A DNA stretch of 64,000 bases from Octopus sinensis (taxonomy: Eukaryota). The notes beneath the pieces were generated by a model. That model had not been told where the DNA came from, searched no databases, and saw nothing but the letters and a program-made list of their open reading frames with translations. The stretch is from positions 6,324,001 to 6,388,000 of the forward strand of contig NC_043016.1 in assembly GCF_006345805.1 (NCBI RefSeq), given 5' to 3'. How positions within the stretch are numbered: the stretch's first letter is position 1; the number at the start of each line of letters is the position of its first letter. Below are positions 1-64,000 of the stretch, piece by piece. Both the position numbers and the translations under genes were made by a program.

Positions 1-255
1 CAAGGTGGCGCTAGCATCGGCCATGTTCGGATGGTGCTTCTTACGTGCCACCGGCACAGGTATCACAGCTACTATTTCCATTTGATATTTATTTTGATGT
101 TGATGTACTTGACTCAATAGGTCTCCTCAAGCACAGCAGGTCATGTGCCACCAGCACAGAAGCTAGTCAAGGCAGCATTGGCATCGGCCACGTTCGGATT
201 GTGCTTTTTACGTGTCGCTGGCACAGGTATCATAACTACATAACTTCCATTTGAT
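1..255 (-). mobile_element. Fragment of the PHD-RTE LINE 3' UTR array
   Basis: Reverse-complement copies of the GGTGGCACGTAAAAAGCACCATCCG unit and the CAAATGGAA..TAGT UTR head, as seen at 5160-5507. Confidence 0.8.
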
Positions 256-280
256 ATTTGAAGTTAATAATAGATGATGA

Positions 281-620
281 AAAAAAAAAATTATTTACTT
301 TAGACTTGAAAGTGTTCAGGTCATAAGTGGGGAAATCAATAAGATGAAAGAAAGTTCCAAAGCCTAGCAGTTCAAGAAAATAAGTTACGACTGTAAAAAG
401 ACTTCCTTATGAGTGGAAGCACACTAGCATTTAAGTGAAAACGCTGTGAGTTTTGAATTAGGTAAGATGGAACAAATTGGTCTGGAACTAAGAAAGAAAT
501 CTTATCACAGCATTTCCTGTGGCAATAATAATAGAAAAGTCTAAGACCATAAAATAGGTAATGAAGAGTTATTTGGAGAGTTGATGTTTGGCATCAAGAC
601 AGGATATTTCATTATTGGCT
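281..620 (-). mobile_element. Decayed 3' end of a Jockey/CR1/L2-like LINE
   Basis: Minus strand reads ..TARLWN..FPTYDLNTFKSKVN, a typical ORF2 C-terminus, next to a homopolymer run. Confidence 0.6.
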
Positions 621-789
621 GTTTCAGTAACTTTACTAGTGCAACAATCTGTCAACTCTGGCTAGTACCATCATTGCTGCTACAACCTATTAACAAACAA
701 TAACCTGCATTGCATTGCTATCACCATACATATAAAGTCCTGCGAAAAACTACTACCATCCAACTTGCCTATTTCATACATACAATGAT

Positions 790-1190
790 ATTTATATAAA
801 GCTCAAGAGAAAATCATAAGGAACTGTTTCCACATCTGGAATAGAGCTGTTGTTACACAGACTAACATCCTGGATCACTTGACTGATTGACAATCAATCA
901 CTGGCACATTCCAGCATCTGACCCACAAGCATGCTGTCTCCCCTCTGTCTTTTCTATCAATGGCCTCTTCTCCTCAGAGCTCTACCATTTAGATACTTCT
1001 GACTCACTCTTCTCTCCTATTTTCAACACTCTTGATGTATCCAATGTTCTTCTTTCCCTGCACTAACCATTTTACTCAATCCTTCATCCCCAGAACATTG
1101 CTGCTCTGGAATCCCTTCTTTCTAATGCCTTTCCTCTAGGTATTGAGCTGCGACAGTTTAAACAGAATATTAATAACATCAGCCTCACCA
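790..1190 (+). mobile_element. Decayed 3' end of a Jockey/CR1/L2-like LINE
   Basis: Broken frames give IYKAQ..HIW..TNHFTQSFIPRTLLLWN..FKQNINNI. Confidence 0.55.
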
Positions 1191-4100
1191 TGTAGCACCC
1201 AAGAAATCGGAAGAAATTATTTGGAAAATTTCCAAGATGATGCTGTAGTGATTTGAATCCTAACCACTAGACAATTGGTTAGACACCATGAGTAAACACA
1301 ATAGTTTCATATGATCTGTCTATTAAGCAGCCAATCAGCTTGAAGCCATGATATGGTGCCATTTTCTAGAACACTTTTTTGGTACTCTACCTGAAACCAC
1401 TTTTAGTACCTAAACACTCTGCAGAATGTGTGAAGGCAGCTCAGCAACATACTCCTCTATTCTTGCCACTCTGATAGTTTCAGGCGTTTGGGCAGATAGC
1501 CTAGGACAACCAAAGACTTATGACAACACAAAGATGGTGCCGTTGGTTTCAGATATGTAGGGCTGACTGCATGTTGCTGTATCAATAGCTTCCTGTAGTC
1601 TTAGGGCAGTATCTCTCTCCGCGTCTCTTATTGGTTAACTGTAAATGGCCAATACAGATTGTCTTTATGTACAGCAATAAATTCTTCAGCTAAATGTACA
1701 CGGGGTTTTACTTCAATTAATCAAACAGCCAATGAAATATATCTTTGTTCACCAACTTGACAACAGCAGACAACCACACATATCAGTACAACGATATGAC
1801 AATAAAATCGTACAATTCTGTCATAAATGGAAGAGAAGGGTGCAATCTACGAAAGATAGAACGTGCTGACTAGTGACGTAAAAGATATCTGGTTGAAAAA
1901 AATTATTATTATATGTACATAAAACGAAAGCTCGTCGATGAAATCACCGATAGCTGAATCTGTGCTCATTTAATATTTAAAATTAAGCACAACCATTGTG
2001 TGTGACCAAATCATTAAAACGTCGGGTTCAATGCCTTGCACAATCCAGCTGCGTCCATTTATATTCTAAATTCCTCTTCCATTACTTTAACCTTCACTTT
2101 TCCTTCTTGTTCCTCAGAGTGGATAAAACACCAAGTTATTGTCTTTATGAAATTCATATGGATTCTTAGATGTGAATGGAATTATAACAGAAGGCTAAGA
2201 CTTTATTAAAATAGATAAATAAAACTTTATTATTTTGTTTATTTATACTGCGCTGAAGAAAAGTTGTTTAATTTTTTTACACAATAAACTTAAAGTCAAA
2301 ACATTAACGCAAATATGACGGTTTAAATTTATATCAGAATTCGAGAAGCTTCTAGCGAACAAGCCATAACTCAATAATATTCACCATCAAATTGGAATCG
2401 AAAACAAAAGACGTAATGGCGCCTAAATTATGGAGCGGGGGGATCACGTGATACGATTAGAAAACGGGAGGAAGGAAGGAGAGAAGAATGGATTATTTTG
2501 TACGAAACTAAAAGTTACTAAATTTGTAGAGAAATATTCTCTAATTTAATTTTAATGTCGTATAATACTTTCCTTTTTGCGTGATATTAAAAATGAAATT
2601 TATTAATCAGATAGTAATTACGTGGAAAGTAAACAGCTATTTCTTGTTAATATTTATTTGTTTTTCTTTATTAATTTTATTCATTCTGTTGCTATGGTCT
2701 CAGCTGCCATTTATCAACAACAATCAGTTCAAATCATTATTTTTAGCTAATTAAAACTGTTGCTACAGCGTGTATAATAAAATGTACCTAAGTACCTCGG
2801 AATCTATTTCAGCTTCCTGGTTGTCGAAACTATTTCATTACGCTATGAAACATCTGGATAATCACATAATCTTTCTTTTTTTATATATATATATATATAT
2901 AATGTCGTTTTTAGGATGCATTATAGGAATGAAAATCATTCAAATACTTGACTGGAATTTCATTTAAGAAGCCCGGAACGATAAATAGCAAAACTAAGTT
3001 GGATTTAAAGTGAGAACGTAAAGGGTCATAACTAGATACATCAAGGCATTTACTAATTTTTGATATTTTAGATTTTAAAGATTGATACATTTTAAAATTA
3101 GTATTAGCTGTACTCTTACAGAAAAAGCGCGCTGTATCTAGTTTCGTTTTTCACCTAATAGTTTCGCTTTTTAACTTCCCTATTTACGCGAATTTTAACA
3201 TTTCTTTTAGGAAGTCATTTGTTAATTTTTTTAAATGTTTACCGGTACAAAAAAAAACCGCTTTCTAACAGTTTCTTTAAAAAGCTATACGGAAAATTTT
3301 TAAAAGATGAAATTTAATATCACAAAGGTAAATTGATTCTGAATATTGAAAACTTGCTTCGCTACAAAAGCTCTGAATAAATAGAACAAGACAATATTCA
3401 ATCAGGTCTCGTGCTTTTAAAATGTAAAAACTGGAATTTGGTAGCCGAAAAAAGAAACGTGTATATAGGCTGTGGAGGAAACCGAAACTAATTAGTGCTT
3501 ATGAAGTGTTCTAGTGGAAAGAAATCTTGTGCTGTTTTGGGAAAATAACTCAGCTATCAGTTCAATAACCTGTCAATTATGGTGAATAGAAAGTAAGGAC
3601 AATGGCTTGGGAAAATCTCAGTTCATTTCTAAATACTAATTAAAGTAATTAAATATTATTAACTAACAAAACATGACTTGTTACGCAATGACAAATCGAT
3701 ACGAGTAATGCAACTTTTTCTGTGACTTATTTTTTTATTATCTTGCTAGGAGGATTACCGTAATTAAAACAATATCTTAAATTATTTATTAACTAACGAT
3801 ACAAATGGTGTTCTGTCACTTATTTTCTTTTCCTGCGATATTTTCCTCTCTCTCTTGTATCATTTTTATTCTCTCGCACGAGAACACATGACAGCATTAA
3901 AAGATATCAAGTCAGATACTGTAATTCTGTCATCATCGAATCTACGGGCAGGGATAATGTCTTCTTCACAAAGCACAGTGCGCGTCAGGGACATACGAAG
4001 CGAAACATTACGTTTATAGTTGTCGGTACATATTTTCCAAGCGTTTGACAAATTCATGCCTAAACTTCCAACTCTTTCAAAACACTTTACATTTGCATTT

Positions 4101-4564
4101 GTTTCCTATACCAGAATCTATTCTGTTCCAATACTGAAAGACACCAGTAAAACAATGTTTAACACAATTATTCAACTTCCTAAACACACACACACACGCA
4201 CCCGCGCGCACTCACAAGTATATACTTTTATTGACAGCATGATTTAAAATATCAGACGAAATACTTCGCTTGTAAAGAAGTCCTTTTTTCAGTTCATTGT
4301 TCATAGCTATTATTCTTGTACACACACACAAACACGTATGTGTGTATGTTGGACATGTATGTATAAGAGATGAAATGAGAGGCTAGAGAATGAGATTAGC
4401 AGGAAGGAGAGTAGACATTTAATGGATGGGAGGTTATAAAAATCGACAATAGATAGGGGGAGATGTGTACACAATATAACATGGGGCTGTGCACTACCCA
4501 CTGTTTCAACATATATTTCACCAAGCATGTGTGTAAAGTCAGATCTGCACCATTGTATATCACC

Positions 4565-6045
4565 AGTTGACATAGTCCTTTGTCATAATCTCCATCATAT
4601 TTAACATCCTGAGATCATTTTTCAACGTCTCATCCAAAGTCCTTCTTGCTCTCTCTCTCTCTCTCTCTCTCTCTCATTCACTTTCATCACCAGGCACTTC
4701 CTTAAACAGCTGTCATCCTCCATCCACATCACGTGCACATACAATCATAATCTTCCATTTTCATGTTTCATCTCACTCCTCTTTTACCATAACACTCATT
4801 TCATTTATTTCTCATTGTTCATGCATTCTTGCTTGGTGCAGCCAGAAGAGCCTCATTTCTTTCTAGTCATTATAGATCCTTTATTTTTTACTCACATACA
4901 TAGCAAAAGCCGTTATCTACTTCTGGAGCTCCATTTTTTGTGAGCACCCTTAGTGCTTACTGTCCCAGTGCACCTGCTGCATTTGAAATTTGCTTTTTGA
5001 TTCTTACCTGTGATCCCAGTACATCTGTTATGTGTCCATTGTTTACAACAAACATTTAATTTCAAGTTATTCCTTTTGTCCAGATGAAGCATTGTCATGT
5101 CCCTGGTGCTATAATGGTCATGCCTTCCTGCCTACTTACTAAAACTTTTATACTAATCAAGTACATCAACATCAAAAAATCAAATGGAAATTGTAGTTGT
5201 GATACCTGTGTCGGTGGCACGTAAAAAGCACCATCCGAATGTGGCCGATGCCAGTGCTACCTTGAATGGCTTCTGTGCTGGTGGCACGTAAAAAGCACCA
5301 ACTGATCATGGCCATTGCCAGCCTTGCCTGGCACATAAAAAAGTACCCACTACACTCACAGAGTGGTTGGCATTAGGAAGAGCATCCAGCTGTAGAAACA
5401 CTGCCAGATCAGACTGGAGCCTGGTGCAGCCTCCTGGCTCCCCAGACCCCGGTCGAACCATCCAACCCATGCTAGCATGGAAAACGGACGTTAAACGATG
5501 ATGATGAAGTTTACTTTAAGGCTTTTCAATTCCAGGTTTTGCTTCCTTGCCTGATATTTCAGCTTCAGTTCTTCTACAGATGCTGCTATAAGAGCTAAGT
5601 CATCAATGTATAGAAGTTGCCACAGTTAACCATTCTTAAATTTCTGCTATGGCTTGGAGGGGTTAACAAATAGAACTGAGCCAGATATACTTCCACCTGC
5701 ACACTTAATCCATCACTGAACTCTTTGCTAGTTTTCACATTGCTCACTGCCCTTTCATACACAGTTTGTACAGCCTTCAAAAGCCTGTCATCTGTTCTTA
5801 GTTTTCTTGTAACTTCCAAACCATTATACAAGGGATCCTGTCAAGCCTTCTCCAAATTCAACGAAAGGTGGGTATAGGAGTTTACTCCTAATCCCTTGCA
5901 ATAGTCACGCAAAGAATATAGCATCAGGGGTATCTGTTGGGACAAAGCACAACTGCATCATATCCAGAGTAATCCCGTTCTTAATCAATAACTGTAACTT
6001 TCGGTAACTGACCAAATACTTTCATGCTTCTCTTGTAGTTACCTC
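4565..6045 (-). mobile_element. Old relic of a PHD-RTE-related LINE (RT, PHD remnant, thumb); continues at 8743-8795
   Basis: CKQWTHNRC..FKCSRC (ORF 4913-5098), RT-like segment LVKAV..AVSNVK..EFS..SVQV at 5595-5831, many stops. Confidence 0.8.
5160..5507 (+). mobile_element. 5'-truncated PHD-RTE copy (about 3 array units, terminal domain, GAT tail) nested in the relic
   Basis: Array units, then TGGCATTAGGAAGAGCATCCAGCTGTAGAAA..CCCATGCTAGCATGGAAAACGGACGTTAAACGATGATG. Confidence 0.9.
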
Positions 6046-8742
6046 TGTAGCAATATCGTTACACTCATTGCTATCTTCACTGTTTGAGAAGAGTATTAAG
6101 AATAATCTCGTTCGAGATTACAAACATCTTCGGCTAGTTTAACATTGTTGTAAACACTAATTCGATTGGCTGACACGTGGTCTCTACTACGTTCGCACCG
6201 TTGGTTGTCATGTGACGCGATTTGCCTCCGCTTATTTTCGCGCCATTGTTCCAAGCAGCCAATCACAGCTTTCCATTTCTGAAGTTAGTTTTGAGCCACA
6301 TAAACCTTATAAAAGAAGTGTTCTCAGACAAATATCCGTCTTAGGTTTTTAGTTCTTTTCAGAACTAACCACTGACCACAGAGCTCGTCTTTGGTTCAAG
6401 TCCTTCTCAGGGCGAACTTCTGACCATACAGAGCATACTCGACCATGTTCCAGTTTGAAAGGCAGGCGACCACCATTAATACAAGATGTTACAGATTCCT
6501 CTCATATTGTTAGTGTGAAAATATCACCACGAAAAGAACGGTTACAGGATATCTATAACTAGAGAAAAATAACCAAGCAGAATATATAATGAAGACACAG
6601 CAAAAAAGAAAGCGACAGACACAACTCATCGCCAAACATCGTCTCTATCTACTAAGGTTTAATTTGTACACAAGACAACTACAGATTCAACTATAGCGGT
6701 TAGGTGAAAATATCACCACGGGAAAAACGGCTACAGTTAACACATCTGGAAGTATATTCATATCAAGAGAAAGATAAACACAACAAGTGACTCAATTAAT
6801 CTCAACTACGAGACGCAACATCTTGATATGGAACTCTTACCCTCCGTGTACCTCATAAACGGTAAATCAATTATCTGTCTTGAGTTCTAGTTCTTCTAAG
6901 AACTACCTTAAGCCATCTGCTACTACCTGTTGCTAGGCTGATACCAACAACATGAACTGTGAACCAAATTCCATTGTTATTTCTCTGGTCAGTACCTTTT
7001 ATGCCTCACGAACACACAAAAACATGCTAACACTTACAAACTTCCAACCAACATGATTGTAAAATATATAAAATAAATAACGTATATGTAGCCAGTACCG
7101 CATCGACTGGCCTCCGTGCTGTGGGCACATGACAAACACCATCCGATCGTGGCCGTTCGCCAGCCTCATCTAGCACCTGTGTCGGTGGCACATAAAAACA
7201 CCATCCGAAGACCCGGCAAGACTAGTCAGGCCATAACCCATGGCCCCTACCTGGGACGTAGTCAGTCCACCTGTGCATACCTTCCTTCTTGTGACACTTG
7301 TGAAGACCTGTTGAGGCAAGTGAAAATCAAATCAAAACAAATCAAAATAGATGAACATCAATGGAATCTGTATCTTTGTGGTACCAGTGCCGGTGGCACA
7401 CACTTTGTGGTACCAGTGCCGGTGGCACACGAGAACCATCCGAACGTGGCCGTAGCCAGTTCCGCATCGACCGGCCTCCGTGCTGTGGGCACGTAACAAA
7501 CACCATCCGATCATGGCCGTTCGCCAGCCTCATCTGGCACCTGTGTCGGTGGCATAAAAACACCTTCCGAAGACCCGGCAAGACTAGTCAGTCCACCTGT
7601 GCATACCTTCCTTCTTGTGACACTTGTGAAGACCGGTTGAGGCAAGTGAAAATCAAATCAAATCAAAATAGACAAAATAGATGAACATCAATGGAATTTG
7701 TATCTTGTGGTACCAGTGCCTGTGGCACACAAGAAATCCATCAGTGCCGTAGTCAGTGTGGTGGGCACATGACAAACACCATCCGATCGTGGCCGTTCGC
7801 CAGCCTCATCTAGCACCTGTGTCGGTGGCACATAAAAACACCATCCGAAGACCCGGCAAGACTAGTCAGGCCATAACCCATGGCCCCTACCTGGGACGTA
7901 GTCAGTCCACCTGTGCATACCTTCCTTCTTGTGACACTTGTGAAGACCTGTTGAGGCAAGTGAAAATCAAAACAAATCAAAATAGATGAACATCAATGGA
8001 ATTTGTATCTTTGTGGTACCAGTGCCGGTGGCACGTGGCACATAAGAAAACCATCCGAACGTGGCCGTAGCCAGTACCGCATCGACTGGCCTCCGTGCTG
8101 TGGGCACGTAACAAGCACCATCCGATCGTGGCCGTTTGCCAGCCTCATCTGGCACCTGTGTCGGTGGCACATAAAAACACCATTCGAGCGTGGCCGTCTG
8201 CCAGCCTCGTCTGGCACCTGTGTCGGTGGCACATAAAAACACCATCCGAGCGTGGCCGTCTGCCAGCCTCGTCTGGCACCTGTGTCGGTGGCACATAAAA
8301 AACACCATCCGAGCATGGCCGTCTGCCAGCCTCGTCTGGCACCTGTGTCGGTGGCACATAAAAAACACCATCCGAGCGTGGCCGTTTGCCAGCCTCGTCT
8401 GGCACCTGTGTCGGTGGCACATAAAATCACCCACTACACTCTCGGAGTGGTTGGCGTTAGGAAGGGCATCCAGCTGTAGAAACACTGCCAGATCTGACTG
8501 GACTGGTGCAGCTTTCGGGCTCCCCAGACCCCAGTTGAACCGTCCAACCCATGCTAGCATGGAAAGCGGACGTTAAATGATGATGATGATGATGATGATG
8601 ATCTCAAAAAGAAATCATGTTGTCATCCCACGTGTGTATCGCCGCTGTATGTATTATATGGTCTGTAATAACTCATTAAGAATGGGACCGCGTGCGATTG
8701 TATTTCCTACACAATACGACAGCATGTGATCCTATTTTTATA
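6046..8742 (+). mobile_element. Probable solo LTR, interrupted by an RTE UTR concatemer at 7088-8601
   Basis: Starts TGTAGCAATA, ends TATTTTTATA, 4-bp TSD CCTC (6042-6045, 8743-8746). Removing it restores the host frame KGKGDVLMGGNY. Internal ATTGG/CCAAT boxes and TATAAAA near 6308. Confidence 0.7.
7088..8601 (+). mobile_element. PHD-RTE 3' UTR concatemer with terminal ~7-unit array and GAT tail
   Basis: ORF-end motif GAAGACCCGGCAAGACTAG at about 7207, 7570 and 7847; array 8030-8430; tail to 8601. Confidence 0.9.
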
Positions 8743-9539
8743 CCTCCCATCAGAACATCTCCCTTTCCTTTTTAACAGTTAATGATGATACTGTAGCAGC
8801 AGTCATTGCTCTAGCTGTAAAAAGAAATGTTGTGTACTCAAAGTGAATAGAAGTTAGAGAAGAGGATAAACCTTAAAAAATTTATCTTAAGTAGGAAATA
8901 AGAGAACATGTTGACATGTTGATACATGGTAATCCTGGAGAAGACCCAACAATAGAAAACCTGACCAGCAATGATGGATTAAAAGTCACAAAAATTGTGG
9001 TAATGATGCAGACTGTGATATATGTACTGTTAAGTTTGCAATTGCTGCCTGCTCCACATTTTCTTCATTTCTCATCTCCTCATCAATCACTTCCCTGTAG
9101 CCATTTCACCACTCACCACCACCATCATTTGTGCCATACATAGGTACAGGACCTACCATCTTTTTATTTCCCTCTCATCAACTAACTTCTTAGTTTACCC
9201 AGAAGGACGTGAAGCTTCTCTTGTGTTAGTTCCACAAAAAAAAACATAGCAGTACACACTAGACCAGTTTTGGTGTTACAAAAGACATTCAGGTGTAAAA
9301 ATAAAATCAAAGGTGAAGCATGACTGAAATGTAGTCCTCTAATCAATCTACATAACACCAACTGCGACAGTCCATCTGACATATACTAACATGGAAAGGG
9401 GATAAAAACAACAATGGATGATGATACTTTATATATAAATGCATAGAGAGAGAGAGAGAGATTATATATATATATATATAAATACATAAACATATATATA
9501 TATAAATACATACATATATATATATATATATATAAAGTT

Positions 9540-9705
9540 AATATAAACATGAAAACACAACAACACAAGGATGTGGAACAAGTATAGTGTTATTGGACGC
9601 TAAGGAAAGAAGGAGGGTTTAACGTTTAGAGCGGAGCTCTTCGTCAGAAACATAGGAAAAGGGAAGATCCAAAGAAAGGAAGATGGAGGGAAAAAATCGC
9701 CAACG
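9540..9705 (-). mobile_element. Short Penelope-like terminal-repeat fragment with hammerhead-like motif; same family as 16930-17096
   Basis: Minus strand TTT-CTGACGA-A-GAGC-TCC-GCTC-TAAAC-GTT-AAA; flanks align with the 16930-17096 copy. Confidence 0.55.
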
Positions 9706-9994
9706 GTACACACACACACATATATATATATAATTTCCTCATTTTACATAATATTGAGGTCTCTTTCTTTCTTTTGTTATCTTACCGTTTTTACCAATAT
9801 ATATATGTATATATATATTTAGTGAGAATTTACAAAAAAACAAAAGACAAAGACAGATGTGTAAACAACAAACAGATGTATTAGTTTAATGCTTGAGAGG
9901 TGAGGAAGTCTTTTATGTTTCGAGCGTATGCTCTTCGACAGAGAGGAACACAGAAATGATCAGGGAGAGAAAATAGAAAAAGGTATGGTGGATG

Positions 9995-10305
9995 GCGATC
10001 CGTTGGTTACGATGACAAGGGTGCCAGCTGATACAATGAATGCAACAGCTTGTTTGTGGAATTAACATGCAAGTGGTCAAGTACTCCACATACACATGTA
10101 CCCTTAATGTGGTTCTCAAGGAGATTCAGCATGACACAGAGTGTGACAAGGCTGGCTCTTTGAAATACAGGTACTTACTCACTTTTGCCAGCTGAGTGGA
10201 CTGGAGTAACATGAAGTAAAGTCTGTGCTCAAGGACACAATGCATCACCGGGAATTGAACTCATGACCTTATGATCATGAGCTGAATGCCCTAATCACTA
10301 AGCCA
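9995..10305 (-). mobile_element. tRNA-derived SINE (V-domain-like)
   Basis: A box TGGCTTAGTGATT, B box GAGTTCAATTCC, then GTGTCCTTGAGCA; related head at 45620-45840. Confidence 0.75.
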
Positions 10306-10338
10306 TGTGCCTTTACTTTATATATATATTATATATAT

Positions 10339-10439
<101 letters not shown>

Positions 10440-10816
10440 AATCAAAAATCAAAAAATGACAAAATCGATCAACATGAATGGAAATTGTCGCTGTGATTCA
10501 GTGCTGGTGGCACATAAGAGAACCATCCAAACGTGGTCGTTGCCAGTGCCGCCCTGACTGGCTTCCGTGCCGGTGGAACATAAAAAGCACCATCCGATCG
10601 TGGCCGTTGCCAGCCTCGCCTGGCCTCCGTGCTGGTGGCACGTAAAAAGCACCCACTACACTCATGGAGTGGTTGGCGTTAGGAAGGGCATCCAGCTGTA
10701 GAAACATTGCCAGATCAGACTGGGCCTGGTGCAGCCTTCTGGCTTCCCAGACCCCAGTTGCACCGTCCAACTCATGCCAGCATGGAAAGCGGACGCTAAA
10801 CAACGATGATGATGAT
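10440..10816 (+). mobile_element. 5'-truncated PHD-RTE 3' UTR (3 units) inside a (TA)n tract
   Basis: Units near 10509, 10576, 10637; terminal domain and GAT tail; (TA)n on both sides. Confidence 0.9.
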
Positions 10817-10823
10817 ATGTATA

Positions 10824-10863
<40 letters not shown>

Positions 10864-10888
10864 TATATGTATATATATATATATATAT

Positions 10889-11266
10889 AAAGTCAGTTGC
10901 CACATCAAAGTGACTGTTTCATGTTACTTCTAGTTTAACCCCAGACAGATTCTCCACCAACTGGCTTTTAGTGTGACTCTGCACCCTTTATATACAATAA
11001 ATATTGTTGGCAGGAGGTGCAAAACCCTTCCACCCCTTAATAGGTAACAGAATCGCAAGACTGACTCAGTTTTAAGCTATTTCGCTCATCCTCAGTCACG
11101 AACTCAAAAAAGTAAAGTCAGTCACCACATCAAAGTGGCTGTTAGGGTGATAGGGGTTTGTATATAAAGGTTGCAGATTTGCACTGATAACCAGCTGGCA
11201 GAGAATTTGCCTGGCGTTAAACTAGTAGTAACATTGAACAGCTACTTTGATGTGGCAAATGGCCTT
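10889..11266. repeat. Imperfect inverted repeat, ~110-bp arms
   Basis: GCCACATCAAAGT..CCTTTATATACAA (to 10997) pairs with TTGTATATAAAGG..ACTTTGATGTGGC (from 11158). Confidence 0.85.
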
Positions 11267-13599
11267 ACTTTTTAGTATAGTTACTACTCTGATCTCTTCT
11301 TGAAACTTTCCAACTAGCTATTTTGCTTATATATATATATATACACACATATATATACAAACCACTTCAAATTACATTCCATTAACACAAGGCTGAAAGT
11401 GAGGAAATGAATAAAAGAGATTTAGTACAAATATTCTCTTGAGGTTAATCCTAGATTATCCAATTTTTGGTTTAGTAATACAATTACTTTATAATATTGT
11501 CATCATAATTAATGCCCACTTTACCATGATTCTGTTGATCAGTCAAAATTTGTAGGGTAGATCTTCTGTGACTAGATGCCTAAATCTCATCCATTTCCAA
11601 ACAAACTAATATTTCACACAATCCTTTGGAAAGAAAATGGCATAATAGTTGGACATGATTTACATGTGTTTCCACAGAAGATTGCAAGTGAATGATCCTT
11701 TGTAAGGTGTGTTTATGTTTAGCATCTTATGTCAGACAACAAGACACAAACACATGTACATACAAGACTTCTTTCAGTTTCCCTCTACCAATTATACTTA
11801 GAAGGCTCTGGCTGGCCTGAGTTTATAGAAGATTAACTGTTAATCCTGGTTTCACCCAGTCTGTTTGGATGATGTCAGTGTGATCGTTTTCGGTTAGGCA
11901 TAATCTATAACAGCGTTTCTCAACCTTATCATTTCGGGTCTCCTGTCTTGATTGGAGCCTCCAGAACCATGTAGTGTAAAGTGGATTTTTAAACTACATA
12001 ACAATTCTTACACATAAATTAGAGAGACAGACAAACAAAAACAGGTGTAAGGAATATATTTACTTGAAAAACTGCATATAGAGTTTGCAATTAAATCTTA
12101 TTGTTACAGCTGTTTCAGATAATCAATACCTGGTTGACATAACCATTCATATTATGCAAGGGAGTTCAATACTGAGTCAATATTGCAGGTGTACATAAAA
12201 ACAAAGGAAAAGTTTCAACTACCACAGATTTAGATAGATCTGTTTGTTCTGTCATACCTGCTCAATGATGATAATTTTCCTATATGACTTTCTACCTATA
12301 GAGTACCTAACCCTGATGAAAGTGTTGGAGTTTAAGTTTGAGATTTCTCTGGGCATCACATGGTGACTATCTCTACCATACACAAGCATTTTATAACCCA
12401 TTCTTATACACACACACGTGCATGCATGTGTGTGTGTGTATTCTTATATATATATAATACAAATAAGAAAATGGAGAAACAAATTTAGTTTGTTCATCAA
12501 CTTATGGATATTAGAATGTTGGATTATTTATTCATTTTACAAACGAGAACATCAAAAGCATATAAAAAATATTATATAAATCAATAGAGAAGATAATAAT
12601 ACAAATACAGATTTTAAGTCATATTATAAATAAATGAAATCCTAAAATTACTTCTTACAGCTGTATATGATTACACCCATAACCCCTATCTTACTTTGTA
12701 CTATATATATATATATATATATCATCATCATCATCATCATAATTAAGCATCTGTCTTTCATGCTGGTATGGGCTTGACAGTTTGAATAGAGCAGGTAAGT
12801 CAGAAGATTGTGCTAAGTTCAATTGTCTGCTTTAGCATGGTTTCTATGGTTGGATGCCCTTCTTTATGCCAATCACATAACATCACACCATCAGTAAAGA
12901 GGTCAACAAGTAACTTGCAAACAAGATCCCCATTGACTGAGGGGAGATTAATATGGAGGGAGGTGATTTGTGCCGAGTGATGGGAGGTTAAAGTGTGTTT
13001 AGAAGGAAAGCATTTAATGTGAAAAATAACCAAAAAAAAAAGAGTAAACAACACATATTTTATTGTTTTAAGCATGTAATAAGCATTTAAATATGAAAAT
13101 GGACTAAAAAAAAAAGAGTTTAAAACATATTTTCCAGCAAAAACATAACACATGTGATTTAGACAGGAATAAGCATGCTACAGGACAGCTTGGCTTGTTA
13201 CTATGGAAACAGGCACCTATATTTCTAAGCTTTAGATTGGCTAAAATTACCCAAAATTTGAAAACTTTAAAAGCTATTAAATGTTTATTTTATTAATTTA
13301 TTGCAAACATTAATTTCATTTCAATAATTGGCATACAAAACTACATCAATACACCAAATTTGAAATAAGATGGAACAAAATTGAGTTGAAAATTGAACGT
13401 AAAAGAGAAAAGATCCCTCATTGGTGCTACTGGCATGAAAAAAGCACCAACTATGTGCTATAATGTGAAGGGCATTTGAAAAGTTTTGGACCTATTTGAT
13501 CCTATCAAACACTCAAACCCATGCTGACATGGATCAGAGACATTAAATGATCATAAAAATGATGCTAATGATGATGATGATATGTATGTATATATATTT

Positions 13600-14635
13600 A
13601 TATTTTAATTGAAGTGTACAGAATTATATATCCATTACAACCAATCTTACCAATTGGTTTCGCATTAGGGGTTCAACATTGTTAGGTAACGGTCCAATTT
13701 GTAACCCTACGCTCATCAGAGGTAGCCTTTGTGAAATTAAATATGGCAACTGCTCTCTATTGTTGGGAGTAAATAGACACATCCGGTTTGTGGTTCTTGT
13801 GAAAAAGATGATGAAACGAATTAAATAGTTTCATCATCTTTGAATTGGTACCAAAACATCATCTCTGGGGTGGTTTTGTTGCAAGACAGCAAGAGTTTGT
13901 GGAAAATGTGTCTTTAAGGCTGGTGTTCTCATGGAAAAGGAATGTGTGTAGTGGTACTATACATATCAGCTTTGTGGGGGTGGAGGGAATACACATCCAT
14001 GTTTGTTAGCGTTTTCTTTCTTTTATGTATTCGTTAAATTCATGGGGCATTCACGGGGTACAATATGTGTGGAATCTTATACTGGGGGTGGAGAAAAAGT
14101 CTACTGGGTAGGTGTTCATCATGCTGGGGTGCGTCTTTGTTTGTGGGTGTGTTAGTGTATGTTCTGGTCAAACTCTTTGCCTGATTCTCAGGTATTAGTG
14201 GAGGGCCAATAGGTTATTCTTCCTTTCGTGTGGGCAAGGATTAAAAATCTCACTTCTGCTATTGAGGTAAATGTCTGGGTGCTGGGTACACTTTAAAACC
14301 GCTCTTTTCTCAGCCAGGCATAATCTGCGCTTATAACTGCTATTGAAGTACACTTTACATTTCTCTAGAATCTTCGACTTTATGCTGTACTTGGTGGTGC
14401 ATTCTTTCATTGACCATACATGCTTGACCAGGGTTGTGGCATTATGTCTCTCTGAGATGTTGAAGGATGTTATAGTGAGTTCTAAAGGGGACCTTCAGTT
14501 GCTCCCATGTACTTTTGCACATTTGGTTAACCATTTAGTTATACTTTCATTACCTCTGCCTTGTATATGATAATCTTTGTGTTACAGTGGCTATTCAGTG
14601 GACAAATTGTGTTGTCCTTACATGAGCATCCTACC
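13600..14635 (-). mobile_element. Penelope-like element 3' part: GIY-YIG endonuclease relic plus downstream repeat region
   Basis: CSCKDNTICPLNSHC..IIYKAEV..YMGATEG..KHVWSMKE..RLCLAEK..LNSRSEIFNPCPH on the minus strand. Confidence 0.85.
13644..13723 (-). ncRNA. Minimal type I hammerhead ribozyme candidate
   Basis: CUGAUGA, stem II GCGUAGGG/CCCUAAUGC, GAAAC, palindromic CAAUUG, GUA triplet, short stem I. Confidence 0.75.
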
Positions 14636-14973
14636 TCTATCTCAAGTGTGGGCCTACCTACTAAAAAGCTTTTTTACATTGGGTGCACAGCTATAGGATA
14701 TTCTCAGGGCGTGCCTATTAAATATTTTGCTGAACCTATTTGTACAGGGGAAGTGTTTACCTACTAAACTAAGGACAATCTTACCTACTCAGATTTTAAC
14801 ACATAAAGAGAAGGGCGGTGTGAACTACAACACTTTCCGGTGGAGATAGCAGGATCCTCTTCAGATTTATATCTATTTATCTATCAATTTCTCTGTTTCC
14901 TCTTTCTCTCTCCCCCCTCTCTCTCTCTATATATATACACATATATTATACATATATATATATTTACACATAT

Positions 14974-15038
<65 letters not shown>

Positions 15039-15044
15039 CATACA

Positions 15045-15575
15045 TAGCTGAAAGATTGCAGATCCTTTTCAGATCTAAGAACTCCACCACACTGCTGAAT
15101 TACAGATCTGAAATTTTCAGCAGATGTAAGTTCCTGTTGACAAACTAGAAAATACCACCCTTTCTGGATTGAGTGACTCTACCACTCTAGACCCATATCT
15201 GATTAGCCTTATTATGACTTTATGGTCAAAAGGGACATAATTCTAATTCACTCCTTTTATCATTTTACTTTTTCCTTTTTTGCCTTTTCTTTTTGTTTTC
15301 CAGTAATTTCACCTTCCCAACTTTTACATCTACCTTCTTCTTGCCCTTTTTCATATTTTCACTTATTCTATTTCCTTGTTTTAGCTTGTATATGCCATGT
15401 GGGCACAACCTGAAGATTGCATGAAATCATCAGATGTGTCATAAAATGCTGTCCATGTTGTTTTCATTGCATGAAACTATTGGTAACTCATAAAAATATA
15501 TATTATTTTAAACAATGTTTATCTCTCACCAGATGGAGTACTCTTTTGTTGATCTTACCTTCATGGAACGATATA
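15045..15575 (+). mobile_element. Second Penelope-like 3' fragment with degenerate hammerhead
   Basis: [24 protein letters not shown]; CTGAAGA-TTGCA..TGCAT-GAAAC-TATTG-GTA at about 15410-15485. Confidence 0.6.
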
Positions 15576-15672
15576 CTACACACACACACACACACACACA
15601 TATATGTATGTATATACATATATATATTAGAGGAAAAAGAACAACAAAGCTAAAGCAGGATGAGTATCTCAA

Positions 15673-16720
15673 ATCATCATCATCATCATCATCGTTTAGC
15701 GTCCGCTTTCCATGCTAGCATGGGTTGGACGGTTCAACTGGGGTCTGGGAAGCCAGAAGGCTGCACCAGGCCAGTTTGATCTGGCAATGTTTCTACGGCT
15801 GGATGCCCTTCCTAACGCCAACCACTCCATGAGTGTAGTGGGTGCTTTTTACATGCCAAACGAGTCTGGCAAACGGCCACGATCGGATGGTGCTTTTTAT
15901 GTGCCATCGGCACGGGGGCCAGGCGTGGCTGGCAACGGCCACAAATAGATGGTGCTTTTTACGTGCCACCGGCACGAGGCCAGTCGGGGCGGTGCTGGCA
16001 ACGGCCATGAATGGATGGTGCTTTTTATGTGCCACCGGCACGAGGCCAGTCGGGACGGAGCTGGCAACGGCCACGTTCGGATGGTTCTCTTACGTGCCAC
16101 CGGCACTGGTAACTCAGCTGCAATTTCCATTGATCGATTTCGATTCTGATTCTCACTTGCCTCAACAGGTCTTCACAAGTAGAGTTTTGTGTCCCAAGAA
16201 GGGAAGGTATGCATAAGTGGGCTAACTACATCCCATGTAGAAGGCCACGGGTTATGGTCTCACTTGTCCTGCCGGGTCTTCTCACGCACAGCATACTTCC
16301 AGAGGTCTCGGTCTCTAGTCATTTCCTCAGTGAGACCTAAAGTTTGAAGGTCGTGCTTCACTACCTCGTCCCAGGTTTTCCTGGGTCTGCCTCTTCCACA
16401 GGTTCCCTCAACCGCTAGGTTGTGGGACTTTTTCACACAACTATCTTCATCCATTCTCGCCACATGCCCATACCAGCGCAAACATCTCTCTTGCACACCA
16501 CATCTGATGCTTCTTAGGTCCAGCTTTTCTGTCAAGGTACTTACACTCTGTTGAGTATGAATACTGACATTACACATCCATCGGAGCATACTGGCTTCAT
16601 TTCTTGTGAGCTTACGCATGTCCTCAGCAGTCACGGCCTGGAAAGTGACAGAAGTTGGTCTCAGAGCATTTTCAGTGTTTATTGTTCCTGAGCATCTGCC
16701 ACATACAAAAACCATCTTCC
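15673..16720 (-). mobile_element. 5'-truncated PHD-RTE copy with in-frame internal deletion, ~5-unit array and tail
   Basis: ORF 16260-16715: FVCGRC..VTFQ/AVTAED..RWYGHV..GRGRPRKTW..EKTRQDK*. Confidence 0.95.
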
Positions 16721-16778
16721 TAAATATTTTAGAATATTTAATTAGACTAAGGTGAATTTGAAGTAATTAATTATTGCA

Positions 16779-16856
16779 TGTCTTACAGCTGTCTCAGAGA
16801 TATCTCAAGTGATAGGTTAGCATCTCTATACACTGGGTAGCCTGTCATCAGAGACA
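16779..16856 (-). ncRNA. Mutated minimal hammerhead ribozyme
   Basis: UGUCU-CUGAUGA..CU-GAGAC-AGCU-GUA-AGACA; 5-bp stem I, palindromic AGCU, GAAA changed to GAGA. Confidence 0.55.
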
Positions 16857-16929
16857 AAGTGAGTATGTATGACCTGTAGGGACACCATATTTTGTTACAC
16901 AACCATAATACTGCAGAGTACATTAAATG

Positions 16930-17092
16930 CTTTTTGGGATCTTTCCTTCTCCTTGTTTCCGACGAAGAGCTCCGCTCGAAACGTTAAACCCTCCTTCCCT
17001 TCTTTCCTGAGCATCAATAATACTTTAATTGTTCCACGTCCTGCGTTGCTGTGTTTTTTTCTCTTTTTTTCTGTGTTTTCTTGTTTGGATTA

Positions 17093-17096
<4 letters not shown>
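16930..17096 (+). mobile_element. Penelope-like terminal-repeat fragment with hammerhead-like motif
   Basis: GTTT-CCGACGA-A-GAGC-TCC-GCTC-GAAAC-GTT-AAAC at 16955-16989. Confidence 0.55.
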
Positions 17097-17128
<32 letters not shown>

Positions 17129-17134
17129 GGAACG

Positions 17135-17675
17135 CAATCAAATTCAATGACTGGCGTCCATGGGCAGGGTGCAAAGAGCACCATACGAGTGTGATCGTTG
17201 ACAGAGCAGCTAACCAGCTTCCGTGCTAGTGGCACTTAAAGGGCACCATTCGAGCGTGATCGTTACCAGTGTCTCCTTACTGGCAATTGCACCCATGCTA
17301 GTAGGGTGCCAAGAGCACCATCCGAGCATGATCGTTGCCAGAGCAGCCAACTGGCTTCTGTGCCAGTGGAATGTAAAAGGGCACCATTCGAGCGTGATCA
17401 TTACCAAAGTCACCTTACTGGCACCTGTGCTGGTGGAATGTGTAAATAGATTTGAGCAAGGTCGTTGCCAGTACCACCCGACTGGCCCCCGTGCCGGTGG
17501 CACGTAAAAAGCACCCACTGCACTCTCGGAGTGGTTGGTATTAGGAAGGGCATCTAGCTGTAGAAAGTCTGACAAATCAAGATTGGAGCCTGGTGCAACC
17601 ATCTGGTTCGCCAGCCCTCAGTCAAAATCATCCAACCCATGCTAGCATGGAAAGCGGACGTTAAACGATGATGAT
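17135..17675 (+). mobile_element. RTE 3' UTR copy of a divergent array subfamily (about 6 units)
   Basis: Units contain GCACCATYCGAGCGTGATCGTTRCCAG..CTGGC; same terminal domain and GAT tail. Confidence 0.85.
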
Positions 17676-17802
17676 ATATATATTATACAAAATTAAGGAT
17701 AAAACTACTTTAATGATTAAGGATAAAACTACTTTAATGATTTTATCAAATGGCCAGTGTGAAATAAAAAAAAACCAAACAGGTAACAATTTATGCTAAT
17801 TA

Positions 17803-18073
17803 ATAATTATAATAAAATCATACTAAAGGGTGCAGATAAACCCCATCAATATGCTGGAAATAGATACCAAATGGCTCTAAAAACCACATCTACCCTCCAT
17901 TAGCGCAGGTTGTAAGTGGGCAGATAAAAATGTCTAATTCATTTTTTTCCATTTGCCTGCTTAGAACTTGGACTAACAGAATGTAGATGTGGTTTTTAAA
18001 GCTATTTGGTGTCTATTTCTAGCATGCTGATGGGGTTTATCCACACACTTTAATGTAATTATATTATAATTAT
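17803..18073. repeat. Imperfect long hairpin, ~125-bp arms, short loop
   Basis: GATAAACCCCATCA..AAAAACCACATCTAC on the left pairs with GTAGATGTGGTTTTT..TGATGGGGTTTATC on the right. Confidence 0.85.
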
Positions 18074-18100
18074 AAATCTATATATATGTGTGTGTGTGTG

Positions 18101-18155
<55 letters not shown>

Positions 18156-18280
18156 GCGTGTGTGTATGTATGTATTTTTTCTTACATGTATATTTTTACT
18201 TTTATATACATATTATTTATATTTAAATCTTACTTTAGTTATATTTGTAAATCACATATCGTACTTTTTTTTAATGTACG

Positions 18281-20815
18281 AATGAGCCACTCCACGTTGG
18301 TCACCAGAGCAATATTTGATCACTTTATAGAGTGTTTGAGTGTCGGTTTGGTGTCTAGAATGGGATAGCTTGCCTCATAGGCAAGTAGAAGTTCATTAAA
18401 CTTTGTTGGTTATCTACCTAGAAGGAAATCTCCGAAATAAAACCTGAGGCCTTGGAAGTTCCTGGTTTTGTCAATTTTCATGTCACACCAGAGAAAATTT
18501 TCTTGGGCCAATAGGTGGGGGTAGTGCAGTGCAAGCTACACCCACTGAAAATTATTCATCTGCACAGGTACTTCCTGTACTCCAAATCTTAGTGAAATCA
18601 TTGAATTGGTTGGTTGGCAGAAACTTAAAAATGCACTTGTAACTTATTCTAAAATGTCTCAAACAGATTCAGTAAATGGCAAAAAAGGCTTGGGAATGTC
18701 AGGGGAACAGGTCTGGCTCGGCAGGTGTCCTAGTATATCACAGGCTGGGCCCAGTCGTCATCCTGCCACTGTGGTCAATCTTCAAGAAAAAGTAAAAATA
18801 AACATCCCTTCAATTTTGGCTGTTGGAATGTGTGCACACTTATTCATGATAATTTCGTCGAGAGGATAGAAAGGCGTACTGAATTTATTGCATGTGAGCT
18901 TAAGAAATATTCCCTTGATATAGTTGCACTCTCTGAAACTTGTCTCTCTGGTGAGGGTCAAGTAAATGAACCTACTTATGGATGTCCTATCTTTTGAAAA
19001 GGCCTACCTAAGGGTCAGCGTAGAGAATCTGGTATTGAGTTTGCTTTCAAGAATTCATTAGTATCCTCCATTGCAGAGCTTCCAAGTAGTGCATCTGAAT
19101 GGATCATGTCATGCCATATTAAACTGACAGTATTTATGCACCAACAATGTCCCATTCTGGTGAAACTGTAGGACAGTTTCATGATGATCTAGCACAATTA
19201 TTGAGGAAAGTACCAATTTCTGACAAGCTGGTTATATTGGGAGATTTCAATGCAACAGTTGGAAAAGACTATGTTTCATGGCCTGTTTTAGGTCAACATG
19301 GAATTGGAAAATGTAATAAAAATGGAGTAGCTCTTTTGACGTTTTGTACTGAGAATAATATGGTTGTTATCAATACTCTGTTTAAGCAGGAAAATAAATA
19401 TAAAACCACCTGGATGCACTCAAGATCTAAGCACTGGCATCTCATAGAATATATTTTGATCAGAAAACATATGAAAGACGTTTCTGGCAGCAGAGTGGAG
19501 AGCTGGACTGACCATCATCTAGTGTGTGGAAAAATAAATTTTTTGATAATGCCTAAAAATCAACAGTCTGGTTCTAAGGTACCCAAAAAGTTAAATGTTG
19601 CAACCTTTAAATTATCAAGCAACTTACAAAGATTCCGCGATGCTATAGAAAGTATCACTCTTGACCCAAACAATCGATGGGAAGATTTCAAAAGAAAAGT
19701 ATTTCAGGTTGCAAGTTCATCAGTGGTATTTAAATCACATAAGTCCAGTGACTGGTTTTCAGATAGATCAGCAGAAATTCATGATCTACTTTTAGAAAAA
19801 CAAAACTTAGGCAATACACTTCTTTCTCAGTCCTTGAACCCCAACTCAAATGAAACTTACATAAAGCTGCAAAGGAAAGTGCAGACTGCTCTAAGGAAAA
19901 TTAAACAGGAATGGTGGAATGATAGAGCAAAAGGGGCACAAGAAGCAATTGATAGAAATAATGCCAAGGCTTTGTACTTTTATGTTAAGGAGGTATATGG
20001 CTCAAAATCTTCTTCAGTAGCTCCAGTGGGAACAGCAAATGAACATTTGCTTCTGACTGACACCGCTTCTATTCATAAGCGCTGGGTAGAACATTTTTCT
20101 GCACTTTTGAATAAACCATCCTCCGCTGACATGAGGATGGTAGCAAAAAAACACCTTCCAGTTATAGAAGAGATGGTATTTGAACCAACTCTAAGTGACA
20201 TTTATATAGCTGTGAATAAACAATAAGCCTCCAGGGTCTGATGGAATCTGTGCAGAAGTCTTGAAATATGGCAGTGACAAAATGTTTGAACTCTTAAATT
20301 TATTAATTAGTCACTATTGGAGAACCGAGAAAGTACCTCATGACTGGATTGATGCCATTTTTAGTCTCCTTGTATAAATCAGGGCCAAAGGATCTGTGTG
20401 GTAATTTTCTTGGGATTTCGCTTTTGTCTCTGGTTGGAAAGGTACTTGCCCGCATTCTGTTAGAAGGTTTAAATACCTTCATAGTTCCACATATGGTATC
20501 TGAGTCTCAGTGTGGTTTTCGTTCCTCCAGGGGCAGAGCTGATTGTATCTTTACTATCAGACAATTGCAAGAAAAGTGCATTGAACAGAAACTTGCTCTA
20601 TACCATTGTTTTATTGATTTGAGCAAAGTATTCGATACTGTTAATCGAAATGCTTTGTGGCTAATTCTAAGGAAAATAGGTTTCGCAGAAAAATTTGTAA
20701 ACATGATCAGGGCTTTGTATCAAGATATGAAAGCTAGAGTTAATTTTGGTGGTAGGCTCTCTGAATTTTTTTGCTGTGAAAAATGGAGTAAAGCAAGGAG
20801 ACCTTGATGTACCCA
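18281..20815 (+). mobile_element. RTE/BovB-like LINE relic: 5' UTR, APE endonuclease, N-terminal RT; 3' truncated
   Basis: ILGDFNA, TWMHSRSKHWHLI, WTDHHLV, GISLLSLVGKVLAR, SESQCGFR, FIDLSKVFDTV, GVKQG; stops and frameshifts. Confidence 0.95.
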
Positions 20816-20917
20816 CCCCCTTTGCAATATACTTTCACACCTTTTTACCATAAGAGAGATTTTTTTCTCCACGGTAACTGCAGTGTATTTGCCTTTAGCA
20901 GTTGAAATATGTATATA

Positions 20918-21210
20918 TGTAGCCTCAGGCCTACAAAAGCCTTGTGAGTGAACTTGTACACAGAAACTGAAAGAAGACTGCTATATATATATGTGTCTAT
21001 TTGTTTGTGTCTGTGTTTGTACCCCCATTATCTCTTGAAAACCAATGTTGCTGTGTTTACAACCTCGTAACTTAGCCGTTTGGCAAAATACACCAACAGA
21101 ATAAGTACTAGGCTTACAAAGCATGAATCCTGCTGTCAATTTCTTCGACTAAAGGCAGTGCTCCAGCATGGCAGCAGTCACATGACTGAAACAAGTAAAA
21201 CAATTAAAAA
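20918..21210 (+). mobile_element. Partial OR/Ceph-like SINE
   Basis: AAAGCCTTGTGAGTG..GAAACTGAAAGAAG..GCTCCAGCATGGC..GACTGAAACAAGTAAAA, matching 51585-51985. Confidence 0.8.
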
Positions 21211-21250
21211 CTATGCCATTTTAATCCTGAGCAATGCCGGGTATCTCTGC

Positions 21251-21300
<50 letters not shown>

Positions 21301-21924
21301 AAAAATACAAACTGGGACAAGAACGCAAAACATTGAGGAGACGATACAAAAAACACGGACGGGACATCCGAAGCCTTCAATCTTCAGTCAAGAACTGGAT
21401 CATCCTCGCAATTTCGGCTGATTAATCTTGAAATTGCTCCAATCTGGCCAGCCCCAAGGAAAAACTAAGCAAAGCACATTAGATTCCTTGGAAGAAAGCT
21501 TTGACAGAAAAACGGACATATATATATTCAGAATGAAACAATAAACAATATCACAGCTTCGATATACTGTCTACTAGATGTAAATTAATGTCACCCATTA
21601 CTTGCTGTTTCTCTTGTTTTGATTTTTTTGGTATGCAAACTAGTCGGTCAGAGCAAGATATAGTCCTAAATTGTCTAAACATGCAAACATACTGACACTT
21701 TTGACAAGTACACTTCATGGTGACAATCAAAGCTAATAAAACAAACTAGTCATTTTAACTATTTCAGCACATAATGTATATCCATATGTATGTATGTGTG
21801 TATATATATATATATGTATATATGTATGTGTGTATTTGTATATATATGTATGTATGTATGTATATGTATGTGTATATATATATACATACACACACACATA
21901 TATATATATATTCTTATGTACAGA

Positions 21925-23103
21925 GTTTTTATAGAGAAAGTAGGGCATGCATTTGAGCGGATGGTGAAGTGAGTGGTTTTGATGTGAAGGTGAGGTTAAG
22001 ACAGGGTTGTGTGATGTCTCTGTGGCTGTTTAATCTATATATGGAGGATGTGATGAGAGAGGTGAATGATAGAACCCTCGGTAGGGGAGCCCAAATGGTG
22101 TGAGAAAATGGAGAGAAATGGCAGGTGAGTCAGTTGTTGTTTGCTGATGATAGAACACTGGTGGCGGATTTGGAAGAGCAACTGAGGAGACTGGTGGGAG
22201 GGCGTGTGAGAAGAGGAAACTGAAAGTGAATGTAGCCAAGAGTAAGGAGATGAGATGCTCAAGAGATGGAATTGCCAGATGAATGTGAGTATAAATGGTG
22301 AGGTGTTAGAGGAGGTGAGTGCTTTTAAGTATCTTGGATTGCAGAGGGGGTGGGTAGCCAAGGAAGTGAGTTATAGAGTGAGGGAGGGGAGTGAGGTACT
22401 GGGAGTTGTGAAATGTATGCTGAGAGGTAAAAGGTTAAGTATGAACAAGGAAAGAGGTGTGTATGAGGGCATTATTGTGCCGACAATGTTATATGGTGCA
22501 GAGAAGTGGGGTCTGAGAGAGGCGGAAAGGAGGCAACTAGATGTGTTTGAGATGAGATTTTGAGGGCTATGATTGGTGCGACACGGATGGACAGGATGAG
22601 GAATGAAGAGGTGTGAAGGCAAGTAGGAATGAGAGAAAATTTAACAACCAGAATGGATAGACAAATGTTGAGGTGGTTTGGCCATATGGAGAGAATGGAT
22701 AAGGAGCGGATGGTATGGAGGGTGATGAAGGCAGAATTGGTAGGCAGCGGAACCAGAGGCAGACCTCGGTTTGTGTGGGTGGATGGAGTGAGAAAGGCTT
22801 TGATGGTGATGGTTAAAGGTATTGGAGTGAGAGAGGCAAGCGAGTTTATAAATGATGGGCAAGCTTGGAGAGGGTTTGTGGACAGATGAGTGAATTGATA
22901 TTGCTCAAAGGGGCACAGAACCAGAATGATACAGCGGGGGTATACCAGCATGATGCTGTCAGGCCCTGCTGTTGATATTAGGCTATGCTTTGACCCGAAC
23001 ACAGGACAGGACTCACCTCTTTGAGCTGGGAAATGAATGGAATGCTTGGTGTGTGTCTTGTTGTGGCTACCCCCTCCTAAAAAAATGGGTAACAGGCCTG
23101 GGC
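21925..23103 (+). mobile_element. RTE LINE 3' half of a different family, without the PHD insert
   Basis: [64 protein letters not shown]. Confidence 0.92.
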
Positions 23104-23152
23104 ATGTATATATATATATATATATATATACTTAAACATATATGTATGAACT

Positions 23153-23185
<33 letters not shown>

Positions 23186-23822
23186 TTATATATGTATGTG
23201 TGCATGTTTCTATGTATACACACTCTCTCTCTCTCTTTCCGTCTTTCATACACACACACACACACACTCACACAATCCCTTATGTAAAGAAGTCACATTG
23301 GTTAAATGGGACAACCAAATAACGTTATGAGAATTGTGACAGATATCTTTGCATAGCTTTGGTGAAAGAAGGAAGATCAAAGCTCTTTGCAGTTCCTCTG
23401 ATATTGGTATGATCAAATGGAGGAGGGGAATTACAGCTCCTGATTATATAAACAATCTACATGCATCTAACATTGTGGAATATTTCCATACACCAACTCT
23501 CAACTAAAGACCATCGTGATTTTGATGACTTCCAGTAATCTCACGCTTTCCTCTGGTGACTGTGGAAGAAACTACTTGGAAATGCCCAGATAGAAGTTTC
23601 CTAAGCTATGGCCGTTTTAAAGTATCTTTCTCTTTCTGTTTCTGCCTAACTTCCTGCCATCCATCTACCCATCCATCCATCCAGCCATCCACCCATCCAT
23701 TCATCCATCTTATCTATTTGTCTGTCTATCATGTCTGTTAGTGAGCTTCCACTAGCAACCCACTTCAACCTGCACCATCTAATAAAGAAGCCTCTTACAC
23801 AAGTAGTCACTCCACTACAAAT

Positions 23823-24025
23823 ATATTTCTTTATTGCCCACAAAGGGCTAAACATAGAGGAGACAGACAAAGGGATTAAGTTGATTACAACGACCCCAGT
23901 GCAAAACTGGTACTTTATTTATCGACCACGAAAGGATGAAAGGCAAATTCCGCCGAGGTCGACTTTGCTTTTCATCCTTTCATAGTCGATAAATAAAGTA
24001 CCAGTTTTGCACTGGGGTTGATGTA
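23823..24025. mobile_element. MetaSINE-like element with internal inversion (fold-back)
   Basis: ACCCCAGTGCAAAACTGGTACTTTATTTATCGAC recurs as reverse complement GTCGATAAATAAAGTACCAGTTTTGCACTGGGGT. Confidence 0.8.
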
Positions 24026-24166
24026 AGGAAGTATTTAAGGAAGTATTTATTTACCATTACGTTACAATACCTTGCCTCAACGGGCAGGATTTGATAAATC
24101 CAAAAGCATGCAAAGTAAAGTTTGTGTTTGTATTCTCTTCCACAACAAATAGCAGTCAACTCTCTC

Positions 24167-24386
24167 TTAACCCTGTAGCATTCAGTTTATTCTGTCAGAT
24201 GTAAAACTTTATTCACATTGTTTTGAATTGCTCATGTATTATCTCGTAGCTTTGAGATTTTGATGATATGATAGTTTATTTATAGCATGACATTGTTGGG
24301 TTAGTGTGAGAGGGTGTAAGTGGCTGGTTTGAACATAAAACAGAATATTTGGTCTGGATATGGCTTGTTTAAATGCGAAAGGTTAA
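24167..24386 (+). mobile_element. piggyBac-type MITE
   Basis: TTAA-CCCTGTAGCATT..AATGCGAAAGG-TTAA; second copy at 32282-32509. Confidence 0.75.
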
Positions 24387-24403
24387 AAGGTTGTTAAACC
24401 AAG

Positions 24404-24631
24404 TGGTGAGCTGGCAGAAACGTTAGCATGCTGGGCGAAATGCTTAGCAGTATTTCGTCTGCCGTTATGTTCTGAGTTCAAAATCCGCCAAGGTCGACTT
24501 TGCCTTTCATCCTTTCGGGGTCGATAAATTAAGTACCAGTTACTCACTGGAGTCGATATAATCGACTTAATCCATTTGTCTGTTCTTGTTTGTCTCTTCT
24601 GTGTTTAGCCCCTTGTGGGTAGTAAAGAAAT
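24404..24631 (+). mobile_element. Full-length tRNA-derived MetaSINE-like element
   Basis: GAGCTGGCAGAA head, GAGTTCAAAATCC B box, GTCGACTTTGCCTTTCATCC core; 16-bp TSD AGGTTGTTAAACCAAG (24388-24403, 24632-24647). Confidence 0.9.
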
Positions 24632-26143
24632 AGGTTGTTAAACCAAGCAACATATTAGCTCTACTGCTTTTTTTCACTCATCAGCCAATGAAAAATGGAT
24701 GATGGTATTTTACCATATTACCAAGGTGAGTGAAGATATATTTTATTGGATTCAAAGATACATCAGCCACCCTTGACTGGGTGTTTGCAAATCAGAAAGA
24801 CATCAGCAGGCCTTTTAATCAGTTATTTCTTATTACCCTTCCATGACACAATCATTTAAATCCAAGTATTTCTTTGATTGGCATCAGAAAATCTCAAATG
24901 ATCAAGCTTTTTGATATTGCAACAATACTGGTTTGGGAAATGGTAAACTTTTTCTACTTCTCCAACTGTAGATATTAATCATTAGCATTGCAAAACAACA
25001 ACCATTGCACCAACATCTTCTTAAGCCTTTTCACTTTACTAATATATTTGTAATGATAAAGCTTTTAGTTGAAGTCATGGGTCACCGATTGTAGCTGGAG
25101 AAATGGATTTGTAAACAATATTATGAAATGTCAGAGTCAGCCGCTGTAATGATAAAAATTTGTTGTTATGACAGCAAGTTGTAAGATGTGAAAGATGAAC
25201 AATGCATGAAGTTTTAAGGAAGTATTCATTTACCGTTACGTTACAATACCTTGCCTCGATGAGCAGGTTATGATAAATCTAAAGACATGCGAAGTAAAGT
25301 TTGTGTTTGTGTTCTCTTCATTGTTTAGTAGTAATTATGGAGAGAGATAGAATGATGTTGTAAGAGAACAGAATTAGAGCTGGTGAGAGTTGTAGGGTGT
25401 TGTCTCATAGTTGCTGACAGTAAACTTCATTTCTGTTGCTGACCATTATCTTTAGTAGAAGCATTCCTTGTGATCATGATTCTAGCAGCCCATTCCCTAA
25501 CTGAGTCATCATGAGCTGCCTCGCTCAGTTGTCGCCAAGTGACTACTTGGTTGAGTTGTCTCCATGTGACTAGTCTCGTTGAGTCGTCACTGACTGTGAC
25601 TAACTGATTTTTGCTTGGGGAATGCTTGCTTTTATAACTAGCCAGAAGGATAAACATATCATTGAGAACAATAGATTTAGTTGGTGGTTTTGTTATCTCT
25701 ATTCTAGCTTTTGGTGAAGTAGAAGAGGTTAGAAAGGGTCAAGTGGTGAAAACATTATTTTGGTCCAGCTAAAGGCATCTGGGAAATGTAAAACTGCTGT
25801 CAGAGAAAAAAACCATTGTTCCATCGTGGGAAAAGTTCTGTTGCAGTGTTAACTTCAATTTGACTATGGTGGATCGAATCCACTTCATGCATGCAAGATC
25901 CACTACATATTTATCTAATCAAAAGTCACTCTCTTTATGAACCATAAATGGAATCAATCAAGCATCAAAATCTTGAATTTAAAAATGTAATCTTACTTCT
26001 TCATAACATCAAACAAGACTCAATGCTTTTATAATACCAAGTATTAGAAGTCAGACAGCTATTCACACTGGGAGTATGAACTCTAAACCAATGAGCATAC
26101 ATTGTTTACCTATAGCTATTGCATGCACTATATACTTGTATCT

Positions 26144-26455
26144 GTGGAGATGCAATGGCCCGGTGGTTAGGACAGCGGACTCACAGTTGTAGGATCGCGG
26201 TTTCGATTCCCAGACCGGGCGTTGTGAGTGTTTATTGAGTGAAAATACCTAAAGCTCCAAGAGGCTCTGGCAGGGGGTGGTGGAGATCCCTGCTGTACTC
26301 TTTTGCCACAACTTTCTCTCACTCTTTCTTCTGTTGGCCTGCTTGCTTAGCCAGCGGGGTGGCGTCATTTGAAGGCTAAAACAATGTAAAGCACATTGTG
26401 ACCAGCGATGTGTAGCAACATCTGATAGCATGGTCAGTCATGGTGATCACGGTGA
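26144..26455 (+). mobile_element. tRNA-derived SINE, GTGGAG-head family
   Basis: TGGCCCGGTGGTTAG A box, GGTTTCGATTCC B box; TSD TATACYTGTATCT. Confidence 0.9.
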
Positions 26456-26679
26456 TATACCTGTATCTATATTGTATGTTCTATATCTCTAAGAATAAGG
26501 AACATTATATACTTACAGCTATAGGGTACATTATACACCCATATCTAAAGGGTACATCATATACCTGTATATATAGTATAAATTACATATTTGTATTTGT
26601 GGTAGACATTAAATCGGGGAAAAGTAGTTTCCCATTGTAACAATTTACTTTCAATTTTTTTATTAAATTTTCCCTCAAT

Positions 26680-27015
26680 GTACATACATATGTACATACA
26701 TTCATACATACATACAGACATATATACATACATTCATACATACATACATTCATACATACATACATTCATACATACATACGTATGTACGTATATACATACA
26801 TACATACATACATACACACATACATACATACATACATACATACATACATTCATACATACATACGTATATACACACATACATACATATATACATACATACA
26901 TACGTATGTACATACACACACACATACATACATACATGTACACACATACATAGATACATGCATACATACATACATACATACATACATACATACATACATA
27001 CATACATACATACAC
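26680..27015. repeat. (CATA)n microsatellite
   Basis: Directly visible tetranucleotide tract. Confidence 0.97.
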
Positions 27016-27276
27016 ACCATCATCATCATCATTCTCTAACATCAATTTTTCTTAATCTCTTGAATAGAAATTGTTGATGTAAATTTTCTACAGCTGGATG
27101 CTCTTTCTGTCACCAAACTTCACCTGTTTCAAAGCAAGGTAACATGTCCCCATGATCAGACATGTTTTCCATAGAAGAATGGAAATAAACAACACTGCTT
27201 CAATAATGGGGGACACTTATTTTGAAACTATCATGTAGTGTTGAGGCTAGGAGACAGTAGCACTGACACACACGCA

Positions 27277-27373
<97 letters not shown>

Positions 27374-27407
27374 GTCTGTCTGTCTGTCTGTCTGTATATA
27401 TATATAT
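27277..27407. repeat. Compound (TCTA)n(TCTG)n(TA)n microsatellite
   Basis: Directly visible. Confidence 0.97.
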
Positions 27408-27617
27408 TCCAAGAAAGTTGGAGGCTGTGAATCCAACCAACTAAGGGATAATATCTACCCAATATACTTCTGGTAGAATACCCAATTATTAATACACAAG
27501 TGCTTTTTATTGCATTGCAGTTACATTACTGAGTGTACTAAATGGGTGAGGGTAAAGAGATATTTTACCATTAATTTATAGAGCAGTAAGAAAATGGAGG
27601 GGATCAATAGGTGGGAA

Positions 27618-29587
27618 ATCATCATCATCATCGTTTAACATCCGTTCTCCATGCAAGCATGGGTTGGACGGTTCAGCCGGGGTCTGGGAAGCCAGAAGGC
27701 TGGACCAGGCTCCGGTCTGATCTGGCAGTGTTTCTACAGCTGGATGCCCTTCCTAACGCCAACCACTCCCTGAGTGTAGTGGATGCTTTTTACGTGCCAC
27801 CTGCACAGGTGCCAGGCGAGGCTGGCAACGGCCACGATCGGATTGGTGCATTTTACGTGCCACCAGCACGGAAGCCAGTCTGAGTGGCGCTGGCATCGGC
27901 CATGTTCAGATGGTGCTTTTTACGTGCCACAGCTCAGGGATCACAACTGCAGTTTCCATTGATTTTGATGTCGGTGTACTTGACTCAATGGATCTCCTCA
28001 AGCACAGGGTCGAAATGGTGTTTCTTCACTTGCCACCTGCACAGGAGTCAGTCCAGCGGTCCTGGCAACTGCTGAATGCCAGTCATAGGATTGGTTCAAT
28101 TTCGATTCCGATTTCACTTGCCCCAACAGGTCTTTGCAAGCAGAGTTTAGTGTCCAATGAAGGGAGGTTGGCATGGGTGCCTGTCGTCGGATGAGGTTCA
28201 ATTTCGACTTTGCTTGCCTCAACAGGTCTTTGTGTGTCCAAGGGAGGAAAGACATGCATAAGTGGGCTGGACTCACTTGTCCTGCCGGGTCTTCTCACGC
28301 ACAGCATATTTCCAAAGGACTCGGTCGCTAGTCATTGCCTCGGGGAGGCCTAAATTTCGAAGGTCATGCTTCACCACCTCGTCCCAGGTTTTCCTGGGTC
28401 TACCTCTTCCACGGGTTCCCTCAACTGCTAGGGTATGGTACTTTTTCACACAACTATCTTCATCCATTCTCGCCACATGACCATATCAGTGCAATCGTCT
28501 CTCTTGCACACCACAGCTGATGCTTCTTAGGTCCAACATTTCTCTCAAGGTACTAACACTCTGTCGAGTATGCACAGTGACATTACACATTCATCGGAGC
28601 ATACTGGCTTCATTCCTCGCGAGCTTATGTGTGTCCTCAGCAGTCACAGCCCATGTTTCACTGCCATGTAGCATGGCTGTTCGTACACATGCATCATACA
28701 GTCTGCCTTTTACTCTGAGCGAGAGGCCTTTAGTCACCAGCAGAGGTAAGAGCCCCCTGAACTTTGCCCAGGCTATTCTTACTCTAGCAGTTACACTTTC
28801 AGCACACCTGCCCCTGCTACTGACTTGGTCACCTAGATAACGGAAGCTATCAACTACTTTTAGTTTTTCCCCCTGGAAAGTGACGGAAGTTGTTCTCTGC
28901 ACATTTTCAGTGTTTATTGCTCCTGAGCATCTGCCACATACAAAAACTATCTTCCTATTTAGCCTTCCTTTGATATTGCTGCACCTCTTATGTGTCCACA
29001 GCTTACACTGGGTACATCTTATAGAGTTTCTACCTACGCCTTTTCTACAGATCAAGTAGGGCCATATACCTGAAGGCATTTGTGGTTTGTCTACCTTCCA
29101 GCTTATTAGGACTTTGGTTTTAGCTAGGTTGACTCTAAGGCCCCTCGATTCTAATCCTTGCTTCCACACCTGAAACTTCTCCTCCAGTTCTGATAGTGAC
29201 TCAGCAATTAGAGCAAGGTCATCAGCATAGAGGAGCTCCCAGGGGCAACCTGTCTTGAATTCCTCCATAATTGCCTGGAGGACTATGATAAATAGGAGGG
29301 GGCTGAGGACTGAACCCTGGTGGACCCCAACCTCTACCTTGAATTCTTCAGTGTACACGTTGCCAACCCTAACCTTACTTACAGCATCCCTGTACATGGC
29401 TTGCACAGCTCTCACCAGCCATTCATCTATCCCTAGTTTCCTCATTGACCACCAGATAAGGCATCGGGGGACCCTGTCAAAGGCTTTCTCCATGTCAACA
29501 AAAACTAGGTACAGGGGCTTATCTTTGGCTAGGTATTTCTCCTGCAGCTGTCTCACCAGAAATATGGCATCAGTGGTGCTTTTCCAT
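27618..29587 (-). mobile_element. PHD-RTE LINE, 5'-truncated: RT core, PHD, thumb, UTR, tail
   Basis: FVDMEKAFDRV, GVHQGSVLSPLLF, LYADD, VNLAKTK, Cys-rich insert, FRYLG, HGSETW, EKTRQDK*. Confidence 0.97.
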
Positions 29588-29604
29588 GGTACGTATGTGT
29601 GTGG

Positions 29605-29671
<67 letters not shown>

Positions 29672-29959
29672 ATATATGTATATATGTGAGGTGTGTATAC
29701 ATACATACATATATATAAACTTACTTGGAAATGGATGCGTTGCATTCAATCAAGTAATATATAATATCACTGTTTAAGTTGCCTAATAGTGGTTTTATCT
29801 CTAATTTAATTTTTATATATATATTTTATATATATATATATTTTATATATATAATTTTTATATGACGTTAAACGATGATGATGATGATGATGATGATGAT
29901 GACCTTCGAACTCTAGGTCTCACCAAGGAAATCATATATCAGAAAGCAGGGGTTAAGTG

Positions 29960-30804
29960 ACCCATCCGTTTGTGTCCGCTGTCAGACTCGTCTGGCACCT
30001 GTGCCGGTGATACGTAAAAGCACCATTCGCTCGTGGCCGTTTGCCAGCTCTGCCTGGCCCCGTGTCGGTGGCACGTAAAAGCACCATCCATTCGTGTTCG
30101 TTGCCAGCCTCGCCTGGCCCCGTGTCGGTGACACGTAAAAGCACCGTCCGTTCGCGGCCGTTTGCCAGCTCTGTCTGGCCCCGTGTCGGTGGCACGTAAA
30201 AGCACCATCCGTTCGTGGCCATTTGCCAGCTCTGTCTGGCCCCGTGTCGGTGGCACGTAAAAGCACCATCCGTTCGTGTCCGTTGCCAGCCTCGGCTGGC
30301 CCCCGTGCCAGTGACACGTAAAAGCACCGTCCGCTTGTGGCCGTTTGCCAGCTCTGTCTGGCAACCGTGTCGGTGGCACGTAAAAGCACCATCCGTTCGC
30401 ATCCGTTGCCAGCCTTGGCTGGCCCCCGTGCCGGTGACACGTAAAAGCACCGTCCGTTCGTGGCCGTTTGCCAGCTCTGTCTGGCCCTGTCTCGGTGGCA
30501 CGTAAAAGCACCATCCGTTCGTGTCCGTTGCCAGCATCGCTTGGCCCCGTGCCGGTGACACGTAAAAGCACCATCCGTTCGTGGCCGTTCGCCAGCTCTG
30601 TCTGGCACCTGTGCAGGTGGCACGTAAAAAACACCCACTACACTCGCGGAGTGGTTGGCGTTAGGAAGGGCATCCAGCCGTAGAAACACTGCCAGATCTG
30701 ACTGGGCCTGACGAAGCCTTCCAGCTTCACAGACCCCAGTTGACCCGTCCAACCCATGCTAGCATGGAAAGCGGACGCTAAACGATGATGATGATGATGA
30801 TGAT
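29960..30804 (+). mobile_element. PHD-RTE 3' UTR-only copy with 11-unit array
   Basis: CGTAAAA recurs at about 61-bp spacing from 30013 to 30623, then terminal domain and GAT tail. Confidence 0.93.
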
Positions 30805-30821
30805 ATATATATATATACATA

Positions 30822-31041
30822 TATAATCAAAAGAAGCAACTAGGATATCCAAGGTAGTGTAGTACAATCGTTTCATGCTACTTCATTTTATTAAACAATG
30901 TAATTATTACATCAGTTTTAAAATTTAGATTGCTTTACATTTTAAAACTGATGTAATAATTACATTGTTTAATAAAATGAAGTAGCATGAAACGATTGTA
31001 CTACTCTACCTTGGATATCCTAGTTGCTTCTTTTGATTATA
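30822..31041. repeat. Near-perfect palindrome, 103-bp arms, 14-nt loop
   Basis: 30822-30924 versus 30939-31041, one mismatch seen. Confidence 0.95.
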
Positions 31042-31101
31042 ATCATCCCATTTGATTTATATGGATAATACCATACCAAATTCCGGTGCCTTTAACTTAA
31101 G

Positions 31102-31141
<40 letters not shown>

Positions 31142-31344
31142 TATATAGCATCTAAATTTGTTTATGGGGGAAACATTTTGAATATGCAAATAAAGCTCCT
31201 ATCCCATTATGGTGGCTACAGTTTAATGATGTTGACTGGTGAACCAATTTTTTGAGGTTGCACCAACCTGTACTGATATAATGCAGGATAAATACTGCAA
31301 TAATAAGAATAATCCAAGGATTATTGTTATTATTACTATATATA

Positions 31345-31423
<79 letters not shown>

Positions 31424-31599
31424 ATATATATAATATATAATATATATAATTCAAAATAAGCAACAAGGACATCCAAGGTAGATCCTTGTGCTTATTTTGA
31501 TTATAATCACCCCATTTGATTTATATGGATAATACCATACCAAATTCTGGTGCCTTTAACTTAAGTACCATATTCATCTGAATCTAAATTTTGCTGAAC

Positions 31600-31643
<44 letters not shown>

Positions 31644-32281
31644 CTGAATATGAAACAGAAGCAGCGCTAGCATAATAAACATTATCAACCACATATACTT
31701 AATGTATGCATGTTTGCATATAAGTATGTGTGCATGTGTGTGTGTACGCATATGTGCAGGTGTCTGTTAGTGCCTATGCACAAATGTATTCTAACCAGTT
31801 GCCTAACTCTAGATATTTATTCTTATGCATCTGTGTACATCCAAATATATTTGAATAATGCCATTGACAAACCGCCTAGTTCGGTCACTGACCTCCCTTC
31901 CTTGAAATGACCAATATTACCTCCCCTTCCCTCTCACACTATTTTTTACTTCCATCCTTCAATCTCACTCTATCCTAAGTTCTCTTCATTTCTCCTTCCT
32001 GTCACCATTCTCTCTTTCACTACTTTCATATGCAGCATGGAGCAGCTAAGGTTTTAAATCCCTACTATTTTCTGCCATAATCTATTCTGTCAACTATACA
32101 TTTGTGGACTGAAAACAAACAGCACTTTTTCTTGCACCATGACAAAAAATATTGGATGTTCTTTTCCTACTGAAAAATGAATTTAAACAAAAACTGTAAC
32201 ACTTTATAAAAATAAATACAATTTTTTTCTAATACTTTGACCTCCACCAATTTTCTGGATTCTACAATTTTACCTTTGTGT

Positions 32282-32509
32282 ATAACCCTTTAGCATTCAG
32301 ATTATTCTGTTAAATCTAATCCTTATTTATTCACATTGCTTTAAATTAATTATGGATTATCTCATAGCTTTGAGATTTTGATGATGTGATTGTTTAATTT
32401 TCGAATGACATTGTAGGAGAGGTGTGAGAGATTAGATTTGACCAGTTTGAGCATAACAAAGATAGAGCTTTTGGGTTGGATATGGCCAGATTAAATGCTA
32501 AAGGGTTGA
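32282..32509 (+). mobile_element. piggyBac-type MITE, second copy
   Basis: CCCTTTAGCATT..AATGCTAAAGGG termini, degenerate TTAA flanks, internal match to 24167-24386. Confidence 0.75.
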
Positions 32510-33309
32510 TGTGTAAGTGACCATCCCATCTATGCTCTGTTCCTTGTTACTTGTGAATATGCCCTGGCACTTCATCACCATCTCTCTCTCCTGCTCTCTC
32601 TTGCACTTTTGCTGTTTCTCTCTCTCTCTGGCTTTTCCTTCCGACTGGATAGCCATGTATCTCCTCTACAGCAGCACATCTATTTCTGCCCTCATTCTTG
32701 ATCACTCTATGAAACGGAAAATAAGGCTGGAGAAAAAATGCCTGTCGCAAAGTGTGTTTCGTAAAAGATGGAAGTCTATAGCAAGTATGTTGCGAGTGAA
32801 AGAACCTGTTTAAACGAGAATATAAAAAAGGAGAAAGCAAAGTCTTCAGTGTGAGTTTGTGGTTTGTGGGGTCAACTGCGTCCTCCACTTCATTTTTTGT
32901 TAATCACTCATTCTCATTTAATTGTGTATATTTTAATTGTTTGTTTATTCATACGTTTCGTCTCATTCGATACCCTGACCCCAACATTTGTTTTGTCTGT
33001 CCTCGTATCGTCCCCTCTTTTTCTCAACCTTATGGTGAATAAAAAAATTCTCTCTCTCTCCTTCTATTGCTTTTCCCTCTGACTAGGTAACCAAGTATCT
33101 CCTTTACATCAGCACACCTGTTTCTGTCCAATTTCTCATACCCCCCACTCTCTCTCTCCCCAGGTAACCATGTAACTCCTTTATAGCAAGACACCTGTTT
33201 CTGCCTCTCTGTTTCTCTGTCATGCCCTAGCTGTTCATCATTTGACACTAGATCCTCCAATACCCCCAGGACACTTGTTTCTGCTTCTTTGTCTCTTTGT
33301 CACACTCTA

Positions 33310-33462
33310 ACCTTATTTACATTATTTACATTTGATGGATATTTGTCCTCATTTTGTTTGTTGTTAACACAATGTTTCGGCTGATGTACTCTCCAGTCTT
33401 CATCAGGTGTCCTGGGGAAATTTCAAACCTGAGTTCTCATTCCTAAGGTATTTTTCTGATGT
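33310..33462 (-). mobile_element. Short repeat carrying a hammerhead-like motif
   Basis: Minus strand CTGATGA-AGACTG-GAGAGTACAT-CAGCC-GAAAC at about 33374-33406; stems I and III unclear. Confidence 0.4.
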
Positions 33463-33477
33463 TAATTATTATTATTA

Positions 33478-33554
<77 letters not shown>

Positions 33555-33580
33555 CATCATTATTATTATTATCATTATTA

Positions 33581-33611
<31 letters not shown>

Positions 33612-33628
33612 CATCATTATTATTATTA

Positions 33629-33666
<38 letters not shown>
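33463..33666. repeat. (ATT)n/(ATC) microsatellite
   Basis: Directly visible; lies at the 3' end of the Dong fragment. Confidence 0.97.
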
Positions 33667-33960
33667 GTATGTTTGACTTTTGCTTTACATTTGTACAAGT
33701 TGCCTCCAAGTCTCACCCAGAGACCTCATGAGACAACAGGTTGGAAGTTCATGTTGGTGTTATGCCGAGGGTGTCATATATTTGGTTTTGTACTAAGTGT
33801 TGTACTAGTGAATGTTTAAGAAACCACAAGAAAAGTATGCTTGTTTTAAAACTTGAGATTACATAGAAAGTATTTTGCGTAGGATACAAGCAGTTCCCAT
33901 GAGCACTATCTTTTGAATTTCTACCATTTTGGGGTTTCCTGGTATCTGAGTTAGGCAGCA
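33667..33960 (-). mobile_element. R4/Dong-type non-LTR element 3' end
   Basis: LTQIPGNPKMVEIQKIVLMGTACILRKILSM* (stop 33859-33861), then UTR running into (TAA)n, the known Dong target type. Confidence 0.8.
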
Positions 33961-34143
33961 ATTTTCTTATTTGTATTTACGGTAAAATATTTTTTACCTT
34001 CACCCATTCAATACAATAAATGAACTAATTGCATTGCAATTAAAAGCATTTATGTATTTAATATTTGGGTACTTTACCAGCAGTATATTGGATAACTGAT
34101 ATCCCATAGGGGGTTACACTCATAACCACTATCTCACTTTGTA

Positions 34144-34192
<49 letters not shown>

Positions 34193-34204
34193 TGTATGTA
34201 TGTA

Positions 34205-34270
<66 letters not shown>

Positions 34271-34274
34271 ATAT

Positions 34275-35745
34275 TTCAAGACAGGATGCCCCTGGGAGCT
34301 CCTCTATGCTGATGACCTTGCTCTAATTGCTGAGTCACTATCAGAACTGGAGGAGAAGTTTCAGGTGTGGAAGCTAGGATTAGAATCAAAGGGCCTTAGA
34401 GTCAACCTAGCTAAAACCAAAGTCCTAATAAGCTGGAAGGTAGACAAATCACAAACGCCTTCAGGTAGATGGCGCTGCTCAATCTGTAGAAAAGATGTAG
34501 GTAGAAACTCTATAAGATGCACCAAGTGTAAGCTATGGACACATAAGAGGTGCAGCAATGTCAAAGGAAGGCTAAATAGGAAAATAGTTTTTGTATGTGG
34601 CAGATGCTCTGGTGCAATAAACACTAAAAATGTGCAGAGACCATCTTCCGCCACATTCCAGGGAGAAAAACTAGAAATAGTTGATAGTTTCCATTACCTA
34701 GGTGATCAAGTCAGTAGCAGGGGCAGGTGTGCTGAAAGTGTAACTGCTAGAGTAAGAATAGCCTGGGCAAAGTTCAGAGAGCTCTTACCTCTGCTGGTAA
34801 CAAAAGGCCTCTTGCTCAGAGTAAAAGGCAGACTATATGACGCATGTGTACGAACAGCCATGCTTCATGGCAGTGAAGCATGGGCTGTGACTGCTGAGGA
34901 TATGCGTAAGCTTGCAAGAAATGAAGCCAGTATGCTCCGATGGATGTGTAATGTCAGTGTTCATACCTGACAGAGTGTAAATACCTTGAGAGAAAGGTTG
35001 GGCCTAAGAAGCATCAGATATGGTGTGCAAGAGAGTTGTCTACACTGGTATGGACATGTGGTAAGAATGGATGAAGATAGTTGTGTGAAAAAGTGCCACA
35101 CCCTAGCAGTTGAGGGAACATGTTGAAGAGGTAGACCTAGGAAAACCTGGGACGAGGTGGTGAAGCACGACCTTTGCTCTTTAGGTCTCACCGAGGAAAT
35201 GACCAGAGAACGAGACCTTTGGAAGTATGCTGTGCGTGAGAAGACCCGGCAGGACAAGTGAGGCCATAACCTGTGACCTCTACCTGGGACATAGTCAGTC
35301 CACCAGTGCATACCTTTCTTCTTGGGACACAAAGCTCTACTTGTGAAGACCTGTTGAGGCAAGTGAAAATCAAAATCGAAATCGATCAACATCAATGGAA
35401 TTTGTAGCCGTGATACCAGTGCCGGTGGCACGTAAGGGAACCATCCGAACGTGGCCGTAGCCAGTGCCGCATCGCCTGGCATCCGTGCTGGTGGTACGTA
35501 ACAAACACCATCCGATCGTGTCTGTTGCCAGCCTCGCCTGGCCTCCGTGCTGGTGGCACGTAAAAAGCACCATCCGGGCGTGGCTGTTCGCCAGTCTCGT
35601 CTGGTACCTGTGTCGGTGGCATCCAGCTGTAGAAACACTGCCAGATCTGACTGGGCCTGGTGCAGCCTTCGGGCTGCCCAGACCCGAGTTGAGCCGTCCA
35701 ACCCATGCTAGCATGGAAAGCGGACGTTAAATGATGATGATGATG
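34275..35745 (+). mobile_element. PHD-RTE LINE, 5'-truncated
   Basis: LYADD, KTK, intact C4HC3 insert, FHYLG, HGSEAW, premature stops, array, GAT tail. Confidence 0.97.
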
Positions 35746-36489
35746 TATGTATATGTATATGTATACGTATATATATATATATATATTATATAATACAGTT
35801 ATTTATATACATACATATGTACATCTGCATATGCATAAATATATATACATCTGAAAAATGAAGCAAGAAAATAAATGAAAAACAGAAAGGAAAATATAAT
35901 TTTAGAACAGACACTGGTACCTACTTTCCTCATTTAGTTAACCAAATTATTTCCTTGACCAATGAACCCTTTGTAGTACAAAAATAAAACAATAATTCTT
36001 CAGTTTTTGGCTTATTGCCATCCACTTTTCTCTTTTTGGCTCTTCTATTACTGCAATAATAGACTATATATTATTTCACATTACTGTACATTTGTAGTAA
36101 GTTTCTGTCTTAGTTTGAACCTGAACTGTTTGTTTTCCAATGGCAAAAATTTCATAAACAGTAAAAGGATCATTGAAATTAAGTAATGACATCAACAAAA
36201 ATGTGACCAATGAAATTATATGTAAACATATGATTTCACCACAGATCTATCCATTCAGATTTGTCCTGGATCTCTGTAAAAAGAGGCCAAATCTGAAAAG
36301 AAAAGATGCAGAGAGCTTGACTAACAGTCAGTTTGAGTATCAGGACATAAAGCAGTGAAGTGTGACGGCCAGTAAATACTTGCATTTGGCTGTCTCGGTA
36401 ATCACAACTGTGAAAACGCTGTTTTGTAAAAAGAACTAACAATACCAACCCTAACACACTCACCACTTTTGCAGGCATATTATGGTTTC

Positions 36490-36596
36490 ATCACCACCAC
36501 CACAACCACCACCATTACCGCCACCGCCTGCACCACCACCACTACTACCGCCACCACCACCTCCATCACTGCCACCATTATCACCACCACCACCAC
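36490..36596. repeat. (CCA)n-type trinucleotide repeat
   Basis: Directly visible; adjoins a minus-strand RTE-like tail. Confidence 0.9.
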
Positions 36597-37119
36597 TTAA
36601 CATTTACTGTTCCATCCTCGTACAGTTTAAATGGAACTCATCGAGGCAGCTTTTCTACGACCGGATGCTCTTCCTGTTGCCAACTCTCAACTGTTTCTAA
36701 GCAAGGTAATATTTCCTCCTCACTAGATATATGTTCTTCACAGAAGACTGGAAATAAAGAACTTCATTTGTATGATGATGCAAGTTTACAACCATCATAT
36801 CACGTCAAGGCACACACACACACACTTTTAACAATAAACTCAGATCAGAAACAGTAAAAGAAAAATTACTATTATTTTTCTTTGGATCCTTTCATTGTCG
36901 CTAATTTAATCCTATTGTCAACCATTCCATTGAATTCCATTCAACAACCCCATTCACTCTACATGTACTCTTTCTCATTCTAAGTACCCTGCTTCTCTCT
37001 TGAAACTTTGGCAGGCAAGAAGCAGGATAACACTTAAGTTTGGAATTGAACAGTTTGACTTTGTAAAATGTGCTGGTACTAGGAATGGTATTTTTGTACT
37101 GAGAAACTCCTACTTTGTA

Positions 37120-37344
37120 AAGTGGTTGGCATTAGGAAGGGTATCCAGTTGTAAAATTATGCCAAAGCAGACAGTGGATTTTGGCGCAGTTTCCAGGGTG
37201 ACCAGCTCTTGTCAAACTGTTGAACCCATGCCAACATGGAAGACAGACGTTAAATGATGATGGTGATGATGATGATGATGGCGATGATGATGATGGTGAT
37301 GGTGGTGATGTTGGTGATGGTGATGATGGTGGTGGTGATGATGG

Positions 37345-37402
<58 letters not shown>

Positions 37403-37493
37403 GGGGTGGTGGTGGTGGTGATGGTGGTGGTGGTGGTGGTGGTGGTGATGATGATGGTGATGGTGGTGGTGGCGATGATGATGATGATGATGA
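37120..37493 (+). mobile_element. RTE terminal domain with expanded (GAT/GGT)n tail
   Basis: TGGCATTAGGAAGGGTATCCAG..GACGTTAAATGATG, then about 240 bp of GAT/GGT. Confidence 0.85.
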
Positions 37494-37981
37494 CAATCCA
37501 TAAGACCAGACTGAATGTTCACTCTATGATGTATTCCAATCCAAAATCTATTATTCATAATCTAAAATATTGCTAACAAGACATTTAAATTACAAACCTT
37601 CTGCAAACTCTTTTATGTGTCCCACTCATTCTCGTCCACCCAAACTGATCAAAAAAGAACTTCATTGATCAAAGACTTTATGATTCTTTTCTTTTTCTGT
37701 TCTTTTATTTTTCACTTGCCGTGTCTGGCAAATGGGGCACAACTTCCAAGATCAGTGAGATTCTATGGGACTAATAAGATTGGTGCCATTAATGTTCCTC
37801 TTGAACTTTTGTGAATCAACACTTGGAAGAAAAACACAAACAAGGTGAGAATGCCAAACAGTTGACTTACTAGGATTGGGTTCTGATTGGGGCTAGAATA
37901 GAAGACACTTACCAAAGGTGTCACACAATGAGTCTGAAGCCCAAATTTTGTGGATGTGAAGTGACAAGAAATATTCTAATA

Positions 37982-38581
37982 GACAATTCTCTCTACTTAA
38001 CCTTGAATCTACCTGCCAACTCCTTTCTGTTAACCAGTGAACCAGTTATCATATTTTAACTTCTGATTTTTTCTATGTCTCATACTTAAAATTCCTACAA
38101 TAACTTATGACATACACACACACACATGTTAGATATAACTATGTAACGCACGACAGACTTTTCCCCCATGCAGTCTGTCTCTTTGTTCTGTCAATTCCAC
38201 TGCTAACTTCCCCTGTTCCTCTGAAGTAACTAGTTGTGTGTCACATTGCTGACTAACAAACACTCACTCACCAACATCCTATATTCCTCTAAACTAATTA
38301 GCAAAGTGCTCATTAATAAAGAGACCCACAAATGCACTACAAACTGTTCTATACATACACTGTCCCCTATTCTGAAAATACATTATCCTCTGCTCTTCAG
38401 GTCCTACATGACGTCTTCCTCTCTGACTTTCATCCTAGACTAGAATGGACTGTCATAAGTCATTGGAGAAATTTTAAGTATGAGACATTGAAGAAATCAG
38501 AGGTTAAAATATGATAATTGGTTCACTGGTTAACAGAAAGGAGTTGGCAGGTAGATTCAAGGTTAAGTAGAGGGAATTGTC
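37982..38581. mobile_element. Fold-back/MITE-like element with ~110-bp terminal inverted repeats
   Basis: 37982-38093 is the reverse complement of 38470-38581 with few mismatches. Confidence 0.8.
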
Positions 38582-41229
38582 AACCAGTCTTCTCCCAATT
38601 CAACTGGAACTTCTTTCCAACCTGCATTCTCCTGCATTTTTTTTTAACTTACTGATAAGAGAAACTGAATCAATTTCATATTTTTGCCAATCTTGTGGAA
38701 ATCTAACTTCTGACGATATTAATTTTTATCAGAGAATTTGGCCATTCATTAAATCTTTACTTCAGAAAATAAAATAAATTTGTTTTAGAAAATATTTCTG
38801 TGGGAAAGAACGACATTCTATAGAATTTATTATATTAAATTTTAGGTAAACGACTTGAGACGAAAAAAGCTTACATGGGTAAGGTCATAGAAAAAATCAA
38901 AGCAACTACAAGGAAAACAAATTGGAAATAGTATAAAAGAAATAAGCCACAGAAAATCACTTAAAAGTCGCAGGAAAGTCTAAAATATCTTATGAAAAGT
39001 CATTGAAAAAAGTTACAGAAAAGATAAAATCCGAAAAAAAATTAACTGGAAAAACTTATCCCTTGATATTGTTACATTACATACACACACGCACATGCGT
39101 CCACACACACTCATACGCACACATACATACTGTGATCTCTCCCCCCACCTCACCCTAATTGCAAATGTAATTGAGTTGTCATTTCGTCCAAAGTCAAATA
39201 TGTTTTAAAATATCATTTATTTACTTTATTACTTACGGTATTTAAATGAAGTGTAGCACTTTTAACCCTGTTATTTCGACTCCCATTAAAGGCAATCGTA
39301 CTTTGGTGGAATTAAAATTTAGGACATTTGATAATGGTTTCAAATTTTGGTGAAAAGCTAGCAATACCAAAGGAGTCACATCGACCTCACTGCTCAACTG
39401 GTTCTGAAAGAATGAAAGGCAAAGTGCGATCTAGACGTAATTTGAACCCAGATCAATAAAATTCAACATTCTTAGGCATTTATTTAAACTCTGCTCTTCC
39501 TGCCAATTGCCGGTCTTTACTGAGTAACTGAAGAAATTTTTTTAAAAAATAAGGCCTCATTGTCCTATTTTGAACAATTGGACAATTTTACCTGCTTTTA
39601 TCTTCATTATATATGTCAGAATGTGATATCTTGTTGTCTATCAAACTTTGAAATTTTAATTTGCTTTGGAATTGTGCTGTTAGAATCACCAAATTAAGGA
39701 AGAATTTTTTTAAATACTTTTTTTTTAATGTTACAGTTTAGTTATAATGTGTTAATAATTTTATACAACAAAATAACTAAATTTCCGAATAAAAAGGAAT
39801 TGTTTTATATTACCTGAAATAAAATTCTCAAAAAAAAAAAATCCGCGCAGATACCTATAAATACCTCCCTTGAAGTAATTATTGATAAAGAAATTAATTT
39901 AAAGTCTGAGAGAAAGAACAAAGGTTTGTTGTGGCTCTGAGGTACAACAAAAACTTAGCAAATTAATAAATGGGTTAGAGTGACCCATATCTTTGGACAA
40001 ATTTGTAACGCTTTTCACGGCGGAAAAAAAATTATTATAAATAGATTTGCGCATTTTCTCTTCTAAATAAAAATTATTGTAAATTTAATCAAACAAAGAT
40101 ACAGAAGATATTAATTAAAACGAATCAAGTGTCGAGTGAAAATTCTTTTTCTGAAATGATCGTACACAGCTACGAAATTTTACAGAATATTATCGTAAAT
40201 TTTACTTTAAACAATTTTAAGCATATATATTACCCTTCCTACAAGATATTAATTTTTTTAATTAAAATTACTAAATGAGAGTTACTGAAAAGGAACAACT
40301 GGTATCTTATATCGTGATTTGTCTTTTAATGAATGATTGAACATGAATGATTGTATTTATCTGGTGATTTTGCATATGTGTAACATCATCGTCGTTGACA
40401 ATACACCACCACCATCACCACCACTACTCTTGTGATCTTCATAATCACCATTGTCATCATCCCTATCGTCGTCGTCATCGTCGTTGTCTTTGTCATCATT
40501 ATCATCGTTTTAACGGCCATTTTTCCATGCTTGCATGAGCCAGACGGAATTCGTCGAGGCAGATTTTATAGGATTGGAGGATTGGATGACCTCCCTCACC
40601 TGTTTTTGTGCAAACTAATTCCCCGTGGCCGAATATATTTTTGCAAAAGATTGGAAACGAAAGACACCATTTGTTTGATAGTGACATTCATTTACAGCTG
40701 TCACACAATGTCAAGACAAGGAGACAGAAATATACAAATATACATAAACATACACATACACACATACACAAACATATACACATGTACCTTTTTGTATGAA
40801 CACCTACAAATTTTTTTATGTAGCACCAGCACTAATGAAGTCACCAAGTGATTTGAAAGATAGGACCATTCATTGCAGGGAAAGTAATATTGAGGGAGGC
40901 TTAGTGCCAGGTGATGGAGAGGCTAGGTTATGGATTGAGGGCTAGAAATGGCTGTCTCACAGTAGAGGAGATATATGGCTACCCAGTTGGAAAAGAAGAG
41001 AGAAGATGGTGAGGAAGATGTGTAAAGGCATACTCTCAAATTACCAGGAGGGGTATAAATGTGAAGCACAGTAGAGAGGAATTGATAGGGTGAATGAACA
41101 GGAAAGTTTGTGAGAATGTGAAAGGAGAGTGGGAAGTAGAGTTGAGCAGAATGCAGTGAGTGGGAAACATGGGTAGAGGAAGGAATTGTATTAGGAAAAT
41201 GAGTTGTAGGGAAGAGGGACACAGGCATG

Positions 41230-42245
41230 AATGTCTTACTTAGTTGGATGGGTCTTTTCAAGCACAGCAAACTGCTTATCGTCTTGATCCCTCATGGTCT
41301 CCTCTGTGGGGTTGAACATCTAAAAGTCATTTCTCACCCCTTTGTCCCATGTCTCCCTGGCTCTCTCTCTCTCTCTCTTCCACAAGTTCCATTCACATTT
41401 AGGGATAGGTACTTCATTATGCACCTGTTTTCATCCATATGCATCACATGATTATACCTATGCAGCCTTCTCGCTTGCACAGCACAAGGGATGCCTCTTT
41501 TACCCAATTTGTTTCTAAACACATTATCTACCCCTTGTAATACACATGCACAATGACATTGTATATCCGGTGAAGCATGCTGGCTTAATTTCTTTCCAGC
41601 CTTTGTCTGTCCTCTGCAGTCACTTAGTCACCATATAACTTAGCTGCTCACACACAAGCATTGTACAATCTGCCTTTTACTCTAAGGGAGAGGTCCTTTG
41701 TTAACCATAAAGTTATTAGCTCTCTGAACTTTCCTCAACCTGAATCTAATTGCTACACTTTCAGAATATACTCCACCATTGCAAATTAGGTCACTGAAGT
41801 AACAGAAACTATCAACTACCTTTAAGGATCCTCCTGAGCATTTGAAAGAATCTATTTCCTGTGTGTTGTTAGCATTTATTGTGCATGCACATCTGCCAAA
41901 CACAAAGACTACTTTTCTGTTAAGTGTTCATAGCTTGCACTTGCTACACAATATGGAATTTCTACCTACACCTTTCCTATATATCGAGCAGGGCCATTTC
42001 TCTGAATGGATTAGTAGTTTGCTTATTGCTTACTAGTAATTAGTCTTTTCTAAATTAACTGTAAGACCCTTTCATTCCAGGCCTTGCTTCGACACCTAAA
42101 ATTTCTTCTGTAATTCTACAATAGATTCAACTATAAGAACAAGTACATCATCATAGGGAAGCACCTAGGGGAAGACAGTTATGAATTCATCAGTTATGGT
42201 CTGAATGACTATGAGTGCTGCTTTTCCCTAGCACAAAACCAAACT
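41230..42245 (-). mobile_element. Old PHD-RTE relic with deletions
   Basis: KWPCSIYRKGVGRNS, FGRCA, LKVVDSFCY, NHVMHMDE remnants. Confidence 0.85.
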
Positions 42246-43039
42246 GCCTCTCTGCAAAGTGCTTCTAAACAGCCCAAAAGAGGCTTTGTAACAGCTGATC
42301 CTGCACTGAACAAATGTTCCCATTCAGATATATTATTGTTGAGTGTGCTGAGCATCAAAGACCACTGAAGCTAAATTTTATAGACTTTAATTCTCCTCTC
42401 TATTATATATACATACAAATGAACATAGTAAATAACAGCTAACCTTTGCCTGCATTTTGGACCCTGTTGTGTCCACTACTCTGATTGGCTGGTATTGGCA
42501 CAATTTGTCTCTTGCTCTATCACACACCAATATGCAACCCAACCAATCACAGCCTTCAAATAAGGTCACATATGACAGTTTGTTTTCTACCCAGCTTTGA
42601 GCCTACAACTTCTTATAAAACTCCAGCTTCTCCTCATCTTGATGTCTTTCAGTTCCAGACCTTTTAAGGTCTAGCCACTGACCACACAAGACACAGCCAG
42701 TTCCAACGACAACATGACAGTAGCCACATGAAGATTCACTAACTTTGGTGACCTCCATCTCCATCGCCACCATTTGTCCTAACATCAAAATCTCTCTACG
42801 TACTTGCCCAGGTTACAACACTGCACTGTTCGTGAATTACTTCATCATGGATCAACAATGAATATACAACCTGTGCGAACTCCTGTACAAAGTGACCTAG
42901 GCTGCAGCATCACAGCCACAACTTCACGTATGACATGTACCGCAACCATCTCTACATCATTGCCGCAACTTCTTGATAAAGTATTTCAACTATCATGTAC
43001 AATTGACAATGAACTGGTACTTATAAGGTGCTAAATAAC

Positions 43040-44900
43040 ATCCCTCCTTCCCAAACCTCACCCCTCATTACCTTCCCAGTTTTCAGAGTTGGCACTGTCA
43101 ATGTTTGCACACTGAAAGGTAGGTCAAGTGAGATTGTAGAGGTGCTTGAAAGGAGATGGGTTGATGTATGCTGCATACAAGAGGTAAGATGGAGAGGAGC
43201 TTCAGCTAGGGTCCTCACAGGCAAGGCATATAGGTATAAGGTCTTCTGGCAAGGTAACATGGATGATGTAGGGGGTGTTGGCATACTCCATGTGGAGAAA
43301 TGGGTGGATAAGGTCATAGAGGTTGTCAGGGTATGTGATAGAGTGCTTAAGCTCAGGCTAGTCCTACAGAACGGCACAGCTACAATTATCTCTGTATATG
43401 CCCCACATGCGGGACTACCACATGATCAGAAGGACCACTTTTATGATACCCTTCTAGAGGCTACCTCAAAGACGAGTGGAAATGACCTCATCTTTGTGGC
43501 TGGAGACTTTAATGGGCATGTTGGGCAGGAATCTGGTATTTTCATTGGGGTACACAGTGGCCATACTATTGGCACTCGAAATGATGAAGGGACTAGGCTA
43601 CTGGAATTCTGTGATGCATGTAACCTATTAATCTGCAACACTAACTTCAGGAAGCCAGACAGCCACCTTATAACCTATCAATCAGGGGATTCTGCTAGCC
43701 AGATTGATTTCATCCTCACCAGACAGCGGGATGCAGGGTTGCTCTTAAATATAAAGACCCTCCCAGGTGAAGAATGTACTCCCCAGCATATGCTAGTCAT
43801 TAGTGACTTTAGGCTCGAGACCAGAAGGATACCAAGAAAATGACCAATCCAAAAAAGAAGGATTTGGAAGCTAAAGAAACCTTCACATGGTCAGAGATTT
43901 AGGGACATCGTCATCAAGAAATTTGATGAGAGGGAGGAGGAGCTACAGACATCGGACATAGAAGGTAGCTGGAAATTCCTACGGGACAGCTTGCTGAGTG
44001 CCACAGACCAAGTCTGTGGATGGTGCAAAGTCCCTTCCAGATCCAGAGTTATGTGGTGGTGGAATAGTACGATAGACAAAGCCATTAGAACAAAGAAACA
44101 GGCCTAGAAAGCCTGGAGGGATGGGGGTAACAGGGAACTGTACCAGATACCCAAAAGGGAGGCTGGGCGGCAGGTATACATAGCCAAGGGCGAAACGAAA
44201 AAGAAGTTTGCCAATGTCCAGAGATGTGAGGACCAAAGAACTGAAGTATTTCGGATTGCTAGACAGTGTGTGAGAGAAAATTGTGATGTCAGAGGAGAGA
44301 AATGCGTCCGCATGGATGATGGTGCACTTGCTTTCAGTGTTTCTGAAAAGAAAGAAGCTTGGAGAAGCCATTATGAAAGACTGCTGAATGTGGAGAATGA
44401 ATGGGAGGAGGAGAGCCTGCCAAATGTTGACCCAGTAGAGGGACCAGCTATCCCAATAGACAGCTCCCTAGTAGATAAAGCAATTAAGGGTATGAAGCCA
44501 GGAAAAGCTCTCGGCCCATCAGGAATCACTGCTGAGATGCTTAAAGCATCTGGTGGTGTAGGCTATGGCCTAGTCACCCACATTGTAAACCAGGTAGTAC
44601 ATAACGGAGTCATACCCAATGACTGGCATAGCAGCACCATAGTCAACTGTTACAAGGGTAAAGGTGATACTCTAGATAGAAATAACTACAGGGGTATTAA
44701 ACTGCTGGATCAGGTGATGAAGGTCACAGAGAGGGTCATAGCCCATCTCATTAAGGAGAGAGTCTACTTAGACGAGATGCAATTCGGTTTTGTTCTGGGT
44801 AGAAGTACCACTGATGCCATATTCCTGGTTTGACAACTGCAGGAGAATTACCTAGCTAAAGATAAACTCCTCTACTTAGCGTTTGTGGACTTTGAGAAAG
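43040..44900 (+). mobile_element. 5' half of a PHD-RTE-related LINE ORF: APE endonuclease, linker, RT start
   Basis: VGTVNV, CIQEVRW, SVYAP, AGDFNGHVG, IDFIL, QHMLV, KALGPSGI, NYRGIKLL, EMQFGF, FVDFEKA; collinear with 60137-61160. Confidence 0.95.
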
Positions 44901-45612
44901 CTTGGATGCTAATGACACCAAAACACTCAATCAGATAGTTGGAGAACTGAACAGAAACCATTGTGGGATCAGTGTTCTAGTTAAGAGTAAGGACAGTTGT
45001 GTCTTACTAACAAGAGAAGAACAGAGTCAAAGTTGGATTGAACCCTTTCAGGTTTTAAACCAACCACCACCTGATGAGCTGTTTGACCTAGATAAGGAAC
45101 TAGACATTGCTCAGCTGAATGTGTAAATGCATGATATTGGAGAACATGAAATGCTCAAGGCCATTAAGAGTTTGAAGAACAATAAAGCAGCAAGGTTGCT
45201 TGAGATCCTGGTTGAAATGCTCAAACAAGGGAAAGGAATAATCATTAAAAAGTTCACCTCCCTTTTTAACCAGATTTGGCAAATAGAGAATGTATCTGAT
45301 GATTTGTGACTTGGAATGATCATCACACTCCCTAAAAAAGGCTGTCTCAGTGACTGCAACAACTGGTATGGAATTAAACTGCTGTCAGTACTAGGGAAAG
45401 TATTCTGCACAGTGAACCATAAGTGATTAAAGACAGAAGCCAATAAACTTTTGCAGGAAGAACAAACTGGATTTAAAAGCAGGAGATTGTGTGCTGAACA
45501 GATATTTATACTGTGCAATATTATTGAACAATGCTGAGGGTTCATAAAAGTGTCTTGCAGTTAATTACATTGACTTCAAGAATGCTTTCAATAATATTCA
45601 CAGAGAATTGGT
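44900..45612 (+). mobile_element. Decayed fragment of another RTE family
   Basis: KAIKSLKNNKAA, LPKKGCLSDCNNWYGIKLLSV, EEQTGFK, EQIFIL. Confidence 0.8.
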
Positions 45613-45619
45613 ATGGTAA

Positions 45620-45840
45620 AGCATACCAGACTCCCCTCTCCATGCCACCGATGCTATCCAAGGGAAAGGCAAAGGGGCCAATAGAGCTTGGCACCAGTGA
45701 CATCGCAATGCATTTCTATAATTGAGTGAACTGGAGCAATGTAAAATAAAGTGTCTTGCTCAAGAACACAACTCACACCCCACTCTAGGAATTGAACTCA
45801 CTATCTCATGATTATGAGCTTGATGCTCTAACCACTGGCA
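45620..45840 (-). mobile_element. tRNA-derived V-domain-like SINE
   Basis: CAGTGGTTAGAGC, GAGTTCAATTCC, GTGTTCTTGAGCAAGACACTT. Confidence 0.75.
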
Positions 45841-46959
45841 TGTATCTTTTTATATATCTCATTATTTCAGCAAAGCTCCCTTAACTTTTAACTCCCTGTT
45901 TTGTTTTGAGACAACTACCTTTATTTAGATCCCAAGCTGTTAATTTCAGTATTTGCCAATGTATAAGACACAAAAGAATATATTTTGTGGAAAAAAAACC
46001 TAGTATGTTTCATCATTAACTTATTGAAATATATTTAAAAGTGATTTTATAAGGAGAAAAATATAAGGTTCTGTACATGTAGATACAATATTGAAACAGT
46101 TTACTGGAATACAGTATGAAACTAAAAATTCATTATAAATAGACTACATTATAGGAGCTTTGTATTTCAGCTTTCATCTCAACTGTATAGTTGTTGGAAT
46201 GGTTATTTATATCTTGTTGTGTCTGGGGACAGCCATAGTGCCTTAATATAAAACCAGTTCAATTACCACTCATTTATTTATTTATTCCAGAAATCTTTTT
46301 CATTGTTGTATTTGCAACAGTATCATGAGATTTTGACTCTGACTGCCTGTTATTTATATATTTATTCTTAATGTGTATAGGTAGATTCAGTGCTAGATAC
46401 TGTAATGTATGTTATAGGAGAATAACTTAACTATTTTATGATGACAATGTGTTCAACACATTTGCCTCATTGGTGGACACCAGTGTTTTGACATGTTGCA
46501 TCTTGCCATCTTGTAGCAGCCAGAAGTCTGAGATTAACCAAAGCCATTGACTTTGTTTACACTTTCAGCAAACAAACTGTTTGCTGATTGGTGCTTATAT
46601 CTGCCAACTAATAGGTAAAAAAATATGTTATTTGCACCAATTTTTTATTTAAGAATGAGGTGGCTAAATTAGCAATGGTGGAGAATGTTCTGAAAGTATT
46701 GTTTCTAGAATAAGAATACGATGGAGAAAATTTGGAGAGTTATTGTATCTTTTGGCAACAAAAAGATTCTTGCTCAGACTAAAAGGGTAACCATGTACCT
46801 CCTCTGACTGGGTAACCATATATCTCTTCTACAGTAGGACACTCACTTCTGTCTGTGTTACACTCTAACCTTTCATCACCTGGCACAAGGATCACCTCCT
46901 CCACTCTTAAAGAATCTTTTTCTTGCAACTTAATTACTCAGTGATCTTGCCGGTGCTGG

Positions 46960-47320
46960 TTTGTTTGTTTGTTGAGCGAAGTGGTCTTCATCCGTAGTGG
47001 GAGAAGTCCGATATATGGTCCTTTGCTATTCGTAAGACCCACAGAAGAGAAAGAAGGTCAACCCCCGACACCGAGAGCATCAATGCACATCCAGGCTGAG
47101 TGGTTGCGTAGGAAGTCGGGGACAAGAAACAGGAAGAAAGAGTGAGAGAAAATTGAAGCAAAAGAGTACAACAGGGGTCGCCACCACCCCCTGCCGGAGC
47201 CTCGTGGAGCTTTAGGCGTTTTCGCTCAATAAACACACACAACGCCCGGTCTGGGAATTGAAACTGCGATCCTCTGACTGGGAGTCCACTGCCCTAACCA
47301 CTGGGCCATTGTGCCTCCAC
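46960..47320 (-). mobile_element. GTGGAG-head tRNA SINE with alternative 3' part and (CAAA)n tail
   Basis: Head matches 26144; TSD TGCYRGTGCTGG (46948-46959, 47321-47332). Confidence 0.88.
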
Positions 47321-47550
47321 TGCTAGTGCTGGCGAAAAGATCTAGTCTACAGTGTTGTAAAAAAAATATAGTCTACACTGTAAAGTGATTTGCATTTAGA
47401 AGAGCATTTAGAAGAGCATCAAGCTTGAAACCATGCCAAAAGTGATTTTGCCTGTGCTGGTGCCACTTAAAGAGCACTCAGTCTAATCTGCAGGTGGTTG
47501 ATGTTAGGAAAGGCATCCAGCTGTAAAAGCCATGTCAAAATAGACACTGA

Positions 47551-47912
47551 CTAGCACTATGACCTGGTGTTACTGTGTCATAGTGCTAGTGCATGCATAT
47601 ACAGCTGTGTATGTGTGCACATACACGCGAGTACTGTCCAAATCTCTGACCAATCACATACAGCTAGCTGGCATTCAATTGGCGTATCAAGTTTCGGGCA
47701 TTTTGATTGGGTTTTGGATAGAAAATTCACAAAAAAGTCACTTCTTTTGATTTTTTAATGACTTTGCGGGGTGACTGGGGAAATGTAAAGAAGTGCATGG
47801 CCACCCTTGGACGGTTTTGAATGACCATAGAAAGTGCGAGCCCTCTAACTGAAAAATTGTGGATTTGTATAAAGGACACACACAGACATTTTGCCGTTTA
47901 TATATATAGAGA
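47551..47912 (-). mobile_element. Non-autonomous Helitron inserted in an RTE terminal domain (47340-48010)
   Basis: 5' A|TCTCTATATATATAAA, 3' hairpin CACTATGAC..GTCATAGTG then CTAG|T; flanks rejoin to GACACTGATGCCTGGTGCAG. Confidence 0.75.
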
Positions 47913-48859
47913 TGCCTGGTGCAGTCTTCTGCATAAACAGCTCCTGTCAAACTGTTCAATCCATGCTATCATGGAAAGTGGATGCTAAATGATGATGATG
48001 ATGGTGATGATGTGGCCTATCTGCATCAACTCAGTAGCAAAAAATACATCACAGCATATCAGGTGACTTACTCTGATTTCTAACCAATAGTATTTCATCT
48101 GCAATTGTATGATATATGGAATTTTCCATGAGTTTCCTGCCAAAGCATGGCTATAAATTGAGAAGTGCACCACACTCGGATGCAGAAGAAGTTTCAGAGG
48201 ATCACATCTGTTCGTCATGAGTGTCCAAGGCAAAAGAGGATGACCACGGTCTTCCTTCTTTTACTTCCTCTCTCAACCTTCCTATTCTGGCCAAGTCCCT
48301 TGATCATTGACGTCACAGCCCTTTCCTTCCGGCTCATCTCAACCCCACTGTTTTATGTGGTATGGATTGGATGGTTTGACTAGAACTGGTGAGTCAGAGG
48401 GGTGCATCAAACTCCAACATCTGCTTTGGCTTGGTTTCCACAGCTGGATGCCCTTCTTTACACCAACCATTTTGTATATATTACTGAGAGAGGTGTTTAT
48501 GCCTTAAGGACAGATACAAGTATCTTGCAGTAGAGAAGATGCATACATGGTTACTCCAGATAGAAAAGAGAGAAAATGATGGTAAAGATGCGTCAGGGCA
48601 TACTGTCAAGTGATAGGAAAGTAAATCTAAGAGAAGTGGTCCTGAGGATTGGACAGGTGAGTGCGAAAGGAGACTGGGAGATAGAGATAGAGACAGATGA
48701 AATGCAGTGAGTGATGAACACAGTTGGAAGGGGTGTGAAGACGATGAGGTTTTGGGAGGGGGAAGGAATATTTAGTGGTAATTTTATATTTGCCTGGTCC
48801 AGCTTATCTCTAATTCAACAGCCCTATGATGATAGGGAGCAAAGGTATTCTGGTATACT

Positions 48860-49235
48860 CTCTCTTTCTCTCTTTTACTTGTTTCAGTCGGAGCACTGCC
48901 TTTAGTCGAGCAAATCGACCCCTCGACCTATTCTTTGTATGCCTAGTACTTATTCTATTGGTTTATTATACCGAACCGCTAGGTTATGGGGACGTAAACA
49001 CACCACCATCGGTTGTCAAGCGATGTTGGGGAGGGGGAACAAACACATATACACACACACACATATATATATACGACGGGCTTCTTTCGGTTTCCGTCTA
49101 CCAATCCACTCACAAAGCTTTGGTCGGCCCGAAGCTATAGTAGAAGACACTTGCCCAAGGTGCCACGTGTGGGAATGAACCATGAACCATGTGGTTGGTA
49201 AGCAAGCTACTTACCACACAACCACTCCTGCCCCT
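48860..49235 (-). mobile_element. OR/Ceph-like tRNA SINE
   Basis: GGAGTGGTTGTGTGGTAAG head, GGTTCATTCCC, GGCAAGTGTCTTCTACTATAGC core, internal microsatellite, AAGTAAAAGAG tail. Confidence 0.88.
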
Positions 49236-49952
49236 ATTTGGAGCTTTTATATACATATTTTTTATTTTCAGGACTTCATAGTCAAATATAGCATACACCA
49301 ACATAATATATGTATTTAAAATTGATATAAAAAATTGGCGAAAGCTCTTTCTCTTTTGAAGAGTGACTTTTGGGGGAATTTGGCTGTTATTTCTAGCAGG
49401 AGCAAACCACCACATAGAAGCTTCCATTTTAGCTTATGAAAGTCTGGTTTTGTTGTTGTACTTGAATAGTTCAATATATCTATTGATTATTTACTTTGAA
49501 AGTGTCATAGATTAGTCTTTTCTCTTCGACTATCACGTGCGTGGGCATGCTGGAATATTTTTTAGTTTTAAACAGGGCGGCTAAGTATGTGTCACCCTAG
49601 ATATTTTCTAGTTTTTTATTAATACTATTTTATATTTGTTTCAACTTTGGATTCTGTAATAAAAATAATTTTGGAGCTTTCTTACTTCCTATTTTTTTTA
49701 ACATTTCTGCAAAACGAAATAAACACAAACCCCAAAATCTCACAAATAACTTCGATTTAAAACTCAATGGAAGTGCTGACACTAACAAAACTATTATTTA
49801 ATTTGAATTAATCTTCCATAATTAAAAATCATATAATTATATAATTATTAATCAAAAATAAATATTGTTTATTATATCATTATTTGGTGCGGACCTTATG
49901 TTTATGCGGACCTATTGTTCGTACCGTGAACATTTTGTTTTGGTTGGCAAGC

Positions 49953-50027
49953 ATGACTTCTGTCAACGTTCCATCCAAGAAGAAATCTAAGAAAAAAGCT
50001 AATTTAAACACTAATACGGCCACTGAG
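49953..50027 (+). CDS. Probable first coding exon of an unidentified host gene (MTSVNVPSKKKSKKKANLNTNTATE)
   Basis: AAGCATG start context, 25 open codons, consensus donor GAG|GTGAGT in phase 0, unique CpG-retaining DNA. Confidence 0.55.
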
Positions 50028-50329
50028 GTGAGTAGAACAAGAAATATTATAACAGCCTTAAATGTCGAAAGCCTCCGATCTTTTTTTATTGACCTCCCAT
50101 TTAATTATTGCAACACGTGTCTGATAGAGAAACTGTTCATTCATATTTCGTTCTTGTTTTGTGACTCTTCCAAGTCAACCCTGGTAGAGTAGTCTTTTGA
50201 TCAAAGACATTCCAGCCGTGCCCACTCCGTCCTTTCCTCATATACTCCTTCTAGATTCATGTCATCGAATGTGTCGTGAGATTGCGGCTGCTCTTTCTAG
50301 CATCGCTGTTGCTTGTGTTGCTAGGGACC

Positions 50330-50765
50330 GATGTCCCGCATAACCACAGATTTCTGTCCCCACTTCACCCGCCGACTTTGGATGATCATAACTTTCAGAA
50401 AAATGGATATTTTTAAATAAAATTTTCGACAAATATGTGTTATATAATGTAGATTCTGAATATACAAAACTTTTTTGGGGAAAGTGTTTTAGGAGGGGAT
50501 GGGTGGGGAATTTCGGAAAATTCACGGGAGTCCACTTCATTCGTCTTAACTTTCAAGAAAATGGACATTTTTTAATGAAATTCTCTACAAATATACCTCA
50601 GACTTTGGGGAACATTAAATGGGGGTTATTTTTGAGGACCGTTCTCCACTCGGGGGTGCTTTGGAACAAGTCGTCCATATTTGTTTTATTTTCTCCGTTT
50701 TGTGCGTTTTGTACTTCCGTAGATTTCTACCGAAGCAACAAACGGGCAATGAAAGCAAATGAATC
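50330..50765 (+). mobile_element. Possible Helitron-like non-autonomous element
   Basis: CATAACTT..ATTTTT and GATTCTGAATAT motifs; 3' CGAAGCAAC..CGGGC resembles Helitron ends; termini not clean. Confidence 0.3.
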
Positions 50766-50999
50766 TCTCACCTAAATATAACAGCCACAGGTCTGGTACA
50801 CAGAAATATGCGATTTATTATATACTTTAGTATACGGGTCATAAACGAATTCTAGTGATAGGCCTGTTATTCCTCATTTAATTGATTTTGTTTGGTTGTG
50901 GTCCCTCCTATTCATATTCTAGCAATTATACCTTTGGTACATCCTCTTCCACTGCTTATTATGTCCTCTTAGCAGCAGAGATTATCTACTACTTCTAGA

Positions 51000-51370
51000 G
51001 AGCCTCTAAGATATTTCTGTAAATCGGTTTTCCTGTATCTGTAGTCTTCATGGCTCTTGTACATCTTGCACATACAAATACTATTTTCTCTGTTAACTTT
51101 CTTTTTATTCCACTGTACCTCTTATTTGTCTTGTCTGTAGTTAGCACATTGAATAGAATTCCTGCTTACACTTCCTACATATCAAGCAGGGCCATTTACC
51201 TGAAGAGGATAGGGTCCTATCTGGTTTCTTGCTTACTAGAACCTTGGTCTTTACTAAGTTAACTTTAAACCCTGTTGATCCCAGGTTTTGTTTCCACACC
51301 TGGAATTTTTTTTCCAGTTCTGTTATAGATTCTGTTAAGATGGGAAGATTACCCAACAAGATGTTCTCAT
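51000..51370 (-). mobile_element. PHD-RTE relic fragment
   Basis: ELEKKFQVWK..KVNLVKTKVLVS..GKWPCLICRK. Confidence 0.85.
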
Positions 51371-51584
51371 GGGCCTCCAGTCTTAAATCCCTGACTTCTA
51401 GGAATACAACATTCTTCAAATTTATGCTATTAATCCTGTAGTTCTCACACTGCAGAATTAGTAGAAGATACTTAGTACTGCACTGTGAGACTGAACCCAA
51501 AATTGCATGGTTGGGAAACACAGAGCCAAACCTGACATACAGAAAAAATACGACAGCTGTGATAAAATATTATTTACAAGATGT

Positions 51585-51985
51585 TTACTCTCTTTACTCT
51601 TTTACTTGTTTCAGTCATTTGACTGCGGCCATGCTGGAGCACCACCTTTAATCGAGCAACTCAACCCCGGGACTTATTCTTTGTAAGCCCAGTACTTATT
51701 CTATCGGTCTCTTTTGCCGAACCGCTAAGTGATGGGGACTAAAACACACCAGCATTGGTTGTCAAGCAATACTAGGGGGACAAACACACACGCACACACA
51801 TACATATATATACATATATACGACAGGCTTCTTTCAGTTTCCGTCTACCAAATCCACTCACAAGGCTTTGGTCGGCCTGAGGCTATAGTAGAAGACACTT
51901 GCCCAAGGTGCCACGCAGTGGGACTGAACCCGGAACCATGTGGTTGGTAAGCAAGCTACTTACCACACAGCCACTACTGCGCCTG
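51585..51985 (-). mobile_element. Full-length OR/Ceph-like tRNA SINE
   Basis: GGCGCAGTAGTGGCTGTGTGGTAAG, GGGTTCAGTCCC, conserved core, (AGAGTAA) tail; decayed relatives near 52810-53185, 53540-53920, 55875-56070. Confidence 0.9.
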
Positions 51986-54180
51986 AAAGCATTCTTTACT
52001 TTTTCACTTTAAACTTGTGCATCACCAATTTGCTAAAGATCCTTCTCTCATGCCAATTAGATATTTTATTAAATTTGTCCTCTCAATAGCATGATTTTTT
52101 TCATCTAAACCTTTTATAGAAATGAGACAAAAACCTAGTAGTAATTGTTAGCAAGTTTCAAAGAGAAGAGGAGATAATTTCAGAAAATATAGAATTATCT
52201 CTCAGAGTCAATTTACGTGTTTAGAGGAAGTTTGATCTTTGTTAACAAACACCATCTTCTCTTGTCACTAGCCAAAGAGACAGTCTATATATGCTCAGTT
52301 TGCTAGAAATAAAATTTCGTTTAAAAACTGAATTACAATGTTAGATCAGGAGTTTTGTCCTGCCTGGTAATTTTAACATACCCTTCCATGAGAAATTTAC
52401 TGTAAAATGTATAGATATTGTACAATGAGCAATAGACATGCTATTTGTTACTAATTTAATTTAATTTAATGTTACATTTTAATGAAATGAATGAGCTTGG
52501 TTCATTCCAACAAGTCACTCAGTTCTCGGTACAGTCTGAGAGAGACTTGTTTACAATGGTGAGTTGATGGTAACAGCAAAAGGCTCTCCACAATTTTTAG
52601 ACATAGGTGGATAAGAATTCACAATTGAACACCAGGATTTTGTTGGGGAAGAAGTTGCAAAAAATATATTTTGCTATGGAGTCATTTATATATTCTATAA
52701 ATACGTCTTATATCTTGCTTGGAACTGATCTGGAATTCTAAAGGGATTTCAGTTAAGCTGATAATCTAACTAAAATAAGGAAAATCTGGATATAATTCAT
52801 CACCATAACCTTATTGTTTTAATCTCTGCTTTTCCATGCTCAACATGGTTCAAACAGAATTTGTTGAAGCAGATTTTCTACAGCTGGACACCCTTCCTGT
52901 TACCAACCCTCACCTGTTTCCATGGTAATATTCCATGGAAGATTTGAAATAACAATATTGCATAGAAGACTGACTCTCACTTACAGCCCTCAGTTGATAT
53001 CAAAATTAGGACACACACACACACACACAAATGATGGGCTCCTTACAGTTTCCGTCTACCAAATTCATTCACAAGGTTTTGATAGGTTCGAAGCTATAGT
53101 AGAAGAGACTTTTGATAGGTTCGAAGCTATAGTAGAAGAGATCGCATGGTTGGAAAGTAAGCTTCATAAACCACTCAGTCATGGTTGCAGCTATGTAGCA
53201 AAACAAAATTGTTCTGGTCTGACTCGTACCATTGTTGTCATCTGCTTCCAGCATTGTAAACCTTTTACTTACATTCTCAAAAATATTTGTAACAGTTCAC
53301 ATTCAGTTTTTCTTTTTCGTTTCACAATTCTTCGTTTCTCGTATATTTTCCATTATGACATAAGGCTGGACTGTTTTGCAGTGGGCACATCTGCCCATTC
53401 TGGTTATGTCATGTTTCTACTTGAAATGATTGTTCTTTGTCAGCTAGATTAGGATGATTATTAGAGAAACATTGTTTCAGAAAGCTTCCCTTTATTTAAT
53501 AGTTTGATATAATTTTGACGTACTTAAAAATTGTGAATGGTTTTGGATTTTGCCCACTGTATTGCACCTTGGGAAAGTGTCTTCTACTATAGCCTTGGGC
53601 TTTCTAAACCTTGTGAGTGCATTTAGATGATTGAAATTGAAAGAAAACCATTGTGTGTGTATGCACATGCATGTGTATGTGTGTGTGTGTTTGTGTTTTG
53701 GCATTGTGTGATAGTTGTAAATAAATGTCCTTGTCATACAAACGGTGTAATTCATTTTTCCGTGAAGACATGTCTAGCTATGGGGAAATATTACCTTACT
53801 TGGAAACAGGTGAGGGTTGGTGATAAGAAGGGCATCAGGCTGTAGAAAATATATATCTCAATAAACTCTTTTCGACTCCTGTAAGTATGAAAAAGTCGAT
53901 GTTAAAACAATGATTATGAAGTAAAATTTGATGTGTGATAATTGTCATCACAATGACAATTGTCACACATCAATGTTTTTCAGTGCATTCATGACACCGA
54001 ATTCTTTTCAGTGCATTCATAACACTACTGAAAGTCTAAAAGCCATAGTGTTACTTTAGTCTGACTTTAGTGTTTTCTTGGCAAGGATATTGTGGTAATT
54101 TGCCATTGCCTTCCCCAACTGGATGGCCATTGGCCCACAAGGAGCTCACTTGTTCTTAAGCAGGTTTTGTTTTTAGTTCT

Positions 54181-54412
54181 TATTTCTTTACTACCCACAA
54201 GGGGCTAAACACAGAAGGGACAAACAAGGACAGACAAACGGATTAAGTCGATTATATTGACCCCAGTGCATAACTGGTACTTATTTAATCGACCCCAAAA
54301 GGATGAAAGTCAAAGTCGACCTCAGCGGAATTTGAACTCAGAACGTAATGGCAGACGAAATATGGCTATGCATTTTGCCCGGCATGCTAACGTTTCTGCC
54401 AGCTCACCGCCA
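54181..54412 (-). mobile_element. MetaSINE-like element
   Basis: Matches 24404-24631; TSD TAGTTCT. Confidence 0.9.
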
Positions 54413-54686
54413 TAGTTCTGCTGGGTGTCCAGATACCCTCCCCATTGGTTTACATGGTACCTGTAGCAGGTCTCTCCTTGAGAAAATCCCTAACCTGACC
54501 GTGACAGTGAGATTTCTTTTAATACACATAATACCAAATTGCTTTGAGTGAAAACAATAGATATTTTAACGTATATTTAGCTGAATAAACTGTAAGTAGG
54601 TTCATTAAACTGATCTAAATACAGAACAAACCGTTTTGCTTGGAAAACTTATAAAAACATTTTCCAATCAAATAAGTACATGCAAG

Positions 54687-54907
54687 CTAAGGTGGCGAGC
54701 TGGCAGAATCGTTAGCACACCAGGCGAAATGCTTAGCAATATTTCGTCTGTCTTTACGTTCTGAGTTCAAATTCCACTGAGGTCGACTTTGCCTTTCATC
54801 TTTTCAGGGTCGATAAATTAAGTACCAGTTGCATACTGAGGTCGATCTAATCGACTGCCCCTCCCTCCGCCAAAATTTCTGTCCTTGTTCCTAGAGTAGA
54901 AAAGAAA
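54687..54907 (+). mobile_element. MetaSINE-like element with variant 3' end
   Basis: Same head and core; 13-bp TSD AAGTACATGCAAG (54674-54686, 54908-54920). Confidence 0.9.
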
Positions 54908-55226
54908 AAGTACATGCAAGTAGTTCCAATGAAATAAGAACATACAAGTATTTAAAAATATCAGAACATTTCTAGAGATGTGAAGATTGACAGAGGAAGC
55001 AATCAACAAGGGAAGTAACTATGAATGTATTAAATCACTATGACATGCATTGATGATATTTGCCAACTGTATGTCAGGAATATAAGACACATGAGTTATG
55101 CTTAGTTCTGGAGATTATTTCAAACTCCAATGTTTTCACGGACCTCATGTATTGACAAGAAAACTGTAAAGCTGGTTTTAAAGCCTAGTATAAGATAGTG
55201 TACTCTGTTATCTGTTATGTTTGTAC

Positions 55227-55569
55227 TTGTACTTGTGGCGACATTCACCCTGGGCGGGTTGAGTCAGCTTCTTCTACTCATGGAAGAAGTTTCGTGGGAA
55301 TATGTGGATTTCACAAGCGGTCCCCAACAATCCCGCATGTAGAGACATCCTGTTTGCCGCAGATTGTCCGCAGACGCAGGGACAGAACGACCGAGGAGCT
55401 GCCAGTTGCCGAAACAGACACTCCGAGTTGTGGCCCTAATACCACTCTGTGTCAGACCAATCTGCCTTGGGTGGCCCTACATGGAACCGACGTTCCCAAT
55501 GGCATAGCTCTGACACTACCTGTTGCCAGCATCCCCACCACGGTGAGGAGGGCTTGGACTTTGGGGACT
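55227..55569 (-). mobile_element. Complete short non-autonomous RTE derivative (5' UTR joined to 3' end)
   Basis: 16-bp TSD TCTGTTATGTYTGTAC (55211-55226, 55570-55585); RTE-type 5' UTR words GAGCTATGCC and AGGGCCACCCAAG; (CAAGTA)n tail. Confidence 0.8.
55496..55568 (-). ncRNA. HDV-like ribozyme candidate
   Basis: P1 GUCCCCA/UGGGGAU with G1.U wobble; P3/L3 CCU-CCUCACCG-UGG; P4 CUGGCA/UGUCAG; J4/2 AGCUA; imperfect P2. Confidence 0.65.
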
Positions 55570-57021
55570 TCTGTTATGTCTGTACCTTTTGGAGACAGTA
55601 GGATGTGATTTGAGAAAAATTTCACTTGTCTTTTTCTAGCAGATAGAATAACCATGTGGGTGCAAGTACAGTTGTGTGGTTCCAAAGTTTTTTCTGGATT
55701 TACGTGTTTTATGTTCAATTCCAGTGTGTGCTAATCCTTTATGCTGATTAAAGCCTTGTGAGTGAAATTTGTTAGATGGAAACTGTGAAAAAGCATTTTC
55801 CTATTCTTGGGTGTTAGACTGAATCCTTTGTCTGGTATCATCATTTTGAAACTGCCCTACGATACAAAGTTCTGGTTGTGTGGCTCTGTTGTAAGAAGTT
55901 TGCTTCCCAACTTCATGGTGGGGAAGTACCATTCCAAATTCAGTACCATTGCATGGTATCTTGGGCATGTGTCTTCTACTATAGTTCCAGGCCACCTGAC
56001 CAAACTTTGTAAGTTGATATGGTAAATGGAAACTGAAAGAAGCCGATTGTGTGTGTGTATGTGTGTATAATCCAAATAATAAGACAAGGAAATCCCCTTA
56101 AAGATTTGTTTCAATTGTGTCTGTAACAACTCTGCTTGTAGTGACAGTTTATACAAAAATTCAAAATGAAATTTACATAATGTTTGCAGTTGTAGACAGA
56201 GTGGCACTCCATTAGACTTGCATCAAAGGTGTGCCTTCACATTGTGTGTCTTCCAGACATTCTACTTTTTTGCTTGTAGCAGGAGGAAACAAAATGTAAA
56301 TAAAAGTGTGGTTGGGGGATGAGTAGGTAGTATAGAGATCACCTGGGGAGGATGAAGAAGAAGAAGAATAAGAAGAAAAATAGGATAATGAAAGGTGAGC
56401 TGAAGCATGAGGTAGTAATTAGAAAATTGAATGGACAGTGCAAATTAGAAGAAAGGAGAAAGCAAACAGTACATGAAGAATTGTTACAATGGGTGACAGC
56501 ATTAAAGCCCAAATTGAAAAGATATGATGCTAGATGCAAAAGTTTTGAACAGAATAGACTGTTCCAATCAAATAGAAGGCATCCTTTTGAAGAAATAGAG
56601 ATGACCAACATCAGGAACTAATTCCTGATGCAGAAGAAAGTAAATATTTGTGGGAGAACTGTGGAACCGGCCTGCAATACATGAAGAAAGTGCAGAGTGG
56701 TTGACACAGGTGAAAAGACAACTTAGAATTGTGCCAAGGCAAAAGAATCGATCTCTATACAGTGAGACTATAGTAAAAAATAGCAAATTGGAAAGGACCT
56801 GGCCCAGATGGAATAGGAGGCTACTGGCTGAAGAATTTTACACAGTTGCTTCAAAGGATCACTGCAGAACTAGATAAAAGCCTGCAGTATGGTCACACTC
56901 CTACTAAAACGACAAGTGGATGAATGCCGTTAAATCTGAAGGATCCCTTTGAAAGGTAACTTGGCATCAAATTTGTAACCTATAACCTCTTTACCACTGA
57001 TGTAGAAGCTTATGACTGGTG

Positions 57022-57315
57022 TCATCATCATCATCATCGTTTAACGTCCGCTTTCCATGCCAGCAAGGATTGGATGGTTTGACTGAGGGCTGGTGAGCCA
57101 GGAGGTTGCACCGGGCTCCAATTTGATCTGGCAAAGTTTCTACAGCTGAATGCCCTTCCTTAATGCCAACCACTCCGAGATTGTAGTGGGTGCTTTTTAC
57201 ATGCCACCGGCATGAGGGCCAGTTGGGTGGCACTGGCAGTGACCATGCTTGAATGGTGCTTTTTACGTTCCACCAGCACAGGTGCCAGTCAGGTGGTACT
57301 GTCATAGGCCATGAC
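57022..57315 (-). mobile_element. PHD-RTE 3' UTR-only copy
   Basis: Array units, terminal domain, (CAT)n on the plus strand. Confidence 0.9.
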
Positions 57316-57727
57316 AACGACAACTTGCAGAAAATCTATATAATCATCTAGAAAATAACCTACTTCCAGAAGAGGAGAAAGGATGCAGGAAAGAAAGAAA
57401 AACAACAGATGACCACTTTTAAGTTGATAAAATGATATTTAGAAATTGTAGATGTAGATTGATGGGATTGACTGTAGCATGGCCAGATTACAAAAAAAAA
57501 AAAGCATATGTCATAAGTACTGCACAATTAGATAGTTAAAACAACGAGGATGTTTGGAGTAGCAGAAGATATGGAGAAAATGGTTAATGAAAATATGAAA
57601 CATTGGAATACTGAATCGATTGGAGGGAAACAAAAACTTGGAGAAGTGAACATCAGGCGTGGAATATTTGAAGGTGATTGTTTATCTCCATTACTATTTT
57701 GTATAGACCATGACATTGCTCACTATG

Positions 57728-58203
57728 TATAAGATCTGGTCATCAAATCTAAGTAGAGATTTCAAACTTCAAGTCTTCAAAGCCACAGTCGAACCAATTC
57801 TACTATATGGCTCAGAAACCTGGACGTTATCAAAGAAGCTTGAGAGGCGGTTGGATGGAACTTACACTCGCCTCCTTATGAGAGCTCAAAATCTCTTGTG
57901 GAAGCGCCATCCAACCAAAATGCAAATATATGGGAAACTACCACCTGTGTCATCTCTTGTGAAAGGTAGAAGAGTCCAGTTTGATGGACATTGTTGTAGA
58001 GCTGAAAACGAGGTAATTTCTACTCTTCTCCTCTGGAAGCCATCTACTCGCAATACCAGAGGGCGCACACTTTCCTACCCTGATGTAATCTCCAGGGATA
58101 CAGGCATCCAGCAACAGGACCTCCGTAATGCCATGATGGACCGTGAAGTCTGGCGTAGCATGGGTAATTCCATTGTCTCGACCACGGTGGAACAATGATG
58201 ATG
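57728..58203 (+). mobile_element. 5'-truncated RTE thumb fragment, another family
   Basis: KIWSS..VEPILLYGSETWTL..GHCCRA..MMDREVWR*, stop running straight into a GAT tail. Confidence 0.9.
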
Positions 58204-58474
58204 GTACTATGCAAAGTTAAAAAAATAGTTTATGTCTTGGGAAAAAGGATATGGTCAGATAAATCATCTCCCTTTTATGGTTGTTATAAAGATTTATGTG
58301 AAAAATGAAAAATAGATTGAAAGTCTCATACGTACTATTCGCATTTTCTCAAAATGATGTAGGTATGGAATTTTGGATCAAAAAGTGTGCTATGTTGAAA
58401 ATGAAATGAGGAGGTTTGAAAGAAGCCAAAAAAATAAAACATGCCAAATGGGCAAACAATGAAAGCAGTTGAGA

Positions 58475-59455
58475 AAGGTGCTTTTTACGTGCCACCGGCA
58501 CAGAAGCCAGTTAAGGCGGCACTGGCATCGGCCATGTTCGGATGGTGCTTTTTACGTGCCACCAGCACGGGGATCACAACTACAATTTCCATTTGATTTC
58601 TATGTACTTTACTCAGTACGTCTCCTCAAGCACGGCATGTCACCCTATGATCCAAGGTACTTTTGAGTGTTGGTTATGATGTGAACTAGCTTTACTTGCC
58701 AGGTCTTCTCAGTCACAGCATATCTCCAGAAGTCTTAGTCTTTTGTCATTGCCTCTGTGAGGTCCAACGTTCGAAGGTCATGCTTCAACATCTCATCCCA
58801 TGTCTTCCTGGGTCTCCTTCTACCCCAAATTCCTTCCACTGTTTGGGAGTGGCACTTATACAGCTCTCCTCATTCATCTGTAGTACATGACCATACCAAG
58901 GCAAACATCACTTTTGCATGCCACTCTGATGCTTCTTATGCCCAACATTTCTTTCAGGGTGCTTACACTCTGTCGTGCATGGACACTGACATTACACATC
59001 CAGCAGATCATGCTAGTGTCATTTCTTTTGAGCCTACATGTCTTCAGCAGTCACGGCCCATGTTTCACTGCCGTGAAGCATGGCAGTTCGCACTCATGCA
59101 TTGTACAATCTACCTATCACTCTAAGCGAGAGGCCCTTTGTCACCAGTATGGGTAGAAGCTTTGCCCAGGCTATTCTTATTCTAGTGGCAACACTCTCTG
59201 AGCATCCACCCCCACTACAGACTTGGTCACCTAGGTAGCGGAAGCTATCAACTACTTCTAGTTTCTCCCTTTGGCATGTAATGGAATCTGTTTTCTGAGC
59301 ATGTGGTATTTATTGCCCCCGTGCATCTGCCGCACATGAAAGCTATCTTTCCAATTAATCTTCCTATGATATTGCTGCACCTCCTATGAGTCCTTAGCTT
59401 ACACTGGGCACATCTTATGCAGTTTCTATCTACTCCTTTTCTACAGATCGAGCAG
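58475..59455 (-). mobile_element. PHD-RTE relic: PHD, thumb, partial array
   Basis: CSICRKGVDRNCIRCAQCKLRTHRRC..FMCGRC, FRYLG, HGSETW. Confidence 0.9.
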
Positions 59456-60136
59456 ATTTATGTTTAATTTTTTAATTCTGTATTTTATTGCTTAATTTTA
59501 ATAAGCAATTTATTTGCTTAATATACTTAAAAGTATTGAATATATTTCATAGGCATTGATCTAAACTTGTTCTTTTCCTTGTATATTGTTTGAGAACATT
59601 GTTTATTGAAATACACTATTCCAGTAGTGTTTGTCGGGCTTGGTTTTGGTGTGACGTATTTATGGTGCGATGTTGATTGAGAAATAAAGTATCCAGAAGT
59701 CCATGTTTGTTGTATTGTCTGAATGTCCTGTTAGGAATAATTTCTTTGTTATAAGTACTACTTCATAGCTATGAGTTGTCACTGGTTCTGAGTTCCCAGG
59801 CAGCATTTATATTTTTAATGCTGTTGACATCGTTGAATTGAATGGCACTGCTCAGGTATAGAAACCTGTTTGGCAGGTGAAAACGTGAATGCATATTTGT
59901 TATGCTTGATTGTAAATTTCTTATAACTCTGTCTTGTTATTTTGCATCGTCTTTCATTCATGTGGAGTGGAAAGTGTTTGTGGATTCATAGTTTATGGGT
60001 ACCACTTATTTTGGTATTGGTTGTTTTTTTTCTTCATAGGTAATCTTATTAGTCTTTGATAATGCTTAGATATTGGTGTCTAGTTTTGCTGGCAGTTCTG
60101 TGGCATATGTATGTATATATATATATATATATATAT

Positions 60137-62973
60137 AGATCCTGCAAATGGACAGAGATTTAGGGACATATTACTTGAAGCCTCTGACGAAGTAGAAGGG
60201 GATAGAGCATCACAGGGGGTAGAAGACAGCTGGACGTTTCTAAGGGACAACCTGCTGAGAGCCACTGATCAGATCTGTGGCTGGTGCAAAGTCCCCTCTC
60301 GACCTCGAATAACGTGGTGGTGGAACAATATTGTAGACAGGGCTATTAGAGAAAAGGCTTGGAAGGTCTGGAAAAATGGGGGTAGCAGGGAATTGTATCA
60401 GACTGCCAAAAGAGAAGCTAGGAGACAGGTTTATTTAGCCAGAGGGGAGCAGATAAGAAAAAATTTGCCAATGTTCTGCGCCGTGAGGACCAAAGACTGG
60501 AGGTGTTTCGCGTTGCAAGACAGTGTGTGAGAGAGAATCGTGATGTGGTAGGAGAGAAGTGTGTTCGCATGGAAGATGGTTCACTTGCGCTAAATGAGGA
60601 TGCAAAGAGAGAGGTTTGGAGATGCCACTATGAAAGGTTGCTGAATGAAGAAAATGAATGGGATAAAGAGAGTCTGCCGAATGTTGACCCAACAGAGGGA
60701 CCAGCTATCCGAGTTGATAGTTCCGTGGTAGCTAAGGCAATTAGAAGCATGAAGACAGGAAAAGCCCCAGGCCCATCAGGAATCACTGCAGAGATGCTCA
60801 AAATGTCTGGTAGTGTCGGCTATAGCCTAGTCACCCGTATAGTTAATCAGGTGATACACAAAGGAGTCATACCCAATGACTGGTGTAGCAGTATAATAGT
60901 CAACTGCTACAAAGGTAAAGGTGATGCCCTAGATACAATAACTACAGAGGTATCAAGCTGTTGGATCAGGTGATGAAGGTTACGGAGAGGGTCATAGCCC
61001 AACTAATTAGAGAGAGAGTTAGTTTAGATGAGATGCAGTTTGGGTTTGTGCCAGGGAAAAGTACTACTGATGCTATATTCCTGGTAAGGCATCTGCAGGA
61101 GAAATACCTAGCCAAAGATAAGCCCCTGTACCTGGCTTTTGTTGACATGGAGAAAGCCTTCGACAGGGTCCCCCGATCCCTTATCTGGTGGGCAATGTGG
61201 AAACTAGGGATAGATGAATGGTTAGTGAGAGCTGTGCGGGCCATGTATAGGGACGCTGCTAGTAGGGTGAGGGTTGGAAATGAGAGTACAGTGAAGAATT
61301 CCGGGTAGAGGTAGGGGTCCACCAAGGCTCAGTACTCAGCCCCCTCCTATTTACCATAGTCCTCCAGGCAATAACGGAGGAATTCAAGACAGGATGCCCT
61401 TGGGAGCTCCTCTATGCTGATGACCTTGCTCTAATTGCTGAGTCGCTATCAGAACTGGAGGAGAAGTTTCAGGTGTGGAAACAAGGATTAGAATCGAAGG
61501 GCCTCAGAGTCAATCTAGCTAAAACCAAAGTCGTAATCAGTAGGAAGGTAGACAAATCACAAACACCTTCAGGTAGATGGCCCTGCTCGATCTGTAGAAA
61601 AGGTGTAGGTAGAAACTCTATAAGATGCACCAAGTGTAAGCTATGGACACATAAGAGATGCAGCAATGTCAAAGGAAGGCTAACTAGGAAGATGGTTTTT
61701 GTATGTGGCAGATGCTCAGGAACAATAAACACTGAAAATGCTCTGAGACCAACTTCCGTCACTTTCCAGGGAGAAAAACTAGAAATAGTTGATAGTTTTC
61801 CGTTACCTAGGTGACCAAGTCAGCAGCGGGGGGGGGTGTGCTGAAAGTGTAACTGCTAGAGTAAGAATAGCTTGGGCAAAGTTCAGAGAGCTCTTACCTC
61901 TGCGGTGACAAAAGGCCTCTCGCACAGAGTGAAAGGCAGACTGTATGATGTTTTGTACGAACAGCCATGCTACATGGCAGTGAAACATGGGCCGTGACTG
62001 CTGAGGATATGCGTAAGCTCGCTAGAAATGAAGCCAGTATGCTCCGATGGAGGTGTAATGCCGGTACTCACACTCGGCAGAGTGTAAGTACCTTGAGAGA
62101 AAAGCTGGACCTAAGAAGCATCAGTTGTGGTGTGCAAGAGAGACGTTTGCGCTGGTATGGTCATGTGGCGAGAATGGATGAAGATAGTTGTGTGAAAAAG
62201 TGCCACACCCTAGCGGTTGAGGAAACTGTGGAAGAGGCAGACCCAGGAAAACCTGGGACGAGTGGTGAAGCACGACCTTCGAACTTTAGGTCTCACCAAG
62301 GAAATGACTAGAGACCGAGACCTCTGGAAGTGTGCTGTGCGCGAGAAGACCCGGCAGGACAAGTGAGTCCATAACCCGTGGCCTTCTACATGGGATGGAG
62401 CCAGCCTACGTATGCATACCTTCCCTTCTTGGGACACAAAACTCTACTTGTGAAGATGTGTTGAGGCAAGTGAGGATCAGAATCGAAATCGATCAATGGA
62501 AATTGCAGATGTGTTACCAGTGCCGGTGGCATGTCGAAACTCTACTTGTGAAGACCCGTTGAGGCAAGTGAGGATCAGAATCGAAATCGATCAATGGAAA
62601 TTGCAGATGTGTTACCAGTGCCGGTGGCATGTAAGAGAACTTTCCGATTCGCGACCGTTGCCAGCACCGCCCCGTTTCGTGTCCGTTGCCAGCCTCGCCT
62701 GGCCCTCATGCCGGTGGCACATAAAAAGCACCATCCGTTCGTGGCCGTTTGCCAGCTCTGTCTGGCACCAGTGCGGGTGGCACATAAAAAGCACCCACTA
62801 CACTCACGGAGTGCTTGGCGTTAGGAAGGGCATCCAGCCGTAGAAACACTGCCAGATTTGACTGGGCCTGATGAAGCCTTCTGGCTTCACAGACCCCAGT
62901 AGAACCGTCCAAACCATGCTAGCATGGAAAACGGACGCTAAACGATGATGATGATGATGATGATGATGATGAT
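60137..62973 (+). mobile_element. Longest PHD-RTE LINE copy: linker, RT, PHD, thumb, UTR array, tail; frameshifted
   Basis: KAPGPSGI, EMQFGF, FVDMEKAFD, LYADD, KTK, C4HC3 at 61584-61715, stop at 62364-62366, array, GAT tail. Confidence 0.97.
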
Positions 62974-62986
62974 ATATATATATATA

Positions 62987-63195
62987 TCACCGTGACTGAC
63001 CAGGCTATCAGATGTTGCTACACATCGCTGGTCACAATGCGCTTCACATTGTTTTAGCCTTCAAGTGACGCCACCACCCCCTGCCGGAGCCTCATGGAGC
63101 TTTAGGTGTTTTCGCTCAATAAACACTCACAACGCCCGGTCTGGGAATCGAAACTGCGAGTCCGCTGCCCTAACCACTGGGCCATTGCGCCTCCA
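62987..63195 (-). mobile_element. Internally deleted GTGGAG-head tRNA SINE
   Basis: Head and 3' end match 26144-26455; middle missing. Confidence 0.88.
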
Positions 63196-64000
63196 CACAC
63201 ACACACATATATATATATGCATGTATAATAATAAAAAAAGGATTAAAATATCGAGGCAGATATCAATAAACCACTCAGTTTTAAATGAATTTGATTAACT
63301 ATATTAAACAATCAAACATCAATAAATGCAAGTAGAATACACATCCAAGGTAATTCCTCATGTATGACAATTAGATCCAAATATCATTCCAAGAAATACA
63401 GAGTATTAGACAACAAAAATACAGACAGAGAAAATCAGATCATTAATTGTTGAATTCACCGTATAAAGCCGACATTTGTTTCTGTTGTGTGTTTAGATAT
63501 AGAAAGTATTGTTGAAATTAATATATCCGAAACCACAAGGTTTTTTAGGTGACCTAAAATTAGCTAAATTCAAAGTGAACTAAAGAAATATTTCCAGTAC
63601 ATGAATGCCTACAAAATGAATGCTAAGAATAAATATAATCTAAGGAAAGCTATTTATGTATTCAAATCTTGGTGACATCAGTGGATAGCAAAGGAATAAA
63701 AAATAAACACATGAATTCTGTTGAGACAATTTGAAAGATAGACATTCTATATCATGACAATTAGTTATCTACTTATTAAATATTGTAAACTGTTTTAGAA
63801 AAATTATGCTTATTATATAACATGAAAAACAATTCTAATTAAGAATTGGAATATTTGGATGTCTCTCGAAATTTATGGCAGAATTTCATTGTAAAATTCC
63901 CATTAAAATTTAATAAAATTAATTTAGAAGTAATTATATAATACATTTCTTCAACGCAAAGATCATACATATATAGAATTACCAATATTGTACGATGGTG

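Follow-up and report, generated by a model that had tools for sequence, protein, structure and literature searches.

In a 64,000-nucleotide window of the Octopus sinensis genome (contig NC_043016.1), a 5'-truncated LINE copy without an ORF carries a tandem array of short units in its 3' UTR (array with tail, 8021-8602). No target-site duplication is evident by eye at this array-bearing copy. Its features, and those of other copies in the window, are the following:

7091-8026, + strand: three higher-order duplications of about 320-360 nt at the 5' end of the truncated copy (module map, self-BLAST)
7847-7865, + strand: relic of the ORF2 terminus (final codons with the stop), matching the ORF2 end at 62345-62365
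8021-8124, + strand: units 1 and 2, with degenerate cores; unit 2 has a hairpin with an 11-nt loop (covariance model match at 8060-8124, 51 bits)
8127-8431, + strand: units 3 to 7, each with spacer, GCCAG/CTGGC hairpin and predicted compact H-type pseudoknot (TRF, covariance model matches of 70-75 bits, pair counts)
8407-8431, + strand: last core, with a predicted fold and a positional homologue in the 5' UTR of a relative, L142
8437-8449, + strand: small hairpin CACTC-NNN-GAGTG with constant stem and variable triloop
8449-8489, + strand: domain B, 41 nt, a predicted pseudoknot homologous to an RTE 5'-leader element found before the ORF2 AUG
8541-8577, + strand: clade-wide 3' terminal stem-loop and A-rich tail, with two-sided changes in 7 of 10 pairs (0 of 500 shuffles)
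8577-8602, + strand: (GAT)n tail (TRF)
29971-30782, + strand: eleven-unit array and tail of another subfamily, with two alternating unit types (TRF, sequence)
34278-35732, + strand: related copy, a PHD-bearing ORF2 fragment (Pfam PHD, E 6e-6) joined to a similar UTR whose start is 83% identical to that of the array copy
60140-62942, + strand: longest copy in the window, of the young subfamily Y, with a broken ORF2 (RVT_1 and PHD by Pfam), UTR and tail; 98-99% identical copies exist elsewhere

The array was detected by TRF at 8035-8426 with a 63-nt period, 6.2 copies and 89% matches, and the sequence contains seven cores, at 8027, 8100, 8163, 8225, 8287, 8350 and 8413. A preliminary description of this DNA had placed an array here, in the 3' UTR of a LINE, and both the array (8021-8431) and its context are real. 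The core numbers given for the arrays at 5.2, 10.5, 15.9 and 30 kb were recovered as 3, 3, 5 and 11, and the six units counted at 17.2 kb are, read by eye, about five to six worn ones. A GCCAG-loop-CTGGC hairpin, said to be in every unit, precedes six of the seven cores here and is missing from the first unit of an array. The core itself, given as CGTGC..GCACG-TAAAA-G-CACC, reads TGTGT-C-GGTG-GCACA-TAAAAA(A)-CACC at 8021-8431, with the first two cores degenerate. Core-pattern matches number 427 in 1.46 Mb (window and sampled genome) compared to 14 in 454 kb of shuffled sequence. An array was also said to occur in every copy with a 3' end, which does not hold: of the 111 tails of young type, 90 contain at least two cores, 14 a single one and 7 none (median 3), the low counts being due in part to 5' truncation. 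The duplications upstream of the array contain units 2-3, the last ORF2 codons and the start of the 3' UTR, and a unit-to-ORF-end junction of this type is present in 9 of the 30 closest loci.

The host element is assigned to the RTE-type LINEs on its architecture, its tail and the names of its relatives. The proposal that it encodes a PHD-bearing RT was borne out, with ORF fragments in the window matching the RVT_1, PHD and endonuclease families of Pfam, and one genomic copy of subfamily Y keeps an open frame of 1,059 aa with Exo_endo_phos, RVT_1 and PHD domains. This RT had further been regarded as part of a new system, but it belongs to a wide clade and is not peculiar to this locus: 1,225 proteins matched it, most of the 120 listed carry RT and PHD Pfam domains, and the top named relatives come from Octopus species, Hydractinia and a catfish. 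The PHD finger lies directly after the RT core (61584-61715 in the window), an arrangement common to hundreds of relatives from cnidarians to fish. Relatives of the APE domain are named 'craniofacial development protein 2-like', after a protein that presumably carries the BovB endonuclease. No ORF1 was seen upstream of ORF2 in the octopus 5' regions examined, the tail directly follows ORF2 in 30 of 30 ORF-selected loci, and the 3' end is (GAT)n rather than poly(A) in the array copy and the 30 closest loci.

The LINE family is young and high-copy, with several young subfamilies. Full tails number 147 in 1.4 Mb outside the window, in a sample weighted to small chromosomes, and 62 in the first 800 kb sampled; the repeat frequency is about one per 10-13 kb of sampled octopus DNA. 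The tail is not confined to a single family, as had been assumed, and is common to several subfamilies and to older families. Subfamily Y has one array layout in 30 ORF-selected loci, small indels aside; subfamily E has two cores, the first of them rewired, and the type found at 8021-8602 has about 4-10, in loci selected for array likeness. First-look candidate counts, which are rough and come from different queries, are 4,845 for E, 2,596 for Y and 1,017 for the type found here. The octopus 5' UTRs are long, pyrimidine-rich and subfamily-specific. By eye, those of subfamilies Y and A (L317-L351) are apparently made of tandem monomers of about 0.5 kb, recalling mouse L1 monomers, and a TATA-like box is visible in one monomer type.

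In the last core, the predicted fold comprises S1 (8407-8411 with 8417-8421, including a G-U pair), L1 (8412), S2 (8413-8416 with 8428-8431) and an A-rich L3 (8422-8427). Across 249 sampled units the three helices are paired at 82-98% per position, a range inflated by the anchoring, and an S1 of 5 bp, an L1 of 1 nt, an S2 of 4 bp and an L3 of 6-7 nt are feasible in 225. The hairpin loops of these units vary from 4 to 13 nt, and 160 loop forms occur among 582 units; the unit stems are kept and the loops variable, as the preliminary description had presumed. L1 takes all four bases, each at four or more loci in the 249 units, which argues against a sixth S1 pair closing a triloop. In subfamily E, the hairpin has undergone a compensatory change from GCCAG/CTGGC to GCCGG/CCGGC in all 12 E loci printed, one of them with a loop-side change. 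In the first unit of this subfamily the loop GGTG has become GCTG and the CACC arm has decayed, two events expected together if loop and arm pair. Older families carry GGTGC/GCACC, with one pair shifted from S1 to S2. Among cores with a C at the junction, 24 of 25 retain the G partner that precedes CACC, compared to 117 of 168 among cores with a G junction (p 0.003, for copies that are related).

Outside octopus, the 5' UTR of L142 contains CGAGA-T-GGTG-TCTCG-GTAAAAA-CACT, located 15 nt before domain B (17 nt in octopus), where the whole knot is kept with two compensatory S1 pairs. No second strict match occurs in the 394,796 bases covered, and none in 20 shuffles; plain alignment of the core region is weak (26 of 2000 shuffles). 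Among nine non-octopus segments tested it is the only strict core homologue; a looser knot lies at a similar place in L180 and L292, and no knot was found at the core's place before domain B in L145, L160 and L293. The unit covariance model likewise found only L142, itself part of the model, among 84 non-octopus loci. In 19 hand-picked rows including L142, the knot score beats 500 of 500 shuffles; the S2 helix shows wobble changes and no two-sided change in these rows, and the outer, CpG-type S1 pair shows no covariation in octopus (p 0.17). Nested folding energy, a method that leaves pseudoknots aside, shows no excess over shuffles for single units (z -0.68, +0.26 and +0.22) or for the whole of 8030-8590 (z +0.10). 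The notion of a structured unit holds up, with one subfamily-wide compensatory change in the hairpin; that of an H-type pseudoknot is favoured by the L142 homologue and by the junction and loop variation, but its second helix lacks two-sided change. The GCCAG/CTGGC hairpin very probably forms, and the core probably folds as a pseudoknot.

Downstream of the array, the preliminary description had recognised a single fixed terminal domain, which in fact consists of two parts, the 5'-UTR-derived domain B and the true 3' end. The stem CGTCC..GGACG-TTAAA it named lies at 8541-8577 (z -2.47), and its likeness to the core is genuine. With structure-blind anchors, 27 of 38 tails could be parsed, with 80% pairing compared to 69.6 +/- 2.4% in 5,000 shuffles. 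In 21 rows (the window and 20 others), 92.9% of terminal-stem cells pair and two-sided changes are seen at 7 of the 10 pairs, with a score reached by 0 of 500 shuffles; seven rows had been dropped from this set, six for mis-anchoring or long inserts and one by oversight, and about nine of the 21 belong to one close group. The terminal stem often overlaps the ORF2 stop in relatives, and Hydractinia proteins end in RPTHASMENGR, which is the terminal stem read in frame. By analogy with ZfL2, whose ORF2p recognises a 3' stem-loop (PMC4176376), the terminal stem-loop is likely the element recognised by ORF2p, and so the handle of the RT. In a comparison directed at the Deu/Nin/Meta SINE domains, motifs like CGTCC..GGACG-TTAAA were seen in EbuSINE2, a likeness at motif level in the available part of the PMC5786205 supplement. 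In subfamily E (L281-L291), the ORF2 stop lies on the 3' arm of the first core, as it does on the terminal stem in many relatives.

The main point, missed by the earlier interpretation, is a match between the unit module with its neighbour and the 5' leader that related LINEs carry. All nine non-octopus elements with a recognisable ORF2 start have domain B in their 5' UTR, at a distance of 171-302 nt before the APE motif; among them are all eight metagenome elements with a recognisable APE start, one of these with a variant found by eye. In eight of the nine, an open in-frame ATG follows GGGCAT after 36-42 nt, and the exception looks decayed. Such a fixed position before a start codon, a trait of an IRES or 3' translation enhancer, is not found in octopus tails, where 149 copies show no ATG peak at that distance after domain B. 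Conversely, the printed tails of relatives have no domain B between ORF and terminal stem, and the shared sequence of octopus 5' UTRs has none in 32 loci, true 5' ends being reached in only part of them; four matches in octopus loci all lie beyond the shared 5' UTR sequence. As domain B is absent from octopus 5' UTRs, the octopus lineage has likely shifted a leader into the tail, the direction being read from this distribution. Domain B as a pseudo-LTR, copied from the 5' UTR of the element itself, was also considered and rejected.

In 45 older octopus tails, domain B has a top-base frequency of 0.85 and the terminal stem one of 0.86, compared to 0.75 for the core and 0.67 for the linker. The conservation of domain B would fit binding by ORF2p just as well as binding to ribosomes. 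Helix 1 of domain B shows no significant covariation (59 of 500 shuffles reach its score); helix 2, present in 12 of 14 rows with one row mis-anchored, is suggestive (6 of 2000 shuffles). The stem of the small hairpin at 8437-8449 has an old-versus-young majority identity of 1.00 and its loop of 0.00. Four tRNA-headed or SINE-like loci, picked up with a pattern derived from the octopus tail, have domain B joined to the terminal stem, the tRNA head being visible in L296 only. Domain B also lies away from ORFs, probably in SINEs, in the metagenome animal contigs L158, L159, L191, L192, L202, L211 and L215, and L292-L296 represent animal LINE and SINE sequence in contigs filed as bacterial genome bins, likely by contamination.

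A layout of this kind is known from bipartite RTE derivatives and the bodies of RTE-derived SINEs, in which a mid-5'-UTR segment is joined to the RTE 3' end (PMC5786205, PMC7245038, available parts). Such segments are conserved and sometimes doubled (AviRTE), and in the available part of PMC5786205 their function is stated as unknown. Domain B followed by the terminal stem is the same arrangement, but the carriers described there are non-autonomous, whereas the octopus LINE has an ORF that is not deleted and bears the bipartite layout as its own tail and not in front. The domain-B motif has no match in the available supplement of PMC5786205, in which line breaks could hide it, and domain B appears different from the Ceph-type domain. 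In SolRTE of Nicotiana, another RTE, 5' UTRs have likewise been exchanged and are specific to subfamilies, and the 3' UTR has a variable and a conserved part, but in the accessible portion of that study neither tandem structured units nor a 5'-derived tail domain are described (10.1101/2022.11.04.512097). ZfL2 (PMC4176376) and avian R2 (10.1101/2024.11.11.623112) also have a conserved terminal stem-loop, the latter with a pseudoknot upstream of the 3' stem in a pseudoknot-hinge-stem arrangement; they are single elements from other clades, in which binding was demonstrated. Young octopus RTE LINEs were described by Petrosino et al. 2022 (PMC9115989). The O. bimaculoides RTE may be the array-bearing family. 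RTE-2_OV differs from it in having a C2H2 finger at its terminus and a 3' UTR of microsatellite type (PMC9115989, available part). The literature covered, which lies outside Repbase, Dfam and the papers that first described the Ceph-SINEs and octopus SINEs, holds no description of the array, domain B or a PHD inside an RTE ORF2.

How the units multiplied may be read from the UTRs, which also duplicate at periods of 14, 21, 24-27, 35, about 98-100 and about 330 nt. The relative L150 has a duplication of about 62 nt before domain B in its 5' leader. Short direct repeats abound in the core. In 11 of 104 last units, with several loop backgrounds, a deletion of 15 nt between two TGGCAC copies has taken away the 5' arms of the knot (14 regex matches, three of them dropped as false by eye). 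No copy was found to end at a unit, the GAT repeat following 2 of 565 cores, neither of them a real unit end. The many duplication periods, the repeat-bounded deletion and the lack of unit ends fit stalling and jumping of the RT or later unequal exchange. The units of about 62 nt probably arose by slippage, as tandem copies of the small pseudoknot module predicted in the leader, and one core together with domain B would be the working part. The core has been duplicated recurrently, in old as in young families; selection favouring additional copies is another possible cause. At L310:5100-5701 (element strand), the stretch from last core to (GAT) tail is repeated three times head to tail; in an older family (L221, L223, L231, L244, L074), core and domain B are repeated at a period of about 100 nt, and L226:137-1600 holds about ten copies of a satellite of about 160 nt derived from the core and part of domain B.

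The reading preferred here, given about an even chance of being right as a whole, is that the tail of this RTE-type LINE is a moved 5' leader whose units were born by slippage and whose domain B holds the RNA on ribosomes. By template switching, an autonomous element would have acquired its tail from a bipartite derivative or a SINE, and its own front would have been replaced by tandem promoter monomers. ORF2p would grip the terminal stem and start reverse transcription there, while domain B with about one core would bind the translation machinery; with no AUG following, domain B would keep the RNA on ribosomes, where newly made ORF2p is caught. The RT would stall at the structured core and jump between short direct repeats, so that units are gained or lost, the extra ones being tolerated or mildly useful and not required. 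The Alu domain with SRP9/14 similarly brings its RNA to ribosomes to catch ORF2p (PMC11760393, available part); the working model is alike, but there is no sequence relation, and ribosome binding by domain B is inferred. Its occurrence ahead of an AUG, within SINE-like elements and, in an autonomous LINE, downstream of the ORF makes the position of domain B separable from its function. The question for what reason part of the LINE 5' UTR is retained in RTE-derived SINEs (PMC5786205, available part) thereby becomes testable with short RNAs. The covarying terminal stem, defined for a wide PHD-RTE clade, is useful for RTE template design.

A broader alternative, conceivable though rather doubtful, is that RTEs in general carry a portable, IRES-like ribosome-binding pseudoknot, which in octopus would sit behind the ORF as a 3' translation enhancer or cis-tether, with the upstream knot multiplied for avidity. 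The usual place of this pseudoknot would be before the AUG, SINEs would steal it to reach ribosomes, and its shift behind the octopus ORF would free the 5' end for tandem promoters. If true, it would explain the bipartite build of RTE SINEs.

The preliminary description had proposed a multivalent scaffold. On this view each core is a copy of the stem bound by the RT, and ORF2p would hold the RNA of its own element more tightly the more units are present. S1 with TAAAA does fit the base of the clade's terminal stem (C-G, G-C, a variable third pair and an A-rich run), and the relative L205 terminates with GCACG-TTAA, which is the 3' arm of the core itself. The core is retained in duplications of 24-27, 35, 61-67 and about 100 nt, the contrast between paired stems and varied loops points the same way, and R2 proteins bind a 3' UTR pseudoknot (10.1101/2024.11.11.623112, available part). 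However, subfamily E thrives with two cores and has the largest, if rough, first-look count, which argues against a required scaffold; upstream units are broken at subfamily level, the core's homologue is located in a 5' leader, and the knotless last units and the duplications at other periods leave the scaffold unsupported as a requirement. That no true copy ends at a unit also speaks against it, an argument that bears on priming rather than binding. This explanation is considered unlikely.

To a similar degree improbable is that a SINE-like tail was captured once and has since been a passenger, with only the terminal stem at work and domain B and the units drifting and slipping. The lack of a folding-energy excess and the many duplication periods agree with this, most stem positions are merely invariant, and concerted evolution of arrays can keep units alike. 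On the other hand, domain B is as conserved in old copies as the terminal stem, and more so than the linker, and the GCCGG/CCGGC change throughout the printed E loci and the retained G partner of C-junction cores, albeit among related copies, speak against drift.

Finally, that the units cleave themselves or block nucleases, and in this way process the transcript or protect it, is very improbable: a compact predicted knot with an A-rich linker and a hairpin loop, CCTCGC, reminiscent of L3 of the HDV ribozyme, speak for it, but 7000-8700 has no Rfam match at gathering score, and cleavage in the UTR would separate the RT handle from the ORF. The processing signal earlier suggested was not substantiated by any ribozyme or known RNA family. 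A descriptor of the HDV-like fold (nested double pseudoknot, C-N-R-A in J4/2), used without a positive control, had 0 matches on both strands of three arrays; the hammerhead motif CTGANGA has 0 matches on either strand of 7960-8600; eight relatives' loci gave nothing in Rfam at E<=1. Two scans of viral_contigs likewise gave no match.

Other repeats surround these copies. CCAAT and TATA-like motifs at 6060-7080 and 42440-43010 look by eye like the termini of another repeat, with no long BLAST match listed between the two segments, and fragments of other LINE families without a PHD lie at 19123-20807 and 57707-58198, the first with a 30%-identical endonuclease.

What the first reader, a model, noticed from the sequence alone, without database searches (positions are those of the whole stretch)
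55227..55569. Complete ~340-bp ribozyme-headed non-autonomous retroelement
Seen: a TSD-bounded element with no tRNA head. The predicted HDV-like cleavage site (G1 at 55568) lies one base from the TSD. P1 (7 bp, G.U first pair), P4 and J4/2 AGCUA fit; P3 has one mismatch and P2 is imperfect. It has a weak zinc-finger remnant (CPCVCGQSAANRMSLH) and a (CAAGTA)n tail that overlaps the GTAC in the target. Known: HDV-like ribozymes process R2 and RTE 5' ends, and R2 has short internally deleted parasites. Inference: a promoter-less element that cuts itself out of host transcripts and borrows an RTE RT.
Basis: partly seen in the sequence, partly recalled or inferred. Interest (0 to 1): 0.7.

Follow-up and report, generated by a model that had tools for sequence, protein, structure and literature searches.

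The report
Ribozyme-headed mini RTE, dead copy
This is one broken copy of a short, many-copy jumping element made of the two ends of a 3.4-kb retrotransposon; the family's first 157 bases are predicted to fold into a hepatitis-delta-type self-cutting RNA, but this copy has lost the predicted catalytic base, and the arrangement is a known kind.

Summary
The element is real. It lies at 55227-55569 (minus strand) inside a 16-bp TSD with one mismatch. It joins the 5' ~320 bp and 3' ~55 bp of a 3.4-kb APE+RT LINE of RTE build in the same genome (97.8% and 98% identical). The chimeric junction occurs exactly 142 times, so the short unit was copied repeatedly.

It starts 2 nt further 5', has a ~100-nt branched P4, and its predicted catalytic C is at position 149. 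Across four subfamilies P1 changes and stays paired in three fully, and each 5' boundary sits at or next to P1's first base. This copy lacks positions 144-171, including C149 and P2', so it is likely inactive. The 'zinc finger' is 5'-UTR sequence.

Bipartite non-autonomous RTEs and RTE ribozymes are published, and the scan found this kind on other genomes. Cleavage is untested. Verdict: new member of a known kind.

The parts
55570..55585 (-). 5' copy of the 16-bp target-site duplication
   Evidence: sequence; TSD finder
55569..55569 (-). A in place of family C2; family G1 absent (5' end short by 1-2 nt)
   Evidence: alignment to family majority
55563..55568 (-). remnant of P1 5' strand (family 3-8)
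55550..55553 (-). predicted P2 5' strand (family 18-21), C18 changed to G here
55537..55549 (-). predicted P3 (CC/GG, U.U at its base) and 7-nt L3 UCACCGU (family 22-34)
55529..55536 (-). P1 3' strand (family 35-42), C40 to T by CpG decay at 55531
55523..55528 (-). predicted P1.1 3' strand UG (pairs with L3 C26, A27) and J1.1/4 GCAA (family 43-48)
   Evidence: fold; pair counts
55427..55428 (-). site of a 28-bp deletion (family 144-171) removing the P4 closing strand, G148-C149 (predicted catalytic C), J4/2 and P2'
   Evidence: loose ends at 55423-55427
55278..55427 (-). rest of the LINE 5' UTR (holds the supposed zinc-finger peptide; ends with the CUUCUUC arm)
   Evidence: 97.8% match of family 5' 321 bp to L121
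55227..55277 (-). LINE 3' end: last ORF codons (GAAGAAG arm), stop, short 3' UTR, CAAGTA tail
   Evidence: 98% match to L121 3' end
55211..55226 (-). 3' copy of the TSD; its GTA continues the tail

Best explanation
The element is a decayed copy of a short non-autonomous retrotransposon made of the two ends of a 3.4-kb LINE, likely of the RTE clade; the family's 5' 157 nt are predicted to be an HDV-like ribozyme that likely sets the 5' end by self-cleavage, the LINE's reverse transcriptase likely copied the RNA through the shared 3' end, and this copy, lacking the predicted catalytic C, is likely dead. Shown: two-part identity to the LINE, repeated junction, TSDs, shared 5' end, covarying P1. 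Inferred: self-cleavage at family position 1, mobilisation in trans by TPRT, and origin of the deletion by the RT jumping across a short stem between the 5' UTR end (CUUCUUC) and the ORF end (GAAGAAG).
For: Parent LINE L121 with TSD, APE and RT; 94 APE+RT homologues at E<=1e-50, best 75% identical, most ~1000-1100 aa. Junction pattern 142 exact hits vs 0 for the reversed control. TSD score >=8 in 36 of 84 distinct loci vs 2 of 248 shuffled pairings. 15 of 27 copies found with a 3'-only query start within family positions 1-3. HDV descriptor fits the majorities of F1-F3 from their first or second base with catalytic C in GC-N-R-A; 0, 0, 0 and 1 of 2000 shuffles fit; F4 fits when P4 closure is relaxed to 2 bp. 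Own-family P1 pairing is 8/8, 7/7, 5/7 (6 bp in a shifted register) and 7/7; cross-family 3-6 of 7. On 17 copies: 88% of cells paired, 10 pairs with two-sided change, slid controls 38-46%. 0 of 80 metagenome loci with the core pattern complete the fold. 45 of 52 copies found with queries lying outside the deleted segment keep positions 148-157.
Against: No cleavage data. The descriptor was written after seeing the sequences, so its shuffle control is optimistic, and F4 failed the strict version. P2 is short (4-5 contiguous bp) with little covariation (79% paired, 1 two-sided pair), the P4 closing helix scores 67% on the MAFFT alignment, the first P3 pair is U.U in F1-F3, P1 is 8 bp or has a spare base in F1, and P1.1 uses A-U. 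The 17 copies were hand-picked and come from four related subfamilies, so shuffle counts are not probabilities. Only 21 of 42 F1, 10 of 30 F2, 2 of 30 F3 and 2 of 30 F4 individual copies pass. No Rfam HDV model hits. Cross-family P1 pairing is fairly high because the strands are C/G-rich. No intact ORF copy was seen and no clade tree was built.
Confidence: 0.78

Rival explanations
1. Same bipartite RTE derivative, but the structured head is an internal promoter, translation or RNP-binding element (or a ribozyme relic) and does not cleave; the sharp 5' end comes from transcription start.
For: P4-domain sequence is more conserved across subfamilies than cleavage alone needs; non-canonical P3 and P1.1 pairs; 12 of 27 copies are 5'-truncated or rearranged; L1Tc's head is both promoter and ribozyme (PMC3185411 passages).
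Against: L3, CC/GG, GC-N-R-A and a P1 that starts at the boundary all appear in HDV order in four subfamilies whose P1 sequences differ.
Confidence: 0.15
2. First reader's compact ribozyme (G1 at 55568, 5-bp P4, J4/2 AGCUA, P2' right after) is the functional fold and this copy is complete and active.
For: The pairings can be drawn on this single copy; AGCUA is conserved in all four subfamilies.
Against: P4 34% and P2 58% paired across 17 copies; P2 relies on private changes at 55553-55554 and CpG decay at 55498 and 55500; AGCUA lies inside an 8-bp helix domain that is 96% paired; the family starts 2 nt earlier.
Confidence: 0.04
3. Short copies are one-off deletions made at each LINE insertion and never transposed themselves.
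For: 19 breakpoint classes among 72 copies, clustered at one stem, so recurrence is real; intermediate-length copies exist (L041, L049, L124).
Against: One exact junction is found 142 times and makes up 32 of 72 mapped junctions; long copies are rare (1 full-length among 20 loci chosen by the ORF end). A very strong hot spot is not formally excluded.
Confidence: 0.08

Closest known systems
Bipartite ORF-absent non-autonomous RTE LINEs (RTE-N2_Lch, RTESINE1/2, WALLSI3, Bov-A; Kojima 2018, PMC5786205, parts 1-4 of 5 read)
   Same: Only the 5' and 3' ends of an RTE LINE, no small-RNA head, keeps the true 5' end; RTE-N2_Lch is 214 + 70 bp, this family ~320 + 55 bp. The paper already links retained 5' ends to ribozymes.
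   Different: Different host and LINE lineage; ribozyme register worked out here; many independent junctions and the same process in a sister subfamily.
R2 SIDEs (Eickbush and Eickbush 2012, PMC3414825, abstract read)
   Same: 5' HDV-like ribozyme joined to the LINE 3' end, moved in trans.
   Different: R2 is rDNA site-specific and SIDEs are rare; this family is dispersed, APE-type, with variable TSDs and hundreds of copies.
L1Tc/NARTc ribozyme (Sanchez-Luque 2011, PMC3185411, passages read)
   Same: Head shared by an autonomous APE LINE and its short derivative; cleavage at base +1, which is a C there as in subfamilies F2-F4; single-pair P1.1 as predicted for F4.
   Different: 77-nt core vs ~157 nt with a ~100-nt branched P4 here; Ingi-type vs RTE-type; activity shown there, not here.
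HDV-like ribozymes of RTE elements (Ruminski 2011; not held, seen only as cited in PMC5786205 and PMC6765202)
   Same: Predicted HDV-like fold at an RTE 5' end.
   Different: Could not compare registers; whether a long branched P4 is reported there is unknown to me.
Schistosoma SR3/Perere-3 (PMC1291365, PMC8501958, passages read)
   Same: RTE-clade single ORF, short 3' UTR, TAAG/GTAA tail, TSD next to the ribozyme cut site.
   Different: Uses a twister variant rather than an HDV-like fold.

Membership tests
Bipartite non-autonomous LINE | 5' and 3' parts match the two ends of an autonomous LINE | tested here: met
   97.8% over 322 bp and 98% over 55 bp to L121
Bipartite non-autonomous LINE | No ORF and no small-RNA head | tested here: met
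Bipartite non-autonomous LINE | Multiplied as a unit with TSDs | tested here: met
   142 exact junctions; TSD 36 of 84 vs 2 of 248
RTE clade (partner LINE) | ~3.2-3.9 kb, one long ORF with APE then RT | tested here: met
   3.43 kb; Pfam RVT_1 strong, endonuclease hits below cut-off (E 0.0016); ORF broken by stops and frameshifts in L121; criteria from PMC1291365
RTE clade (partner LINE) | Short 3' UTR ending in A-rich 4-5-mer repeats | tested here: met
   stop ~20 nt before CAAGTA/AGTA repeats
RTE clade (partner LINE) | RT phylogeny groups with named RTE elements | not tested
   no clade-labelled references at hand; closest named hits are cestode (44-50%) and schistosome (33%) proteins
HDV-like ribozyme (family head) | P1 of ~6-8 bp beginning at the element's first base | tested here: met
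   F1 8, F2 7, F3 6, F4 7 bp, with two-sided changes
HDV-like ribozyme (family head) | P3 and L3 with conserved U..G, directly before P1' | tested here: met
   CC/GG with 7-nt L3 in all four; first pair U.U in F1-F3, A-U in F4
HDV-like ribozyme (family head) | P1.1 of 1-2 bp | tested here: inconclusive
   A-U in 15 of 17 copies, no covariation; second C-G pair in F1-F3 only
HDV-like ribozyme (family head) | J4/2 with catalytic C and a constrained A after P4 | tested here: met
   GCAGA, GCCAA, GCUAA, GCUAA right after P4 closure
HDV-like ribozyme (family head) | P2 of at least 5 bp, mismatches common (R2 consensus, PMC3774820) | tested here: inconclusive
   4-5 contiguous bp plus a possible CCA/UGG extension; 79% paired
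HDV-like ribozyme (family head) | Mg2+-dependent cleavage lost with C-to-U | not testable with these tools
   bench test
HDV-like ribozyme (this copy) | Catalytic C, J4/2 and P2' present | tested here: not met
   family 144-171 deleted; descriptor finds no fit
tRNA-derived SINE | tRNA-like head | tested here: not met
   head is LINE 5' UTR

The most novel reading that the evidence does not exclude
This RTE lineage carries an undescribed large HDV-like ribozyme variant: an A-U P1.1, a U.U at the base of P3 and a ~100-nt branched P4 whose sequence is held more tightly than the catalytic stems, suggesting a second job (protein or ribosome binding). A short stem pairing the 5' UTR end with the ORF end then acts as a jump point that repeatedly spawns self-releasing mini-elements, so the junction map would directly show end-to-end pairing of RTE RNA during TPRT.
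Probability: 0.3. Interest if true: 0.55.

Novelty: new member of a known kind. Interest (0 to 1): 0.3.

Why it matters
If the family head cleaves, it adds a test case for the open point in Kojima 2018 of why only RTE, Ingi/Vingi and R2 make bipartite parasites and keep their exact 5' ends. Four subfamilies give natural covariation and a ready wild-type/C149U design, and the fold is missed by Rfam. This particular copy matters little: it is an old, broken insertion with no host gene seen in the window.

Tried and rejected
Rfam scans of the window region and of four family loci: no HDV-type hit. Single-strand folds of this copy's head: z-scores -0.16 to 0.91, no signal. Zinc-finger remnant: rejected. 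An alternative long-range pairing of bases 1-20 with family ~265-283 in the 320-nt MFE: not pursued, since by eye the 3' partner stays the same in F2 while P1 changes. Metagenome pattern scan: 118 stretches, 80 fetched, none completes the fold and none resembles the family beyond the pattern. Sequencing runs: no RNA holder listed, all contigs; no 5' start or expression can be read; no empty site seen. End-to-end stem: its duplex energy ranks only 152 of 3017 windows, with 17 other sites as good, so energy alone does not support it. One search hits were enriched for copies with deletions because the query had one, so deletion counts use L031-L090 only. Motif search in the supplements of PMC9115989: no hit, but 4 of 8 files were not searched. 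Sequence look-up in earlier findings: nothing. Ruminski 2011 could not be read, so the comparison with published RTE ribozymes is open.

Full report
OBSERVATION. On the minus strand, 55569-55227 is a 343-bp GC-richer stretch between two copies of a 16-bp target sequence (55570-55585 and 55211-55226, one mismatch). It ends in CAAGTA repeats that run into the GTA of the target. ARAGORN finds no tRNA and Rfam gives nothing of note. There is no second copy in the window. The genome is 2.72 Gb; from its repeats I take it for an octopus, which is my inference and comes from no call.

IT IS A FAMILY. A genome search gave 1534 first-look candidates; 40 were scored, giving 41 matches at 85-100%. Searches with the 5' and 3' parts alone gave 1181 and 1434 candidates. 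Flanks differ between loci. A TSD scoring >=8 was found in 36 of 84 distinct loci against 2 of 248 shuffled pairings. Of 27 copies found with the 3'-only query, 15 start within positions 1-3; 12 are truncated or rearranged. The window copy differs from the majority by 15 substitutions, 8 of them CpG decay, and by a 28-bp deletion of positions 144-171. Public contigs show the family letters at several of those places. A contig from a run labelled as another organism crosses the 5' junction without differences, which suggests the insertion predates that split; no empty site was seen.

THE PARTNER. Longer copies showed what lies behind the junction, and a search with that piece led to L121, a 3.43-kb element with its own TSD. 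It matches the family's first 321 bp at 97.8% and last 55 bp at 98%. It has one long, now broken, ORF with endonuclease and RT. 94 homologues were found at E<=1e-50 among 7986 scored, the closest named ones from cestodes and a schistosome. Length, single ORF, short 3' UTR and A-rich tail match the RTE criteria in PMC1291365 (passages). I built no tree, so the clade rests on architecture. Of 20 loci picked by the ORF end, one was full-length, one bipartite and 18 were 5'-truncated. The chimeric junction of the window copy, which the LINE lacks, occurs exactly 142 times, the reversed control 0 times. The 'zinc finger' peptide lies in the 5' UTR, upstream of the endonuclease; the ORF ends without a finger and Pfam finds nothing.

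THE HEAD. Folding the family majority showed a 1-8/35-42 helix and a large branched domain at 49-147. A protein search brought diverged relatives and three DNA searches gave 30 loci each of subfamilies F2-F4. In each, conservation starts at or next to the first base of P1, while the P1 sequence itself differs. Own-family pairing is 8/8, 7/7, 5/7 (6 bp in a shifted register) and 7/7; cross-family pairing is 3-6 of 7. The F3 majority used 14 of 30 loci; 16 lacking the standard head were dropped. All four have CC-[7-nt loop]-GG, then P1', then a U able to pair with the loop's A, and after P4 closes, GC-N-R-A followed by a G run that pairs with the C run before P3. That order follows the HDV core as I recall it and as described in PMC3774820 and PMC4908430 (passages). 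A descriptor fits F1-F3 strictly, with 0, 0, 0 and 1 of 2000 shuffles fitting. F4 fails the strict form and fits when P4 closure is relaxed to 2 bp. The descriptor was written after seeing the data. On 17 hand-picked copies my structure has 88% of cells paired, 10 pairs with two-sided change, and slid controls at 38-46%. Weak points: P2 is short, P1.1 shows no covariation, the first P3 pair is U.U in F1-F3, and MAFFT puts F4 out of register in places. 0 of 80 metagenome loci that share the core pattern complete the fold. Rfam misses it.

THIS COPY. The deletion removes the P4 closing strand, C149, J4/2 and P2'; the descriptor finds no fit. 45 of 52 copies found with queries lying outside the deleted segment keep 148-157. 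Similar deletions with varied ends occur in other copies and in F2 and F3, so this is a recurring lesion and not an obvious subfamily. Individually, 21 of 42 F1, 10 of 30 F2, 2 of 30 F3 and 2 of 30 F4 copies pass the relaxed descriptor, as expected for decaying copies but also a limit on the evidence.

MECHANISM. Shown: two-part origin, repeated junction, TSDs, shared 5' boundary, covarying P1. Inferred: a transcript entering the element is cut before base 1; the LINE protein binds the shared 3' end and primes at a nick, helped by tail-target microhomology; copies are inserted with TSDs. An internal promoter is not excluded, and nothing here shows host read-through: no RNA holder was listed and only contigs were available; the window's long frames that I could recognise are repeat-derived. 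A lead from earlier scan notes was tested. 71 of 72 mapped junctions keep the 5' arm CUUCUUC, 71 keep the 3' arm GAAGAAG, and 58 lie right at the top of that stem, in 19 breakpoint classes. Two of the three queries spanned the junction, which biases this. F2 has a matching extra U-A pair by eye, but the duplex ranks only 152 of 3017 windows. I rate an RT jump across this stem as plausible, not shown. 21 of 30 F2 loci also have the 3' end within ~520 bp, so short derivatives recur.

COMPARISON. Kojima 2018 (PMC5786205, parts 1-4 of 5) describes bipartite ORF-less RTE derivatives and links their intact 5' ends to ribozymes. R2 SIDEs (PMC3414825, abstract), L1Tc/NARTc (PMC3185411, passages) and the review PMC6765202 (passages) cover the ribozyme-headed strategy. 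Perere-3 uses a twister variant (PMC8501958, passages). RTE-2_OV differs in ORF and UTR length (PMC9115989, passages; 4 of 8 supplements unsearched). Ruminski 2011 was not available. Searches (listings) found no paper on this family; one search returned 0 papers with octopus, HDV, ribozyme and retrotransposon together. Repbase and Dfam could not be checked, so the family may already be named. The scan has eight notes on this kind in other genomes; they are not independent support.

VERDICT. A real element and a new member of a known kind; family ribozyme probable (about 0.8) in a corrected register; this copy likely dead. Interest 0.3.

Noticed in passing
L212, L213, L217, L218, L221-L223, L227, L228 upstream of the F3 head: Several F3 loci have lost P1/P2 5' and share up to ~215 bp of other sequence fused at P3; by eye it is the reverse of another RTE-type 5' UTR (compare L169), a head-to-head chimera found at several places, some of them tandem or duplicated.
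   Followed up: partly
family positions 55-122 (window 55516-55449): The P4 interior is nearly unchanged in sequence across four subfamilies while P1 is rewritten, which suggests a second function.
   Followed up: partly
family 135-176 in L001-L030, L144, L175, L229: Recurrent deletions with varied ends over the J4/2-P2' segment in three subfamilies; short CNGG repeats flank several of them.
   Followed up: partly
L017, L041/L042, L058, L086, L088, L039, L043, L172, L191: Tandem or partial duplications of the 5' head in front of a full copy, as from RT template jumps.
   Followed up: no
window 54181-54411, 54689-54863, 55750-55787, ~56020-56066: Other very high-copy short repeats flank the element, probably SINE fragments; not identified.
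   Followed up: no
window 19123-20807, 28591-29745, 34110-34970, 43013-44833, 57707-58198, 60084-61814: Fragments of other LINE-type endonuclease and RT frames (recognised by eye).
   Followed up: no
window 8035-8426, 29962-30629 and similar: Arrays of a 61-66-bp unit recur through the window.
   Followed up: no
P0010 and P0045: Two homologues (48% and 36%) are labelled as from a bacterial MAG on short contigs; probably host DNA in the bin.
   Followed up: no
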